DNA of 64,000 nucleotides. Origin: Dehalococcoidia bacterium (GTDB lineage Bacteria; Chloroflexota; Dehalococcoidia; Lucifugimonadales; UBA3495). The position numbers were made by a program, and so were the translations under genes. Shown here piece after piece: positions 1 through 64,000 of the stretch; positions within the stretch are counted from its first letter, which is position 1, and every line of letters starts with the position of its first letter. Location: NCBI GenBank assembly GCA_965204805.1, contig OZ242013.1, positions 2,541,232 to 2,605,231 on the forward strand, given 5' to 3'. The notes below the pieces were generated by a model, which saw only the letters and a program-made list of their open reading frames with translations, had not been told where the DNA came from and searched no databases.

Positions 1-722
1 GCGGCTCGCAGGTAGGATTGCAGATTCACGAATCCTGCGGCCACGCTATCGAGCTGGACCGGGTGCTGGGTTCGGAGGCGGCATACGCCGGTACGTCGTT
101 TCTGACCACCGAGAAGCTGCGGAACTTCAGCTACGGCTCGGAGCAGGTGAACATTACCGCCGACAGCATCCGGCTGCCGGGGCTGGGATCCTTCGGCTTT
201 GATGACGAGGGAGTTCCGGCGCAGTCAACACCCATCGTGGAGGGGGGGCGGTTCGTAGGCTACCTGATGTCGCGGGAGACGGCGGCAACGCTGGGGCTGG
301 AGTCCAACGGGACGATGCGGGCGTCGTCGTGGAACCGGCTGCCGCTGATTCGGATGACCAACGTCAGCCTGGAGCCGGGTCAGTGGGAGCTGGACGACCT
401 GATTGCCGACACTGACGACGGTATTCTGGTGGACACGAACCGGTCATGGTCCATAGACGACCGAAGGTATAACTTCCAGTTCGGCACCGAGGTTGGGTAC
501 GAAATCAAGCAGGGCAAGCTGGGGCGGCTGCTGCGCAACTGCACCTATACCGGCATCACGCCGGAGTTCTGGAACTCTTGCGACGCCGTATGCAACGCCA
601 ACCACTGGACCATGTGGGGCACTCCCAACTGCGGCAAGGGGCAGCCTGGCCAACTGGGCCACACGGGGCACGGCGCAGCCCCGGCCCGCTTCCGCAACGT
701 GCGCGTGGGGGTGATGCGATGA
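1..722 (+). CDS. tldD: TldD-family metalloprotease, C-terminal part (5' end outside window)
   Basis: The frame is open to the window edge. It has the HESCGH (HExxxH) motif and a TldD/PmbA-like C-terminus. Its stop overlaps the next start (ATGA at 719-722). Confidence 0.8.
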   Translation, partial: GSQVGLQIHESCGHAIELDRVLGSEAAYAGTSFLTTEKLRNFSYGSEQVNITADSIRLPGLGSFGFDDEGVPAQSTPIVEGGRFVGYLMSRETAATLGLESNGTMRASSWNRLPLIRMTNVSLEPGQWELDDLIADTDDGILVDTNRSWSIDDRRYNFQFGTEVGYEIKQGKLGRLLRNCTYTGITPEFWNSCDAVCNANHWTMWGTPNCGKGQPGQLGHTGHGAAPARFRNVRVGVMR

Positions 723-2050
723 TTGGCGAAGATGGGGCCCTCGCCCTGCTGGAACGGGCGCTGTCGCTTTCAACAGCGGAGCAGACAGACATTTACCTGA
801 GCAGCCAGGATTTGGGGTTAACGAGGTTCGCCGGCAATGCCATCCACCAGAACGTATCCCACAGCAACGTAACGCTGAACATCCGCGCCGTGGAGGGGCG
901 GCGACTGGGGCGGGCGACCACCAACGACACCTCGGACGATGGCATACGGCGGGCGATGGAAGCGGCGCGGCGCAACGCCCTGCTGATGCCCGAAGACCCG
1001 GCGTTCCCGGGTCTGCCGGAACCGCAGCCCGCGGCGCGAGTGGCGAGCTGGGACGAATCGGCCGCCGCCTGCTCGCCGCTGACACGGGCGCAGATGGTCG
1101 GGGAGGTCTGCCGACAAGGGGCCGCCGAGGGTCTAGACACTGCCGGGGCCTGCCGGACTGGGGTGCAGGAGATTGCAGTGGTCAGCAGCCGGGGCGTCCG
1201 CGCCTATCATGCCGGAACTTTCGCCGGGCTGATTATCACCACCCGTAGCGACACCTCGGCAGGCTGGGCCAAGGGCGGGTCGTGGCGGCTGGACGAGATT
1301 GACTATCCAACACTGGCACGGGAGGCGGTGGACAAGGCGGTGCGGGGGCGTGACCCGCAGCCGGTAACGCCCGGTGAGTATACGGTGGTGCTGGACCATT
1401 ACGCCGTTGACGACATCCTGGAGGCGCTTTCGCTGTACGGCATGGGGGCGCAGGCGGTGCAGGAAGGGCGGAGCTGGATGTGCGGGATTCAGGGAACGAG
1501 GGCGATGAGCGAGTCGGTGTCCATCTGGGACGACGGCGGGGCACTGGACGGTTGGCCGATGCCTTTCGACGTCGAGGGTATGCCGCGCCGCCGGGTGGAG
1601 TTGGTGGAGAGCGGCGTGGTCAACACGCCGGTGCACAACACCTATACGGCGGCGCAAGATGGCGTTGAGTCCACGGGCCACCAGCAATACTTCGTCGGGC
1701 CGCCCATCGCGTCAAATATATTTATGCGGCCGGGGGATAAGAAGGTGGAAGAGCTAATCGCCTCGACGGAGCGGGGGCTGTACATTACACGGTTCTTCTA
1801 CACCCGGCTGTCGCACAACCGGGGCTGCGTGATGACCGGGATGACCCGCGACGGGACGTTCCTGATTGAGGACGGGGAGCTACGTCATCCGGTGAAAGAC
1901 CTGCGCTTCACACAGTCCTACGTGGACGCCCTGAATTCCGTGGAGGGCGTGGGCGACGAAGCCAAGCGGGTGCTGAACGAGGTCGGCTTCGCCACCCGGG
2001 TTCCGGCGCTGAAGCTGGGCAGTTTCAACTTTACCGGGGTTACAGTGTAA
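719..2050 (+). CDS. pmbA: PmbA/TldE-family protease partner
   Basis: Internal ATG (MIGEDGAL...) of ORF 578..2050 is translationally coupled to tldD. It shows TldD/PmbA family sequence features. Confidence 0.8.
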   Translation: MIGEDGALALLERALSLSTAEQTDIYLSSQDLGLTRFAGNAIHQNVSHSNVTLNIRAVEGRRLGRATTNDTSDDGIRRAMEAARRNALLMPEDPAFPGLPEPQPAARVASWDESAAACSPLTRAQMVGEVCRQGAAEGLDTAGACRTGVQEIAVVSSRGVRAYHAGTFAGLIITTRSDTSAGWAKGGSWRLDEIDYPTLAREAVDKAVRGRDPQPVTPGEYTVVLDHYAVDDILEALSLYGMGAQAVQEGRSWMCGIQGTRAMSESVSIWDDGGALDGWPMPFDVEGMPRRRVELVESGVVNTPVHNTYTAAQDGVESTGHQQYFVGPPIASNIFMRPGDKKVEELIASTERGLYITRFFYTRLSHNRGCVMTGMTRDGTFLIEDGELRHPVKDLRFTQSYVDALNSVEGVGDEAKRVLNEVGFATRVPALKLGSFNFTGVTV

Positions 2051-2054
2051 ACTG

Positions 2055-2348
2055 GTGTCAGAAATCCTGTCGAACCGATTCGCCAACCGGGATACCGAGT
2101 TAGCTTTACGAGGCGGCTATGTCCGATGGCTTCCTCCTGACATCCGCCGCCGGGCGAAAGAGAGTCTCCGGCGCGTGGCTCTGACGCCTTCCCTAGAAAA
2201 CCTGCGTTTCCCGCCTTCCCAACGGCTGGAAGCGCTGAGAGGCGACCGGGAAGGTCAGCACAGCATTCGCATTAACGACCAGTGGCGAGTGTGCTTTACC
2301 TGGACTGCGATGGGCGCCACGGAAATTGAAATTACCGACTACCATTAG
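2055..2348 (+). CDS. higB: HigB-like (plasmid maintenance system killer / RelE-fold) toxin
   Basis: 97 aa with a GTG start. The ...RLEALRGDREGQHSIRINDQWRVCFTW... signature is typical of HigB-family toxins. Confidence 0.8.
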   Translation: MSEILSNRFANRDTELALRGGYVRWLPPDIRRRAKESLRRVALTPSLENLRFPPSQRLEALRGDREGQHSIRINDQWRVCFTWTAMGATEIEITDYH

Positions 2349-2361
2349 GGAGGGATGGGCC

Positions 2362-2742
2362 ATGATTGACCCCGAAATCCTTGTTTCCGAAGATACGCCC
2401 CCAGAAGACTTTGAGCCTATACCTCCCATTCACCCCGGCCGAGATTTGGCGGAAATCATCGGAGAGTTGGAGATTAGCCCGGAGCGGCTGGCGGAAACCA
2501 TCGGAGTTCCTACGGATACCGTCAACGGGATTCTTGAAGGCAATCATCCTATAACCGGCGACATAGCCGTCCGCCTCGGCAAGGCTTTCTATATGTCGCC
2601 GGAGCTCTGGCTTAACCTACAGAAGATGTACGAACTGGAAGAGGCTGAGCTTCACACCGATACCAGCTTCATCGTCCCGCTGGTTCCTCCCCCGGACGAG
2701 GAATTGCTGCGGGCGCCCGTCGCCAAGTTCATCAGCCTCTAA
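2362..2742 (+). CDS. higA: HigA-family HTH (XRE) antitoxin
   Basis: IHPGRDLAEIIGELEISPERLAETIGVP...ITGDIAVRLGKAF is a HigA-type HTH. It lies directly downstream of higB. Confidence 0.8.
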   Translation: MIDPEILVSEDTPPEDFEPIPPIHPGRDLAEIIGELEISPERLAETIGVPTDTVNGILEGNHPITGDIAVRLGKAFYMSPELWLNLQKMYELEEAELHTDTSFIVPLVPPPDEELLRAPVAKFISL

Positions 2743-2781
2743 CTCTCTCCCAACCGCGTCAGTGCAATACATTCTCGGCGG

Positions 2782-3603
2782 TCACTGGCCGTTGGCCTCC
2801 ACTTCAGACAGGAATTGCAGCACTCGCTTGGCGTACTTTTCCGGCTCGTCGGCGTGGGGTTTGCACTCGCCCCACTGGCTGTTGGGGACGTGGCGGTGGG
2901 CCATCTCGGCCACGGCGCGGGGGTGGACGTCGTTGTAGCCGGGCATAATCATCGTTGGGACCCGGATGCTGCTCAGCATTTCCTTGGTGCTGCCGAGGGT
3001 GGGGAAGGGGCCGGCGAATAGGGCGTAGATGGTGTCGCGCATCACCTGAATGAACTCTTCGGTGTCCATCGCTTCGAGGTTCGCGCGGTAGTCGGCGTCG
3101 GTCTGGGCGATTTCTGGGCTGAAGGGGGCGAAGCGGTCGTCGGCGTCGAAGGCGTCTATCACTGCGCCTATGCCGTCGGCGGCGGCTATCTCCATGCTCT
3201 TGAACAGCTTGGAGGTCAGGTAGCCGTCGCAGATGACGCCACCGGCGATGTTGGAGGGGAAGATGGCCCGGACGCGCTCGGGGCGGCGGCAGGCGCACCC
3301 GAAGGATATGGCAGCGCCGAAGGAGCCGCCGCCGAGGTAAGCCTGCTCGATTCCCAGGGCGTCCAGCAGACCAAAGACATCCTCGCATACCATGTCCCAC
3401 GTCTGTACCACCATCGGACTGCGGGATTGGCCGCCGAAGCGCCGGTCGTAGACGATTACGCGGTGCTCTTGGGACAGGGCTTCGATCACCTCTCCGTAGC
3501 TGCTGGCCACGCCCTGTAGCCCGCCGGGCGAGAGGATGATGGGCGGGCCGCTGCCGGTCTCTTGGTAGTACAGTTCCGCGCCGTTTACTTTTGCTGTCGC
3601 CAT
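2782..3603 (-). CDS. alpha/beta-fold hydrolase
   Basis: NGAELYY..GSGPPIILSPGG, the nucleophile-elbow-like GGGSFG motif and the length are typical. The start is taken at MATAKV. Confidence 0.75.
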   Translation of the reverse strand: MATAKVNGAELYYQETGSGPPIILSPGGLQGVASSYGEVIEALSQEHRVIVYDRRFGGQSRSPMVVQTWDMVCEDVFGLLDALGIEQAYLGGGSFGAAISFGCACRRPERVRAIFPSNIAGGVICDGYLTSKLFKSMEIAAADGIGAVIDAFDADDRFAPFSPEIAQTDADYRANLEAMDTEEFIQVMRDTIYALFAGPFPTLGSTKEMLSSIRVPTMIMPGYNDVHPRAVAEMAHRHVPNSQWGECKPHADEPEKYAKRVLQFLSEVEANGQ

Positions 3604-3693
3604 TGTCCGGCCTCCTGTACGCATTTTCCCACGATTTCGGTTGAGGGGGATTATAGGCGTGTCGAAAGTGATAGGCAAAGGTTGACCGGATTT

Positions 3694-4833
3694 ATGGACG
3701 CAACTACCATCGCAGAATCAGCCAGCCGAGATAAGGACAGCTTTATGGCAATCGAGCAGTATGGACCAGCAGTAAGGGACGCCGAAGAAAAGATTCTTTC
3801 GTTCCTGCGGGTCTTCGAGTCCATCCAGGAAAATATGCGCGTGGAGAGGCTGGGCGAGTTTCAGGGACAGTTGCGCGAAGTCGCGCCGGATGGGTTCGCT
3901 GGCGTTATCGCCGGATTAGGGCAAGCCACGCCGCCGGAGCCGCTGCGCCCGTTTCACGACGCCTTTACTGCGGCGATTCGTCATTTGGGCAATACTTCCC
4001 AGACGTTTCTGAACGCCAGCGAAAGCAGCTACTCTCTTGCGGGTTTAGATATGCGACGGGCGCTGTGCCGGGGGCTGAACCTGCTGTACGGTATCCGGGC
4101 GGATACGCCAGTGCTGCAAGAATACTGGCTTCTACCGGAGGCGATGGCGGAGCGGGAGACACTGGAAACGCCCTCTCCGGACGCCGACGCTGCGGTAGGG
4201 GTGATACACCGGAGGCGGGCCGCGCCGCTGGCCGATTACTCGCTGTACGTGCCGGAGAGCTACACGCCGGGTCGGGAGTGGCCGCTGATTGTCTGCCTGC
4301 ACGGGGCTTACGGGCGCGGCGACCATTACATCTGGTCGTGGCTGCGCCCGGCCAAGAGCCGGGGCTATATGCTGCTGGCCCCCAAGTCGCTGGACGTTAC
4401 CTGGTCGATACTGCAACCGGAGCGGGACACCCAGTCGGTGGAGGCGATGCTGGAGGAGGTATGCGGGGAGTATGCGGTGGATCGGGGCCGGGTGTACCTG
4501 TCGGGGCTGTCGGACGGGGGGACGTTCACCTGGCTGCTGGGGCTGGGCCGGCCGGAGCTGTTCGCCGGAATCGCGCCGGTGGCCGGCGATTTTACGGGGA
4601 TGATGGACGATATGCTGCGGCGGAAGCAGGGGTTGGGGCTGCCCATCTGTATCGCGCACGGCGCCCACGACCACATCTTTGCGGTGGAGCCGATACGCAG
4701 GGGCCACGCTCTGCTGCAACGGTTGGGCTACAACGCGCGGTACGAGGAGCTGGCGGACTGGGGGCATTCGTACTGTTCGGGCGTGAACGAGCGGGTAGTT
4801 ATGCCGTGGTTCGAGGGGTTGTCTGAACTGTGA
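3694..4833 (+). CDS. esterase / phospholipase-carboxylesterase-type alpha/beta hydrolase with N-terminal extra domain
   Basis: LIVCLHGAYGRGD...YLSGLSDGGTF (GxSxG-like) ...AHGAHDHIF. The last codons and the stop lie inside repeat copy A. Confidence 0.65.
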   Translation: MDATTIAESASRDKDSFMAIEQYGPAVRDAEEKILSFLRVFESIQENMRVERLGEFQGQLREVAPDGFAGVIAGLGQATPPEPLRPFHDAFTAAIRHLGNTSQTFLNASESSYSLAGLDMRRALCRGLNLLYGIRADTPVLQEYWLLPEAMAERETLETPSPDADAAVGVIHRRRAAPLADYSLYVPESYTPGREWPLIVCLHGAYGRGDHYIWSWLRPAKSRGYMLLAPKSLDVTWSILQPERDTQSVEAMLEEVCGEYAVDRGRVYLSGLSDGGTFTWLLGLGRPELFAGIAPVAGDFTGMMDDMLRRKQGLGLPICIAHGAHDHIFAVEPIRRGHALLQRLGYNARYEELADWGHSYCSGVNERVVMPWFEGLSEL

Positions 4834-4914
4834 TTCGTGTGATTTCGATGATTGCGCTGAATTTCGCGCTACTGAATCAAGGCAATCCCTTAATCACAAA
4901 AATCACAGTTCAGA
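4821..4914. repeat. PAL-GATT palindromic intergenic repeat, copy A
   Basis: GTCTGAACTGTGATT...AATCACAGTTCAGA inverted termini, with GATT/AATC phased every 9 nt. Confidence 0.85.
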
Positions 4915-4982
4915 TTTTTGACATAACCTTGCCTCGCTGGTTAAATGCAACCCACTCCAACAGTAATTGAGACAGGTGAGCT

Positions 4983-6062
4983 ATGAAAGCAGCAGTGATG
5001 CGGGAAGTGAACCGGCCCCTGGAAATCGAGGACGTGGATGTGGCGTCGCCCGGGCCGCGCGAGGTGCTGGTGCGCACCGGGGCTTCGGGGGTCTGCCACA
5101 GCGATTTGCACTTCATCGAGGGGCTGTACTCCACGCCGACGCCGATAATCCTGGGGCATGAGGCGGCCGGGACTATCGAAGCCGTCGGGGAACTGGTGGA
5201 CTACGTGAAGCCCGGCGACCGGGTGATAACCTGCCTGTCGGTCTTCTGCGGCACCTGCGAGCGGTGCACCGAGGGGCGCACGGTGCTGTGCTCCCGGACG
5301 GGGCTGACCCGCGGGCCCAGCGAGACGCCGCGCCTGAGCCAGAACGGGCAGGAGGTGATGCAATTCGCCAACCTGTCGTCCTACGCCGAGCAGATGCTGG
5401 TGCATGAGAACGCTGTGGTGAAGATAGACCGCGACGTGCCTTTCGAGCAACTGGCTCTCATCGGCTGCGGCGCGACCACGGGCTTGGGCGCGGCACTGAA
5501 CACCGCCGCCGTGCGCCCCGGCAGCACCGTGGCGGTCATCGGCTGCGGCGGCGTGGGCCTGAACGCCATCCAGGGGGCGGCGCTGGCCGGGGCGCTGCGC
5601 ATCATCGCCATCGACGCGGTGGAGACCAAGCTGACCCTGGCCCAGGAGTTCGGGGCCACCGAGGTCATTGACGCTTCGGGCGGCGACGTGGTCAGAAAGG
5701 TGCGCGACCTGACCAACGGCGGCGTGGACTACTCCTTTGAGGCCATCGGGAAGAAGGAGACGGCGGAGCAGGCGTTCCATATGCTGCGGGCGGGCGGCAC
5801 GGCCACCATCATCGGGATGATACCGCAAGGCACCAAGATCGAGCTGGACGGGCCGTCGTTCCTGCGGGAGCGGCGCATCCAGGGCAGCAGCATGGGCAGC
5901 AACCACTTCCGCACCGATATGCCGCAGTACGTGGAGTTCTACCTGCAAGGCCGCCTGAAGCTGGACGAGCTGGTGTCACGGCGCCTGGGCCTGGAGGACA
6001 TCAACGACGCCTTCGAGTACATGAAGGAAGGCAGCGTGGCGCGGAGCGTGATTACGTTCTAG
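4983..6062 (+). CDS. zinc-dependent alcohol dehydrogenase family oxidoreductase
   Basis: GVCHSDLH, GHEAAGTIEAVG and GCGGVGL Rossmann motifs. Confidence 0.85.
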   Translation: MKAAVMREVNRPLEIEDVDVASPGPREVLVRTGASGVCHSDLHFIEGLYSTPTPIILGHEAAGTIEAVGELVDYVKPGDRVITCLSVFCGTCERCTEGRTVLCSRTGLTRGPSETPRLSQNGQEVMQFANLSSYAEQMLVHENAVVKIDRDVPFEQLALIGCGATTGLGAALNTAAVRPGSTVAVIGCGGVGLNAIQGAALAGALRIIAIDAVETKLTLAQEFGATEVIDASGGDVVRKVRDLTNGGVDYSFEAIGKKETAEQAFHMLRAGGTATIIGMIPQGTKIELDGPSFLRERRIQGSSMGSNHFRTDMPQYVEFYLQGRLKLDELVSRRLGLEDINDAFEYMKEGSVARSVITF

Positions 6063-6087
6063 GGGCGGACAGTCCGCTGGGCAAGGC

Positions 6088-8358
6088 TTGTCTATGACCT
6101 CTATGTACGAACCCGTGGCCAACACCGACCTGGCGCGGCTGCTGGACGGGATGACCGGGCCGGCGACGGTGGAGCCGGAGCCGCCGGACGTTTTCCCCGG
6201 CGGCAAGCGGCCAGACCTGCTGATTACCGCGCCGGGCCGCAGCCCGGTGGTCATCGAGGCGCGGCAGATGCCCGCGGCCAACCTGGAAGAGGACGCCGCG
6301 GCCCGTTTCGCCCTCAACGCCGTCATCGGCGGGCGGGAGTTGGAGGCGGTCATCGCGTTGCGCTATCCGGCAGGGATGACGGCCCTGAACGCCGACACGC
6401 CGCTGGAGTACGCGGCTCTTACCCGCAAGCCAGACGGCGGACTGGACCGTTTCCCTGAATCGGGCTGGCTGGAGGGCAAGGCGGCGGATTTGGCCGACCT
6501 GGTGCGGCTGGTATCGGTTCCACAGAGCGCCGTTGACGATGCGGCCAACTTCCTGCAAGAGGGCATTGACCACGGGGCGGAAATACTGGACGCGGAAGTG
6601 GACAAGCTGCGCCCCGGCATCGCCAGGGAGATTGCGGGCTTGCTGGGAATGGACAACGTGGCGCAGACCCGCCGGATGGCCTGCGCCATCATCGCCAACG
6701 CGATGGTGTTCCACGAGCGCATCGCCGGAATGCACGACAACATCCGCCCACTGCGGTTCGTCTGCGGGCCGGGCATCGCCAACCCGCAGGAGCAAACGCT
6801 GAACGCCTGGGCCGACATCCTGAAAATCAACTACTGGCCCATCTTCGCCATCGCCAAAGACATCCTGGAACAGTTGCCGCCCGACACGGCAAGGCGGTTG
6901 CTGGACATCCTGCGCGAGACCACCGGGAAGGTGAACGGAACCGGCGTCAACAACGCCCACGACCTCACCGGGCGGGTATTCCAGCGGCTGATTTCCGACC
7001 GCAAGTACCTGGCTACTTTCTACACGCTGCCGCCTTCCGCCGCGCTGCTGGCCCGGCTGGCCGTGGCGAAGTTGAAGGCCCCGGCTGCCGTGGATTCCGG
7101 CTTTCGCCGGAATGACGGGGAATTTGACTGGAGCGACGCAGGGGCTATCGGCGGGCTGCGGATTGGCGACTTCGCCTGCGGCACGGGGGCGCTGCTGTCG
7201 GCGGTGTACGAGCAGATAGCGGCCCGGCACGAACAGGCCGGGGGCGATGCGGCGGCCATCCATCCGGTGATGATGGAGGAGGTCCTGTACGGCTGCGACG
7301 TTATGCCGTCGGCCATTCACATCACCGGCTCCACCCTGTCGGGCATACAGCCCGAAACCGGCTTCGGCCAGTCGCGGCTCTACACCATGCCCTACGGACG
7401 GCAGGACGACGGCAGCGTGAAAATCGGCTCGCTGGAGCTGTTGCAGTCGTCGTCGGTGATGACACTGTTCAACACCAGCGACCCGGCGATGCGCACCGGC
7501 AGCGCGGGGGAGGAAACGGCGGCACAAGTCAACGTTGACGTACCTGATTGGGGCTTCGACCTGGTGATAATGAATCCGCCGTTTACCCGCGCCACTAATC
7601 ACGAAGGGTCTCACGCCGACGTGGTGAATCCCGCTTTCGCCGCATTCAACGCCAGCAAGTCGGATATGGACGATATGGGGAAGCGGCTGAACCAGCTTGG
7701 CAAGAACACCTGCTATCACGGCAACGCGGGCATCGCGTCGGCGTTTGCGGCATTGGGACACAGGAAGCTCAAGCCCGGCGGGGTGTTGGCGCTGGTGCTG
7801 CCCTTGTCCGCCGCCGCCGGACTGTCCTGGCAGGGTTTCCGGGATATGCTGGCGAAAGACTATACCGACTTGACGGTATTGAGCATCGCGGCTGACGGAA
7901 GGGATATGTCCTTTTCGTCGGATACTGGAATGGCGGAATGCCTGGTAATCGCTCGCAAGTGCAAGGCCGGTATCCCACCGGGGAAAAGGGCACGTTTCGC
8001 GTCTTTAAGACGGCGGCCTGCGGGTTTTGCTCCGGCGAAAGCGATAGCGGGGAATATCACGGACGCCGGTTATGTCCGCGAACTAGAAAACGGGCCTTAT
8101 GGCGGCACTCGCCTGACAATCGGCGATAAACTGGAAGGTGAAACGCTGAATGCTCCCGCAAGCGAGTCTTGGGGAAGCGTGCGGTTGTCCGATTACTCGC
8201 TGGCGCAAACTGCCTATGCGCTGTCCAATTCCCAATTGTGGCTGCCCGGCAATCCTGAATCTATTGCAGTGAAAGTTGCAGAGGTGGCGCAATCGGCAAA
8301 ATGGGACTGGTTGACCGCGACATTACTGGCCCGGCTCCGCGCGGCCCCTTCTCCCTGA
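6088..8358 (+). CDS. gamma-class N6-adenine DNA methyltransferase with N-terminal PD-(D/E)xK-like nuclease region (type IIG-like)
   Basis: RPDLLI...VVIEAR near the N-terminus. FYT(LPP) motif X, DFACGTGALL motif I and VIMNPPF motif IV are present. Confidence 0.65.
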   Translation: MSMTSMYEPVANTDLARLLDGMTGPATVEPEPPDVFPGGKRPDLLITAPGRSPVVIEARQMPAANLEEDAAARFALNAVIGGRELEAVIALRYPAGMTALNADTPLEYAALTRKPDGGLDRFPESGWLEGKAADLADLVRLVSVPQSAVDDAANFLQEGIDHGAEILDAEVDKLRPGIAREIAGLLGMDNVAQTRRMACAIIANAMVFHERIAGMHDNIRPLRFVCGPGIANPQEQTLNAWADILKINYWPIFAIAKDILEQLPPDTARRLLDILRETTGKVNGTGVNNAHDLTGRVFQRLISDRKYLATFYTLPPSAALLARLAVAKLKAPAAVDSGFRRNDGEFDWSDAGAIGGLRIGDFACGTGALLSAVYEQIAARHEQAGGDAAAIHPVMMEEVLYGCDVMPSAIHITGSTLSGIQPETGFGQSRLYTMPYGRQDDGSVKIGSLELLQSSSVMTLFNTSDPAMRTGSAGEETAAQVNVDVPDWGFDLVIMNPPFTRATNHEGSHADVVNPAFAAFNASKSDMDDMGKRLNQLGKNTCYHGNAGIASAFAALGHRKLKPGGVLALVLPLSAAAGLSWQGFRDMLAKDYTDLTVLSIAADGRDMSFSSDTGMAECLVIARKCKAGIPPGKRARFASLRRRPAGFAPAKAIAGNITDAGYVRELENGPYGGTRLTIGDKLEGETLNAPASESWGSVRLSDYSLAQTAYALSNSQLWLPGNPESIAVKVAEVAQSAKWDWLTATLLARLRAAPSP
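7092..7120. repeat. G-hairpin repeat (ATTCCGGC-TTTC-GCCGGAAT + GACGGGG) inside the methyltransferase ORF
   Basis: Same family as 25217, 49154-49278 and 62571. Translated in frame as ...SGFRRNDGE... Confidence 0.7.
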
Positions 8359-9011
8359 TCGATCCTAGCTCAACTGCTACTTATCCAGCACTATGGAACC
8401 ACGACGCCAAGAAAGAAAATAGAATGGTTTGTAGTCCAGACTTCCAATTAGAAGTAAGGCCCGGGATGGAAGCCAAAGCTGCAACGGTTTGGACAACTGC
8501 AAGCCACACCCATATCAATCGGGATTTTACTTTTGGTTCACAGGCATTGGCCGTTGCCTTTACAGAACGGGATTCAATAGGCGGCAGAGTGTGGCCGAAT
8601 GTGATTTTCGGAAATGGAAAGTATGACTACGCTTTTACGGTATGGGGCAACAGCACATTGGGTTTGCTGGCCTACTGGTGGCACTCCAGCCGTCAGCAGT
8701 CCAGCAAGGCAAGCATGACCATACGCCAGGCCGAAACGCTGCCCGTCCTGGACTTTCGGGCGCTGAGCGATGAGCAGCTTGCGGTGGCGGAGGGCATTTT
8801 CGACGAGTTCCGGGGGCTGGAGCTGCTGCCGGCGTACTTGGCGGACGCCGACGGGAACCGGGCGCTGCTGGACCGGCGGGTGGTGTGCGAGCTGCTGGGG
8901 CTGGGGGAGGAGGCGTACCGGGGCGTGCGGCGGCTGGCGGCGAAGTGGTGCGCGGAGCCGTCGGTGCACGGGGGCAAGCGGCGGCCGACGGGGGCGGGGT
9001 ATGTGGAGTAG
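8301..9011 (+). CDS. probable C-terminal (target-recognition) part of the 6088 methyltransferase, in a different frame
   Basis: Overlaps the 6088..8358 ORF by 58 nt in another frame. This frame only opens after 8258, and there is no independent RBS. Confidence 0.45.
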   Translation: MGLVDRDITGPAPRGPFSLIDPSSTATYPALWNHDAKKENRMVCSPDFQLEVRPGMEAKAATVWTTASHTHINRDFTFGSQALAVAFTERDSIGGRVWPNVIFGNGKYDYAFTVWGNSTLGLLAYWWHSSRQQSSKASMTIRQAETLPVLDFRALSDEQLAVAEGIFDEFRGLELLPAYLADADGNRALLDRRVVCELLGLGEEAYRGVRRLAAKWCAEPSVHGGKRRPTGAGYVE

Positions 9012-9048
9012 GGGAGTGCACAAAGGGACGTCATTCTGCCCCAAAGTG

Positions 9049-9077
9049 TTGACAAATATAGCAAGAATTAGTAGATT
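9049..9077 (+). promoter_or_regulatory. sigma70-like promoter TTGACA-N17-TAGATT
   Basis: Perfect -35 (9049-9054), 17-nt spacer, -10 at 9072-9077. No CDS lies downstream on this strand. Confidence 0.35.
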
Positions 9078-9085
9078 TGGAGTGT

Positions 9086-9230
9086 AAATCCGCGGAGTGG
9101 TTGGATAAGTCGTCGCGTTTTACGGGATAGACGCCAGACATAGCCGCGGGTTTCCCCAAATCCGTGGAGTGGCCGGGGAAACGCCCATCCCGAGAGCGGG
9201 ATGGGTGCCGGACATAGCCACGGATTTCCC
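9086..9230 (+). ncRNA. candidate structured RNA: two tandem ~72-nt stem-loop units
   Basis: Unit 1 closes AAATCCGCGG/CCGCGGGTTT and unit 2 closes AAATCCGTGG/CCACGGATTT, a compensatory C:G to T:A change. AGTGG and GACATAG are conserved. It ends in CCCTTTTC. Confidence 0.25.
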
Positions 9231-9233
9231 TTT

Positions 9234-9958
9234 TCATCGGTACAAAGACACGGTAAAGGGGGAAGGTTTGTCCGCTTCCCAGAGAGGCCGCTGGTGCGTG
9301 ACTATCGGCTCGTCCGTCGAAACGCCCAGTCTGGTTTTCATATATCCAACCAGGTTTCTCCTTACGTCAGCCCTGCTAGAACTCTGAGGGTACAACCCGT
9401 TTGAGTCCCTCCAGTCAGCTTGAACACACCCCAAAAGCACATCAACCATCTGCAAGAATACCTGTGATTCTGACGAAGCACGAATACACCCGGCGACTTC
9501 TGAAACTGAGCGGAACTCGTCCTCGACCAAGACCGAAGAATTCTTCGGTGGCGGCTGAAAATCAACGATCGCAAACACCGGGCGCTTGAGCCGTTTTTCA
9601 AGCAGATCGCGCCCCAAAGAAATGTATGCCTCCCAAGCATTGTGCCCCCAGCGGGACAAACTGAAACCCGGTTCAGTTCTATCCACCAGCAAGGCGTGAA
9701 ATTCAAAGCAAGGGAAAGAAAAGTACAGATTTAGCAACTCAATGTATTGCGGCAGATTGTGCTTGGCTATTTTTGCGAATTTGTATTCGCGGTGCCAAGA
9801 TTTCTGCGACGCGAGGTCAAAGTGCAACTTATAGAAGCTGTCAGTGACCTTGCCTGGGTCGTTCACAATGAGCAGCCCGATGCCCCAAACACGGGCTGCT
9901 CCCTGATACGGGTGGTCAACACGCCAGTTTCGTCGACGAATGCAGGTAGAACTTTCAT
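9234..9958 (-). pseudogene. DUF3800-family gene with a frameshift
   Basis: The N-terminal MKVLPAFVDETG... (start 9958) is in one frame and stops at 9875-9877. The rest (9234..9866, ...LQMVDVLLG...) is in another frame. The junction is at a G4 run near 9883-9886. Confidence 0.6.
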
Positions 9959-9975
9959 TCGACTACGATACCTTA

Positions 9976-10897
9976 GAAACTATCTCAAAACCCTGAGTTG
10001 CCATTGCCGGCGATACCAGATTAGGGCGCAGGCCAGTTGGATCAGGCCAATGTAGTTGGATGCCTTCTTGTCGTACCGGACCAGAATCGCCCGGCACTTG
10101 GATAGCCAGGCCAGGGTGCGTTCCACCACCCACCGGCGGGCCGGATGGCGTTTCACTCCTGTGGCGTCCAGCTTCTCCTCTCCTATCCGCCGAATGTGGC
10201 CCCGGTACCCGTGCGCCGCCACTGCCTCGTGGCCTGTTGGGTTGTCGTATCCCTTGTCCAGGCACAGATGCTGGGTCCCGGTTCCAGGACGCTCCACCAC
10301 TATGCCATCCAAGGTCATGTCCAGCAGCTTGGTGTCGTGAACATTGGCTCCGGCCACCACCAGGCTCAATGGCCCTCCATCCCGGTCGACCAGGATACTC
10401 CGCTTGCTGCCCGCCTTGCCCCGGTCCGTGGGATTGCGGCCTATTGAATCCCCCCCAAACGGGCCTTGCCCATGGCGCAATCTGCGGCCTGCCACTCCCA
10501 GTCCACACCACCCAGTTCCTCGCACTCCGCGACCAACTCCGCCCAGATGCGCTCCAGCACGCCCAATTCCACCCAGCGCTGGAAAGTGCGGTGAATGGTG
10601 CTGTCGTCCCCCAGTTCCCGGGGCAGGCGGTTCCAGTGGCAGCCGGTGCGCATGCGGAATATGATGCCGTCCAGGATTCGCCTCGGATCAACCCGCTTCC
10701 GTCCCGTAGCCTTGGGAGGGTCCATCTCCAGAATCACCGGGTGAATCTGCTCCCACAAATCGTCTGGAACCTCCCAAATCGTTGCCAAAGTCTCCCTCTT
10801 TCCCCTCATCATCCACCGCCTCACCAAATTTTCCTTCATCCTAACCCAACCGGATTTTCCCTCTCCCCTTCGACCTCTCCTGTTTTGAGATAGTTTC
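9976..10897 (-). mobile_element. IS5-family (IS427/IS1031-like) insertion sequence, 922 bp
   Basis: 16-bp perfect terminal inverted repeats GAAACTATCTCAAAAC (9976-9991 / 10882-10897). TTA direct repeats flank it (9973-9975, 10898-10900). Confidence 0.85.
9980..10839 (-). CDS. IS5-family DDE transposase in two frames (orfA 10441..10839, orfB 9980..~10455)
   Basis: DUF4096-like N-terminus (ILDGIIFRMRTGCHWNRLP). DDE part is NPTDRGK...LDKGYD...VERTLAW. The frames meet at a G7 run (10450-10456). Confidence 0.8.
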
Positions 10898-10975
10898 TTA
10901 GTCATTGGCAAAGAGCAAGGCGAAAACGCCCGGAAATACCGGAAATTGTAGTCTGCATTGCTCGGAATACAGGAT

Positions 10976-11752
10976 TCAGTACCGCCACTCCGGTTCGCGC
11001 TTTTGCAGGAAGGCGGTTATGCCCTCGTGGGCGTCCTCTTTGAGCAGGTTGTCCACCATCACCTGCTGGGCCACGTCGTAGGCGGCGGGGCGGTCGAGTT
11101 CTATCTGGCGGTAGAAGGCGGGCTTGCCTATGGCCAGGGTCTGGGCGCTGGCGGAGGCTATCTGGCGGGCGAGGGCGGATACGTTGGCGTCGAGGTCGCT
11201 GTCGGGGACTACGCGATTGATGAGGCCGATTTCCAGGGCCTCGGAAGACGGGATGGGCGTGCCGGTGAGCAGCATTTCCATGGCCTTCTTGGTGGTGGCT
11301 ACGGAGCGGGCCAAGGCGACGCCGGGGGTGGTGCAGAAGAGGCCAATCTGTACGCCGGGGGTGGCGAAGGAGGCGGACTCAGCGGCCACGGCCAGGTCGC
11401 AGGTGGCGACTAGCTGGCATCCGGCGGCGGTGGCGAGGCCCTGAACCTGGGCAATGACCGGCTTGGGCAGCAGACGGATGGCCTCCATGACCTCGGTGCA
11501 TAGAGCAAAGACGGCGGTGTAGGACTTGGCGTCGCGGTTGATGATTTCGTTCAGGTCGTGGCCGGAGCTGAACACCGGGCCTTCGGAGCGCAGCACCACC
11601 ACGCGGACGGCATCGTCGTCTACGAACTGGCGGAACAGCTCCTTCAGCTCGCCCAGCAGTTCGGTGGACAGGGCGTTGCGGCGTCCGGGGTTGTTGAGGG
11701 TGAGGACGGCAACACCATCCTGCAATTCGTAGCGAACGAGCTGTCCGATCAT
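10976..11752 (-). CDS. enoyl-CoA hydratase/isomerase (crotonase) family protein
   Basis: NPGRRNALS...GPVFSSGHDL...GLATAAGCQL crotonase motifs. Confidence 0.85.
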   Translation of the reverse strand: MIGQLVRYELQDGVAVLTLNNPGRRNALSTELLGELKELFRQFVDDDAVRVVVLRSEGPVFSSGHDLNEIINRDAKSYTAVFALCTEVMEAIRLLPKPVIAQVQGLATAAGCQLVATCDLAVAAESASFATPGVQIGLFCTTPGVALARSVATTKKAMEMLLTGTPIPSSEALEIGLINRVVPDSDLDANVSALARQIASASAQTLAIGKPAFYRQIELDRPAAYDVAQQVMVDNLLKEDAHEGITAFLQKREPEWRY

Positions 11753-11797
11753 TGCGGTCTCCTTGTCGGTTGGTGCTTCGAGTTTACCAGATTTGAT

Positions 11798-12223
11798 TCA
11801 GGGGCGGGAAACGGACAGGGTGGCCAGCATCCGGGCGGTGAGTTGCCCGTCGGCGAAGGCGTCGGCGCGGCAGACGGTGATGCTGCGGCCGGGGCGAAGA
11901 ACCTCGGCGCGGGCGGTGACTTGGCTGCCGGTCGCCGGGGCCAGGAAGTTCAGCTTGTATTCGGCTGGGGACACCAAGTCGCCGGGGGAAGTCAGGCTCA
12001 GGGCGGCCAGGACGCAGGCGTCATCCAGCAGCGCGGCTACGAAGCTGCGATGTATTTCGCCGGGCGCGGCGGCGAGGTCTTCCCGACAGGACAGCGCGAT
12101 TTCCACCACGCCGGGGGAGACGGACGTGAGTTCGCCGCCCCAGCGCGAGGAGGCGGACTCGTCCCAGAAGGCGGCGGATACGCGGCCGGCGTAGGCGGGG
12201 TCTCGGGGCTGGAATTGGGGCAT
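11798..12223 (-). CDS. PaaI-type hotdog-fold thioesterase
   Basis: 141 aa with a hotdog-fold-like pattern (...HRSFVAALLDDA...GRSITVCRA...). Confidence 0.7.
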   Translation of the reverse strand: MPQFQPRDPAYAGRVSAAFWDESASSRWGGELTSVSPGVVEIALSCREDLAAAPGEIHRSFVAALLDDACVLAALSLTSPGDLVSPAEYKLNFLAPATGSQVTARAEVLRPGRSITVCRADAFADGQLTARMLATLSVSRP

Positions 12224-12267
12224 GGGGACTTTGGTCTCTTTGCTCTCTATGATTACTGATGCGGGGA

Positions 12268-12310
12268 CTTCACCCTCACCCTAGCCCTCTCCCTCAAGGG
12301 AGAGGGGATA
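12268..12310. repeat. H-hairpin repeat (ACCCTCACCCTA-leader + CCCTCTCCCTCAAGGGAGAGGG)
   Basis: Member of a family with at least 11 copies in the window. Confidence 0.8.
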
Positions 12311-12325
12311 ATAGAACCGGCGGCT

Positions 12326-13216
12326 CTAGAATTCCACGGCTTCCTTGAAGCGGCGCATCATTTTGATGTGGTCATCAGCGGTTTTCAGCCCGGCACGGCG
12401 GTTTTCGATGGAAAGGTGGGAGGCGCCCATCTTGCGCCAGTCGGCTACTTCTTCGGCCCAGTCCTCGGGGGAGTTGCCGGCGGTCTTGAGGCGGCCGTCG
12501 AGGCCAAGCTCGGAGGGGTCACGTCCGTACTCGGCCATGTAGCCGTGGACCTTGTCCTGCAAAGCGTAGCCGGCTTCGTCGGGGCCGAAGTTGGGGCACC
12601 AGCCGTCAGCGATGCGGGCGACGCGGCGCAGGGCCACGTCGGGCGGGATGGGAGCGGCCGGGCTGCCGACGCCGAGCCAGACCGGGATGGGGCGCTGCAC
12701 CGGCAGGGGGTTGATGCCGGCGTGGGTGATGTCGTGCCATTTGCCGTGGAAGTCCACGGACTCGTTGGTCCAAAGCTGGCGCATCACCTCGATTTGTTCG
12801 ACGCTGCGGGCGCCCCGGTCGTTGAAGTTCATGCCCAGCGCCTCATACTCGACGAAGTTCCAGCCGACGCCGATGCCGAGGCGCAGCCTGCCGCCGCAGA
12901 GGACGTCAATCTCGGCGGCCTGTTTGGCCACCAGCGCGGTCTGACGCTGGGGGAGGATGAGGATGCCGGACATCAGGCCCATGCCGGGGGCAACAGCGGC
13001 CAGGTAGCCCATGGTGGTCAGCGACTCATGCACCACCGACTCGTGGTTGTACATCCCGAAGAGGGGGTGGTCATAGGCGCTGGCGTCGGCACCCAGGACG
13101 TGGTCGGCGATGAACAGGTAGGAGTAGCCCATATCCTGCGCGGCCTGGGCGAAGTCGCGGATGGCGACAACATCAGGCTCGATTTCGGTCTGGGGGAAGA
13201 TGACTCCGATTTCCAT
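12326..13216 (-). CDS. LLM-class F420/flavin-dependent oxidoreductase
   Basis: Luciferase-like TIM-barrel features (ADHVLG..., RLRLGIGVGW). Confidence 0.8.
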   Translation of the reverse strand: MEIGVIFPQTEIEPDVVAIRDFAQAAQDMGYSYLFIADHVLGADASAYDHPLFGMYNHESVVHESLTTMGYLAAVAPGMGLMSGILILPQRQTALVAKQAAEIDVLCGGRLRLGIGVGWNFVEYEALGMNFNDRGARSVEQIEVMRQLWTNESVDFHGKWHDITHAGINPLPVQRPIPVWLGVGSPAAPIPPDVALRRVARIADGWCPNFGPDEAGYALQDKVHGYMAEYGRDPSELGLDGRLKTAGNSPEDWAEEVADWRKMGASHLSIENRRAGLKTADDHIKMMRRFKEAVEF

Positions 13217-13248
13217 GGATACTCCAGTAGGTTGGGATGGGATCGTTC

Positions 13249-13269
13249 AATATCCTAATTTGGGATATT
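13249..13269. promoter_or_regulatory. inverted repeat AATATCC-N7-GGATATT upstream of the HTH-nuclease gene (possible C-box-like operator)
   Basis: Perfect 7-bp arms about 30-50 bp upstream of the 13300 start. Confidence 0.3.
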
Positions 13270-13299
13270 AGAAGGTGTCAACTTATTCTAACTCATATC

Positions 13300-14139
13300 A
13301 TGACTATGATTCCTCCAGACGCCTACGATAGATTTCGGCAGCTACTTATAGAAGCGCGCCAGAAGAGCGGCCTGACTCAGACGGGAGTCGCGGCTCGTTT
13401 AGGCGTTTCTCAATCATTCGTTTCCAAGTATGAACTTGGCGAGCGCCGGTTGGACGTTATTGAACTCCTGCGTATCTCCGACATACTAAACGCCGACGTT
13501 CACGACCTTGTACGGCGAATAGCCGCCGGAGAAGATTCTTCCTCTCATATAAGTATTCTGGAAGAATTAGGGCTGACTGTAACCGAGCTAACCGTACTGA
13601 TACACGAAAACCCTAGCCTGAGGGGTATGGTCGTCGGATATGCCGCTGAACGAAAACTCCAAGACTACCTGCAATCCCGCGATGACATCACCTATATCGG
13701 GAAGCCTGACGACCACGACCGTCAGAATAAAGGCGACCACGTAATCCGATATCGAGGCCATCAGTTCACCATTGAGATTAAATCCCTCCAGACCAGGATG
13801 GTCACCAAAGACGGCGATATTTGGCGCGGGAGAGCGCAAGTTGACGCCAGTGACCGCCGGACGGTGATTTTGGCTGACGGTAGCTCCCTTGAGACGACGC
13901 TGCTGACGGTTGGCGAATTTGACGTGCTGGCGGTCAACTGTTTTGCCTTTGGTCAAGGGTGGAATTTCGTGTTCGCCAAGAACGAGGATTTGCCGCGTAG
14001 CCGATACAGAAACTACACCGATGAAGTTCGCAGACAGCTTATTGCCAGTCTTGTGTCCGTTTCCTGGCCTCCTGAGCCACCGTTTGCCGATAATCTGCTT
14101 ACGGTGCTTGACGATTTGGTCAGTAGCCACGGCAACTGA
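13300..14139 (+). CDS. XRE-type HTH domain fused to PD-(D/E)xK nuclease (putative type II restriction endonuclease with built-in controller domain)
   Basis: N-terminus is LTQTGVAARLGVSQSFVSKYELGERR. The C-terminal part has GDHVIRYRGHQFTIEIKS (D...ExK). Convergent with a DNA methyltransferase. The segment is AT-richer. Confidence 0.55.
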   Translation: MTMIPPDAYDRFRQLLIEARQKSGLTQTGVAARLGVSQSFVSKYELGERRLDVIELLRISDILNADVHDLVRRIAAGEDSSSHISILEELGLTVTELTVLIHENPSLRGMVVGYAAERKLQDYLQSRDDITYIGKPDDHDRQNKGDHVIRYRGHQFTIEIKSLQTRMVTKDGDIWRGRAQVDASDRRTVILADGSSLETTLLTVGEFDVLAVNCFAFGQGWNFVFAKNEDLPRSRYRNYTDEVRRQLIASLVSVSWPPEPPFADNLLTVLDDLVSSHGN

Positions 14140-14142
14140 ACC

Positions 14143-14883
14143 CTAAGCTCGCTTGTTTTCCTTAATGAACACCAGAAAATACGAGTGGTTTTTTCTGGCG
14201 TGTACTTGTTTCTTCAATCTGGCGACAGACGGTTTGCTGGGGCGGACTACGACGAACAGGTCTTTGGCGTAGAAGCCCAGCGACTTGTAATCGTTGATTA
14301 TCTCCACGTGGGTGAGACGCTGGCGGTTGGCACTCACCTCGTCCTGGCACTTCACGATAAGAACGCCGTCGCGTTTAAGCACCCGAAACGCTTCTCGCCC
14401 GGCTTCCCGGTATAGTTCTGTAACAGCATCGTGCCACTTAGCCTTTTCCGGCCTTTCATGGCCGTTGGAGTAGTGTTCCCGGAAGGCCGAATAGCTGCCC
14501 CCGCCCGCTTTCTGACTTGCATCGTTCCGGAAAAAGCCTTCCATATATGGCGGGTCCAGCACTACGCAGTCAATTTCGCCATCAAGATAAGGCAACTCAC
14601 GGCAGTCCACTCCCATTGATATATCCGTAGCACGGACATCGTAGATTCCGTCGCGGACTTTCTGCCAAAAGACGCCCTTTCCCCAAGTTACGTCCGCTAC
14701 GGTTGCTCCCTCCGGTACGTGCAAGCTCATGACTTGGGCGAACACATCGGCATTGCCTCCCACATGAGCGGACAGGGTGACATCGCTGGTAGCGACGCCG
14801 CCCTGCACTCGCCGGTTTCCCTGCATTTCAGGTTGCAACGCCATTCTGAACTGGTTTCCCGCCCTAGCGGTTTCTTCTATCAT
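14143..14883 (-). CDS. DNA methyltransferase (DPPY motif; N6-A or N4-C)
   Basis: [10 protein letters not shown] (SAM-binding-like) followed by [10 protein letters not shown], then [13 protein letters not shown]. Confidence 0.75.
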
Positions 14884-15149
14884 CCGCGGCGCTCCCTGGA
14901 TCTGCGCTCCGCTTCTAGGTAGATCAGGTCATCCTCGGTGTTAAGGAGCAGCTTGTATTTCTTCGGATGGCTGTCGGGGATCTGATAGATTATCTCCAGG
15001 ACTCCTTTGGTCTCCCTGATGGCGCTATCCAAATCCCTCCTGCGGGCCTCGGAAATGTCCAAGTCAACTACTTCCCCTTCAGGTAAGTCCAGCGGCTCCA
15101 GGGGGGTGAAGACCCCGTTGGCGTAATAGGCGCGCACTTTAGCGGACAT
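14880..15149 (-). CDS. small DUF104/AF2212-like (antitoxin-fold) protein, translationally coupled to the methyltransferase
   Basis: The N-terminus [32 protein letters not shown] matches the DUF104 signature. Its stop overlaps the MTase start (ATGA). Confidence 0.5.
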
Positions 15150-15169
15150 GTCAGCCTCCCTCCACCATT

Positions 15170-16354
15170 TTACCCCAGCAGACGGGTTTTCTGCGTCTCG
15201 AACTCCTCGCGGGTGAGGTAGCCCTGGTCCAGAAGGCGGGCCAGGCGTTCCAAGTCGCCTACCAGGGAGGTAGTATTGGCGGCAGGGTCCTGGGCTACTG
15301 AGCGGTCTACTTGGCGCACGTCGGTTACGCCGCATAAGCCCATGGCCACGCTCAGTTCGTTGCGCAAGATTTCGAGGCAGTGGGTGAGGCCCGCTTCGCC
15401 GGCGACGGAGAGTCCCCAGAAGATGGGGCGGCCCACGAAAGTGGCCTTGGCGCCGAGGGCCAAGGCTTTCAGCACATCGGCGCCTTTGCGGACGCCGCCG
15501 TCGAGGTAGACCTCCAGCCGGTCGCCCACGGCGTCGGCGATGGAGGGGAGCATATCTATGGAGCCTTCGGTGCCTTGCAGGGCGTGGCCGCCGTGGTTGG
15601 AGACCACCAGGGCCTCGGCACCGTTCTCGACACAGAGACGGGCGTCCTCGGCGGTCTGGATGCCCTTGACCACCAGCGGCATGGTGGTAATGGAGCGCAG
15701 CCACTCCAGGTCGCGCCAGTTCAGGCCATGCTCGAAGCTCTCGGAGAAGTTGCCCTGATTGGGCAGGTTGGGCAGCTCGATGCCGTCGAAGTTCTTGAGA
15801 ATGCGCTCCTGGTCCAAGATGTAGGCGTAGCGGTATTCGCGCTCGCGGGAGTTTGCGCCGAGGTTGTCCACCGTGAGCATCATGGCGGTGTATCCGGCGT
15901 TTTCGGCGCGGCGCACCAGTATCTCGGTGAGCTCGCGGTCCTGGAAGAAGTAGAGCTGGAACCAGAGCGGGTTGTCGGCCACCTCGGCCACCTCTTCGAT
16001 GCTGTAGCTGGAGGCGGTGCTGAGGCCCATGATGGTGTCGGCGGCAGCGGCGGCGCGGGCCGAGGCCAGTTCGCCAGCCGGGTGGGCGCGCTGGTGGGTG
16101 CCGGTGGGCGCCAGCATCACCGGGAAGCTGATTCGCTGACCAAGAACCTCGGTGGACATATCGCGCTGGCTAACGTCCACCAGGACGCGCGGGCGCAGCT
16201 TGACGGCTTCCATGGCCCGGACGTTGGCAGTGTTTGTGGTCCAGTCGGGGGCGTCCATATCGCCGAAAAGACGGTCGAACAGCGCTTTCGGCATGGTCTC
16301 CTTGGCGCGGGCTTCGTAGTCGTTGATGGTGAGCAGGGCGTTCTGCGTAGTCAT
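15170..16354 (-). CDS. FMN-dependent alpha-hydroxy-acid dehydrogenase/oxidase with C-terminal SHOCT-like tail
   Basis: Glycolate oxidase/LldD-type motifs (VSNHGG, DGGVRKGADV). The tail is LERLARLLDQGYLTREEFETQKTRLLG. Confidence 0.8.
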   Translation of the reverse strand: MTTQNALLTINDYEARAKETMPKALFDRLFGDMDAPDWTTNTANVRAMEAVKLRPRVLVDVSQRDMSTEVLGQRISFPVMLAPTGTHQRAHPAGELASARAAAAADTIMGLSTASSYSIEEVAEVADNPLWFQLYFFQDRELTEILVRRAENAGYTAMMLTVDNLGANSREREYRYAYILDQERILKNFDGIELPNLPNQGNFSESFEHGLNWRDLEWLRSITTMPLVVKGIQTAEDARLCVENGAEALVVSNHGGHALQGTEGSIDMLPSIADAVGDRLEVYLDGGVRKGADVLKALALGAKATFVGRPIFWGLSVAGEAGLTHCLEILRNELSVAMGLCGVTDVRQVDRSVAQDPAANTTSLVGDLERLARLLDQGYLTREEFETQKTRLLG

Positions 16355-16397
16355 GTTTATCTCCTGTTGGACAAATTAACTATTGGGGCAAGAGGCG

Positions 16398-16967
16398 TCA
16401 GTCTAATCCCTCCGTATCGGGCGGAGGAGGGGCACGCAAACGCGAATACAGATACCCGGCCAGGCACAGGGCAGCGACGGCCAGCAGCAGGTTGGCGATT
16501 ACAGGCCCCGTTACACGGCTTACGAACATATAGAGAAGAAAGCCTCCGGTCAATACCGGGAGCATCATGAACAAGACGGCCATTGCTCCGGCGGCCTGTA
16601 AGACAATGGGGCCTAACCGGGGGAACGGGCCGGGCGTTGCAACCTGGCCCTGCTCCACCAGTCCGGATTGCGGGACTCCGGCAACTTCCGACCAGTTCCG
16701 CCGGATACGGAGAAAGAGCAGGACATAGGTAACGCCGCCAACGACGAGGGCATATTGCCAGAAGTCTACAAGGAAGAAGAGAAAGAAGAAGAGCATGGCG
16801 ACGGAGCCGGCGACAAAACCGAGCAGAGCGAATGCTGCTATGGGCAACGCCGACTTGATGGCCTCGCTGTTGGCCTTGACTACGGAACTGGAGCGCACAC
16901 GTTCGAAGAGGCCCAGCAGAACCAGGCCAGCCAGAGCGACTCCAATCCATATTGCGGCTTCAAGCAT
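16398..16967 (-). CDS. multi-pass membrane protein, unknown function
   Basis: Four to five hydrophobic segments and coding-like composition. Confidence 0.5.
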   Translation of the reverse strand: MLEAAIWIGVALAGLVLLGLFERVRSSSVVKANSEAIKSALPIAAFALLGFVAGSVAMLFFFLFFLVDFWQYALVVGGVTYVLLFLRIRRNWSEVAGVPQSGLVEQGQVATPGPFPRLGPIVLQAAGAMAVLFMMLPVLTGGFLLYMFVSRVTGPVIANLLLAVAALCLAGYLYSRLRAPPPPDTEGLD

Positions 16968-17101
16968 CTTTCATGGCCGCAGCGGCCGGAGCGTCAAAGC
17001 GCCCCTAAGAAGTTCCGGCATTCCCAGTCAAGACGTGCCGGAGACCGCGTAAAAGACAATTGTATCAGCAGCCGGGAAACTTTATGGGGAGCCGCGAGGC
17101 G

Positions 17102-18115
17102 TCAGAGGGCGTGCAGGGCGGGAATTACCTCTTTGCCCACGAGGTCTATATGCTCCAGCACCTCGCTCTGGGACATTTCGGGGTAGAACAGGCGGATGGC
17201 TACGTCGGTGAAGCCCATCTGGTGGTAGGCGGCAATCTGCTCAATGCACTCTTCGGGGCCGCCGACCAGGAAGGTATCGTCCATCAGCGTTTCAAGGTCG
17301 CCGGTGACCTTGCGAGTCAACTCGCCGTCGGCGCCGTGCAACCCATGCTGGGCGTATACCTCGTACTTCTTGGCGAAGTTGGCCTGAGCGCGGGACAGGG
17401 CTTCCTCGTGGGTTGGAGCGCAGAAGAACTCTCGGACGATGACCATATCTTCGGGCTTTTCGTGGCCGTTGGCTTCCAGGGTGCGGTGGTAGAGGTCAAT
17501 CTGGTGGCGGATGGACTCATTAGACTGGGCCGGGCCGATGTACAGAATTTCGCCTTCACGCCCGACGCGCTCCACTGCCGGGTCGCTCATGGCGGCTTGC
17601 CAAACCTTGGGGTAGGGCTTCTGGTAGGGACGGGCCGTGGGGCGGGCGCCGGTGACGTGGTAGTAGCGGCCGTGGTGTGTGACCTCGTCCTCAGACCAGA
17701 GGCGGCGCATCAGGTTCATGGCCTCGGTGCAGCGGGCGCCGCGCTGAGACATCTTCGTGCCGAAGGCTTCACATTCCTCGGGGCGGTAGCCCAGACCAAT
17801 GCCGAGGATGAAGCGGCCCTCGGCGATGTGGTCGAGGGTGGCGGCCTGTTCCGCCACGTCCACCGGGTTGAGAAGGGGCAGCAGCAGGACCGAGGTCGCC
17901 AGCTTCATATCGCCCGGTTCCCCGGCCAGGCGGGCCAGAACAGGCCACGGCTGGAAGTGTTGGAAGGGGTCTATCAAGTAGTGGTGCGCCCAGCAGTAGA
18001 TGTCGAAACCGGCGTCCCGTGACGCCCGGAACTGGGCTAGGTGGTTCTGCCACTGCTGCTGCTGGTCTATGGAGTCGCGCTGGACGACGTGGCCCACCTG
18101 GTAGCCTACGCGCAT
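17102..18115 (-). CDS. LLM-class flavin-dependent oxidoreductase
   Basis: Luciferase-like features. The start is taken at MRVGYQ because the longer ORF N-terminus is an H-hairpin repeat. Confidence 0.8.
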   Translation of the reverse strand: MRVGYQVGHVVQRDSIDQQQQWQNHLAQFRASRDAGFDIYCWAHHYLIDPFQHFQPWPVLARLAGEPGDMKLATSVLLLPLLNPVDVAEQAATLDHIAEGRFILGIGLGYRPEECEAFGTKMSQRGARCTEAMNLMRRLWSEDEVTHHGRYYHVTGARPTARPYQKPYPKVWQAAMSDPAVERVGREGEILYIGPAQSNESIRHQIDLYHRTLEANGHEKPEDMVIVREFFCAPTHEEALSRAQANFAKKYEVYAQHGLHGADGELTRKVTGDLETLMDDTFLVGGPEECIEQIAAYHQMGFTDVAIRLFYPEMSQSEVLEHIDLVGKEVIPALHAL

Positions 18116-18121
18116 AAAGGT

Positions 18122-18160
18122 ACACCCCCACCCTAACCCTCCCCCTGAGGGGGAGGGAAT
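18122..18160. repeat. H-hairpin repeat
   Basis: ACACCCCCACCCTAACCCTCCCCCTGAGGGGGAGGGAAT, identical to 34762-34800. Confidence 0.85.
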
Positions 18161-18300
18161 TTTGTCTGACAAATTAGCTCACCCGGCACCGTCTTCCCAT
18201 GAAAGCGGGAATTCAGAGGACGTTGCAAGCGGTGGTCTCACCCCCACCCCCTGCTTTCGCAAGGGCAGGCTCTAACCATCCACCAGAGGGAGAGGGAACG

Positions 18301-19197
18301 TTACTCGCCGACATGGCGGTACTTGACCAGCCGGTGGCCTTCGAGGTTCTGGTTGACGTAGATGTCTCCGTGGGAGTCCACCCAGACGGCGTGGGCGCCC
18401 TGGCCGTGGCCGACCTCGACCGGGCTGCCCCAGCGGGCGAGGATGTCGCCGTCCATGTTCAGGATGGACATGAAGCCGTCCAGCTCCGGCACGAAGATGA
18501 CTTCGTCGGCATCTATGTAGATGTCGCAGGGACGGGCGAGACCCAACCACTGTTCCAGGAAGTTGCCCTGGTCATCGAAAATCTGGATGCGGTTGTTCTC
18601 GCGGTCGGCGACGAAGACGCGCCCGTCGGTGTGAACCCAGACTCCGTGGGGGACGTGGAACTCGCCGTGGCCGGTCTTGCCGGGCTGCCCCCAGGACTCG
18701 ATGAGCTGGCCATCGTTGGTGAAGCGGTGGACGCGGGCGTTGCCATAGCCGTCGGAAATGTACAGGTCGCCATTGGGGTGGATGGCGACGTCGCTGGGGC
18801 TGTTGAAGGGCCCGGCGGCTCTTTCCACTACATCGCTGTAACGGCCCGACCAGCCGGTGTCGGAGGGCTGGTCCCATTCGCCCATGGTCATCAGCAGGTT
18901 GCCTTTGGGGTCGTACTTCAGCACGACGTGGCTGTTTTTAACCGGCATGTACAGGTTCTCGTCGGCGTCAATGTACATACCGTGGGCGTCGGGAAGCTGT
19001 CCCTCGCCCCACGAGGTGAGGAAGTTACCGTCGCGGTCGAGGACTATCAGGGGGTGTTCCCCACGATTGAAGAGATAGACGCGGTCCTGGGAGTCGGTGA
19101 CGATGGCCGTCTGCCCCAGCGCCCAGCCTTCGGGCAGCTTCTCCCAGTTGGGGACCTCTTCGTAGGTGTACTTGCCCTTGCCAACAGTTGCCATCAC
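18301..19197 (-). CDS. NHL-repeat six-bladed beta-propeller protein (PAL-like)
   Basis: Repeated ...D..G.(I/V)YV.D..N.R(I/V)... blades. Confidence 0.7.
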   Translation of the reverse strand: MMATVGKGKYTYEEVPNWEKLPEGWALGQTAIVTDSQDRVYLFNRGEHPLIVLDRDGNFLTSWGEGQLPDAHGMYIDADENLYMPVKNSHVVLKYDPKGNLLMTMGEWDQPSDTGWSGRYSDVVERAAGPFNSPSDVAIHPNGDLYISDGYGNARVHRFTNDGQLIESWGQPGKTGHGEFHVPHGVWVHTDGRVFVADRENNRIQIFDDQGNFLEQWLGLARPCDIYIDADEVIFVPELDGFMSILNMDGDILARWGSPVEVGHGQGAHAVWVDSHGDIYVNQNLEGHRLVKYRHVGE

Positions 19198-19265
19198 GGG
19201 CCTCCTATTTTCAGTGCTTTAGGGTCAGTACGTTGCCAGCGTCGTGATTACTGATTGCTCCGGTG

Positions 19266-19499
19266 TCAGGCCAGCGCATCCCGAATCAGGGCGGCGGCAG
19301 CGGCGGCCAGCAGCCCGCCGCCTATCCCTATCACCGCCCATAACAGCCGGTCTATCCGGCGGTTGGTGTCCGCTTGGGACGCCGCCAAGTCCGATTTCGT
19401 CGCCATTTCCCCTCGAATTTCGGCGATGTCCGCTTTCGTCGCCAAGTGTTCGTGTCCCGCCTCCAGCCGGGCTATGCGTTCTTCGTTACTGATGGCCAT
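19266..19499 (-). CDS. small coiled-coil protein with C-terminal transmembrane anchor
   Basis: 77 aa with heptad-like repeats (LATKADIAEIRGEMATKSDLAA) followed by a hydrophobic tail. Confidence 0.4.
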   Translation of the reverse strand: MAISNEERIARLEAGHEHLATKADIAEIRGEMATKSDLAASQADTNRRIDRLLWAVIGIGGGLLAAAAAALIRDALA

Positions 19500-19553
19500 T
19501 GTTCTTTCTCCAATCTGCGGGCGGGGATCTGACTTGCTGGCAAAATTATGCGC

Positions 19554-20114
19554 CTAATACGTCGTCAGCACGTCAATCACCGCTTGCTCCAACTCACCGG
19601 CGCGGACCGCCACCTGCTCCGGCTTCAATCCACCCAGCGGGTGTGGGAAGCCCAAGGGCCGGAAGTCGCGGCGGCCGAAGGTGTTGGCGTGGCGGAAGGC
19701 CGAGTTCAGGAACGGGTCGGTACACAGCACCACGGTAGGAACGCCCCGGTTTTCGAGGGTCATTGCGTCGTGCACACTGCACGCGGTGCAGGACCCTCAA
19801 TCGGCGATGGCGGTGACAACGAAGTCGCAGCGCACCGCCAGTTGGTCGATGATGTCGTCCGCAGCCGGGCGGGAGTAGACGTACTTGTCCACAGCCAGGG
19901 AGTCGCCGAGTTCCATGTCCCGGTCCAGCAGTTCGCGGACGTTGTGGAGCAACAGGGCCGCGTTGGCCTTGCGGTTGCCCAGGAAGCCGCCGACCTTGCC
20001 GTGCAGGGTGTCGAGACGAGGGGCGGGCCGCCAGCGGTTGGCGGCGTCGGGGTCTATGGGCGACATCAGACCCATCTGTCGCAAGCGTTCTTCTACGTTG
20101 GTTGCGGTGGTCAT
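19554..20114 (-). CDS. candidate selenoprotein (UGSC motif) with in-frame UGA at 19797-19799
   Basis: Two same-frame ORFs are separated by a single TGA, reading ...TAIAD-U-GSCTAC.... A SECIS-like stem-loop lies immediately 3' of the UGA. RBS AAAGGTGAG is upstream of the ATG at 20114. Confidence 0.65.
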
Positions 20115-20131
20115 GTTTTTCTCACCTTTCT

Positions 20132-20224
20132 GTCTGAACTGTGATTTATGGGATTAAGAGATTACCTTGATTTTATATGCTGGAATCAAGGCAATCATAA
20201 AAATCCGACGAATCACAATTCAAT
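20132..20224. repeat. PAL-GATT palindromic intergenic repeat, copy B (more diverged)
   Basis: GTCTGAACTGTGATT...AATCACAATTCAAT. It supplies the stop codon of the 20213..21244 gene. Confidence 0.8.
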
Positions 20225-21244
20225 CTTGCGGGTTACCGCGCGGGAGCCCCAGCCGGGCAGGTAGACCGAGTGGGGGCCGCCTGCGCCGCCAGCTACGAAT
20301 ATGTGGATGCGGTCGGGGGCGCGGACTACCGGCACCATCTGGTCGTCGTCGTCCGGGTCTATGAAGCGGGGCCAGAAGTGCCCTCGGCGGGCGTCACCCT
20401 GGGGCGGGCCGCCGTGCTTCAGCATCCGCACCGGCTTGCGGGCGCGCTCGAACAGGAATTGCCGGATGTCCCGCTTGTTCCAGCCGTCGGCGTGGAGGAA
20501 TTTGGCGTGCTCCGGGCCGATGACGACGAAGGTGTCGCCCATGACGTACATCTGTACGTTGCCGAGGGGGCACATGGTGTCTGCCAGCACGGTCAGGAAG
20601 TCACGGGAGTTGGAAGCGTGGTACATGATGTTGTGCGGCGCCTCGGCAGGAAACACCGTTACAGTGCTGTCGGTGGCGGCGTAACCCATCTCAACGTGCA
20701 TCGGCATCCATGGGTTGGCTGTCTCGTCCTCTGCGACGCAGTAGGTGTAGGCCCCCGGGTGGCCGAAGGTGGCCTTGTTGGTTTCGCCTGGTATTGCGCC
20801 GCCCAGGTTGACCAGCGCCAGCTTGACGGCGCGGCCGATGGTGGCGTTGGCCCGCCAGCCCGAGCCGAAACAGTTATAGCCTCCGTTGATGTCAAGCTGC
20901 TGCACGGCGGGGCCGTTGACGATGAGCAGCGGGGTGTGGATGCCGGTGGAGCACATGACGCCGCGCAGGTTGAAGCGCTCGTCCATCATGGCCTGCAGGG
21001 CAGTGATGACGACGGGCATGTGCTCAGGTACGCAGCCGGCCATCACCGCGTTGACAGCGATGCGCTCCACGGTGGCCCGTCCCCCAAGGGGCGGCAGTTC
21101 GGCTATCAGCTCGTCTCCGCCGCGCCCGGTGTGGGCGACGAAGCGGCGCACCAGGTCCTCGGACGGCGGCACCACAGGTAGGCCGTCGGTCCAGCCGGTC
21201 TCGAACATCAACTCAATGGCGTCGGTAAGTTCGGTTGAAAGCAT
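20213..21244 (-). CDS. conserved protein of unknown function (GWTDGLPVVPPS N-terminal motif)
   Basis: 343 aa with coding-like composition. I recognise no named family. Confidence 0.6.
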   Translation of the reverse strand: MLSTELTDAIELMFETGWTDGLPVVPPSEDLVRRFVAHTGRGGDELIAELPPLGGRATVERIAVNAVMAGCVPEHMPVVITALQAMMDERFNLRGVMCSTGIHTPLLIVNGPAVQQLDINGGYNCFGSGWRANATIGRAVKLALVNLGGAIPGETNKATFGHPGAYTYCVAEDETANPWMPMHVEMGYAATDSTVTVFPAEAPHNIMYHASNSRDFLTVLADTMCPLGNVQMYVMGDTFVVIGPEHAKFLHADGWNKRDIRQFLFERARKPVRMLKHGGPPQGDARRGHFWPRFIDPDDDDQMVPVVRAPDRIHIFVAGGAGGPHSVYLPGWGSRAVTRKIEL

Positions 21245-21288
21245 CTATGACTACTCGCGATTGGATGGGCGCGAAACGGGCCTCTTAC

Positions 21289-22455
21289 TTACTTGCCCTT
21301 GAACTCGGGCATCACTTCCTTTGCGAACCACTCCAGTTGCTCGGTGATCACGCTTTGGGGGGTTCCTACGGGATGGCTTACGCCCACACGGTCTAGCCCG
21401 GGGTACTGCTTCTCGACCGCCTTTAGCTGCTCGATGACCCGGTCCGGCGGGCCGGCCAGGAATGCGCCGCCTTCTACCGCGCCCTGGATGGTGGGCAGAC
21501 CGGCGGTGGGGGCGCGGCTTGGGTCGCCGATGTCGCGGATTTGCTCATCGGACAGACGGCGGGTAAGGCGCAGCGGGCCGAACATCTTGAGGTTTTCCTC
21601 GAAGAAGCCCTGGGCCTCCTCCATAGCCTGCTCCACGCTGGGGGCGAGGTGGAAATGGAAGCCGACGCTGAGGTTGGTTCCGGGCTCGGGTTCCTCGTGG
21701 CCGGCACGAATCATGGCGTCGCGGTAGCCGTAGATGACGTTGTCCATGGCTCCGCCCTCGGCCACGCCGCCGCCAATGATGCCCTTGATGTTGTGCTTGA
21801 CCATGAAATCCAGCGCCCGCTGGGTGCCGCCCTGGATGGGCTGCCAGCACTCGACCGGCAGCTTGGTCGGGCGCGGCACGAGGGTCAATTCCTTGAGGGT
21901 GTAGCCGCGATAAGGCACCTCGGGCGGCAGGGTGTAGTACTTGCCCTGGTGCGACCATGACTCTTCATTGAACGCCTTGAAGATGATTTCGACCTGCTCC
22001 TCGAACATCTCGCGGTTGGCGTCCTGGTCCTGGAGCGGCGAGCCAAAGCTCTCCACCTCGCGGGTGTGGTAGCCCCGGCCTACGCCGAAGATGACGCGGC
22101 CTCCGGTCAGGATGTCGGCGGTGGCGTAGTCCTCGGCCAGCCGCAGCGGATGCCACATGGGGGCGATGTTGAAGCCGCAGCCGAATTTGAGGTTCTTGGT
22201 GACGTGGGCTAGGTGGACGTTGAGCATGATGAGGTTGGGGATGCACTCGTAACCTTCCGGCTGGAAGTGGTGCTCGGCCATCCACATGGTGTCGTAACCG
22301 TTCTCGTCCATGGTCTTGGCGATGGCCTCGGACTTGGGGAAGACCGTGGACAGGTGGTCGTTGTCAAACAGGCGGTCGTTGACCGCGATGCCGCCGTAGC
22401 CGATGTTGGTCATGTCAACGTGGCCGGCGAAGAGGCTGTCGAATTTGGTGATCAT
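21289..22455 (-). CDS. LLM-class flavin-dependent monooxygenase/oxidoreductase
   Basis: Luciferase-like motifs (MAEHHFQPEGY..., VIFGVGRGY). Confidence 0.8.
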   Translation of the reverse strand: MITKFDSLFAGHVDMTNIGYGGIAVNDRLFDNDHLSTVFPKSEAIAKTMDENGYDTMWMAEHHFQPEGYECIPNLIMLNVHLAHVTKNLKFGCGFNIAPMWHPLRLAEDYATADILTGGRVIFGVGRGYHTREVESFGSPLQDQDANREMFEEQVEIIFKAFNEESWSHQGKYYTLPPEVPYRGYTLKELTLVPRPTKLPVECWQPIQGGTQRALDFMVKHNIKGIIGGGVAEGGAMDNVIYGYRDAMIRAGHEEPEPGTNLSVGFHFHLAPSVEQAMEEAQGFFEENLKMFGPLRLTRRLSDEQIRDIGDPSRAPTAGLPTIQGAVEGGAFLAGPPDRVIEQLKAVEKQYPGLDRVGVSHPVGTPQSVITEQLEWFAKEVMPEFKGK

Positions 22456-22480
22456 GGCATCTCCTACCTTAGCTTTGATT

Positions 22481-22576
22481 GTCTGAACTGTGATTTGTGA
22501 GATTTCCGTGATTGCCCTGATTTTCTTGCTCCCGAATCATGGCAATCCCTATAATCACAAAAATCACAGTTCAGAC
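22481..22576. repeat. PAL-GATT palindromic intergenic repeat, copy C (best preserved)
   Basis: GATT at element positions 12, 21, 30 and 39, mirrored by AATC x4. Termini are GTCTGAAC/GTTCAGAC. Confidence 0.9.
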
Positions 22577-23739
22577 TATTCGTAGGGCTGGAGTTGGATT
22601 TCGTGTAGGGCGGGGATGACTTCGCGGCCCAGCAGTTCCACGGAGCGCATTACGTCGGCGTGGTTCATGTCGCCTTCATTGCCGTAGATGTGGAGGTAGC
22701 CGGGGTTCAGACGCTCGATGATGTTGCTGAGCTTGCGGGTTACGGTGTCGGGGCTGCCGACGATTACGTTGTCCACGTCCTGGAGTTCCTGGTAGGTCAT
22801 GCGGCGTCCGAAGCCCCCGGCGCCGGGTAGCTGGCGCTGGATGCGCACCGCCTCGCGGGACTGGTAGCCGGGCGGGTCGTTGTGCTCCACCGGGCCGCGG
22901 TTGCGATGGTTTTCCGTCCACAGGAAGGTTTCGCCGATCCGCTGTGCCTCTTCGTCGGTGTCGGCGCAGAACACTCGCAGCAGGTAGCCGAAATGCTCCG
23001 GGCCGGGGGTAAAGCCGACTTCCTTGGCAGTGTCTATGTAGACACCCTTCAACCCTTCGGTGTAGTCCAGCAGCGAGCCGAGGTTCATGTAGGGGTGCTG
23101 GTGGCGGGCCGCCCAGACAACGCTCTCGGCGCTGGACAGGCCGGGGAACCAGATGGGCGGGTGCGGGTCCTGCACCGGCAGCACCCAGGGGTTCACGGCG
23201 CGGTAGTGGTAGAACTGGCCCTCGTATCGGAAGGGGCCGGGCTGCGTCCAGCATTTGATGATGAGGTCGTGGGCTTCCTCGAAGCGGGCGCGGTTCTCGG
23301 CGGGGATGATGCCCCCGGCCAGGCTCTCGACTGCGGTGCCGCGCACGAAGCCGGAGATGATGCGCCCGTTGGAGAAGCAGTCCAGCATGGCGATTTCCTC
23401 GGCCATGCGGATGGGATCGTTGACCGCGATGACGTTGCCGAGGATGGCAATCTTGGTGTTCTTGGTTATCTTGGAAATGACGGCCGCGTCGAGGTTGACG
23501 GCGGGCTTCATGCACCAGTAGGAGGCGTGATGCTCGTTGGACATGATGCCGTCGAAGCCCACCTCGTCGGCCAGCGCGTACTGCTCGTGGTATTGGTTGT
23601 AGAGTTCGTGGGCCTTCTCCGGGTCGAAGAAGGTGTTGGGGAACCCGAGCCTGCCGGAGTCGTACTGCTCCAGGTCGGCGTCGGTTACGTGGGCGTAGGG
23701 CTGTTCGGAGAACCAGAAAACCTCAATAGTGTCTTTCAT
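22576..23739 (-). CDS. LLM-class flavin-dependent monooxygenase/oxidoreductase
   Basis: Luciferase-like motifs (SNEHHASYW..., GRIISGFVRG). Confidence 0.8.
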   Translation of the reverse strand: MKDTIEVFWFSEQPYAHVTDADLEQYDSGRLGFPNTFFDPEKAHELYNQYHEQYALADEVGFDGIMSNEHHASYWCMKPAVNLDAAVISKITKNTKIAILGNVIAVNDPIRMAEEIAMLDCFSNGRIISGFVRGTAVESLAGGIIPAENRARFEEAHDLIIKCWTQPGPFRYEGQFYHYRAVNPWVLPVQDPHPPIWFPGLSSAESVVWAARHQHPYMNLGSLLDYTEGLKGVYIDTAKEVGFTPGPEHFGYLLRVFCADTDEEAQRIGETFLWTENHRNRGPVEHNDPPGYQSREAVRIQRQLPGAGGFGRRMTYQELQDVDNVIVGSPDTVTRKLSNIIERLNPGYLHIYGNEGDMNHADVMRSVELLGREVIPALHEIQLQPYE

Positions 23740-23860
23740 CGAAGCGGCTCCTGGGAGTTTGCGTAGCTAATTGACAGTCCCGCCATGCAAGACTGTGCCT
23801 GCTTCGCAATCTAGCGATTGGGCGGCGGGGTGTCAAGGATGGGATGCGGGAGCAGGCGCG

Positions 23861-25162
23861 TTACACCACCGCCGCGGGCCTTGCCGCCAGCTCGCGCCCG
23901 GCGCTGCGGGCCACGCCGAACCAGATGGTCACCAGCAGCATCAGCCCTGCCGCGCCGGTTATCGCCCAGCCCCAGCCAGCATTGGCGGCGACGAAGGCCA
24001 GGGGCAGCGCGCCCAGGTAGTGGAAGCCCGGGGTGAAGTGGAGTATGCCCATCACCCGCCCGCGCACTTCCGCCGGGGTAGCCAGTTGCAGGATGGTCGT
24101 TGACAAGGGCCAGACGGTGCCAAGACTCACTATCCCGACGACAAGGAACAAGGCCCAGGCCACCCAGAACGACGTGGACCAGCCGAACAGGGTCAGCATG
24201 ACGGCCATGACCACCAGGCAGGCCAGCAGCCATCGGTATAGCCAGGCCCGGTTCATGAAGGTTATGGCCAGGTTGCCGATCAGAGAGCCAATCCCCGAGG
24301 CCAGCAGCATCACGCCTGCCTGGGTAGCGTCGGAGCCCAGTTGGTCCTTGGCAAAGACGGGCACCACCTGGAGGTGGGACATCCCAAAGCCTCCGAAGGA
24401 GCAGGACAGGACGATGACGGTGAGCAGCACCGGCGTGTTCTTGATGACCGACAGACCGTTAATAAAGTTCTGGAGCAGCGGTTCGCGGGCCGGCGCCGCG
24501 GCGCTGGAAGTCCAGCGTATCGGCATGAGGCAGAGCACGCTTGCGCCGTAGAAAGCCGCGTTGGCTATCAGCCCGGTGCCGATTCCCCATACACTGAAGC
24601 TGTCGGCAATCAGCGGCGGGCCGTCAATGAGGACACCCACCAGCGGCGGACCGATTATCCGTCCGATATGCACCGCCGCGTTGAACTGGGCCACCGCGTC
24701 CAGAAGCGCGCCCTGGCCCACCAGGTCCGACAGCGTGGTGACCCGCGCCGGCTGGTTCAGGGCTTGCAGCACTCCCAGCAAGGCCACCGCCAGGTAGATA
24801 TGCCATACGGCGACCACCTGGGTCAGCGTGAGCACGGCCAGGACGCCAATCAGCGCGCCTACTCCGGCCTGGGTGGCTATCAGCAGGTATTTGCGGTTCA
24901 GCCGGTCGGCTATCACCCCGCCGAAGGGCAGCATGGCGGTGTTGGGTATGCCGTAGAGGAACACCATCACGCCCGTCAACTGGAGAGAGGACCCGGTGAG
25001 CTCCAGCATCAGCCAGATGAGGACCAGGAACTGCATCCCCTGGGCCACCGACTGGGTGGAAGACGCCATCCAATACCAGCGGAAGCCACCAACGCGCCAC
25101 GGGCCCAGCATCCGGCTCCAGTAGGATGGGGCAGCGGGGGTTGGTGAAGAGTTCGCTACCAA
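23861..25162 (-). CDS. MFS transporter
   Basis: About 12 hydrophobic segments and the GG(V/I)IADRxxRK loop motif. Confidence 0.8.
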   Translation of the reverse strand: MVANSSPTPAAPSYWSRMLGPWRVGGFRWYWMASSTQSVAQGMQFLVLIWLMLELTGSSLQLTGVMVFLYGIPNTAMLPFGGVIADRLNRKYLLIATQAGVGALIGVLAVLTLTQVVAVWHIYLAVALLGVLQALNQPARVTTLSDLVGQGALLDAVAQFNAAVHIGRIIGPPLVGVLIDGPPLIADSFSVWGIGTGLIANAAFYGASVLCLMPIRWTSSAAAPAREPLLQNFINGLSVIKNTPVLLTVIVLSCSFGGFGMSHLQVVPVFAKDQLGSDATQAGVMLLASGIGSLIGNLAITFMNRAWLYRWLLACLVVMAVMLTLFGWSTSFWVAWALFLVVGIVSLGTVWPLSTTILQLATPAEVRGRVMGILHFTPGFHYLGALPLAFVAANAGWGWAITGAAGLMLLVTIWFGVARSAGRELAARPAAVV

Positions 25163-25216
25163 GTTGGGATTCCCGATTGTCTTCTCTTTTTCAACGGGGT
25201 CATCCGGTTATTCTAT

Positions 25217-25246
25217 CGTCATTCCTGCCTTTGCAGGAATGACGGG
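25217..25246. repeat. G-hairpin repeat (GTCATTCCTGC-CTTT-GCAGGAATGAC)
   Basis: 11-bp perfect stem between the two MFS genes. Confidence 0.75.
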
Positions 25247-25307
25247 ATAGTTCGCCTCAAAGTCTCACAACGCGATTGCCCTGCTATGATGCTCCATCCT
25301 AGCCTAT

Positions 25308-26609
25308 TCACGTCGCCGCCGGGTGCGCCGCCAGTTCCCGGCCTGTCCTGCGGCCCAGCCCGAAAGTGAGCGTCACCACCAGGCAGACGCCCGCGGCCCC
25401 GGTTATCGCCAGCGGCCAGCCTACTCCGGCGGCGGCCAGCGTCAGGGGCCAGGCCCCCAGGAAGTGCAGGCCCGGCACCAGGTGGAGCACACCCATCACC
25501 CGGCCGCGCACCTCCGCCGGGGATGCCAGTTGCGCTATGGTGGTCGTAAGCGGCCATACCCAGCCGATGGCCACCACACCCACCAGCAGGGTGAACACCC
25601 AGGTCGTCCAGAACCAGCCATCCCAGGATGTCCCGGTCAGGTCATCGAAAGACCCGCTCCAGGCGAACAGCGTCAGCAGAACCACGAAGGTCACCAGGCA
25701 GAACAGCAGCCAGCGGTAGAGCCAGGCCCGGTGCATGAAGGTCAGGGTCATGCTGCCGATGAGCGCCCCTATGCCCGAACCCAGCAGCAGCAGTCCGACC
25801 TCGGACGCGCCGCTGCCGAGCTGCTCCTTGGCAAAGGCGGGCACCACCTGGAGATGCGCCATCCCGAACCCGCCGAAGAAGCAGGTCATCACCAAGACCG
25901 TCAGCAGCAGCGGGGTATCGCGGATGACTGCCAGCCCCTCGCCGATATGGCGCAGCAGCGGCTGGCGACTGGTCTCGGGGTGGCTGTATGTTCCGCGAAC
26001 CATGGCCAGCAGGAGGACGCTGGCCCCGTAGCAGGCGGCGTTCAGGACCAGCACCGCGCCAATGCTCCACTGGTCTATCAGAACCCCGGCCACGGGCGGG
26101 CCAACGATCCGGCCGGCGTGCTGCGCCGCGTTGAACTGGGCCACGGCGTCCAGCAGCCTGTTCTCGCCCACCAGATCGGCGAGCATGGCCAGCCTGGCGG
26201 GCATATTCAACGCCTGCAACACCCCAAGCAGGGCCGCCGCGAGGTATATGTGCCAGAGGGCCACGTTGCCCGTGATGGTGAGCGCGGCCAGCCCGGCAAT
26301 CATGGCCCCCACCATCGCCTGGGTGACCATCAGGAGCTGCTTGCGGTCCATCCGGTCGGCGATGATGCCGCCGGCCAGCAGGAAGGCGATGTTGGGCAGG
26401 CCGTACAGGGATATGGTCAGCCCCAACTGGGTCTTGTCGCCGGTGACCTCCAGCACCAGCCACCCCAGGACCAGGAACTGCATTCCCTGGGACATGGCCT
26501 GGGCCAGCGATCCGGCCCAGTACCAACGGAAAGAAAGAACCTCCCACGGTCCCTTTATCCGGCTCCATACAGAGGGAGAGACCGATGCCGGCGGCCTGTC
26601 GGCTACCAA
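25308..26609 (-). CDS. MFS transporter (tandem paralog of 23861..25162)
   Basis: Same length (433 aa), colinear with its neighbour and clearly similar to it by eye. Confidence 0.8.
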   Translation of the reverse strand: MVADRPPASVSPSVWSRIKGPWEVLSFRWYWAGSLAQAMSQGMQFLVLGWLVLEVTGDKTQLGLTISLYGLPNIAFLLAGGIIADRMDRKQLLMVTQAMVGAMIAGLAALTITGNVALWHIYLAAALLGVLQALNMPARLAMLADLVGENRLLDAVAQFNAAQHAGRIVGPPVAGVLIDQWSIGAVLVLNAACYGASVLLLAMVRGTYSHPETSRQPLLRHIGEGLAVIRDTPLLLTVLVMTCFFGGFGMAHLQVVPAFAKEQLGSGASEVGLLLLGSGIGALIGSMTLTFMHRAWLYRWLLFCLVTFVVLLTLFAWSGSFDDLTGTSWDGWFWTTWVFTLLVGVVAIGWVWPLTTTIAQLASPAEVRGRVMGVLHLVPGLHFLGAWPLTLAAAGVGWPLAITGAAGVCLVVTLTFGLGRRTGRELAAHPAAT

Positions 26610-26673
26610 TGGGAGGTTCTCACAAGTGGACGGTTCATTATGATGATGCGCTGGAATCCATACGGCGCAGCTT

Positions 26674-27030
26674 TCACGAAGCCAGGTCCGGGATGCCCAT
26701 GCTCACGCTGCGGTAGCTGCCGCCTATGGCGCGGGTCTGGTGACCCTGGCCGGTCATGTCCTCGGCCAGCAGCACGTCGCCCGGCTGGAACTGGCGGGTT
26801 GCGCCGTCCCCGCAGATGACCTCCATCTGCCCTTCCAGCACGATGAGGTACTGGCGGCGGGTGGGGTGGTGCCAGTCGCTGAAGCTGTTCTCGGCGGAGC
26901 GGCGGAACACCAGGTCTTCGCCGGGCTTGGTGGCGACTCGCAGCGCGTCATCGCTGGGCATTCCGATGTCCTCGAAGTGCGACTGCCCATCGTCGCCGGT
27001 GTAGATGCGGACCAGCATAAACGTCTCCAT
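26674..27030 (-). CDS. cupin-domain protein
   Basis: Small beta-barrel pattern (WHHPTRRQYLIVLEGQMEV...GDVLLAED). The start is taken at METFMLV. Confidence 0.7.
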   Translation of the reverse strand: METFMLVRIYTGDDGQSHFEDIGMPSDDALRVATKPGEDLVFRRSAENSFSDWHHPTRRQYLIVLEGQMEVICGDGATRQFQPGDVLLAEDMTGQGHQTRAIGGSYRSVSMGIPDLAS

Positions 27031-27085
27031 GTTCAGATTGGCGAGCCTCGGTGGGCGCCAAGGCAAGTATAATCTATGGTGCGCT

Positions 27086-27188
27086 GTCTGAACTGTGATT
27101 TGTTTGATTTGAGGATTTTTGTGATTTTTCTCCTGAGCATCACCAGTAATCCTGAAAATCATTTAATCAAATAAATCACAGTTCAGAC
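27086..27188. repeat. PAL-GATT palindromic intergenic repeat, copy D
   Basis: Lies in the divergent promoter region between the cupin and SDR genes, with the same termini. Confidence 0.85.
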
Positions 27189-27231
27189 ACAAGGGGAGAA
27201 CGAGGAGAGTACCCGACAGGGAGGTATATTT

Positions 27232-27981
27232 ATGACGCGACTGGAAGGACGGACGGCCCTGGTCACCGGGGCGGGACGAAACATCGGGCGGGCCATTGCC
27301 CTGAAGCTGGCGGGCGAGGGGGCCAACGTGGTGGTCAATGCCCGCTCCAACCGCGATGAGGCGGAGGCGGTGGCCGAGGAGGCGCGGGGCCTGGGCGTGG
27401 AGTCCATGGCGGCGCTGGCCGACGTGGCCGACCACGAGCAGGTGTCGCGGATGTTCGCCGCCGCCGCCGAGCGGTTCGGGCAGGTGGACGTGCTGGTCAG
27501 CAACGCCGCCATCCGCCCGCACAAGCCCTTCACCGAGCTGGCGCTGGCCGACTGGGAGCGGGTGCGCGGCGTGGTGCTGGACGGCGCGTTCTACTGCGCC
27601 CGCAACGCCCTGCCGGCGATGCAGGCCAACGGCTTCGGGCGCATCGTGTTCCTCACCGGCGACGGGGCCTGGAACGGCTCGGCGGAGCGTTCCCACGTGT
27701 CGGCGGCCAAGATGGGCATCGTGGGCCTGGCCCGGGGGCTGGCCTCGGAGTTCGCGCCCCACAACGTGCGGGTCAACGTGGTCTCGCCGGGACGCATAGA
27801 CACCAGCCGCGACCTGTCGTGGTATCCGGGGCAGAACATGGCGGACACGGCGGAGATTCCCCTGGGTCGCCTGGGCCACGTGGACGACATCGCCGCCGCC
27901 TGCGTGTTCCTGGCCACAGACGACTGCGGCTTCATCACCGGGCAGACGCTGCACGTGAACGGGGGGACGGCGTATTTCTGA
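27232..27981 (+). CDS. SDR-family oxidoreductase (FabG-like)
   Basis: TGAGRNIGRAIA, NAAI and S...YxxxK-like (SAAKMG) motifs. C-terminus is ITGQTLHVNGG. Confidence 0.9.
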   Translation: MTRLEGRTALVTGAGRNIGRAIALKLAGEGANVVVNARSNRDEAEAVAEEARGLGVESMAALADVADHEQVSRMFAAAAERFGQVDVLVSNAAIRPHKPFTELALADWERVRGVVLDGAFYCARNALPAMQANGFGRIVFLTGDGAWNGSAERSHVSAAKMGIVGLARGLASEFAPHNVRVNVVSPGRIDTSRDLSWYPGQNMADTAEIPLGRLGHVDDIAAACVFLATDDCGFITGQTLHVNGGTAYF

Positions 27982-28043
27982 GGGGCGTCCCAGCATACCT
28001 GCCGTTGCTATACTGTCCTCAAACTTCACGGGCGTGGCTTGAA

Positions 28044-28382
28044 ATGATTGAAACAACGCCGCCGGAAAGCAGCGAAGAGCTCCCGGACCCGGAAACCTAC
28101 GGGGCCGAAGAGCGTCTGGCCGACGCGCTGGAGCAACTCCCTACCCCCGAAATGGTCAGGACATTAGGAGAGTTGCTAAAACCCGACGAACTGCGGGAAG
28201 TGGCCGAAGGGCTGCTGATTGATTGCGCCCAAGCCGTCCGCAAAGGAAATCTCCTGGAAAGCGCTGAGGCCATTAACGGTTGGACTGCGACAGCGGAAGA
28301 GATTATCACGACAAGAGGGCGATTCAGCGCCCTCAAGAAGACAATGGAAGAGATAAGAGCCAAATACCAGAAGACTGAGTAA
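28044..28382 (+). CDS. putative antitoxin-like small acidic protein
   Basis: 112 aa, directly upstream of a RelE/ParE-like ORF. No recognised domain. Confidence 0.35.
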   Translation: MIETTPPESSEELPDPETYGAEERLADALEQLPTPEMVRTLGELLKPDELREVAEGLLIDCAQAVRKGNLLESAEAINGWTATAEEIITTRGRFSALKKTMEEIRAKYQKTE

Positions 28383-28456
28383 AGACTGTTGTTGTCCGGC
28401 CAATATCAAGTAATCATGCTTCCACGACCGCCAGGTTCATCGACCGCCACCCCGAC

Positions 28457-28657
28457 TTGGCGGCCCGCGTCAGCGGCATACTTCAATACCTGTCCGTGAA
28501 TCCATACGCCGGGCCAAGGATTACGCATCTGAAAGGCCGGTTCCACTGTCGCCGCAGGTGGCGGGAAGGCGACTACCGAATCCTCTACGACGTCATTGAA
28601 GACGACCGGGTGGTTGAAATTTTCGACGCGGACAATCGCGGCCAGATTTACAGGTAA
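28457..28657 (+). CDS. RelE/ParE-fold toxin, N-terminus atypical or decayed
   Basis: ...L..NPYAGPRITHLKGRFHCRRRWREGDYRILYDVIEDDRVVEIFDADNRGQIY. The frame is open from about 28400 but has no ATG/GTG before the TTG at 28457. Confidence 0.45.
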   Translation: MAARVSGILQYLSVNPYAGPRITHLKGRFHCRRRWREGDYRILYDVIEDDRVVEIFDADNRGQIYR

Positions 28658-28661
28658 TCTG

Positions 28662-28752
28662 GCCGCCTGCGTGTTCCTGGCCACGGACGACTGCGGCTTC
28701 ATCACCGGGCAGACCATCCACGTGAACGGGGGAACGGCGTACTTCTGAGGGG
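28662..28752 (+). pseudogene. orphan duplicate of the SDR gene 3' end (last ~28 codons plus stop)
   Basis: About 90 bp matching 27895-27985. It encodes AACVFLATDDCGFITGQTIHVNGGTAYF* against ...QTLHVNGGTAYF*. Confidence 0.75.
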
Positions 28753-28771
28753 TACTTGGGAGCCACAATTG

Positions 28772-28800
28772 TTGCATAATCAAATAAATGATTTTATAAT
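28772..28800 (+). promoter_or_regulatory. sigma70-like promoter TTGCAT-N17-TATAAT
   Basis: Consensus -10 and 17-nt spacing, upstream of the 28914 gene. Confidence 0.4.
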
Positions 28801-28831
28801 CTGTTTGATTCAACAATCATCATGCAGCAGG

Positions 28832-28897
28832 GAATATAACGCCACTCGCGCGGCGCGCCCGCTCCCGGCGCGACACGCGGCGAAGGGCGTTATATTC
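28832..28897 (+). promoter_or_regulatory. structured 5' leader: 12-bp stem GAATATAACGCC/GGCGTTATATTC enclosing a 42-nt GC-rich insert
   Basis: Perfect inverted repeat ending 16 nt before the ATG at 28914. Confidence 0.35.
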
Positions 28898-28913
28898 TGC
28901 AAAACGGAAGCGG

Positions 28914-31859
28914 ATGAACCAACAAGCCCGCAAGACCATCGGCGTCGCACTGCTCCTGGCCGCGGCCCTCCTCGCTATTCTGGTTGTTACCGTTCTTTCG
29001 TCCTCGTCCCCGCCCGGAGTTGCCGCGCACGAGTGCGCCCCTGATCCCACCCCGAATCACCAAGACTCCCGTGGGGCGGATTGCGATACTAACGAACACC
29101 GCGACCCTGATCACCAAGCCCCCCGCAAGGTCAACACAGTGGACGGGGGAAGAGACCGGAAGCTGGTGTTCCATGTCAGTGCGGGAGAAGGCAGCAGCTA
29201 CCTTGGCGAAAACGACCAGATCGAATTCATGCTGCCGGGGTTTGACCTGCCAAATAGCATTGACAAAGAACTCATAAAACTTTCCGGCAGCGGTGACCCC
29301 GATGACCAAGACCCTCTCAACCCGTCGTCTGCCACCCCTGGCGTCGGCAATTTACTAACCCTGGCTTTGCCACCTGGGCTTGCAACCAGAATCGGCGCTC
29401 ACGAGTACCTCATCGTTACCATTGAAAAAGGAACCGGTATCCTAACGCCGGAAATTCCCAAAGGGTTCGACGACTCTGATGAAGGATACAGTGTCGGCAT
29501 TACCTTAATCGATAAGGCAAACACCAACAATCCGAGCCGGAGTGATCCTCAGTACGAAAACATCGTAGTGGTCAGGAACCCTGTCAGTTCCACCGTTCCC
29601 AGCGATACGGTGCACGTTGAGCTGGCAACACACACGGAAATGGATCTCAAAAGCGGCGATGAAATCACGGTGGATTTTTCCGGCCCTTCCGCCGATTCTG
29701 ACTTCGTCGTTCCGGCCAGCAGAGTAACCAAAGGCAGGATTAAGATAGACCCCGATGATCCTAATGTCATGCCAAGTTCCTTCCCACCTTCGGATGTCCT
29801 GGTTCAGGGCGCCAGGGTGACACTAACTATTCCGAGAATAGATGAAGCCGAGATAAATTGGGCAGGCGACTACACTATTTCCTTCACCTCCGCCGCCGGC
29901 ATCAAGAACCCCTTTGCCGCCGGTAACCATGTCATAAAGGTTTGGTCCTCTGTCGAGGGAGAAGACAAAGGAGACGATATAACGGCGGTAATACGGCGGA
30001 CAACCACGATAGATACCGAGGAAGGCCCTCGCGGAACTGAGTTCATCCTGACGGGCAAGGGCTACCCACCTGGCACGGTCACCGTCTACCACGACGCCGA
30101 CTGCGACGGGAAAATCGACGCCGGGGAAACCCTGGCTTCCAGGAACACCACGAGGGGCGTGTTTAACGTTGACCTGGTAGCCCGCGAGCCCCGCGAACTG
30201 GATATTCCTGAGTGCCGCCCATTGAATCCCCTTGAGTACCGGGTCAAGGCCAAGGACAGCGAAGGAGTGGACGCTGAGGTGGTTTTCCGCATCGAAAGCG
30301 GTATCCTCTTCGTCCCGGACCCGGCCCAGGTCGGCTCGCCGCTGAAAATCACCATCTCGGACTGGAAGAACCCCAATGAGCACGTGGCCGTCGTCAATAT
30401 TGCCGGTGAACCGGCCTACGTCACGGGCGTGAAAGCGTATAGCAACTGCATCGACTATACCGGCGAATTCAGGGCGAACGACGACCGCGTGATGTCCCTT
30501 GAGGTCCTGGTTCCTGTGCACGTGCCGCCGGGGGAGCAGACGGTTGCGCTCTATGACCATGGAGAGTTGGTGAATTATCTGGTAGATGAAAAAGGCAAAT
30601 ATGTGCTCGATGATGAAGACAACAAGATTCAATACACCGAGGTTGTGGATGTGTGCTCCGACCTGCCTTCAAACAAAAAAAGGGGAAGCAGGGTTGACAG
30701 CAATTTGGTGGCTGAGCTGAAGGAGGAGCCGTCGCCACCAATAATCAAGGCAACCGTCAAGATAGTGGAGCAGAACTTGACGCTGACCCCGGACACGGCG
30801 GCGCGGGGGCAGAAGGTCACCATTACCGCCACCGGGTTCACCCGGGCCGCAAGGGGAGAGGACCACATCAGGTCGGTGTGGATCGGGGGCGTGAGGGTTC
30901 CCGACGACCATTCAGAGTTCGAGGTGGGAACCAACCGCGACATCGCTTTCACCGTCACCGTCCCGCTGGACGTTGCCGACGGGCCCAATGAGGTGCTGAT
31001 AGAAGGCGCAGACCACACCCTGGGCCAAGCGACGCTGGAGATACCGAAAGCGTCCATCACCCTCGCCCCGCCGCAGGGACAGCGAGGCACGGAGCTTACG
31101 GTGACCGGCAGCGGCTTCGTCGCCAAGGAAGCGGTGCTGCTGTCCTACCACAGCGGGGCGCTTATCACGTCCGCAACCACCGAACTGGCAAGTTCAGGGA
31201 TACTGGCCGATGCCCAGGGCGGGTTTGAGTTGCCTTTCAAGGTGCCGGTCACCGCCGAGGTGGGATTGAGCCACCTGGTCACTGCGGTGAGCAAGGCGGA
31301 TACCCCCGCAGCGGTCAGGGCCGAGGCCAGCCACCTGGTCACCCGGACCGACATCACGACCACGCCCGGTTCGGTATCGCCGGGCGATCACCTGGCCATC
31401 AGCGCCCGTCGCATGCCGCCCTTCACGCTGGTCGGCCCCATAAAAATCGCCAGCATACCCCTCAGCCTCCCTCCCGGAGTCGCCACTGATGAAGACGGCT
31501 CCTTCGAGACGAAGGTCCTGATTCCCCATATCGAATATGGAGACCATACCCTGCTGGTCCAGGTGGCCGGGGTGATAATTCCCCACGTAGTCGAGGTGGC
31601 CCCCCCACCCCTCAGCGGCCCGCCCGGCCAGGTGTTCAAATACCCAATCAGGAGCGGGACATTATCAACGGTATGGCACTACGACAACGCCACCCAGTTG
31701 TGGAGCCTGTTCGACCCATTGCTCAATGGGGAGATGGCGGAACTGAACGACCTGACGGAGGTCGGCAGCGGCGACATAGTGTGGGTCAATGTGAGCGAAC
31801 CGCTGTTCTTCCAGGGGAACAGTCTGAAGTCCGGCTGGAACCTGGTCAAGCTGGAGTAG
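28914..31859 (+). CDS. large secreted/anchored surface protein with IPT/TIG-like Ig-fold repeats
   Basis: N-terminal TM/signal (IGVALLLAAALLAILVV). Repeated G(Q/P)(K/R)GTE(L/F).(V/L)TG.GF units. Confidence 0.6.
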   Translation: MNQQARKTIGVALLLAAALLAILVVTVLSSSSPPGVAAHECAPDPTPNHQDSRGADCDTNEHRDPDHQAPRKVNTVDGGRDRKLVFHVSAGEGSSYLGENDQIEFMLPGFDLPNSIDKELIKLSGSGDPDDQDPLNPSSATPGVGNLLTLALPPGLATRIGAHEYLIVTIEKGTGILTPEIPKGFDDSDEGYSVGITLIDKANTNNPSRSDPQYENIVVVRNPVSSTVPSDTVHVELATHTEMDLKSGDEITVDFSGPSADSDFVVPASRVTKGRIKIDPDDPNVMPSSFPPSDVLVQGARVTLTIPRIDEAEINWAGDYTISFTSAAGIKNPFAAGNHVIKVWSSVEGEDKGDDITAVIRRTTTIDTEEGPRGTEFILTGKGYPPGTVTVYHDADCDGKIDAGETLASRNTTRGVFNVDLVAREPRELDIPECRPLNPLEYRVKAKDSEGVDAEVVFRIESGILFVPDPAQVGSPLKITISDWKNPNEHVAVVNIAGEPAYVTGVKAYSNCIDYTGEFRANDDRVMSLEVLVPVHVPPGEQTVALYDHGELVNYLVDEKGKYVLDDEDNKIQYTEVVDVCSDLPSNKKRGSRVDSNLVAELKEEPSPPIIKATVKIVEQNLTLTPDTAARGQKVTITATGFTRAARGEDHIRSVWIGGVRVPDDHSEFEVGTNRDIAFTVTVPLDVADGPNEVLIEGADHTLGQATLEIPKASITLAPPQGQRGTELTVTGSGFVAKEAVLLSYHSGALITSATTELASSGILADAQGGFELPFKVPVTAEVGLSHLVTAVSKADTPAAVRAEASHLVTRTDITTTPGSVSPGDHLAISARRMPPFTLVGPIKIASIPLSLPPGVATDEDGSFETKVLIPHIEYGDHTLLVQVAGVIIPHVVEVAPPPLSGPPGQVFKYPIRSGTLSTVWHYDNATQLWSLFDPLLNGEMAELNDLTEVGSGDIVWVNVSEPLFFQGNSLKSGWNLVKLE

Positions 31860-31931
31860 ACCGGCCAGAGGGCGGTTGCGAACTCCAGCAGCGAGAGGAT
31901 TGGGGCATAGGCGCGTTTTTTGATGCCACGA

Positions 31932-31966
31932 TCTCACCCTAACCCTCTCCCTCAAGGGAACGAGGA
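31932..31966. repeat. H-hairpin repeat (degenerate right arm)
   Basis: CACCCTAACCCTCTCCCTCAAGGGAACGAGG. Confidence 0.6.
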
Positions 31967-31968
31967 CT

Positions 31969-32643
31969 TTAGCGGAAGCGGAACTCTTTCAGGTTGGGCG
32001 ATACGTTCAGCCTGGCCCCGGTGAGTTCCTGGATTTCCTCGGGGTTCCAGCCGGGGGCGTTCTCCACCAGCTCGAAGCCGTCGGGGGTGATGGTGAACAG
32101 GCCCAGGTCGGTGACCAGCATCTTGACCACGCCGGGGGCGGTGATGGGGAGCTTGCAGCGCTTGAGCAGGCGGGGCTCGCCCTCGCGGGTGGTGTGCTCC
32201 ATGGCGATGAAGACGCGCTTGGCGCAGGCCGCCAGGTCCATGGCGCCGCCGATGCCGCCGCCCTTGCGGGTGGGGATGCGCCAGTTGGCGAAGTCGCCGT
32301 TCTCCGCCACCTCGTAGGCGCCCATCACCGTAACGTCAATCATGCCGCCGCGAATCATCATGAAGGAATCGGCGTGATGCACAATCGCCATGCCCTCCAG
32401 GGGCGTCACGTGCTGCCCGCCGGCGTTGACCAGGTGCCGGTCTTCGTGGCCCTCTGCGGCCAGCGGGCCGTAGCCCACAACGCCGTTCTCCGAGTGATTG
32501 ATGATTTCCCGCGAAGGGTCAACGTAGTTGGAGCAGAGGGTGGGCATTCCCACGCCCAGGTTGACGATCCAGCCGTCCTGGAACTCCATCGCCAGGCGGT
32601 CGCACATCTGCTGGCGGGTCAGCTTCGTCTTTTCGGCGGTCAT
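31969..32643 (-). CDS. scoB: 3-oxoacid CoA-transferase subunit B
   Basis: Class I CoA-transferase beta-subunit motifs (NLGVGMPT, SENG). Confidence 0.85.
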   Translation of the reverse strand: MTAEKTKLTRQQMCDRLAMEFQDGWIVNLGVGMPTLCSNYVDPSREIINHSENGVVGYGPLAAEGHEDRHLVNAGGQHVTPLEGMAIVHHADSFMMIRGGMIDVTVMGAYEVAENGDFANWRIPTRKGGGIGGAMDLAACAKRVFIAMEHTTREGEPRLLKRCKLPITAPGVVKMLVTDLGLFTITPDGFELVENAPGWNPEEIQELTGARLNVSPNLKEFRFR

Positions 32644-32666
32644 TTCAATGCTCCTTAGGGGGACGT

Positions 32667-33383
32667 CTAAAGCCCCGGCTTGGCGCCGGACCAGATGCCG
32701 TCCTCGGGGATTCTTACGATGCGGTCTACGTAGATGCCGGAGACGTGGACCTGGTCGGGGTCTATCTCCCCGATTTCCACCACGTCGTTCTCAACCTCGA
32801 CGATGGTGGTCGCGGCGGCCATGGCCATGATGGGGTTGAAGTTGCGCTGGGAAAGGCGGAACTGGAGGTTGCCGAACTTGTCAGCCTTCCAGGCGCGAAC
32901 CAGGGCATAGTCGGCGTGGAGGGGGTATTCGAGGACGTAGGTGCGGCCGTTAATCTCGCGGTGTTCCTTGCCCTCGGCCAGCTCGGTGCCTACCGACGTG
33001 GGCGTGTAGAACCCGCCGATGCCGGCGGCGGCGATACGGATGCGCTCGGCCAGGGTGCCCTGCGGCACCAGCTCGGCGTCCACCAAGCCCTCGTTGTACA
33101 TCCGCACGAAGGGGGTGACCATCGAGGGGTGCGTCGGGGCGGTGAAGGCGCAGACCATCTTCTTGACCTGCCCCGCCTCGACCAGGGTGCCGACGTCCAC
33201 CAGCTCGTCGAGGGTGCCGGCATTGTTTGAGATGCAGGTGAGTTCCCTGGCGCCCTGGCGGTTGACGGCGGCCAGGAGGTTGCGTGGAACGCCGACGCCG
33301 GAGAAGCCGGGGCACATGATGGTGGAGCCGTCGGGGATGTCGGCCACCGCCTCATCCATGGTGGCGTACACCTTGTTCTTCAT
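32667..33383 (-). CDS. scoA: 3-oxoacid CoA-transferase subunit A
   Basis: MKNKVYATMDEAVADIPDGSTIM.PGF.G.G.P typical N-terminus, adjacent to subunit B. Confidence 0.85.
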   Translation of the reverse strand: MKNKVYATMDEAVADIPDGSTIMCPGFSGVGVPRNLLAAVNRQGARELTCISNNAGTLDELVDVGTLVEAGQVKKMVCAFTAPTHPSMVTPFVRMYNEGLVDAELVPQGTLAERIRIAAAGIGGFYTPTSVGTELAEGKEHREINGRTYVLEYPLHADYALVRAWKADKFGNLQFRLSQRNFNPIMAMAAATTIVEVENDVVEIGEIDPDQVHVSGIYVDRIVRIPEDGIWSGAKPGL

Positions 33384-33627
33384 GGGCGCGTACCTTCCAG
33401 ATAGATTACCGCCCCGTATCAAGTACGGGGTGGCGTTCCTTCACGGGAATGACGGGGAATGACGGCAGGGTAATTGAGACAAATACTAGCTCAGAGAGCG
33501 GCGGCGCGCCACATTTTATCACGGCGGCACGGAGCGGCGGCATGGTCAAAGGCCCGCGCCCCTTGACAACAGAAGAGGTTAGGCCAAAATATCCAAAGAG
33601 CAATCGACCCATAGAGGAGTCTTTAAT

Positions 33628-34686
33628 ATGGTAGCAACCAATCATCTAACCTATACCTACGTCGGTATGGCCGGCGAGGGAGACTTCATCGGCGAGGGCG
33701 GGATTTTCCGCCAGGCCGACGGCCAGGACGGCTGGGACGACATTTCCGCCGGGCTGCCCGGCGAGCCGCAGGTGCGGGCGCTGTTGCTGAAAGCGGACAA
33801 CTCCGCCGTGGTGTTTGCGGGCACGCAGGACGGCGTGTACCGGAGCGCGGACCGGGGATCGAGCTGGCAGCGGCTTCCGGACCCGGCCGAGGGACGCGAG
33901 GTGTGGTCGCTGGCGGCCCATCCGTCGAACCCCAACACCATTTTCGTCGGCTACGAACCCTGCGCCATCGCCCGCTCGCAGGACGGGGGCGAGACCTGGC
34001 AGGAAATGGACACCAGCAAGGTCATCTACCCCCACATCACCACCTACATGCCGCCGCTGGGCAAGCGGGTCATCGGCATATCAATTGACCCGGTGGACTC
34101 GAACAACGTGTACGCAGCCATCGAGGTGGGCGGCCTGCTGGCCAGCCGCGACGGCGGGGAGACCTGGGCGCAGCTGATGGACGGCCCGTATCTCCGCAAC
34201 AACACCCTGGACCTTCACGAGGTTGTGGTGAGCTCGGCGGACCACGACACCGTGCAGATTGCCACGCAGATAGCGATGTTCCGGGGAAAGAACAACGGGA
34301 CGCGCTGGGAGCACGTTCAGGTGGACGATATGTTCCCGGGCGGCTCCTACTGCCGCGACCTGGCCGTGGCGCCGGACGACCCGAACACCATCTACCTGGC
34401 ATCGGGAGCCGGCGGCGGCGCGGCCCCGCCGGATACGGTGCCGGAAGGGGCGCTGTTCCGCAGCCGGGACGTGGGCGAGACCTGGGAGCGGCTGGACCTG
34501 GGCGACGTTCCGCCGGGACGTATGATGCAGGTCGCTATCGACCCCGCCGCGCCGTCGCGCATCAGTTGCGCGTCGTATTCGGGCGAGGTCTACAGCAGTC
34601 ACGACGGCGGGCAGACCTGGAGCAAGACGATGCTGCCGGTGGAGTCCACGCGGTCGCTGCACATCTACCCGATGGTCTGCGGTTAA
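33628..34686 (+). CDS. BNR/Asp-box repeat beta-propeller protein (Ycf48/sialidase-like fold)
   Basis: Five S.D.G.(S/T)W motifs (SADRGSSW, SQDGGETW, SRDGGETW, SRDVGETW, SHDGGQTW). Confidence 0.7.
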   Translation: MVATNHLTYTYVGMAGEGDFIGEGGIFRQADGQDGWDDISAGLPGEPQVRALLLKADNSAVVFAGTQDGVYRSADRGSSWQRLPDPAEGREVWSLAAHPSNPNTIFVGYEPCAIARSQDGGETWQEMDTSKVIYPHITTYMPPLGKRVIGISIDPVDSNNVYAAIEVGGLLASRDGGETWAQLMDGPYLRNNTLDLHEVVVSSADHDTVQIATQIAMFRGKNNGTRWEHVQVDDMFPGGSYCRDLAVAPDDPNTIYLASGAGGGAAPPDTVPEGALFRSRDVGETWERLDLGDVPPGRMMQVAIDPAAPSRISCASYSGEVYSSHDGGQTWSKTMLPVESTRSLHIYPMVCG

Positions 34687-34703
34687 TTGACGCCTCCCCT
34701 TTG

Positions 34704-34800
34704 TCCTCTCCCTCTTGAGGGGAGGCCGGGATGGGGGTGAACCGTCGAGGAAAAGCGGGCCACACCCCCACCCTAACCCTCCCCCTGAGGGGGAGGGAAT
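34704..34800. repeat. two H-hairpin repeats (34704-34724 and 34761-34800)
   Basis: CCTCTCCCTCTTGAGGGGAGG, and a copy identical to 18122-18160. Confidence 0.8.
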
Positions 34801-35443
34801 GCCGATACCGAGGAGGGCCGGTTTGGCGACCTCTGCACTGACCAGAGCCACCTATCGCGTTACAGAAGATGTGCTGGCGGATATGGTGCTGGAAAAAAGC
34901 GAATTTCCCAGTGACTTCCAGACGCACCAGATAGTCCGGGAAGGAGAACTGGACAACGAGCAGTTGGCCCGCAACGGGTTTGCCGGCAGCACGGCCCAAC
35001 GCTTCCAGGAAGCGGGCCGGGTAACAGGCACCATGCGGGAACTGGGGCCGACGTCGAACATGGGGATGTCCGACGGCTTTGACTTCATGGCGGCGTCGGT
35101 GGTGCATCTCTTCGACAACCCGGAATCGGTGAGCCAGTGGATGCACGAAATCTTCCTCAAGGACTTCGAGGACCACGTGGGCGACAGCGTCGGGCAGGGG
35201 CATCAACTGGTTGCGGCGACCCGCGTGGCCACCGACGGCTTCTTCGACGAATCGGTGGCCCTCCACGTACTGCAGGGCGGCCCAACGGGGCTGATTTCCT
35301 CGACGGTGGTTGATTTCCGTCTGGGGCGCCTGCTGGGGGTGGCTTTCATCGGTACGATAGGCGACCACCGGCGACCGGAGTTGACGATGCAGATCGGGCG
35401 GGCGCTGGAGAAGCGCATGGCCGCGGTGGTGCTGGGGGTGTAG
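34799..35443 (+). CDS. hypothetical protein
   Basis: Coding-like composition. The start is chosen after the repeat-derived N-terminus. Confidence 0.4.
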   Translation: MPIPRRAGLATSALTRATYRVTEDVLADMVLEKSEFPSDFQTHQIVREGELDNEQLARNGFAGSTAQRFQEAGRVTGTMRELGPTSNMGMSDGFDFMAASVVHLFDNPESVSQWMHEIFLKDFEDHVGDSVGQGHQLVAATRVATDGFFDESVALHVLQGGPTGLISSTVVDFRLGRLLGVAFIGTIGDHRRPELTMQIGRALEKRMAAVVLGV

Positions 35444-35446
35444 GCG

Positions 35447-35722
35447 ATGGCGGCCAATGATATGACCGCACCGGAAGGACAGGCGAAGCGCTGGGAGAAG
35501 TACATAGACGAGGAATCCAGGCGCAATGTGCCAGTGCTACGCGAGAAGGGGTATTCGGTATGGTCGGTGGTTCGCAGCTACATATCCTGTGAGAAAGACA
35601 TAGACAGTACATTGGCTGATTACGGCGGCGACTTGACCATCGAGGAACTGGATGCTGTCCTGTCCTACTATCGCGCCAGACCCGAAGACATCGACCAGAA
35701 GCTGACAGAGATTTTCATGTAG
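35447..35722 (+). CDS. DUF433-domain protein (antitoxin-like)
   Basis: ...GYSVWSVVRSY......DYGGDLTIEELDAVLSYYRARPEDID matches the DUF433 pattern. Confidence 0.65.
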   Translation: MAANDMTAPEGQAKRWEKYIDEESRRNVPVLREKGYSVWSVVRSYISCEKDIDSTLADYGGDLTIEELDAVLSYYRARPEDIDQKLTEIFM

Positions 35723-36128
35723 ATGGCGCGCTTATATCTGGACGAGGATATATCCCGGGACACGGAACGAACACTGGCCCAGTATGGACATGACGTCGTC
35801 CATGCGGTTGATGCAGGAAATCTCTCCACCTCCGATCCTGAGCATATCAAGTTTGCTGCAGAAGCCGGTAGAACACTGGTTACCTAATAACCGCAGGGAC
35901 TTCCGACAAGCTCACCAAATCTGGGTCGCCATGAACACATGGACGGATTTTAACCCGGCGCACGCTGGCATATTGACTCCATGAGGCCAGATTTCCAATG
36001 TCCAGTGGGCTCAATTGGTTCACGAGTTGGTGAGTAGCCTTCCAAGCTCATACGGCCATCCAAATCTTTATAATCAGATGTGGGAGTGGCAGAGACAACA
36101 ACGACAGTGGTTGAGGTTTGGATGGTAA
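35723..36128 (+). pseudogene. DUF5615 (PIN-like, Mut7-C type) toxin partner, disrupted
   Basis: MARLYLDEDISRD...GHDVVHAVDAG...AEAGRTLVT stops at 35885-35887. It continues in another frame as NNRRDF..., then has an in-frame TGA at 35982-35984. Confidence 0.6.
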
Positions 36129-36211
36129 CTGCGTTTGCAAAGGCGAAATCGTGGACCTCTTTTGCGACTGATGCCCACCCTGGGGAATGTAATCGCAAAT
36201 TTAGAGCTGTC

Positions 36212-37282
36212 CTACCCCTCGCGCACCAGCCGCGCCGCTTCGTCGCCCATCTGGGCCGTGCTGGCGCTGCCGCCCAGGTCGGCGGTTAGCACCCGACGCT
36301 CCTCCAGGCAGCGGGCCACTGCCCCGTCCACCCGCGCCGCCGCTTCCGGCTCGCCCAAGTGGTCCAGCATCATGGCGACGGCGGAGATGGTGGCCAAGGG
36401 GTTGGCGATGCCCTTGCCCATTATGTCGAAGGCCGCGCCGTGGACCGGCTCGAAGAGGGACGGGTGCGCCTTGTCGGGGTTGATGTTGGCGCTGGGGGCC
36501 AGGCCCATGCTGCCCGACACCACCGCTGCGATGTCGGAAAGGATGTCGGCGAACAGGTTGGAGGCCACCACCACGTCGAAGTCCTCGGGCCAGCGCACGA
36601 AGTCCATGCAGGCCCGGTCCACCAGCAGGGACTCGGTCTCCACCTGCGGGTAGTCTGCGGCCACATCCTCGAAGACCTCGTCCCAGAAGACCATGCCGAA
36701 GGACTGGGCGTTGGACTTGGTGACCGAGGTCACCTTGTTACGCCTGTTGCGGCGGACGCAGTGCTCGAAGGCGGCGCGGATGATGCGCTCGGTGCCGCGG
36801 CGAGTGAAGACGTTGGTCTGGATGACGGTTTCGTGGGGCGTTCCGGTATTCAGGCGCCCGCCCACCGGGGCATACTCGCCCTCGGTGTTCTCGCGGAAGA
36901 TGACCATGTCGATGTCGCCGGGCTGCTTGTTGGCCAGGGGTGACGTCACGCCTGGGTAGAGGTAGGCCGGGCGCACGCAGATACCCTGGTCGAAACCCCG
37001 GCGCATGGGGAGCAGGAGGCCGTGAAGGGTGATGTGGTCGGGAATGTTGGGGTCGCCCACCGCGCCGAACAGGATGGCGTCGAAACCAGAAAGCTGCTCC
37101 AGGCCATCCTCGGGCATCAGGCGGCCAGTCTCGCGGTAGTAGTCGCTGCCCCAGGGGAATTCGGTGAAACGGAAGGCCGGGCCGTCGGAGGAGGCCAGCG
37201 CCTCAAGGACCTTGCGGCCCTCGGCGATAACCTCCGGGCCCACGCCGTCGCCGCCAATTACTGCCAGGTTGTATTCCGTCAT
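36212..37282 (-). CDS. isopropylmalate/tartrate/isocitrate dehydrogenase family enzyme
   Basis: AVIGGDGVGPEV N-terminus, NLFADILSD and GSMGLAPSAN motifs. Confidence 0.85.
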   Translation of the reverse strand: MTEYNLAVIGGDGVGPEVIAEGRKVLEALASSDGPAFRFTEFPWGSDYYRETGRLMPEDGLEQLSGFDAILFGAVGDPNIPDHITLHGLLLPMRRGFDQGICVRPAYLYPGVTSPLANKQPGDIDMVIFRENTEGEYAPVGGRLNTGTPHETVIQTNVFTRRGTERIIRAAFEHCVRRNRRNKVTSVTKSNAQSFGMVFWDEVFEDVAADYPQVETESLLVDRACMDFVRWPEDFDVVVASNLFADILSDIAAVVSGSMGLAPSANINPDKAHPSLFEPVHGAAFDIMGKGIANPLATISAVAMMLDHLGEPEAAARVDGAVARCLEERRVLTADLGGSASTAQMGDEAARLVREG

Positions 37283-37338
37283 CGTCTTGCCGTCCTTGCG
37301 TTTCGGTGATTGTGCCTTTCTGAAAGAACCAAGAGGAC

Positions 37339-37375
37339 GCCCTCACCCTGACCCGCTCCCTCCGGGATAGGGGAT
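37339..37375. repeat. H-hairpin repeat (diverged)
   Basis: GCCCTCACCCTGACCCGCTCCCTCCGGGATAGGGGAT. Confidence 0.55.
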
Positions 37376-37420
37376 TTGTCACACACCCTTTTTAGTTAGG
37401 GAAGGGATTGAGTTTCCGGC

Positions 37421-37786
37421 TCAGCGCCTGCTCTCGCCTTCGCAGGCGGGGCATCGATGGGTCTGCTTCCACCGTTTGCCGCAGTGAAAGCAGGGCAGTC
37501 CCAAGATCCTGACTGCCCAAGGAGTGGACTTGGCCCAGGTCTGCCAACCGCACCGGCAAATGTAATGATGTCTGTCCGGCCCGGCCTGCAAGTAAATCTC
37601 TCCGTACTGGATGCGTTTTTGCCAGCAGGAGTCGCACAGGTCCCTGACGGAATGAGTATTGGACTCCGGGGTGCTGACTTCTCGTGATTCCCCGCAATCC
37701 GGGCACACGATGCGGTAGGCCCCATCATCGCGTTGGACCGGGAGCTCTGCTTCTGCGGGTTGCTGACTATCCGACGTTGACGTCAT
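37421..37786 (-). CDS. cysteine-rich zinc-ribbon protein, unknown function
   Basis: CPDC...CDSC...CRC...CFHC...CPAC pairs in 121 aa. Confidence 0.45.
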   Translation of the reverse strand: MTSTSDSQQPAEAELPVQRDDGAYRIVCPDCGESREVSTPESNTHSVRDLCDSCWQKRIQYGEIYLQAGPDRHHYICRCGWQTWAKSTPWAVRILGLPCFHCGKRWKQTHRCPACEGESRR

Positions 37787-37918
37787 GGCTCTTCTCCCTG
37801 GTCCCGAAATGGGACCCCTACGGGTTCCCCAGCGTCACTACACCGGGTCCTCAGCTTCGAGGACTATACTCGGCGACTTGAATATGCCCGATTATAGCCG
37901 TTGCTTTTTGAGATTACT

Positions 37919-38848
37919 TCACCCTGAGAAGACGGTCTGGACACCTCCGCCCAGCAACCGGAAGTGATAGACGTTTTCGGCATCGGGAAAAGCCTGCTGG
38001 GCCTTGATGTAAGTGGACTTGCCGCGACGCTCGGTGGCGTCGAGCAGCACGCCGGTTACTCCCTCGTTCTGCCCGCCATTGACGCCGGCGGCGCCGACTT
38101 CACGGGCGAACTCGGCCACGTCCTCCAGCCTTGGACGGGGCAGGACCCGGCTGGCGGCCTCGGCGGCGATGGTGGCCCCCTGCCCCACCAGGGCAGGGCT
38201 TTTTTCAGCCACCCCTCTGCGAATCAGACTCAACGCCTCCTCGGTCAGGGCGTCCACGAGTCGCCATTGCTGGGAATTACCGTCTAGGTCGGAGCGGGTG
38301 GCGCCCCCGAAATCGAGCGCCACGATTTCCATGGGAGGCGGCGGGCCGATGGACTGCCTCACCATCCCGGCGCGGTGGTCGAACAGGGCGAGGCCCGGCA
38401 TCATCACGCCGCCGGTGGGTTCGATGGACAGGGCAATTTGAGCGATGTCATAGGGGCTGAGTTCCTCGCCCAAGGCGAGGGCGGTGGCGGCAATGGCGGC
38501 AGACAGGTCGGCGCTGCTGCTTCCCAGCCCCCTGCCCCGCGGAATGGGGCTGCTGACTCGCACGTCGGCGCGGACCTTGGCTTGCCGAAGGTGCGCCAGC
38601 GTGCGCCGCACTGCCGCCACGGTCTTTTCGCAGCCCTCGGTCACGCTGACGCCCGGGCCGCCCGCACTCAACTCCACCCGCACGCGGGAGAAAAAGTCCA
38701 CAGGACAACTCACCGAGAAGGGCATTTCCCCCAGTACACCCTGAGCCAGGACGCCGCAGACACCCGGAGCGCGGGCCGTGGCGGAGCCGATGACACCGTT
38801 ACCGGCATCGGGCGCTGATTCGCCGATGGAGTCGCTATTGCCGCTCAC
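37919..38848 (-). CDS. GHMP-family kinase (PduX-like L-threonine kinase candidate)
   Basis: PRGRGLGSSSADLSAAIAA GHMP motif. Adjacent to a CobC-like phosphatase. Confidence 0.65.
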   Translation of the reverse strand: MSGNSDSIGESAPDAGNGVIGSATARAPGVCGVLAQGVLGEMPFSVSCPVDFFSRVRVELSAGGPGVSVTEGCEKTVAAVRRTLAHLRQAKVRADVRVSSPIPRGRGLGSSSADLSAAIAATALALGEELSPYDIAQIALSIEPTGGVMMPGLALFDHRAGMVRQSIGPPPPMEIVALDFGGATRSDLDGNSQQWRLVDALTEEALSLIRRGVAEKSPALVGQGATIAAEAASRVLPRPRLEDVAEFAREVGAAGVNGGQNEGVTGVLLDATERRGKSTYIKAQQAFPDAENVYHFRLLGGGVQTVFSG

Positions 38849-38850
38849 GG

Positions 38851-39516
38851 TTACTCTCCCGCTACGGTAGGTCGAGAAGCGCCCACGCTAGCCGCAAACC
38901 GGGCATCCAGACCGGCGAGGTGGGACCCGTCGTTGAACAGGCGGAGGACAGCGTTGTCATGGTAGGTATCTACAATGGTCAGGGTGCAGTTTCCGAATAA
39001 GAAGCGCCAGTTTGCGTCCATGGACATTCCCAGCAAGGCCATCATTGCGGCCCGCAGGGAGCCGCCGTGCCCCACAACCAGCACGTTGTCTGGAAGGTGA
39101 CGCTCCTTAATCTCGTTGATGACGGCGGTCATACGGGCGCTGACTCCCCGGGTGGACTCGCCGCCTTCGGGGGCATAGTCCAGGTCTTTGGCAATGTAGC
39201 CTGGATATTCGGAAGGGTAGCGAGCGCGGAGTTCGGCCTCGGTCAGACCCTCGAAGGCGCCCTTGTGGTACTCGCGCAGGCGGGGCGTGGGATGGAGAGG
39301 AATGTTGCGGCCTTTGAGGATTACCTCGGCGGTATCATAGGCACGGCTCAAGTCACTGGAGTAGCCGGCATCAAGCGCGACGGACTCCAGCCGTTGGCCC
39401 AGAAGCCGGGCCTGCTCCAAACCGCGTCCAGAGAGGCCAACATCGGTATGCCCCTGGATTCGGCCCTCGCTGTTCCAGACGGTCTCACCATGCCGGACAA
39501 TATAAAGTTTACCCAT
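38851..39516 (-). CDS. histidine phosphatase family protein (CobC/alpha-ribazole phosphatase-like)
   Basis: The RHGETVWN catalytic motif and a later HGG are present. Confidence 0.8.
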   Translation of the reverse strand: MGKLYIVRHGETVWNSEGRIQGHTDVGLSGRGLEQARLLGQRLESVALDAGYSSDLSRAYDTAEVILKGRNIPLHPTPRLREYHKGAFEGLTEAELRARYPSEYPGYIAKDLDYAPEGGESTRGVSARMTAVINEIKERHLPDNVLVVGHGGSLRAAMMALLGMSMDANWRFLFGNCTLTIVDTYHDNAVLRLFNDGSHLAGLDARFAASVGASRPTVAGE

Positions 39517-39624
39517 CGCTTCCTGCTGGATTCAGGATACTTCTCCGAATTGCCCACCATTCTAACACGCCCAACGTCTCTAAAAATCGAATCGGCTTTT
39601 GCTTAAATTTCCTTCTACTTTATA

Positions 39625-39653
39625 TTGACACGTAAATTGGCTATCCCTACACT
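39625..39653 (+). promoter_or_regulatory. sigma70-like promoter TTGACA-N17-TACACT
   Basis: Perfect -35 with 17-nt spacing, about 60 nt upstream of the 39715 start. Confidence 0.35.
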
Positions 39654-39714
39654 ATGTTGACACTATGGGTGTACGATACCCGGTAATATCCTGCCCCTGC
39701 TACGAGGTGAGAAT

Positions 39715-39945
39715 ATGCCTCCACGAAGGTCCAGGGCCAAGAAAGAAGACGCGCCGGCGATGCCCGTACTGACCGCCTATTGCACCAAGCTGCGCAAGAA
39801 GGTGGAAATGGACCAGATAGAACTGGTCATCATGAAGAACGGCCGACCAGCCGCCAAGGGCGTCGCCAAGGAAGACCCCAGCCTGTCGGTGTTCCGAATT
39901 CTCAGCAAGGCAGAAGCCGAAGAACTGGCCAAGGCTCTGTCCTAA
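39715..39945 (+). CDS. small basic protein (DUF5679-like topology, Cys ligands absent)
   Basis: 76 aa with its own promoter and terminator. ...AYCTKLRKKVEMDQIELVIMKNGRPAAKG... Confidence 0.5.
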   Translation: MPPRRSRAKKEDAPAMPVLTAYCTKLRKKVEMDQIELVIMKNGRPAAKGVAKEDPSLSVFRILSKAEAEELAKALS

Positions 39946-40019
39946 CCTCCGGTTCAAGCCGGGCTATCGGGCTGCGCCGAAGACTCTCTGGCCCATAAGC
40001 CTTCCGGGGACAGTTATGC

Positions 40020-40049
40020 GAAGACGGCGTGAATTCCACGTCTTCTTTT
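40020..40049 (+). terminator. rho-independent terminator
   Basis: GAAGACG-N12-CGTCTTC followed by TTTT. Confidence 0.6.
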
Positions 40050-40458
40050 GCTGGAGAGGTGTCCTCTGCTCACGCCTCCATCAACAGGTTTTGAATCCGA
40101 ATCAACCAAGTCAGCGGCCGGGGCCCCTTCCCCTCGGCCGTTGTCATTGTTAAGTGAGCGGGTTAACCTTGGCAGGACCGTGTGATTGCATACCGCCCGC
40201 AGAAAATCGGCCAGCACCTGGGCCTGTGGGATAATTCATTGGACGAATAACGAGGAAAACTTTAAATTGCCGGACATAAACGGTTGAATTACCGCACGGG
40301 TATTAGTAATATGTTGCGGACGCTTCGCGCAGAAGCCGGGCGTTGCATTGTGTCCTGCGCAGCAAACGCCGAGATATGAGGCTAAGGCCCAAAAATCGCG
40401 AAGCTGGTAACTGGGAACCCGGCCTTTTGGAGACCACATCTTTTTTGGAGCCACTTCG

Positions 40459-42459
40459 ATGAGCTTAATTCAACGTAATGCTGTCCCACTGTTTGTTTTA
40501 ATGGCGGTAATCGCCGTGGGAGTCGGGGTGTTCTTTTCCACCAGCCCCTTCGCCTTCGGTGAAGAGCCGGTGGGTTGCGACGCCGCCGCCGTCGGTATTT
40601 CCATATACACCACCGACGAGGAAGGCAACCCGGTGACGGTGGTGTCCAATGGGGATGTGGTTACCTACCGGGTCACCCTGTCCATACCGGAGCTGCCTGC
40701 GGGCGAAACCGCCTGTAACTATCTGGGCGGCACGCTATCGGTTACCTTGCCCGACGGCTCTACAGTGTTGGTCGCCGGTCCGGAAGACCCGGAGGGCGGC
40801 ATTCCGACGGTACAAACAGGGTCGCCCTTCACTGCTGATGCCGTGGCCTACACCATCAACCAGAACGACGCTAATAACGGTGAGTTGACCGTCCGCGCCG
40901 ATTACTCCGGCGGCTCCTCCCTCAGCGTGGCGGAAGGCGAACAGGCCCCCGAAGCCTCCGCTTCCGTCTCCAACGTGCTGCGCATGACGCCGCCTTCCAT
41001 CGCCATCGAAAAGATTACGACGACGCCAATAATTTTCTTCGGTCAGACCGCGGGCTTCAACATCACGGTAATCAACACCGGCGGCTACGATTTGACCAAC
41101 GTAACCGTTACCGACACGCAGGTAGCGTCCTGCGACGGGATGAATTTCGGAACCTTGGCAGTCGGAGAGGAAAGGTCCGGCACGTGTACGGCGCTGCTTG
41201 ATGGCGACATCACCAATGAAGCCCAGGCAACGGCCTCAGTTCCCGGCGGCCCCCCTGTGGGCATGGAAACGGTTTCTTCCAACCTGGACACCGCTTCCGT
41301 AAGCGTGGAAGGCCTGACCATCGGGATCGTTGTCGATACCACCACTCCGCACATCAGGGTAGGGAACCAGGGCGAGGTCGCCATCACGGTCATCATGCCT
41401 CCTCAAACGGCAGTCAACGATGTTACCGTCACCGTGGCGGAGGCCCCTCAGTGCGATAGCTTCTGGGACGTCCTGCCTGCAGGCGCGGAGGAGACTTACA
41501 CCTGTGTGGTCGAATCCGATCCGGCCATTGAGGGCAGTCTGCCCCTGGGCACAACCACGATAACCGGTACAGTGACCGGCTCCGTTCCCGACGTGCCCCT
41601 GGCCGCCGAGGACTCGGTGGATGTGTCGGTCTTCAGCCCCGGGCTGTACATCACCATAGACCCTGAGGAGCAGACCATTCGCAGCGGCGATTTGGCCGCC
41701 TTCACGGTCAACGTCAGCAATCAGGGCGACGATATTCTCTCCAACGTGGTGGTGACCAACGAGACGGTTCCCGATTGTGCCGCTACCTTCGCGACTATGG
41801 TGCCGGGAGAGGTCCAGACCTACGACTGCGTCAGCGATGGCGTCTCAGATGACATGACCACTACCGTCAACGTCGTGGCGACTGCCGCAGACGGGGCCCC
41901 GGAGGAAGCCGCGGATTCGGCCAACGTCATTATCCTGCGGCCCAGCACCGCCATTGAAGTGTCCGAGGTCAACACCATGGTGCTGCGGCTGGTGGTACAG
42001 ACTCTGAGGGTCACTGAAACCAATGACGGCGACTCCGCGTTGACCAACATCTGCGTGGAATTTGATCCTACCGGATCCATCCTGCCCTACCAGGCCATGG
42101 ACTCCATGATGGGTGAAGGCATGGAAATGGAAGGGGAAGGCATGGAAGAAGGGGAGGCCATGATGGAGGCTGACCCCTGTGCCAAACACACGCCCGGCGT
42201 TATGGTCCTTACCCAGGAATCAGTAGAATACGTGGGCGGTGACACCGGCGACGACGGCATCATGGATGTCGGCGAGACCTGGGAATGGCGTGTGGTTACG
42301 GTGGGAGTTGCCGGCAACTACGTAGGGTTGTCCGAAGGCGCCGAGAGCATGAACTTCGTAGCCATCGGGCACGGCACCGACATCCTGGGCGGCGACGTAA
42401 CCTATCCCAGCGACGTGGAAGAACTCGCCCAAATCGAAGTGCCGATAGTAGCCCGCTAA
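40459..42459 (+). CDS. secreted/anchored surface protein with DUF11-type (TIGR01451-like) repeats and a Met/Glu-rich segment
   Basis: N-terminal TM. Units such as FNITVINTGGYDLTNVTVTD and FTVNVSNQGDDILSNVVVTN. MDSMMGEGMEMEGEGMEEGEAMME near residue 545. Confidence 0.6.
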   Translation: MSLIQRNAVPLFVLMAVIAVGVGVFFSTSPFAFGEEPVGCDAAAVGISIYTTDEEGNPVTVVSNGDVVTYRVTLSIPELPAGETACNYLGGTLSVTLPDGSTVLVAGPEDPEGGIPTVQTGSPFTADAVAYTINQNDANNGELTVRADYSGGSSLSVAEGEQAPEASASVSNVLRMTPPSIAIEKITTTPIIFFGQTAGFNITVINTGGYDLTNVTVTDTQVASCDGMNFGTLAVGEERSGTCTALLDGDITNEAQATASVPGGPPVGMETVSSNLDTASVSVEGLTIGIVVDTTTPHIRVGNQGEVAITVIMPPQTAVNDVTVTVAEAPQCDSFWDVLPAGAEETYTCVVESDPAIEGSLPLGTTTITGTVTGSVPDVPLAAEDSVDVSVFSPGLYITIDPEEQTIRSGDLAAFTVNVSNQGDDILSNVVVTNETVPDCAATFATMVPGEVQTYDCVSDGVSDDMTTTVNVVATAADGAPEEAADSANVIILRPSTAIEVSEVNTMVLRLVVQTLRVTETNDGDSALTNICVEFDPTGSILPYQAMDSMMGEGMEMEGEGMEEGEAMMEADPCAKHTPGVMVLTQESVEYVGGDTGDDGIMDVGETWEWRVVTVGVAGNYVGLSEGAESMNFVAIGHGTDILGGDVTYPSDVEELAQIEVPIVAR

Positions 42460-42498
42460 CCCCAACCCGTTCCGGGCCAAGGCAAAAGGATTCCTAGT

Positions 42499-42522
42499 GG
42501 CCGGAGGTTGAAGCCTCCGGCC
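42499..42522 (+). terminator. GC-rich hairpin (GGCCGGAGG-N6-CCTCCGGCC), weak U-tract
   Basis: Lies 40 nt after the stop of the 40459 gene. Confidence 0.4.
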
Positions 42523-42595
42523 TCTCGCTTTGTTCCGGGAAACTTGCCCCTGCAACTTACTCTTCTGGAGCCAGGCCTCTCATCTCCCCGGGTCT

Positions 42596-42635
42596 TTTGA
42601 TTCTCCCTCTCCCTTGAGGAGAGGGAGAATCAAAA
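42596..42635. repeat. H-hairpin repeat variant with perfect 18-bp stem
   Basis: TTTTGATTCTCCCTCTCC-CTTGAG-GAGAGGGAGAATCAAAA. Confidence 0.8.
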
Positions 42636-42757
42636 GGACCCTGTCCCATCCACATCTGCCGCTGACAGGTCCACTGTCTTGCTGGTATCATTTGGCGGCA
42701 ATCAACGCTGTCCGCTTTGTCCAGGGTCTTTGCCATCAACACCCAGCGGGAGGCTTC

Positions 42758-43657
42758 ATGTCTCAGAACGAACCCATAGTCTTCCTCAACGGAGAATTAG
42801 TGCCGGAATCGCAGGCCGGCATTCCCATCCGCGACCGGGGCTTCATATACGGGGACGCGGTATTTGACGCCGCCCGGACCTTCAACGGCGTGCCCTTCAA
42901 GCTGGCGGAGCACGTCAGGCGGCTCTACGACTCCCTGCGCTACGTCCGCATCGACCCCGGAATTGGCATGGGAGAAATGGAGGAGTGGTCTCGGAAGGTC
43001 GTGGAGCACAACTACCCGCTGCTGCCTCCCGGCCAGGATATGTGGGTAATGCAGCGGATTACCCGTGGGGTCGAAGGAGGGGAATCAACCCCCACGGTGC
43101 TCATAGAGACCCACGCCATTCCCTTCGTGTCGCGGGCGCCGCTGTACCGCGACGGAGCCCGGGTTACCACCCCGTCGGTGCCCCGTGTACCACCCCGCTT
43201 CATGAGCCCCAGGGCCAAGACGCACAACTATCTGAACCTGGTGCTGGGGGACCTGGAGGCCCAGGGAACGGACCCGGGCTCCTGGGCCGTGCTGCTGGAC
43301 GAGGCAGGCAACCTGACCGAGGGACGCGGCTCCAACATCTTCCTAGTGAAGGACGGCACGGTCGCCACCCCCAAGGGGCAGTACGTTCTGGAAGGCATCA
43401 CGCGCCGCACCGTGCTGGACCTGGCCGACGGGCTGGGATTGGATACGGCGGAGCGCGACCTGGACCTGTTCGACGCCTACACCGCCGACGAGGCGTTTCT
43501 CACCTCCACCAGCCTGTGCATCTGCCCGGTTTCGTCGGTCAACGGGGCGACCATCGGGAGCGGACGACCGCCCGGGCCGGTGACTCGGCAACTGATGCAG
43601 GCATTCAGCGACCTAGCGGGGATGGACTTCGAGGAGCAGTACCTGGCGCACCTGTAA
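42758..43657 (+). CDS. class IV aminotransferase (branched-chain / D-amino-acid type)
   Basis: NGELVPE...RGFIYGD..F.. N-terminus and EGRGSNIF..KDG motifs. Confidence 0.85.
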   Translation: MSQNEPIVFLNGELVPESQAGIPIRDRGFIYGDAVFDAARTFNGVPFKLAEHVRRLYDSLRYVRIDPGIGMGEMEEWSRKVVEHNYPLLPPGQDMWVMQRITRGVEGGESTPTVLIETHAIPFVSRAPLYRDGARVTTPSVPRVPPRFMSPRAKTHNYLNLVLGDLEAQGTDPGSWAVLLDEAGNLTEGRGSNIFLVKDGTVATPKGQYVLEGITRRTVLDLADGLGLDTAERDLDLFDAYTADEAFLTSTSLCICPVSSVNGATIGSGRPPGPVTRQLMQAFSDLAGMDFEEQYLAHL

Positions 43658-43660
43658 AAA

Positions 43661-43775
43661 TCCCCTCTCCCTCTGGGGGAGGGCAAGGGTGGGGGCGTTT
43701 CCCTCGGACGGAAAGTTTGCTCATACCAGGATTTCACCCTCACCCCAACCCTCTCCCTCAAGGGAGAGGGAGAAT
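43661..43775. repeat. two H-hairpin repeats in opposite orientation (43661-43696, 43733-43775)
   Basis: CCCCTCTCCCTCTGGGGGAGGGCAAGGGTGGGGG and CACCCTCACCCCAACCCTCTCCCTCAAGGGAGAGGGAGAAT. Confidence 0.8.
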
Positions 43776-43793
43776 ACACCGTAAGGGGGGATT

Positions 43794-44699
43794 ATGGCTG
43801 ACTTGCTACCTGGAATTGTGGAATCGGGCGCGGAAGCGCAGCAGCTTGCCACAGGCTTCGGGTTCACCGAAGGACCACTGTGGAATCCTGACGGCTATTG
43901 GCTGTTCGTGGACATTCGCGCCTCTCTGGTGCACCGGATGACCCCGGACGGACGGACTTCGGTTTACCGCGACAACAGCGGCGGCTCTAACGGCCTGACC
44001 TTTGACCTGGCCGGCAACCTCATCCTGTGCGAGGGCGACAACCGGCAGCTTGCCCGGCGCAATGCCGACGGCTCGTATACCGCCATCGCCACCCACATCG
44101 GCAGCCAGCGCATCAACCGGCCCAACGACGTGGTGGGGCGCTCCGACGGCTCGCTGTACTTCACCGACCCCAGCGGACGCCTCACCGCCGAGGAGCGGGA
44201 ACTGGACTTCAGCGGCGTTCACCGCGTATCCCTCACCGGCAGCCACACCGTCGCCACCCGCGACACGGAGTATCCCAACGGCCTCGCCTTCTCCCCCGAC
44301 GAAAGCGCGCTGTACGTCGCCATCACCAGGTTGAACGATGACTGTATCGGCCAGAAGGAACGGGGGGAGGTCTGCGCGCACCAGTTCATACGCGCCTTTG
44401 ATGTCGCCGCCGACGGCTCGCTCAGCAACAACAGGCTGTTCGCCACCATGCACTCCGCCGAAGACGGGGTACCCGATGGCATGAAGGTGGACGTGGAGGG
44501 CCGGGTGTATTGCACGGGGCCGGGCGGATGCTGGGTTTTCGACGACCGGGGCAATCTAAGGGGTATCATCCGACTGCCGGAGATAACGGCCAACTGCGCC
44601 TGGGGCGGCGACGACAACCGCACCATGCTGTTCACCGCCCGCACCTCGGTCTACTCCCTGCGGATGACCACCCCCGGCACAGCCATTCCGACGGGATAG
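43794..44699 (+). CDS. SMP-30/gluconolactonase/LRE-family protein
   Basis: GFTEGPLWNP, NRPNDVV and PDGMKVD motifs. Confidence 0.8.
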   Translation: MADLLPGIVESGAEAQQLATGFGFTEGPLWNPDGYWLFVDIRASLVHRMTPDGRTSVYRDNSGGSNGLTFDLAGNLILCEGDNRQLARRNADGSYTAIATHIGSQRINRPNDVVGRSDGSLYFTDPSGRLTAEERELDFSGVHRVSLTGSHTVATRDTEYPNGLAFSPDESALYVAITRLNDDCIGQKERGEVCAHQFIRAFDVAADGSLSNNRLFATMHSAEDGVPDGMKVDVEGRVYCTGPGGCWVFDDRGNLRGIIRLPEITANCAWGGDDNRTMLFTARTSVYSLRMTTPGTAIPTG

Positions 44700-44731
44700 G
44701 GCAGGAAACATGGCGCGGTCTTACCCAGCGA

Positions 44732-44760
44732 ACCACCCTCTCCCTCAAGGGAGAGGGAAT
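44732..44760. repeat. H-hairpin repeat
   Basis: ACCACCCTCTCCCTCAAGGGAGAGGGAAT. Confidence 0.8.
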
Positions 44761-44780
44761 TTTTACGGCGGGACGAGATT

Positions 44781-45914
44781 ATGAACGAGTACGACGCCAT
44801 CGTCATCGGCGTGGGCGGGATGGGCAGCGCCGCGCTGTACCATCTGGCGCGGCGGGGCTGGCGGGCACTGGGGCTGGAGCAGTTCGACGTGCCTCACGAG
44901 ATGGGCTCGTCCCACGGCTATTCCCGCATGATTCGCTACACCCTGCAAGAGCATCCTTCATACGTGCCGCTGGTGCGCCGGGCCTACGAGCTGTGGCACC
45001 AACTGGAGAACGCCTCGCGGGAGCGGCTGCTGGTGACCACCGGCTCAATCAGGGCGGGGTACGCCGAGGACGAGTATTTTCAGGGCGCAATCGCGGCCTG
45101 TGAGGAGCACCATATCCCTTACGAAGTGCTGACCGGCCCGGAGACCAGCCGACGGTTCCCCGGCTATAATTTCGACCACGACTTATCCGCCGTGTACCAG
45201 GCCGACGGGGGTTTCCTGCTGCCGGAGCGGTGCATCGTGAACCACGTGAACGCCGCATTGGAAGCCGGCGCCGAGGTCCACGGGCGCGAGCGGGTGCTGG
45301 ACTGGGAGCCGTCCGGCGAGGGGGTAGTTGTCCGCACTGCCCGCGACAGCTACCGGGCGGCGCGGCTGGTCGTGTCGGCAGGCGCCTGGGCCGCCAAGGT
45401 GGCGCCGGCGCTGGCGCAGTATGCAGTGGCGGAGCGGCAGGTGCTGGGCTGGTTCCAGCCGGAGAAGCCGGAGCTGTTTCGGACCGACACATTCCCGGTA
45501 TTCGGACTCTATGTTGAGGAAGGGCGGTTCTATGGCTTCCCGGTCTACGGAGTGCCGGGCTTCAAGGTGGGGCGTTCACACCATCTGCACCAGACCGTCG
45601 ACCCCGACATGCTGGACAGAGACATTTACGCGGAGGACGAGGAGCTTCTGCGAAACTTCGTCGAGCGTTACTTCCCGGCAGCGGCCGGGCCGGCGCTTTC
45701 TTTGAAAGCCTGTATGTTCACCAACTCCCCGGACGGGCACTTCATCATCGACCTGCACCCGGAGTATCCGCAGGTTTCGCTGGCTTCGGGATTCTCCGGC
45801 CACGGCTTCAAGTTCGCCAGCGTCATCGGCGAAGTGATGGCCGATCTGGCCATGTTCGGAGAGACGCCCCATGACCTGTCGCTGTTCCGGCTGGGACGGT
45901 TCGTCGAGGAGTGA
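44781..45914 (+). CDS. FAD-dependent N-methyl-amino-acid oxidase (monomeric sarcosine oxidase / SolA-like)
   Basis: YDAIVIGVGGMGSAALYHLARRG dinucleotide fold. Typical length of about 375 aa. Confidence 0.8.
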   Translation: MNEYDAIVIGVGGMGSAALYHLARRGWRALGLEQFDVPHEMGSSHGYSRMIRYTLQEHPSYVPLVRRAYELWHQLENASRERLLVTTGSIRAGYAEDEYFQGAIAACEEHHIPYEVLTGPETSRRFPGYNFDHDLSAVYQADGGFLLPERCIVNHVNAALEAGAEVHGRERVLDWEPSGEGVVVRTARDSYRAARLVVSAGAWAAKVAPALAQYAVAERQVLGWFQPEKPELFRTDTFPVFGLYVEEGRFYGFPVYGVPGFKVGRSHHLHQTVDPDMLDRDIYAEDEELLRNFVERYFPAAAGPALSLKACMFTNSPDGHFIIDLHPEYPQVSLASGFSGHGFKFASVIGEVMADLAMFGETPHDLSLFRLGRFVEE

Positions 45915-45989
45915 GGGCCGTTTAAAGGTCAACCGCCATTGGTGATTGTGTTAGACTGGTTTGGCCAGTCAAACAGGCGCGGGAGCACG

Positions 45990-46850
45990 ATGGACTTTCT
46001 TTCCGTTGACCACCAGCCGGACCGCAAGCTGACCACTCTGCTGATTGCCTTCAGCGGCTGGGCCGACGCCGCAGAGGGGGCCACCAGCGCGGTGAAGTTC
46101 CTCAAGCGCAAGCTGAAAGCGCAGAAGTTCGCCGAGTTCGATCCGGAGGAGTTCTACGACTTTACCCAGACCCGGCCCACTTCCACTCGCACCCGCGACG
46201 GCAAACGGCACATCCACTGGCCGGCCAACGAGTTCTTCCACCTGGACAACCCCGACACCGGGGACGGGTTGATGATCTTCATGGGAGTAGAACCCAACCT
46301 GCGCTGGCGCACCTACTCGCAGGGCGTGGCCAGGCTGGCCCATGAGCAGGGGGTGGAGACCGTCATCCATATCGGCGCGCTGCTGGATGCGGTTCCGCAC
46401 ACCCGGCCGGTCAAGCTCAGCGGCACGGCGACGCGGCCCGACCTGTCGGAGTTCCTGGAAGGACGGGAGATCCGCTCCTCCAACTATCAGGGGCCGACGG
46501 GCATCAGCTCCTCGGTAATGGACGCCTGCGTCAAGCAGGGGCTGGGCTACTCATCCATCTGGGGACACACGCCCCATTACCTGCAGGCGGCGCCCAATTA
46601 CCGGGTGGCCTACTCGCTGTTACAGCCCCTCACCCGACTGCTGCATCTGCCGCTGGACCTGGAGGAGTTGCGGGGGGCCGCCACCAAGTTCGACGAAGAG
46701 GTCGCCCGCGCCGTGCAGGCAGATGAGCAAATCGGCTCCTACGTCGGCAAGCTGGAGGGGCAGTACGACGAGAAGGCCACCGAGAGCAGCAATCTCGACC
46801 CGGAAGAGTTGCTGCGCGACGTAGAGAGGTTCCTGCGGGGTGAGCGGTAG
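45990..46850 (+). CDS. PAC2 (proteasome assembly chaperone 2-like) family protein
   Basis: LLIAFSGWADA...GPTGISS pattern. Confidence 0.7.
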   Translation: MDFLSVDHQPDRKLTTLLIAFSGWADAAEGATSAVKFLKRKLKAQKFAEFDPEEFYDFTQTRPTSTRTRDGKRHIHWPANEFFHLDNPDTGDGLMIFMGVEPNLRWRTYSQGVARLAHEQGVETVIHIGALLDAVPHTRPVKLSGTATRPDLSEFLEGREIRSSNYQGPTGISSSVMDACVKQGLGYSSIWGHTPHYLQAAPNYRVAYSLLQPLTRLLHLPLDLEELRGAATKFDEEVARAVQADEQIGSYVGKLEGQYDEKATESSNLDPEELLRDVERFLRGER

Positions 46851-47019
46851 ACTGGCATCGCTTTGCCCATTTTGGTCGAGTTCGGGGCAATTCTCCGGGA
46901 TCGTTAAACTCTGACTTCGCCCACATAATAACTGATACTGGAATAGTTGTTTCAGAGATTAACGAATCTCGTATAGCGCTAATTCAGGAGTGTCACGGAG
47001 TGTCGTCCCGGCACTCCCC

Positions 47020-47048
47020 TTGACAAAGCTCAGGGAAATCAATATAAG
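47020..47048 (+). promoter_or_regulatory. sigma70-like promoter TTGACA-N17-TATAAG
   Basis: Upstream of the ABC transporter operon. Confidence 0.4.
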
Positions 47049-47128
47049 TCTTGGACTAAGGTCACACTCCCGGCGGCAGGCCAGTCCCGTTCGGGGGTGT
47101 AATTGTGTGTATCCTGAAAGGAGAGGAA

Positions 47129-49120
47129 GTGATAAACCCAAGAACTGTTTTCTCAAAACTCTGGCTTCCCATTGTGTTGGCGCTCTCGCTGGCGCTGATA
47201 GTGGCCTGCGGCTCCGCGGAAGAGCCAGAGGCTACGCAAGCGCCGGCGGCTACGGCAGCGCCGGCGGCCACTGCGGCTCCCGCTGCAACCGCTGCTCCCG
47301 CAGCTACCACGGCGCCAGCAGCCACCGCGGCCCCCGCAGCCACCACAGCTCCCGCAGCTGGCGCGCAAGCCGCGGCTACCCCGGTGCCCCCCACCTCGAC
47401 ACCCAGGCCCGCGCCCACCAGGGCGGCTCCGGCGGAACACGTGCCGACCGGCGTGATGAACTACGGAGTCAAGGAGACTGGCGTATTCGAGGGACATCCC
47501 AGGTTCATGTCCAGCCCGCGCGTCCAGTATTCCGCCGTGAGCTTCGGCGAGTCTATGGTCGCCATCCAGCAGGACCTGTCTCCCGGGCCATTGCTGGCCG
47601 CAGAGTGGGACATATCCGACAACGGACAGTTCTGGACCTTCAAGGTCCGGGATGACGTGGAGTTCCATCACAAGTGCGGCGCGTCAGGCACCGAGAGCTG
47701 CGGCAACCTGACCATCCACGACGTGCTGTGGAGCTACAAGGAATGGCACGAAGGTTCCCTTAACGCCCGCGCCGGTATCATCGGCAACTTCTGGGTCGGC
47801 AAGGCCGGCGGCTCCCAGACGATAGACGATGATTACACCGTGCTGATCGACACCGGCGGGCCCTGGCTCCGTGAGCGGGCCTTCGAGTTCATGCGCCACC
47901 TGGGCGGTGTCAGCACCACCATCGTGAGTATGCAGCAGACCCGGGACAAGTTCGAAAACGCCGGGCACAACTGGGACGACCGTTATAGTGAACCCGGCGT
48001 GGCAACCGAGGAATACGAGGCCGCCGCGAAAGAGGCCAGCAAGGACATCTCCGCCACCGGCCCGTGGCAGGTGGATTCCCACGACAGCGGGCGCGTCTGG
48101 CGCTTCCGGGCCATGGAGAACCACTGGCGGCAGACTCCGTATTTCGCCGAATTCAATATGTGGTCCATCCCCGAGGAGGCCACGCGGATCGCAGGTTTCC
48201 AGGCGGGTGAACTGGACATCATGGAGATGTCTTTCGACTCCCTGGACGCCGTCCAGGCGGTGGAGGGCACTGAGATCATCGCTTGGCCCAACGCCGGACA
48301 GGCCGGCCTGAACATCTACGGCCAGACCTATGGCGTGGACAAAGAAGGCAATCCCTACGAACACCTGGACTGCAACAACGCCTGGGTGTCGTGCGACGAA
48401 GACCCCACTTCAGAGGAATGGCTGAACGCGGTCAAGGTCAAGAAGGCCATGGCCATCGCCATTAACCGTCAGGAGATAGTGGATACTCTGCTCTCCGGCT
48501 TTGGTCAGCCCCTCTACATGAGGGACTGGATGGGGCACGAAGAGAAGGCTGACCCCCGTTGGGTCCACGAGTACGACCCTGAAATGGCGAAGCAACTGCT
48601 GGCGGAGGCCGGGTACGGGCCCGACAACAAGTTCACCATCACCCTGGTTCCGGCCATCCGCGGGGCGCCCGCCGAGGTTGAAGCGTGTCAAGCGGTGGCT
48701 GGGTACTGGGAGGAAGTCGGCATCAATGTTGACCTCCAGAGCATTCCCTACGCCACCATCAGGCCGGAGCTGATTACCCGCACGTTCCAGGGCGCGACCT
48801 GCCACACCGTCAGCCAGCGCCTTACACCGGCCATTGGCGCCAGCAACTACGAGAATAACTCTACCTTCAGCTACGGCACGGAACACCCGTGGATGCAGGA
48901 GAACATTGTCGACCTGATTGAAGAAACCGATCCGGTGCTGGTTGCCGAGAAGGAGCGCAAGGTCTACGGCTGGTTCTATGACAACGTTATGGCCTTCGCC
49001 CTCTACTCCCACGACGGCATCTGGCCCGTTGGAGCGAGGCTCGACCCCGAGTGGCGGCCCATTGACTTCAGTGAAGTCCGGTCTCCCTCTGGCTTCGAGT
49101 ACATCAAGCACCGGCAATAA
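47129..49120 (+). CDS. ABC transporter substrate-binding lipoprotein, family 5 (peptide/nickel type)
   Basis: GTG start after AAAGGAGAGG, lipobox LIVACGS and an Ala/Pro/Thr-rich linker, followed by an SBP_bac_5-like body. Confidence 0.8.
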   Translation: MINPRTVFSKLWLPIVLALSLALIVACGSAEEPEATQAPAATAAPAATAAPAATAAPAATTAPAATAAPAATTAPAAGAQAAATPVPPTSTPRPAPTRAAPAEHVPTGVMNYGVKETGVFEGHPRFMSSPRVQYSAVSFGESMVAIQQDLSPGPLLAAEWDISDNGQFWTFKVRDDVEFHHKCGASGTESCGNLTIHDVLWSYKEWHEGSLNARAGIIGNFWVGKAGGSQTIDDDYTVLIDTGGPWLRERAFEFMRHLGGVSTTIVSMQQTRDKFENAGHNWDDRYSEPGVATEEYEAAAKEASKDISATGPWQVDSHDSGRVWRFRAMENHWRQTPYFAEFNMWSIPEEATRIAGFQAGELDIMEMSFDSLDAVQAVEGTEIIAWPNAGQAGLNIYGQTYGVDKEGNPYEHLDCNNAWVSCDEDPTSEEWLNAVKVKKAMAIAINRQEIVDTLLSGFGQPLYMRDWMGHEEKADPRWVHEYDPEMAKQLLAEAGYGPDNKFTITLVPAIRGAPAEVEACQAVAGYWEEVGINVDLQSIPYATIRPELITRTFQGATCHTVSQRLTPAIGASNYENNSTFSYGTEHPWMQENIVDLIEETDPVLVAEKERKVYGWFYDNVMAFALYSHDGIWPVGARLDPEWRPIDFSEVRSPSGFEYIKHRQ

Positions 49121-49153
49121 GCTGCCGCATACGGCAGGGCAACAGCAATGCAC

Positions 49154-49278
49154 ATTCGGGAATGACGGGGAAGCTGACCATAGAGCTTCCCCGTCGTTCC
49201 CGCGAAGGCGGGAATCCATAAGCAGGCGTACCAACGTATTTGTGAGACTTTGGATTCCCGCCTTCGCGGGAATGACGC
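49154..49278. repeat. cluster of G-hairpin repeats
   Basis: GGGAATGACGGGGAAGC...GCTTCCCCGTCGTTCCCGCGAAGGCGGGAATCC and GGATTCCCGCCTTCGCGGGAATGACGC. Confidence 0.8.
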
Positions 49279-49297
49279 ATACGGGATTTAGAGGGAT

Positions 49298-50215
49298 ATG
49301 CAGAGATATCTAGTCCGCCGGTTGGTCCTGGCCATCGTCACTCTGTTGGCTGTCTCGCTCATCATTTTCATACTGAGCCGGTCTGCGGGTGATCCGGTCT
49401 CTCTGATGCTGGACGAATACTCCACGCAGGAAGACATAGACCGGATGATGGCCAAGCTGGGCACCGACAAGCCCTACTATCAACAGTACTTCATATTCCT
49501 GCGGGACGCTTTCCGCGGGGATTTCGGGATGTCCATCAAGGAAGGGCGCCCGGTTACCGAAGTCATCCTGGAACGCACCCCCGCCACGTTGTACCTGGGA
49601 GTGACCGCCTTCGTCGTCTCATTGCTGGTGGGCATTCCGCTGGGAATACTGTCGTCAATCAAGCGAGGGAGCCTGATAGACCAGGCTGGAAAAATTGTCG
49701 CGCTGCTGGGCCAGTCGGCGCCGCCCTTCTGGCTCGGGATAATGCTGATTATCTTCTTTGCCGTGTCCATAGAATTGTTCCCGCCCTACGGACGGGACGA
49801 CTGGAACAGCATCGTACTGCCGGCCGTCACCCTGGGCTGGTATTACGCTGCGGCCAACCTGCGGCTGGTGCGCTCGGCAATGCTGGACGTTCTGGATTCC
49901 GAGTACATCAAGCTGGCCCGGGCCAAGGGCGTGCCCTACTGGGGCATCGTGATGCGCCATGCCTTCCGCAACGCCCTGATCCCGCCCCTGACCTTCGCGG
50001 GCGTCACCCTGGGCGCGCTGGTCACCGGCTCGCTGGTGGTGGAAACGGTGTTCGCGTGGCCCGGCCTGGGTCATCTGGCGATAAGCGCGCTCTACGCCTT
50101 CGACTATCCGCTGCTGCAAGGGGTGGTGGTAGTCTTCACGCTACTCTACGTCCTGGTCGCCTTCGCAGTGGACGTGCTTTACGCCTACATAGACCCCCGT
50201 ATCCGGTACGCATAG
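49298..50215 (+). CDS. ABC transporter permease (DppB/OppB-like)
   Basis: Starts MQRYLVRRL.., with a typical BPD_transp_1 core. Confidence 0.85.
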   Translation: MQRYLVRRLVLAIVTLLAVSLIIFILSRSAGDPVSLMLDEYSTQEDIDRMMAKLGTDKPYYQQYFIFLRDAFRGDFGMSIKEGRPVTEVILERTPATLYLGVTAFVVSLLVGIPLGILSSIKRGSLIDQAGKIVALLGQSAPPFWLGIMLIIFFAVSIELFPPYGRDDWNSIVLPAVTLGWYYAAANLRLVRSAMLDVLDSEYIKLARAKGVPYWGIVMRHAFRNALIPPLTFAGVTLGALVTGSLVVETVFAWPGLGHLAISALYAFDYPLLQGVVVVFTLLYVLVAFAVDVLYAYIDPRIRYA

Positions 50216-50232
50216 GCAGGTAAGAGGGCATT

Positions 50233-51300
50233 ATGGCCGTCAACGCAACAACCGATGTTCTGACACCTGCCGGCAGCGGCTTTGGAGCGCGGCTGACCGG
50301 GGTCTATCGCGCCTTCCGGCGCTGGCCGGTGATACCCGTGCTTCTGCTAGGGCTGGTCGTTTTCGCCGGCATCGCCGCGCCCTGGATTTCCCCTCACGAC
50401 CCCGACAAGCAGTCGCTGCCCGAGCGAAAGTTGCCTCCCTTCTGGTACGAGGCGAAAACGGAAATCGCCACCAAGACGGTGGTGCAGCGGGTTCTGCCCG
50501 GACAGGACGACCAGATTTCCCTAGCGGACGCTCAGGCAGTAAACCCCGACGTCCAGATCGGCGATTCCATCGAAGTCGAGGACGTGACCCGTACGGGCGG
50601 CAGCAGCAAGTACTGGCTGGGCACCGACCAGTTGGGGCGGGACATACTCTCCCGCATAATCTACGGCGCCCGCATTTCCCTGCTGGCCGCCGCTGTGACC
50701 CTGGGCGTCGGCGGTTCCATCGGCGTGCTGCTGGGGCTGGTGGCAGGCTGGTACGGTGGGGTGGTCGACGAGGCTATCATGCGCTTCGTGGACATACTGC
50801 TGGCCATCCCCCTGGTGTTGATCGCCCTGGCGATGGTGGCCACTTTGGGACAATCGCTGACCATCATCGTGGCGGTGCTTACGATATTCATCTGGCCGCG
50901 CTTCGCCCGCCAGTTGCGGGGCGAGGTGCTGCAACTGAAGAATATGGACTTCGTGGCGCTGGCCAGGGTGGCCGGGGCCTCCGTCCCCAGGATTCTGTTC
51001 GTTCACATATTCCCGGGGACGATAAACACCCTGATAGTGGTGGCTACCCTACAGGTGGGCATCGTGATTCTGCTGGAAGCCACGCTCTCGTTCCTGGGCG
51101 CGGGCGTGCCGCCGCCAACGGCCACCTGGGGCGGCATGGTGTCGGACGGACGGAATCACCTGGCCGGGGGGTTCGAGACCGGCTCATGGTGGATTTCCAC
51201 CTTCCCCGGTATCGCCATCGTGCTGACCGTTATGTCGCTGAACCTCTTCGGCGACTGGCTGCGCGACAAGCTCGACCCACGGCTGCGGCAGATAGAGTAG
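50233..51300 (+). CDS. ABC transporter permease (DppC/OppC-like)
   Basis: GTDQLGRDILSRIIYGARISL motif. Confidence 0.85.
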   Translation: MAVNATTDVLTPAGSGFGARLTGVYRAFRRWPVIPVLLLGLVVFAGIAAPWISPHDPDKQSLPERKLPPFWYEAKTEIATKTVVQRVLPGQDDQISLADAQAVNPDVQIGDSIEVEDVTRTGGSSKYWLGTDQLGRDILSRIIYGARISLLAAAVTLGVGGSIGVLLGLVAGWYGGVVDEAIMRFVDILLAIPLVLIALAMVATLGQSLTIIVAVLTIFIWPRFARQLRGEVLQLKNMDFVALARVAGASVPRILFVHIFPGTINTLIVVATLQVGIVILLEATLSFLGAGVPPPTATWGGMVSDGRNHLAGGFETGSWWISTFPGIAIVLTVMSLNLFGDWLRDKLDPRLRQIE

Positions 51301-51379
51301 GCCCTGTCCGTGAAGGGGCGCACGGCTGTGCGCCCCTACTGCTATAATGGGACAACATACACAAAGGCCAAAGAGCATT

Positions 51380-52369
51380 ATGACAACCGAAGTAGCAACC
51401 GAGCGCGAAGTAGTCCTGAAGGTCGATGACCTGCGGACCTACTTCACGACCCGATGGGGAACGGTCAAGGCAGTGGACGGCATCAGCTTCGACCTGCGCC
51501 GGGGTGAGACGCTGGGCATCGTCGGCGAGTCCGGCTCCGGCAAGTCGGTGACCATGCTGTCGCTGATGCGCCTCATCCCCATGCCGCCGGGCCGCATCGT
51601 GTCGGGGAGCATCGAGCTGGACGGCGAAGACCTGCTGAAGCTGTCCGAAACCGAGATGAACCGGGTCCGGGGCAGCAAGATAGCACTCATCATCCAGGAC
51701 CCCATGACCTCGCTGAACCCGGTGTTCACCATTGGCAACCAGGTATCGGAAGCCATCAAGATTCACCAGGACATTCCGAAGCGGTCGGTGATGGAGCAGG
51801 CCCTCTCGGTGCTGCGGAAGGTGAACATCCCAGCCGCCGAATCGCGGATGCGCGACTACCCCCACCAGATGAGCGGCGGAATGCGGCAGCGCGTGGTGGG
51901 CGCCATCGGCATCTCCTGCCAGCCGCAGGTGCTCATCGCCGACGAACCGACCACCTCGCTGGATGTCACCATCCAGGCGCAGTACCTGGCCCTGCTGAAA
52001 GAATTGCAGCGGGATTCCAACGTGGCGCTCATCTTCATCACCCACGACTTCGGCATCGTCGCCAAGATGTGCGACCGGGTGGCGGTGATGTATGCCGGGC
52101 GCATCGTTGAGCAGGGCAGCGTCCGCGACATTTTCAACCGCCCGTCGCACCCCTACACCGAGGCGCTGCTGGCCTCGGTGCCCAAGATGGAAGAGGATGT
52201 GGACCGGCTGTACTCCATAGAAGGCCAGCCGCCCACGCTCCACGACCTGCCTCCCGGATGCCCCTTCGCCCCTCGCTGTCAATACGTGATGGACCAGTGC
52301 CGCGAGGAATACCCCACCCGCGTAACGGTAGGCGAAGGCCACGACGCTTCATGCTGGCGGTTAAGCTGA
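51380..52369 (+). CDS. ABC transporter ATP-binding protein (DppD/OppD-like)
   Basis: Walker A GESGSGKS, signature SGGMRQR and Walker B LIADEPT. The start is uncertain (51347 or 51380). Confidence 0.85.
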
Positions 52370-52370
52370 T

Positions 52371-53384
52371 ATGACGACTGCAATCGCTCCAGATAACACA
52401 TCCTCCTCAGCCAACGGCAGCGGGGCGCTGCTGGAAGCCGTGGGGCTGAAAAAGCACTTCCCCGTGACCAAGGGCCTGCTCATCAGCAAGACCACCGGCC
52501 ACATCAAGGCGGTGGACGGCGTTTCCTTCGAGCTGCGCCCCGGCGAGACGCTGGGCATCGTGGGCGAGTCGGGCTGCGGCAAAAGCACCACCGCCAAGAT
52601 GATGCTGATGCTGGAAGATCCTACGGAAGGCTCCATCCGCTTCGAGGGTAAAGAGATACGGGACGCCGACCCGGAGACGCGGCGGGAATACCGCCGCTCG
52701 GTGCAGGCAGTGTTCCAGGACCCGTGGAGTTCCCTGAACCCGCGGATGCGGGTGAGGGACCTCATCGCCGAGCCGATGGTCATCAACTGGGACATCAGCC
52801 GGGGACAGATCCAGGAACGGGTTCTCAAGCTGCTCACCGACGTGGGCCTGAGCGCATATCACGCCAACCTGTATCCCCACGAGTTCTCCGGCGGACAGCG
52901 CCAGCGCCTGGCGATTGCCCGCGCCCTGGCCCTCAACCCCAAGGTCATCGTGCTGGACGAGCCGGTTTCCGCGCTGGACGTGTCCATCCGCGCCCAGATA
53001 ATGAACCTGCTGAAAGACCTGCAGTCGGAGTACAACGTCAGCTATATGCTCATCGCCCACCACCTGGCGACGGTGCGCTATATGTGCACCTGGGTGGCGG
53101 TGATGTACCTGGGCCGCATAGTCGAGCTGTCACCGGTGAAGGACCTGTTCGAGAATCCTTCGCACCCGTACACCAAGGCGCTGATGTCGGCGGCCCTGCC
53201 GTCACACCCCGATACAGTGCAGGAAGAGATGATCCTGACCGGCGAGGTGCCCTCGCCGCTGAACCCGCCGGAGGGCTGCCACTTCCACACCCGCTGTCCC
53301 TTCGTCATGGACCACTGCGGCGTGCAGGAGCCGCAGGTGAAGGAAGTTTCCCCCGGCCACACCGTCGCCTGCCACCTGTTCTAA
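52371..53384 (+). CDS. ABC transporter ATP-binding protein (DppF/OppF-like)
   Basis: [16 protein letters not shown] and [10 protein letters not shown] motifs. Confidence 0.85.
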
Positions 53385-53863
53385 ATTGTTGGCGTCGATT
53401 CCATTGTCGTCAGTCCAATTTGGCAGGATGCGTTCATTTGAATACAAGAAGAATGCCCCTCCTCGCTGCTGACGGGAGTATGTAGCGGCTTAAACCGGAC
53501 CTGCGCTTAGCTTGAGAAGACGCCTGGGGGAACTCCCGCAGTGAAACCTCCCGGCTATCGGCCCGTCACAACGCCAAGAAGGTCCTCTGGTGTCCGGCTC
53601 GGATTCCACAGGCTGTCCACCATCCTCCTTACCACGGTGTCCAAGTCTTCGGTAATGCCCAGGATGGCCCCGCTGAGGCGGGCCAGACAGTTCCGCTTCT
53701 TCCGCTCTCTCCGGTCCAATCGCTGCCCCATTGGCCCGGCAAAACTCCGGTGGCCGCCACTTCACCGGCCACGGCATTCCGCGCCGTCAAGGCCATTCCG
53801 ACGCAATTTCCTAAACGTTACAAGAAGTCATATAATTATTACTAAAATTCACACTTATGTTAC

Positions 53864-56049
53864 ATGACTGGTGATATAGTGGACTTGTCCGGCAGTGAGG
53901 CTGGAGCCGGGCTTGGCTGCTGCCCTAGCCCTGGCTCAAACCTGGCCTGGGGAGTTGCCCGCTATGCGCCCTTTTTCACCCCCCCCCCCCCGACTTTCGC
54001 TGGGATTCTTCTTCTTGCGCTGATTCTTGCCGGATTGCTGGCAGCCTGCGGCTCGGATGCGCCGCAGGCCACAGAACAGCCCACTGCTGTCGCGCCTCCG
54101 GTGACCGCCGCCACATCACCGTCGCCGGTGCCAACGGCAACACCCACGCCGACGCCCCGGCCTGCGGCAACGTCCGCGCCTGAACCAACCGCCGCCCCCG
54201 CTCCTACACCGTCGCCCACTCCCGCGCCAACCCCTACCCCTACGCCAACGGCCACTCCAGCTCCTACGGCTACCCCTGCTCCGACACTCACGCCGACACC
54301 TTCACCAACAGCTACCCCTGCTCCGACGCCAACCGCCATGCCCACGCCCACGCAGACACCAGTGCCGACACCTTCACCGACAACTACTCCGGCCCCGACG
54401 CCAACGGCCACGCCTGCGCCAACGACCACACCCACGCCCACGCAGACACCGGCGCCGACATCCACCCATATCCCCAAGGAGCAGCGCGATGCGAACGATT
54501 ACATCGTCTGGAAAATCGGTAGTGGGGTTAGCCCCGGGGCGGAGGCCGAGGCCAGGGCCGTCGTCTATGCCATGCATGACTTTGCCGTCAGCAACGGTCT
54601 GCCCCGAATCGATGGCCCTATAACCATCTTCCTCTACCACAACCTCGATGCCTTGGAGGCTGAATTTGAGGCATCTACCGGGCTTCAGTCTGAGAATTGG
54701 TTCTGGCCGGGTTTTAGGGATGGGAGGACTCCCATAACCTCCAGAAGAGATTTCATTGCAGTGAACACGTCGGCAAGCTATTACCAGGGTGTTTCGCGAG
54801 ATGAACGGGCAAGGCTATTGGCTGAAGGACTGTTTGATGCTCTGCGCCGCGCGTTGACCGGAATATGGGAGGGCGCTCCATGGGACGCTGTAAGCCGTGA
54901 GGGTCCTGTGTGGTTGTGGCATGGCGCCAGCCGTTTTTTTGCTTGGCAGTCGACCAAGACGCTGGGGCAGGAGTCATGCGACCTGTCCAGGAACCGCTTT
55001 GCCACATTACCGCAATCAGCAGACGAGACACTCAGCGAGTTGGAAACCTTGGCGGGCTTCGATTATCAGGGGGGCACTCCGCGTACGGGTTTCTCGCGGT
55101 GGAGTTGCTTTCGGAGCGGGCAGGCAAGGAGTCCATATTCGCCTATTTTGCATCGCTCAAGACCGGAGGCACCTGGCAGGATGCGTTCGAGCGGGCTTTC
55201 GGAATGACCGTGGATGAGTTCTACCAACTGTTCGAGGAGCGCCGTACGGCCGGATTTCGCCAGCCACGTTGCCCGACGCTGCCACCGCTGGTCACCTTGC
55301 CGGGTTCTCCGGAGTATGTGAAATGGGAGATTGGTTCCGGCGTCCCGCAGGAGTATGTCCATGACTCGGTCGAGGGTGTCCGGCTGATGCACGAATATGC
55401 CGAGTCTCTGGGTATGCCTGAGATAGAAACGGAGTTCACTGCCCACCTGTACTACGACCAGATTGAGCTGATAGCCGCCTACCAAGCCGCAACAGGAGGC
55501 GATGGGAATTGGGTTCCTGAGGGATCTAACGCTGTAGCTTACGGCTCTGGCTTTTTCACGAATACTCTGCGTTGGGAAGAGCGAAAGACATCCTCCGACG
55601 ATCGGAAGAAGATTTCCGCGCATGAGTTGTTTCATGTCTTCCAGTCTCACGTGTCGTTGAATCGCTCACGAGAGGCGACGTGGCTGTCGGAAGGTACCGC
55701 AGAGTTTCTTGCTTTCAGGGCTTTGGACGCGGTAGATGTGGTCGACTATGCTGTAGAACGAAGTTCGCGTAGGGGATTCGTAGAGATCGCGCGACGTGTA
55801 GAAAGACCTCTGAAAGAGATGGAAGAAGGGCATAAAGCCATCCAGTATGACTATTCCCTACTGGCGGCGGAACTCTTGGCGTCACGGACCGGAGAAAAAT
55901 CGCTCTTCCGATTTCTAGAGATCCAGAGTACTAGTGGGACCTGGCAGGAGGCGTTCCAAACCGCCTTCGGGATGACCGTAGAGGAGTTCTACGAGTTGTT
56001 CGAGGAACACCGCGCCGCGGGATTCCCCGAGGTGGAGATACCCAAGTGA
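53864..56049 (+). pseudogene. two-module metalloprotease-like lipoprotein, split by a frameshift at a G6 run (55069-55074)
   Basis: Lipobox LLAACGS and a long PT-rich linker. Module A has a degenerate AEGLFD and module B an intact HELFH. Both modules end ...W(Q)(D/E)AF..AFGMTV(D/E)EFY.LFEE(R/H)R(T/A)AGF. Confidence 0.55.
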
Positions 56050-56065
56050 AGCCGCGCCAGTCCGT

Positions 56066-56117
56066 AAGGAAGTCTCTCCAGGCCACACCGTCGCCTGCCA
56101 TCTGTTCTAAGTTCTTA
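56066..56117 (+). pseudogene. orphan duplicate of the dppF-like gene 3' end
   Basis: Encodes [14 protein letters not shown], identical to the end of 52371..53384. The coding differences are synonymous. Confidence 0.7.
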
Positions 56118-56133
56118 ACACACAGCGCGACAG

Positions 56134-56757
56134 TCAACTCCACTGCGGGGGCTTGGCGAGGACGTATCCGTCGGGCTTGACTACCCTATCGGGCAGCAGG
56201 CTGGCGCTAATCCGGCGTCGGCCTATGACAAACGACGCGTTTACCGCCTGGTTGAGACGTATGGAAACACGATTCGGCGGGAAGGCCGCAATAACTCGTT
56301 TTTCCTGGTATCGGCGGCGGATGGCCTCTATCGGCCCGGCCAAGTCACTGTCGCCTGAGATAACAATCGCAGTGTCAAAGGCATCGTCCTGAGCGTCGCA
56401 CATCAGTTCAACGGCAATGTTTACGTCGGTCATTTTTTCTTCGTAAGTTTCCTGTGCCACGCCACATTGTCGGCAGAATACGCGCTTGGGCAGGAAATAC
56501 CCATAATGAATATACAAGCCAGGGAGAGTTTCCAGCGCTTCCAAGTACGTCTGTTGCCGCTCTGATTGCTCGGGGTCATAGGCCAGCCGTATAACCCTGG
56601 CGGTAAAATATCTGACCGTCATCAATTGTTGCCCGTATTGGAGCAGGTTCTCAGCCAGACGGCGCAAGTCCAGACAGTAGTATCGCCGCCAGCCCTTGGA
56701 CTTGAGGCCGTAGTAAAGGTTAAACCCGTCAACGTATACCGATACGCGCTGCATCAT
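56134..56757 (-). CDS. NYN-domain (LabA/DUF88-like) predicted RNase
   Basis: RVSVYVDGFNLYYG...IVISGDSDL motifs. Confidence 0.75.
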   Translation of the reverse strand: MMQRVSVYVDGFNLYYGLKSKGWRRYYCLDLRRLAENLLQYGQQLMTVRYFTARVIRLAYDPEQSERQQTYLEALETLPGLYIHYGYFLPKRVFCRQCGVAQETYEEKMTDVNIAVELMCDAQDDAFDTAIVISGDSDLAGPIEAIRRRYQEKRVIAAFPPNRVSIRLNQAVNASFVIGRRRISASLLPDRVVKPDGYVLAKPPQWS

Positions 56758-56785
56758 TGTTATCTCTGCAAGCGAAAAATTTGGA

Positions 56786-56814
56786 TTGACATGAAGCAAC
56801 GATTTAGTTATTAT
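56786..56814 (+). promoter_or_regulatory. sigma70-like promoter TTGACA-N17-TATTAT
   Basis: Perfect -35 with 17-nt spacing and a 5/6 -10. Confidence 0.4.
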
Positions 56815-56820
56815 ATCTGT

Positions 56821-56883
56821 ACCCCCCTAGCGATGGCATCGCTAGGCTGACGCTCCCTCTGCGAGGGGGCGTTTCTCTTTTTT
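56821..56883 (+). ncRNA. candidate ~65-nt sRNA or leader: two hairpins plus U-tract
   Basis: CCTAGCGAT-GGC-ATCGCTAGG, then ACGCTCCCTC-TGC-GAGGGGGCGT followed by TTCTCTTTTTT. Confidence 0.3.
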
Positions 56884-56938
56884 ACCTGTTGGAACCCGAA
56901 CCTTGAAGCCGCCGCCGCCCCGGTGCTAGAATCTGGCA

Positions 56939-57754
56939 ATGCCGACGCAGGCACAGACGAAGAAGCAGCGCCGCAGCCCAACCATGTCGCCGGTCCGCAT
57001 CGCCCAGGCCGTCGAGCTGATGGCGCAGGAGTACGGGCCCTTCGAGGCGGAGCGGCGGCTGCCCCCAACCGACGAGATGGTGTTCACCATCCTGTCGCAG
57101 CATACGTCGGACATCAATTCGGGCCGCGCCTACAACCGGCTGATGGAGCGGTTCGGAACGCTGGAAGCGGTGGCCAGGGGCGACGTGGCCGAAATCGAAG
57201 AGGCCATCGCGCCCGGGGGACTGGCCAAGGTCAAGGCCCCCCGAATCAAGGAAGTCCTGGGGAAGGTGCTGGAACTAAACGGCGGGTCGCTGGACCTGTC
57301 CTTCCTGCGGGAGATGCCGCTGGCCGAGGCGAAGGCGTGGCTGCGGCAACTGCCGGGCATCGGCCCCAAGTCCACCGGCATCGTCCTCAACTTCTCCCTG
57401 GGTATGCCAGCCATGGCCATAGACACCCACATCTTCCGGGTGTGTCAGCGGCTCCGCGCCATAGACGCCAGGACCAACGCCGACAAGGCCCACGACGTTA
57501 TGGAAGCCAAGGTGCCGCCCGAGGAAGTGTTCAACTTCCACGTGGCCTTCATCAACCACGGGCGACGGGTCTGCAAGGCGCAGCGTCCCCTCTGCGAGTC
57601 GTGCGTTGTGGGCGGGATGTGCCCGTCGCGCAAGAAAATGATGACTAAATCCGCCGCCACGGAAAACGGAGCCAAGTCCGCCCGCGCGTCCAGAAGCGCC
57701 CAGAGTGGGCCCGGCCCGATGCCCCATATTCCCCCGCAGACGGGTTCAGAATAA
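56939..57754 (+). CDS. nth: endonuclease III-family HhH-GPD base-excision glycosylase
   Basis: HhH (LPGIGPKST), a catalytic-region D and FeS cluster CKAQRPLCESCVVGGMC. The start is uncertain (56939 or 56984). Confidence 0.8.
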   Translation: MPTQAQTKKQRRSPTMSPVRIAQAVELMAQEYGPFEAERRLPPTDEMVFTILSQHTSDINSGRAYNRLMERFGTLEAVARGDVAEIEEAIAPGGLAKVKAPRIKEVLGKVLELNGGSLDLSFLREMPLAEAKAWLRQLPGIGPKSTGIVLNFSLGMPAMAIDTHIFRVCQRLRAIDARTNADKAHDVMEAKVPPEEVFNFHVAFINHGRRVCKAQRPLCESCVVGGMCPSRKKMMTKSAATENGAKSARASRSAQSGPGPMPHIPPQTGSE

Positions 57755-57803
57755 ATAGGATATTCGTAAAGAAAGCAGGACTGCGACAAGGAGGGCCAGG
57801 AAA

Positions 57804-58835
57804 GTGAAGGTTGGAATCATCAATGTCACCGGGTACTCAGGCTCAGAGTTGGCCCGCATCCTGCGTCGCCATCCAGAAGTGGAAATCGCGTCGGTCACTG
57901 GCCGGAGCGCCGCCGGGCAGAAGCTGGGTGAGGTGTTCCCTCACCTGGAAAGCCTGGACCTCACCATCGAGCCGGAACTGAGCGGTAGCCTGGACCTGGT
58001 CTTCTCGGCCCTGCCGCACAAGGCGAGCGCCGAAGCCTGCTTCCCGGTGCTGGACCAGGGCGTCAAGGTAGTGGACATCAGCGCCGACTTCCGCCTGAAG
58101 CGCGCCGACGAATACGAGGAATGGTACGGGGTGGAACACCAGAAGCCGTCGCTGCTGGAGGAGGCGGTGTACGGGCTGACCGAGCTGCACCGCGACGAGA
58201 TTCGCGCCGCCCGGCTGGTGGCCAACCCCGGCTGCTACCCCACCAGCGCCATCCTGGCCCTCGCCCCGGCGGTGGCAGCGGGAGTCATCAGCCCCGACAT
58301 CATCGTGAGCAGCCTGTCCGGCGTGTCGGGCGGCGGGCGCAGCCTCACTATGACCAACCATTTCTCGGAGGTCAATGAGAACGCCTTCGCCTACGCAGTC
58401 AACGGACACCGGCACCTGCCTGAGATTACGCAGGAACTGAATCCCTTGACCGGACAGCAGTTGAGGGTGACTTTCCAGGTGCATCTGATACCAATGACGA
58501 GGGGAATCTTCAGCTCCTGCTACGCTCCGCTGGCCAACCCCGACGCTTGGGTGGGCGACGAGGGGAAGCAGCGCCTGGTGGACATCTACCGCGACTACTA
58601 CGCCGACCACCCCTTCGTGAAGGTGGTGTCGGCCCCGCCGCAGACCAAGCAGACGCTGGGCAACAATATGTGCCTGCTGCACCCGGTCATTGACAGCCGC
58701 ACCGGCCGCCTGACCGTGTTCAGCGTGCTGGACAACCTGGTGAAGGGCGCGGCGGGCCAGGCAGTGCAGAACATGAACCTGATGGCCGGTTTCCCCGAAG
58801 ACACGTCGCTGGACGAACTGGCGGTATACCCGTAG
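57804..58835 (+). CDS. argC: N-acetyl-gamma-glutamyl-phosphate reductase
   Basis: Starts GTG. N-terminus is GIINVTGYSGSEL.R.L..HP, and the NPGCYPTS active-site motif is present. Confidence 0.9.
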   Translation: MKVGIINVTGYSGSELARILRRHPEVEIASVTGRSAAGQKLGEVFPHLESLDLTIEPELSGSLDLVFSALPHKASAEACFPVLDQGVKVVDISADFRLKRADEYEEWYGVEHQKPSLLEEAVYGLTELHRDEIRAARLVANPGCYPTSAILALAPAVAAGVISPDIIVSSLSGVSGGGRSLTMTNHFSEVNENAFAYAVNGHRHLPEITQELNPLTGQQLRVTFQVHLIPMTRGIFSSCYAPLANPDAWVGDEGKQRLVDIYRDYYADHPFVKVVSAPPQTKQTLGNNMCLLHPVIDSRTGRLTVFSVLDNLVKGAAGQAVQNMNLMAGFPEDTSLDELAVYP

Positions 58836-58876
58836 CATACGACGGCCGGGTGTGCTAGACTGAAAGGGTACTGAGT

Positions 58877-58954
58877 GCCCCGGTCGTCTAGCCAGGTCAG
58901 GATGCCACCCTTTCAAGGTGGAGATCAGGGGATCGAAGCCCCTCCGGGGTACCA
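58877..58954 (+). tRNA. tRNA-Glu: tRNA-Glu (anticodon UUC), CCA encoded
   Basis: Cloverleaf folded by eye. Anticodon arm is CCACC-CTTTCAA-GGTGG and T-arm is GGGGATCGAAGCCCC. Close to canonical tRNA-Glu. Confidence 0.9.
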
Positions 58955-58967
58955 ACCTCGAAATGCG

Positions 58968-59002
58968 AATCCACGCCACCGCAAGGGGCGTGGATTGCTT
59001 TT
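58968..59002 (+). terminator. rho-independent terminator after tRNA-Glu
   Basis: AATCCACGCC-N9-GGCGTGGATT followed by GCTTTT. Confidence 0.6.
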
Positions 59003-59082
59003 AGAACCTTCCTCGTTTTGCCTCAGATATTCGTTTCGTTCCCGCCACATATCCATGCATTAGTGTTCGGCTTCGATAGCCA

Positions 59083-59400
59083 ATGGATTACGAAGTCCGC
59101 TTGTCGGAACCGGCAATTGCCATGCTCTTGAAAATCCCAGATGCGGCTACCCGGCGACTGGTTTCGGAACGTATCAACCTGCTTGCCAGAGACCCGGAAA
59201 GGCAAGGCGGATTTCTCAAAGGAGGGCTATCCAGATACCGGAAGTGCCGAGCCGCAGGGAGACGCTACCGAATTCTTTATCGAATAGATGAAACCACTTC
59301 AACGGTGATTGTGACGGCAATAGGGGCCAGGAATCCGGGAGAACCGGATGACATATACAGAATTGCCAATCAACTGTTACAGGAAGGCTTGTTGGAATAG
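59083..59400 (+). CDS. RelE/ParE-family toxin
   Basis: ...RYRKCRAAGRRYRILYRIDETTSTVIVTAIGARN... signature. Confidence 0.8.
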   Translation: MDYEVRLSEPAIAMLLKIPDAATRRLVSERINLLARDPERQGGFLKGGLSRYRKCRAAGRRYRILYRIDETTSTVIVTAIGARNPGEPDDIYRIANQLLQEGLLE

Positions 59401-59414
59401 CCCAAGGCTGAGGT

Positions 59415-59744
59415 GTGGCAATGTCCTCTTCAATCTACACGTTAACCAGTGCAATGGCGCTTAAAGCAGCCAAAAACCGGTTCTCTCAACTGCCTCGCCG
59501 CGTGAACGATTCCCAGACGGTAATCCCCATCACCCGTCAAGGACGCCCGGTTATGGCGCTTATGTCTTGGGAAATGTTCGAGTCCCTAGTGGATACCATC
59601 GAAATACTGTCCGACCCGGAGCTTATGTCCCAGATAAACGAAAGCGAAAAGGCCATTGCCGAAGGCAGAACAGTTCCGTTCAGCGAGGTTCTGGCGGAGC
59701 TGGGCATCAACCTCGACCGCACCCCCTTAGAAAGTGGCGAGTAA
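59415..59744 (+). CDS. Phd/YefM-family antitoxin (encoded after the toxin)
   Basis: ...VIPITRQGRPVMALMSWEMFESLVDTIEILSDPELM.... Confidence 0.75.
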   Translation: MAMSSSIYTLTSAMALKAAKNRFSQLPRRVNDSQTVIPITRQGRPVMALMSWEMFESLVDTIEILSDPELMSQINESEKAIAEGRTVPFSEVLAELGINLDRTPLESGE

Positions 59745-59869
59745 CCGGTAAATTTGTTCCAGAAACAGGACATTGGCTTGGTCAATGGCCTGTTTTCATT
59801 CGTATATGGACTGCATCTGAAATTTTTGGACATCATGGTAATCAATGTCCAACTCGGTGTCGTGACAAT

Positions 59870-60364
59870 ATGATCGCCACCTGGCAGCAGTTCGCGGCCC
59901 AATCCCCGGAGCTGGCGGCGCTGGGCGAGACGCAGTTCGCCCGCACCGGGCTGGCGCTGGTGGGGACGCTGCGGCGCGACGGCTGGCCGCGCATCTCGCC
60001 GGTGGAGCCGTTCATCGTGGACGGCCTGCTCTACCTGGGGATGATGTGGCGGTCGGTGAAGGCCCTTGACCTGCTGCGCGACCCGCGCTGCGTGGTGCAC
60101 AGCACAGTATCCGACCGCGACGGGACGGAGGGCGAGTTCAAGGTCTACGGGCGGGCCGTTGAGGTGACTGACCTTGAGGAGCGTCGGCGGTTCGGCGATG
60201 CCGTGTACGCCGCCATCGGCTTCCGGCCCGAAGAGCCGGAGTTCCACTGCTTCGCCATCGCCATCGAAAGCGTCGCCTTCTCCCAACTCCGCGATGGCGA
60301 GTTTCACCGCCAAGTCTGGAAGGCGAATGATAGACGCAAAGACGCAGAGACGCAAAGAAAATAG
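59870..60364 (+). CDS. pyridoxamine 5'-phosphate oxidase-like (split beta-barrel, possibly F420/FMN-binding) protein
   Basis: ...GTLRRDGWPRISPVEPFIVDGLLYLGMM..S.K..DL..DPR pattern. Confidence 0.65.
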   Translation: MIATWQQFAAQSPELAALGETQFARTGLALVGTLRRDGWPRISPVEPFIVDGLLYLGMMWRSVKALDLLRDPRCVVHSTVSDRDGTEGEFKVYGRAVEVTDLEERRRFGDAVYAAIGFRPEEPEFHCFAIAIESVAFSQLRDGEFHRQVWKANDRRKDAETQRK

Positions 60365-60402
60365 ATAAAGTCTTTGCGCCATTGCGTCCTTGCGTCAAAA
60401 AC

Positions 60403-61419
60403 TTAGTCGAAAACGAACACGCACTTGCCGGTGGTGGCGCCGTCGAAGGTCTGGAAGGCTTCGATGGCTTGGTCCAGACCGTAGCGATGGGTTATCAGCC
60501 GGTCCAACGGGGCCTTGGTGTCCACAAAGAAGCGGGCGATTTCGATGAGTTCGGCCTTGCTGAAAGTCCAGGAGCCGTAGACGGTCAGCACCTTGAAGAT
60601 AACGTCGCGGTTGAAGTCTATCTCCGCCGGGCCGCCTACGCCAACGTAGCAGGCGCGGGCGAAGGGGCGCAGGCACGAGAGCGTCTGCTGCCGCGCGATG
60701 GGGTTACCAGAGGTTTCCAGCGCCGCCGTCGCGCCCTGGCCGCCGGTTAGGTCTCGTATGGCCTGCACAGGGTCGTTGGCGGCGGCGTTGATGGTGTGGT
60801 CTGCGCCCAGTTCCGTCGCCAACCGCAGCCGCTCGTCCATAACATCAATAGCGATGACGCGGGCTCCCATAGCCTTGGCCGACAGTGTTCCGCTGAGTCC
60901 CACCGGCCCTTGGCCGAACACAGCGACGATGTCCTTGCCGGAAACATCCATCTTGTTCAGCCCGTTCCAGGCGGTACCGGTGCCGCAGGATATGGCCGCG
61001 CCTTCCTCGAAGGACAGTTCGTCGGGCAGATGCACCAAGGTACGCGACGGACAAATCATGTAGTCGGCGTTGGCCCCGTGGCCAGTGCCGCCGCCGAAGG
61101 TGACGTGACCGTTGGGGCAAAGCTGCTCGTAACCCATGGAGCAGATTTCGCAGACGCCGCAGCCCTCGTAGTGATGGCACATCACCCGGTCGCCCAGCTT
61201 GAGGCCCGGAGGGGCGCCCGGCCCCAGCTCTTCGATAACGCCGCAGGGTTCGTGGCCCGTAATCATGTCCGTCGGCTCGGCGTCACGGTAGCGGTGCAGG
61301 TCGGTGCCGCACAGGCCGGAGGCGCGAATCCGCAGCACCGCCTCGCCCGGCCCGGCGTGGGGATCGGGGAACTCCTGTATCTCCGCCTCCCGGTTGCCCT
61401 TGAACGTGACTCCGCGCAT
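60403..61419 (-). CDS. zinc-dependent alcohol/sorbitol/threonine dehydrogenase family oxidoreductase
   Basis: GLCGTDLH, GHEPCG and the structural-zinc Cys cluster CGVCEIC, plus GQGPVGL. Confidence 0.85.
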   Translation of the reverse strand: MRGVTFKGNREAEIQEFPDPHAGPGEAVLRIRASGLCGTDLHRYRDAEPTDMITGHEPCGVIEELGPGAPPGLKLGDRVMCHHYEGCGVCEICSMGYEQLCPNGHVTFGGGTGHGANADYMICPSRTLVHLPDELSFEEGAAISCGTGTAWNGLNKMDVSGKDIVAVFGQGPVGLSGTLSAKAMGARVIAIDVMDERLRLATELGADHTINAAANDPVQAIRDLTGGQGATAALETSGNPIARQQTLSCLRPFARACYVGVGGPAEIDFNRDVIFKVLTVYGSWTFSKAELIEIARFFVDTKAPLDRLITHRYGLDQAIEAFQTFDGATTGKCVFVFD

Positions 61420-61547
61420 GATGTTCTCCCATATCAAAATGGATGGGCAGATGATACCAAAGGCAACCGGACCAGGAAATGACGATGGCAGGGGGACGCA
61501 GCATGGGTTGCAGACTTATAATGGCAAAACAGCGGAGGGTGCTAATT

Positions 61548-62150
61548 ATGACGATGCTGAAACCTCGCTCCGGGATGCGGCTGACCGCCGAAGAGTTTAT
61601 GGAGCTGCCCGATACATGGGACAGGCGGAAGATGGAGCTGGACGAGGGAGTTCTGTATATTATGCCGCGCCCACGGAGAGTCCACGGATTTTTTCAACTC
61701 AAGCTGGCTTTTCCGGTTGACCAATACCTTGACAGTTTCGACGAGCCGCCAGCGGAACTGATGATGGACTTCATTGTCGCACTGTCCTTGGAAAGTCGTG
61801 TTTTGCTGGCGCCGGACCTATGCATCGTCCTGCGAGGAAATCCGGTTGTCCTCACTGACCGCATGGTAGAAGGTGCCCCCGACATAGCGATTGAGGTGCT
61901 CTCATCCGACCGCAACCGAGACTTGGTTCGCAAGCGGCAACAGTACGGCGAAGCGGGTGTTCAGGAATACTGGATTTTCGACCCTCGCAACGATACCGCC
62001 ACGCTCCTGGAACTGCGCGACGGCGGGTATATTGAGAGGGCCGTATTGACCGCCGATGACATACTGACTACGGGGCTGCTTCCTGGCCTTGCCATACCAC
62101 TGGCCGACGTGGTTCACCACCGCCGCCGCCCGGCGGATAACGGCGACTGA
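61548..62150 (+). CDS. Uma2-family (DUF820) PD-(D/E)xK endonuclease
   Basis: ...KMELDEGVLYIMPRP...APDLCIVL...PDIAIEVLS...Y...GV.EYWIFDP. Confidence 0.8.
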   Translation: MTMLKPRSGMRLTAEEFMELPDTWDRRKMELDEGVLYIMPRPRRVHGFFQLKLAFPVDQYLDSFDEPPAELMMDFIVALSLESRVLLAPDLCIVLRGNPVVLTDRMVEGAPDIAIEVLSSDRNRDLVRKRQQYGEAGVQEYWIFDPRNDTATLLELRDGGYIERAVLTADDILTTGLLPGLAIPLADVVHHRRRPADNGD

Positions 62151-62301
62151 ATCACGCATCGCTATAACCTCCCGCCCTCTCAAGCGGCCGCTTTGCCGTC
62201 CTTATTAGCTGGTATGCCCACTCCCTTTGGATGTATGATAGGGGCGTCCCGCTAAATGGCGGATAGACTTATCCCACAGCCGCATTTCGAGATTTATTCC
62301 T

Positions 62302-62844
62302 TTGGAAAAACTGTCCGGCCTGCAAGTCCTGGTCTCCGTGGATGAGCCTTACGAAGGCGAAATCAGCTCCGCATGGCTGGAAGACGCGGCGCGGGCAGGG
62401 CTGGCCGCAGCGGGGATTGTGGATGAAGCCGAGGTCAGCCTGCTCATCACCGGCGACGAAACAGTACGCGCCCTGAATGCGGAGTACCGGGGACTGGACG
62501 AGACCACCGACGTGCTGTCGTTCTCCACCGAACATCCGGGGCATTGGGAAGGCGAAGGGGACGGCCCGCCGGATTCCCGCTTTCGCGGGAATAACGAGAA
62601 AGATGACGACTTCGTCCTGCCGCCGGGTTTGCCTCAACCGCTGGGAGAAATCATCGTTTCGTGGCCGCAGGCGCAGCGGCAGGCCGGCGAGCATGGAGTG
62701 AGCTCCTTACAGGAACTGGCTCACTTGGTGGTTCACGGCGCTCTGCACCTGGTGGGCTATGACCATGTGGAGCCTGAAGAAGCCGCGCTGATGCAGGCGC
62801 GGGAAAGGGAAGCGCTAACCGCCCTCGAACTGGCCCTCTCATAA
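62302..62844 (+). CDS. ybeY: rRNA maturation RNase YbeY, with an enlarged internal loop
   Basis: TDVLSF ... LGEIIVS ... HLVVHGALHLVGYDH motifs. TTG start. Confidence 0.85.
   Translation: MEKLSGLQVLVSVDEPYEGEISSAWLEDAARAGLAAAGIVDEAEVSLLITGDETVRALNAEYRGLDETTDVLSFSTEHPGHWEGEGDGPPDSRFRGNNEKDDDFVLPPGLPQPLGEIIVSWPQAQRQAGEHGVSSLQELAHLVVHGALHLVGYDHVEPEEAALMQAREREALTALELALS
62571..62598. repeat. G-hairpin repeat inside ybeY
   Basis: GGATTCCCGC-TTTC-GCGGGAATAACGAG, translated in frame as DSRFRGNNE. Confidence 0.7.
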
Positions 62845-62877
62845 TAGGGCAAAGGGAATGACGGAGTCGCCGCTGCC

Positions 62878-64000
62878 ATGACGTCGCAGGTCTACTACCG
62901 CAAGTGGCGTCCCTCCAGCTTCAACGAGCTGGCCGGGCAGGAGCATGTGTCCACTACCCTGCGCCAGTCGGTGCGGCTGGGGCGGATTTCCCATTCCTAC
63001 CTGTTCTGCGGGCCGCGCGGCTGCGGTAAGACCACCACTGCCCGCATCATCGCCAAGGCGGCCAACTGCCTAGACCTTCAGGACGGCGACCCCTGCAACG
63101 CCTGCGCCGTCTGCCAGGCCATCAACGAAGGCCGCTTCATGGACATCATCGAACTGGACGCGGCCAGCAACCGGGGCATCGACGAGATACGCGACATCCG
63201 CGACAAGGTGAACTTCGCGCCGGTGCAGGGCCGCCGCAAGGTCTACATCATAGACGAAGCCCATATGCTCACTGACGCCGCTTCCAACGCCTTCCTGAAA
63301 ACGCTGGAAGAGCCGCCGGAACACGTCATCTTCGTTCTCTGCACCACCGAGGCCCATCGCATCCTGCCCACCATCATCTCCCGCTGCCAGCGGCTGGACT
63401 TCCGGCGCATCCCGTCTGAAACGGTGTTCGGACGGCTGTCGGAAATCGCCGACGCCGAGGGAGTGGCCGTGGAGCCGGAGGCGCTGCGTATCATCGCCCG
63501 TTACGCTTCCGGCAGCCTGCGCGACGCCGAGAACCTGCTGGAGCAGCTTGTAGTTTCCTGCCCCGATGGCGTGACCGCGCCGCAGGTGGAGCAGCTCCTC
63601 GGCATGGGCAGTGACGAAACGGCCCTGGAACTGGTCAAGTACCTGCTGCTGGGCAACACCACGGCCTCGCTCTCCGCCGTGAACCGGGCGGCGTGGGAGG
63701 GCAGCGACCTGCGGCAGTTGCACCGTCAGACCTCCGACCTGCTGCGCGGGTTCATGCACCTGCAATGGGGATCCGAGGACGCCGTGGACCTGCCGGAACA
63801 TGTGCGGGCGCAGTTGAAGGAACTGGTGGGCCAGCAACCGCCCTGGCGAATCGTCCACGCCCTGAAGGTGTGGGGCGTGGTCAATATGCGCTACGATGCG
63901 CCCTCCACGCTGCCGCTGGAGCTGGCGGTGGTGGAGATTTGCGAGGAAGCGGCGGCGCCGGCCCCTCCAGCGGAAGCGCCGCCGCCTTCACCCCAGCCCT
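62878..64000 (+). CDS. dnaX: DNA polymerase III subunit gamma/tau (3' end outside window)
   Basis: MTSQVYYRKWRPSSFNELAGQEHV...YLFCGPRGCGKTTTARI...KVYIIDEAHML. The frame is open to the window end. Confidence 0.9.
   Translation, partial: MTSQVYYRKWRPSSFNELAGQEHVSTTLRQSVRLGRISHSYLFCGPRGCGKTTTARIIAKAANCLDLQDGDPCNACAVCQAINEGRFMDIIELDAASNRGIDEIRDIRDKVNFAPVQGRRKVYIIDEAHMLTDAASNAFLKTLEEPPEHVIFVLCTTEAHRILPTIISRCQRLDFRRIPSETVFGRLSEIADAEGVAVEPEALRIIARYASGSLRDAENLLEQLVVSCPDGVTAPQVEQLLGMGSDETALELVKYLLLGNTTASLSAVNRAAWEGSDLRQLHRQTSDLLRGFMHLQWGSEDAVDLPEHVRAQLKELVGQQPPWRIVHALKVWGVVNMRYDAPSTLPLELAVVEICEEAAAPAPPAEAPPPSPQP

Follow-up and report, generated by a model that had tools for sequence, protein, structure and literature searches.

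A candidate poly-C slipped-strand switch and a second frameshift in a predicted surface metallopeptidase gene of a Dehalococcoidia bacterium

Introduction

Phase variation through homopolymeric tracts is textbook knowledge for a few host-adapted pathogens, and Chloroflexota from environmental or symbiotic settings have scarcely been looked at in this respect. In one type of switch, exemplified by porA and opc of Neisseria meningitidis and by the tpr promoters of Treponema pallidum, a poly-G/C run forms the spacer of the promoter. Contingency genes with intragenic poly-G/poly-C tracts have been described in N. meningitidis, Haemophilus and Campylobacter; examples are hmbR and hpuAB with poly-G tracts (PMC3786947), a set of 115 predicted genes (PMC5084427) and the G/C tracts of Campylobacter (PMC8355987). 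In Bordetella pertussis, the length of poly-C/G tracts varies both in coding regions and in promoters (PMC1891110), and homopolymer phase variation has been reported for the Mycobacterium tuberculosis complex (PMC10334774), including the 7C tract of glpK (bioRxiv 10.1101/717272). A full-text literature search retrieved no paper tying homopolymeric tracts and phase variation to Chloroflexi or to sponge symbionts.

The gene analyzed here lies in a 64,000-nucleotide stretch of DNA (the window) from the metagenome-assembled genome of an uncultured member of the Dehalococcoidia (Chloroflexota), which is probably a sponge-associated invertebrate symbiont and not a pathogen. As in Neisseria, Haemophilus and Campylobacter, the reading frame depends on the length of a long G/C run situated close to the 5' end of an ORF for a surface protein or a methyltransferase, and these runs are over-represented and vary in length from strain to strain; in contrast to those genera, the tracts are longer here (12-26 nt) and are followed by a conserved GAC(T) flank on the 3' side, and we infer switching from sequence. 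With B. pertussis and M. tuberculosis, this genome shares a high GC content, poly-C/G runs that can inactivate or restore genes, and common pseudogene-like OFF states, whereas the tracts of those species are mostly 7-15 nt long, share no flank and have been validated by population sequencing. The promoter-spacer type, as in porA, opc and tpr, occurs in the same genus (a multi-copy element TTGACA-GGC-G12-18-TATAAT in genome G039), whereas the C13 run of the window lies past the start codon and not between promoter boxes.

The first-pass annotation of this locus had left open whether its two homopolymers, C13 and G6, reflect slipped-strand switching, genuine decay or sequencing error. For C13, the tract class to which it belongs favors a slipped-strand switch; for G6, an internal control and intact mismatch-repair genes favor a real inactivating mutation. 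In our main reading, to which we assign a probability of roughly 0.5, C13 would be a slipped-strand translational switch that is now OFF, G6 a fixed ordinary frameshift, and the gene a decayed or locked-off phase-variable surface gene.

Results

Anatomy and reading frame of the gene

The gene comprises the following features, all on the plus strand.

53949..53966, plus strand: Shine-Dalgarno sequence GGGGAG, 9-nt spacer and ATG at 53964 (sequence reading)
53979..53994, plus strand: C13 and the conserved GAC, candidate slipped-strand translational switch (sequence; genus-wide tract class)
53995..54049, plus strand: signal-peptide h-region and lipobox L-A-A-C, Cys codon 54047-54049 (translation)
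54050..54466, plus strand: Pro/Thr/Ala-rich stalk of about 138-140 aa (translation; repeat family D1)
54467..55278, plus strand: module A, dead gluzincin-like module, frame-split at G6 (blastp against module B)
55069..55074, plus strand: G6 run with frame change, the part downstream being in the -1 frame (sequence and ORFs; homologues read straight across)
55279..56049, plus strand: module B, predicted HEXXH-X18-E peptidase with a three-helix headpiece-like subdomain last; TGA stop at 56047-56049 (Pfam, AlphaFold, Foldseek)

The ORF list, the frame arithmetic and the alignment of module A with module B all bear out the earlier view that ORFs 53864..55207 and 54910..56049 are two halves of a single gene. 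Both homopolymers, C13 at 53979-53991 and G6 at 55069-55074, are present in the sequence as read, and GGGGAG (53949-53954) is separated by a 9-nt spacer from the ATG at 53964, as originally described; our recalculation of the frames at the two runs also agrees with that annotation. The C13 run starts 15 nt past this ATG, from which, with 13 C, the frame stops after 19 codons; the addition of one C (or the loss of two) would place the ATG in frame with the signal peptide. Addition of one G to G6 yields a single frame, 728 codons long when counted from 53864; starting at 53964, the product has 695 aa. Within approximately 55060-55085, the interval to which the break can be narrowed, G6 is the sole run of at least four bases. 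Because C13 sets the ATG at 53964 out of frame and G6 splits module A, the gene is off: as assembled, it cannot encode the full lipoprotein. Beyond these two frame lesions, the 2.1-kb gene has gathered no stop codons or other lesions.

The proposed lipoprotein signal holds, in that the lipobox after the hydrophobic h-region matches [LVI][ASTVI][GAS]C, and the genome encodes both Lgt (PF01790, 145 bits) and LspA (PF01252, 113 bits) in open frames. With 13 C, no in-frame start provides a short, positively charged n-region, the ATG preceded by the Shine-Dalgarno sequence being out of frame; the sole ATG in frame with the h-region in the assembled state (53864) lacks a Shine-Dalgarno sequence and would add a 45-residue extension. 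A Pro/Thr linker does follow the lipobox, but its length is approximately 138 aa rather than the approximately 110 aa given previously. The predicted product is a cell-surface lipoprotein that consists of a Sec/LspA signal, a stalk, a dead module A and a gluzincin module B.

Protease modules and predicted fold

In module B, the zinc motif is intact (HELFH at 55621-55635), as the first-pass annotation had it. The third ligand is expected to be a Glu situated on the following helix, at a distance of 18-30 residues from the second His; the segment WLSEGTAEF provides the candidate, its Glu (55690-55692) lying 19 residues past the His, that is, HEXXH-X18-E, which is the M1 spacing; WLSEG aligns with WLNEG of the M1 aminopeptidase 3cia. 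Across an alignment of 17 sequences, HEXXH has an invariant Glu and is otherwise largely conserved. For module B, neither Pfam nor NCBIfam offers a family that passes its threshold: Peptidase_MA_2 scores 26.7 bits, under the cut-off of 32.4, and flagellinolysin 22 bits against a cut-off of 205; matches to VHP and BTRD1 were also recorded. Peptidase_M9 gave no Pfam match at E ≤ 0.1, and the combination of family model and activator domain that marks an M9 collagenase was not found; a search of the PDB by sequence returned nothing significant. The AlphaFold model of module B (pLDDT 88, pTM 0.85) matches known HExxH folds, and its best Foldseek matches are all peptidase domains of the M9, M1, M30 and M61 families (E from 6e-5, approximately 1e-4; TM approximately 0.5). 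The model thus resembles M9 clostridial collagenase (7zoc, 4ar8), M1 peptidases (6a8z, 3mdj) and the M30 peptidase lugdulysin (7bb8) in its thermolysin-like fold, but sequence identity to the M9, M1 and M30 structures is just 13-16% at a TM of approximately 0.5, and the likeness to M9 is at the fold level only. By its zinc site and thermolysin-like fold, module B is predicted to be a gluzincin metallopeptidase (MEROPS clan MA(E)).

When read across G6, module A shows 33% identity to module B in a 267-column alignment (blastp, E = 7e-36). The alignment places AEGLFD (54821-54838) opposite HELFH, and module A has WLWHGASRF where the Glu ligand is expected, which upholds its designation as a degenerate pseudo-protease. 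All homologues share the degenerate module A, which has ARSLFD, AAGIFK and similar sequences at the place of HELFH; this degeneracy is a conserved trait of the family. We found 110 homologues, in which a single frame covers the A-B unit. The same genome has an intact two-module paralogue (C1:1030018-1032195), the model of which (pLDDT 85) shows the same fold twice. Other copies of the gene were sought by exact look-up, which returned only a 281-aa call that starts at 55204 and lies on the contig of this genome itself. Features confined to this family of Dehalococcoidia proteins are a lipid anchor, a PT stalk, a dead and a live module in tandem and, at the C-terminus, a subdomain resembling a headpiece; as a whole, the family, with multi-module gluzincin/pseudo-gluzincin heads on a Pro/Thr stalk, is uncharacterized.

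The inserted segment at oppF

The gene sits in an acquired segment of 2.7 kb that has been inserted at the oppF 3' end, oppF being the gene that closes a peptide ABC-transporter operon; in the sister species, the segment is absent and oppF is followed directly by nth. The GC content of the segment is below that of its flanks, and it is bordered by 51-nt direct repeats that are 88% identical between the copies and align with the oppF 3' ends of relatives.

53340..53390, plus strand: direct repeat copy 1, the last approximately 46 nt of oppF with the stop codon, left border of the insert (repeat family D4)
53391..53948, plus strand: non-coding left part of the insert (sequence and repeat reading)
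56066..56116, plus strand: direct repeat copy 2, remnant of the oppF 3' end, right border of the insert (repeat family D4)

The location of the gene beside a peptide-uptake operon suggests extracellular protein degradation. The left part contains a 15-mer (53421-53435) identical to the module A C-terminus, a motif resembling an IS terminal inverted repeat (TIR; 53469-53483) and an AT-rich stretch with TGATATAGT at 53873-53881, a possible promoter; a sigma-70 scan detected no canonical promoter on the plus strand. A mobile element behind the insert was considered and rejected: the non-coding left part has no repeat copy elsewhere in the genome (one weak match, 109 nt at 69%), and there is no integrase inside the segment. 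An Rfam scan of 50000-60000 detected a tRNA at 58877 and no other RNA family, and the cumulative GC skew of the chromosome was too noisy to place the origin or the terminus.

Assembly accuracy and the G6 frameshift

Under one reading of the locus, the real gene is intact, and C13, G6 or both have been called wrongly. The errors that mainly persist in a long-read consensus are homopolymer indels, a 13-mer is difficult to call, and it takes only one base per site to restore the frame. However, among alignments of repeat copies spanning 325 kb, there were just 3 homopolymer indels, and among G/C 6-7-mers compared between repeat copies at least 97% identical, 0 of the 83 pairs differed in length. 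Because this internal control is clean, a mis-call of G6 is unlikely, and it would take mistakes at both sites; overall, we consider such an artifact improbable. The control favors a real frameshift at G6, and because, in addition, MutS and MutL are both intact, an ordinary inactivating mutation is the probable cause of the break there. At C13, a HiFi-type consensus may err by one base, so that C13 could be C14.

Alternatively, the protein could be produced by recoding, through RNA-polymerase slippage on C13 combined with -1 ribosomal frameshifting on CAG GGG GGC. Transcriptional slippage at long homopolymers is known from other bacteria, and, read in the upstream frame, G GGG GGC formally conforms to X XXY YYZ; nevertheless, re-pairing of the tRNA from GGC to GGG is poor, and programmed frameshifting at G6 is not conserved, all homologues and the own-genome paralogue keeping the A-B junction in one frame with no G run. 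Recoding therefore strikes us as extremely unlikely. G6 is not expected to be a switch either, because it is too short for a useful rate in a mismatch-repair-proficient cell, and a gene with a second, non-switchable frameshift has no working switch at present.

The poly-C tract class in the genome and the genus

The genome contains only 8 homopolymers of at least 10 nt, all of them C12-14 and all followed by GAC (8/8), compared with 1-3% of the 9,566 C-runs of 5-9 nt. Besides C13 of the window, they are located at C1:995762, 1485371, 1492273, 1494543, 4046868, 4578518 and 4617010. Counts of C/G runs fall from 94/75 for 7-mers to 5/1 for 8-mers and 3/0 for 9-mers; there are none of 10-11 nt and 8 of 12-14 nt. 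Thus, C13 is more than a chance run. Across the genus, tracts of at least 11 C followed by GAC are present in 31 of the 40 genomes (range C11-26), either a few codons past a Shine-Dalgarno sequence and ATG or in leaders. The genes bearing them encode lipoproteins, proteins with signal peptides and membrane proteins (L016, L026, L028, L033, L035, L036, L038, L039, L101) or DNA methyltransferases (L015, L023; exact look-up of a methyltransferase beside another tract gave no match). ON/OFF states were assigned in hand-checked cases only, automatic scoring being noisy owing to chance GTG starts and short loci.

Tract length varies within the class. Tracts of C12, C15 and C26 precede related methyltransferase genes, and orthologues of a giant surface-protein gene are preceded by C13/C14 versus C19. 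In two sets of paralogues, the lengths keep phase (C14, C17, C20 and C18, C18, C24), with C19 also among those of the first set. Two strains differ (C10 vs. C9) at a tract inside a family member, neither length being in frame, and this difference could in part be consensus error (contig coverage 2x to 31x). Metagenome contigs scanned for the pattern of the tract flanks gave no match. A role for C13 as a sigma-70 promoter spacer was rejected: no -35/-10 pair flanks the tract on either strand.

The membership of C13 in a genus-wide, length-variable class located at the 5' ends of genes for exported proteins and methyltransferases argues for a slipped-strand switch. Against it, the closest protease homologues and the paralogue at 2402400, the signal peptide of which is near-identical to that of the window gene, have no tract at that place. 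The first-pass annotation had proposed that homologues without any homopolymer would speak against switching; this situation is found in the closest protease homologues (L001 and the 2402400 paralogue) but not in the homologous export cassettes of two other species, where tracts are present (L016, C17; L101, C19). The L101 cassette (AAGGAG-N8-ATG, 8 codons, C19, GAC and a lipoprotein signal) has the design seen in the window.

The same observations bear on the possibility that the locus is simply an acquired gene in decay, with two ordinary frameshifts and no switching role for C13. Two independent lesions, nearest homologues that lack the tract and several family members in relatives that are likewise frame-broken all fit such a pseudogene. 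By contrast, a 13-nt run far beyond the run-length distribution of the genome, the GAC signature that C13 shares with all seven other long runs, the recurrence of the SD-ATG-Cn-GAC-signal-peptide design in other species and the otherwise undamaged 2.1 kb do not, and we regard plain decay as somewhat unlikely.

The GAC is a DNA-level feature, given that its codon phase varies. Neither the invariant GAC nor the frequent IS ends beside tracts are predicted by a simple slippage model. Conceivably, Cn-GAC is a by-product of mobile DNA, being the target or junction of an IS4-like element with the TIR CTGACAGGGGTAGGT, or a gene-conversion cassette. Approximately 10 of 37 tracts abut, on either side, an end of an IS with this TIR, IRR-G13/G7-IRL junctions occur (L038, L036), and one IS copy is flanked by an 11-bp duplication that begins with G5; the phase-independent GAC and the TIR-like motif in the left part of the insert point in the same direction. 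However, most tracts have no IS nearby, paralogous tract lengths stay in phase modulo 3, as expected of selected translated tracts, and alignment with the paralogue suggests that the tract arose in place from a C-rich stretch. We rate the by-product explanation as very unlikely; it does not exclude switching. A more speculative proposal, which we hold to be quite unlikely, is that Cn-GAC(T) is a sequence-specified hypermutable cassette, kept or installed at defined sites by a dedicated GAC-linked mechanism, that provides stochastic ON/OFF expression of surface proteins, membrane proteins and methyltransferases in a non-pathogenic symbiont. This mechanism could be the IS4-like element that often adjoins the tracts or gene conversion of a cassette consisting of SD-ATG-Cn-GAC-signal peptide-lipobox-PT stalk.

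Discussion

Under the slipped-strand reading, C13 would be a hypermutable tract that serves as a contingency switch at the level of translation: C residues would be gained or lost during replication, moving the ATG in and out of frame with the export signal, and the assembled C13 would represent the OFF state. The G6 lesion would be an ordinary frameshift, most likely fixed while the gene was off. The combination of a C13 in the OFF state with a fixed G6 would make this a phase-variable surface gene that has recently decayed or become locked in the off state.

With regard to annotation, these observations imply that 'frameshifted' genes in high-quality long-read metagenome-assembled genomes need not be errors. 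If the tracts of this genus do switch, the cell surface (proteases, LRR proteins and giant adhesin-like proteins) and the methylomes of these bacteria would diversify stochastically, which would bear on persistence in the host and on evasion of phages.

Reading frame of the protease-like lipoprotein gene

On re-reading the sequence, the elements described in the first-pass annotation were found as it had them:

53864-55207 and 54910-56049, + strand: two ORFs offset by one base in frame
53949-53954: Shine-Dalgarno sequence GGGGAG
53964: ATG, after a nine-base spacer
53979-53991: run of 13 C (C13)
55069-55074: run of 6 G (G6)

The two ORFs are halves of one gene. Translated through G6, the degenerate module A can be aligned with the protease-like module B (267 columns, 33% identity, E = 7e-36). 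The frame change, previously assigned to G6 itself, can be placed only to ~55060-55085, an interval in which G6 is the sole run. With 13 C, the ATG at 53964 is off-frame and meets a stop after 19 codons; by frame arithmetic, one more C, or two fewer, would lead it into the lipoprotein signal peptide and lipobox. The Pro/Thr stalk that follows the lipobox is present as claimed, with a length of ~138 rather than ~110 residues.

An assembly mis-call at G6 is unlikely. All repeat copies in the host genome that reach 800 bp and 97% identity served as an internal control for run noise: 325 kb of alignments contained 582 substitutions and 51 indels, only 3 of them in homopolymers, and G/C 6-7-mers differed in length in 0 of 83 pairwise comparisons, so that the assembly is not noisy at runs like G6. 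A 6-mer mutates rarely when mismatch repair is intact, and this is the expectation here because the MutS and MutL genes are intact. Programmed frameshifting, in which the shift at G6 would be a regular event of translation, is argued against by the homologues, none of which has a G run or a frameshift at this position. Given the quiet control and the intact MutS and MutL, we conclude that G6 most likely marks a real, ordinary frameshift mutation.

Protein modules and family

Module B carries the HELFH motif reported earlier, with the Glu of WLSEGTAEF 19 residues on, and in module A the same positions are occupied by AEGLFD and WLWHGASRF. The Pfam profile search gave no match to module A and only matches below threshold to module B (Peptidase_MA_2, 26.7 bits vs. 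a cut-off of 32.4; VHP and BTRD1 in its C-terminal three-helix piece); the NCBIfam match was a weak one to flagellinolysin, and a sequence search of the PDB matched nothing beyond the HEXXH-X18-E stretch of M1 aminopeptidases. A structural comparison with known HEXXH folds had been proposed for the repaired 728-aa protein; the AlphaFold input here was the unmodified 281-residue ORF (module B and the end of module A) with 17 homologues. The model is confident (pLDDT 88, pTM 0.85) and does resemble peptidase domains, the best neighbours being those of clostridial M9 collagenase, M1 aminopeptidase and M30 lugdulysin (E from 6e-5, TM about 0.5). Module B is thus a metallopeptidase domain of gluzincin type whose family is uncharacterised, and module A is a conserved pseudo-enzyme. 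Lipid anchoring is plausible because the host genome encodes Lgt and LspA.

Besides this gene, the host genome has four family members. One, at 1030018-1032195 of the chromosome, is an intact lipoprotein with PT stalk, degenerate module A and module B, modelled as one fold present twice (pLDDT 85, pTM 0.74); a second starts with TTG, lacks a tract and has a signal peptide almost identical to that of the gene studied here. The database search returned 110 homologues, without exception from metagenome assemblies (Dehalococcoidia bacterium MAGs and one sponge-derived Chloroflexi bin). Arrays of two to five modules and fusions with LRR domains are frequent among them, and the A-B unit lies in a single frame. 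In one member (loci L002-L004, 5290-5430), the repeats coding for the Pro/Thr linker have several indels between strains, and stalk length varies accordingly.

A class of poly-C tracts followed by GAC

Only eight homopolymers of at least 10 nt occur in the 5.06-Mb genome, all of them poly-C/G of 12-14 nt, with none of 10-11 nt. GAC, mostly as GACTTT or GACTCT, directly follows all eight, vs. 1-3% of the 9,566 C-runs of 5-9 nt. Tracts of at least 11 C followed by GAC were found in 31 of 40 genus genomes, and in the clean, closed ones the base 3' of tracts of at least 12 C is almost always G. At the loci whose surroundings were read (C11-C26), the C strand is the coding strand of the downstream gene, and the tract lies a few codons past a Shine-Dalgarno sequence and ATG, or within the leader. 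Genes of these kinds are known to phase-vary in pathogens.

Tract-bearing genes (L, loci; G, genomes)
PT-stalk lipoproteins with LRR heads: L016, C17; L101, C19 (AAGGAG-N8-ATG, signal peptide resembling that of the gene studied here)
Giant repeat proteins with signal peptides: host chromosome 1485371, C14; L026, C19; L035, L036, L038, L039
Polytopic membrane proteins: L014; four paralogues in G033
DNA methyltransferase, L015 (G034): C11, eight codons past ATG, out of frame by one; candidate phase-variable gene
DNA methyltransferase, L023 (G041): C18, mid-gene; candidate phase-variable gene

Two groups of copies were seen in the host chromosome. Within 10 kb, at 1485371, 1492273 and 1494543 (L044), lie three copies of a cassette with the order ATG-MFDxxxNSxSKVGRLLRAA, C13-14, GACTTTCACCCTCTGAAAAC..GGAGGCCCGG, signal peptide; the first leads into a 1,986-aa repeat protein and the other two into broken or short ORFs, and L026 is an in-frame orthologue. 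At 4578518, 4617010 and 4596627 (L046-L048), a conserved leader of ~400 nt precedes signal-peptide genes and varies at one point (CAG-C12-GACTC, CAG-C14-GACCT, and CAG-C7 without GAC).

Orthologous loci differ in tract length (C12, C15 and C26 ahead of related methyltransferase genes; C13/14 vs. C19), and so do paralogues (C14, C17, C20; C18, C18, C24). Both of these paralogue sets keep phase, which is what translation of the tract would predict. A family member in another species has a tract inside its first module; one sample has C10 there and two others have C9, in sequences otherwise 99.6-99.7% identical, and neither length is in frame. In genome G039, a multi-copy element has the perfect promoter TTGACA-GGC-G12-18-TATAAT on the G strand, with poly-G as spacer, which is the classic promoter-spacer form. 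Its loci (L062-L081, at least 12 copies) have a conserved hairpin leader 3' of the promoter and differ in tract length. At L063 (G039:C1:345820-ff, region 368180-368490), the tract region of this element, GATTGTACTA-C13-GCCTGTCAAGG, sits between two CRISPR-like repeats, GGTCTATCCCCGCA(C/T)GTGCGGGGGAGAC, and therefore resembles a spacer, possibly self-targeting or aimed at a mobile element.

The flanks, an invariant GAC(T) 3' and a biased YTA/TCAG 5', are conserved beyond what slippage explains, and since the codon phase of GAC differs between tracts, this is not a protein-level constraint. Of 37 tracts, about 10 lie directly against one or the other terminal inverted repeat of an IS4-like element, and there are end-to-end junctions in which two ends are separated by G7 or G13 (L036, L038):

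L002/L003, 11559-12887: IS4-like element, DDE_Tnp_1, ~1.33 kb; terminal inverted repeat CTGACAGGGGTAGGT; 11-bp target duplication GGGGGAATAAG

The element may target such tracts or have a part in making them. Alignment with a paralogue, CTCTCCCGGTTCC vs. C13GACTTTC, points to a possible local origin of C13 from a stretch rich in C.

Insertion at the oppF-nth site

A complete peptide ABC-transporter operon (SBP_bac_5, two permeases, two ATPases, the last being oppF) lies 5' of the lipoprotein gene. In same-genus genomes, oppF is followed directly by the endonuclease III gene nth, or by an NYN gene and then nth, and the lipoprotein gene was absent from this site in those compared.

Features around the insertion
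53340-53390 and 56066-56116: direct repeat of the oppF 3' end, 51 nt, imperfect (88% identity), bracketing the gene
53421-53435: exact 15-mer of the module A C-terminus (TGGCAGGATGCGTTC), 30 nt past the oppF stop in the left non-coding part
53469-53483: IS-TIR-like motif (CTGACGGGAGTATGT), matching an IS4-like TIR at 12/15 positions
56134-56799, - strand: NYN-domain gene between insert and nth, low G+C (about 50-54%)

The second repeat copy restates the last ~46 nt of oppF just past the stop codon of the lipoprotein gene, and G+C is 53-59% between the repeats vs. 62-65% in the flanks. From the absence in sister genomes, the flanking repeat and the lower G+C, the segment is a recent 2.7-kb acquisition at a gene's 3' end. 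It contains no integrase; the 15-mer and the TIR-like motif may be scars of its arrival. An NYN-domain gene occupies the corresponding place in one sister genome only (G008) among those examined.

A proposed contingency gene, locked off or decaying

The preferred reading of C13 is a translational switch of the slipped-strand type, at present OFF. G6 would be a second, effectively permanent lesion, and we interpret the gene as a contingency gene that is locked off or has recently begun to decay. Contingency loci based on homopolymers are well known (PMC5084427, PMC1891110, PMC8355987, PMC10334774); in the library searched, no paper tied tracts of this kind to Chloroflexi or sponge symbionts. 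New here are the lineage and the protein family, together with the conserved flank. In the ON state, the gene would yield a stalked, predicted metallopeptidase with a lipid anchor and a dead partner module. Judged by fold and neighbourhood, this protein would, with the adjoining peptide importer, fit extracellular protein degradation.
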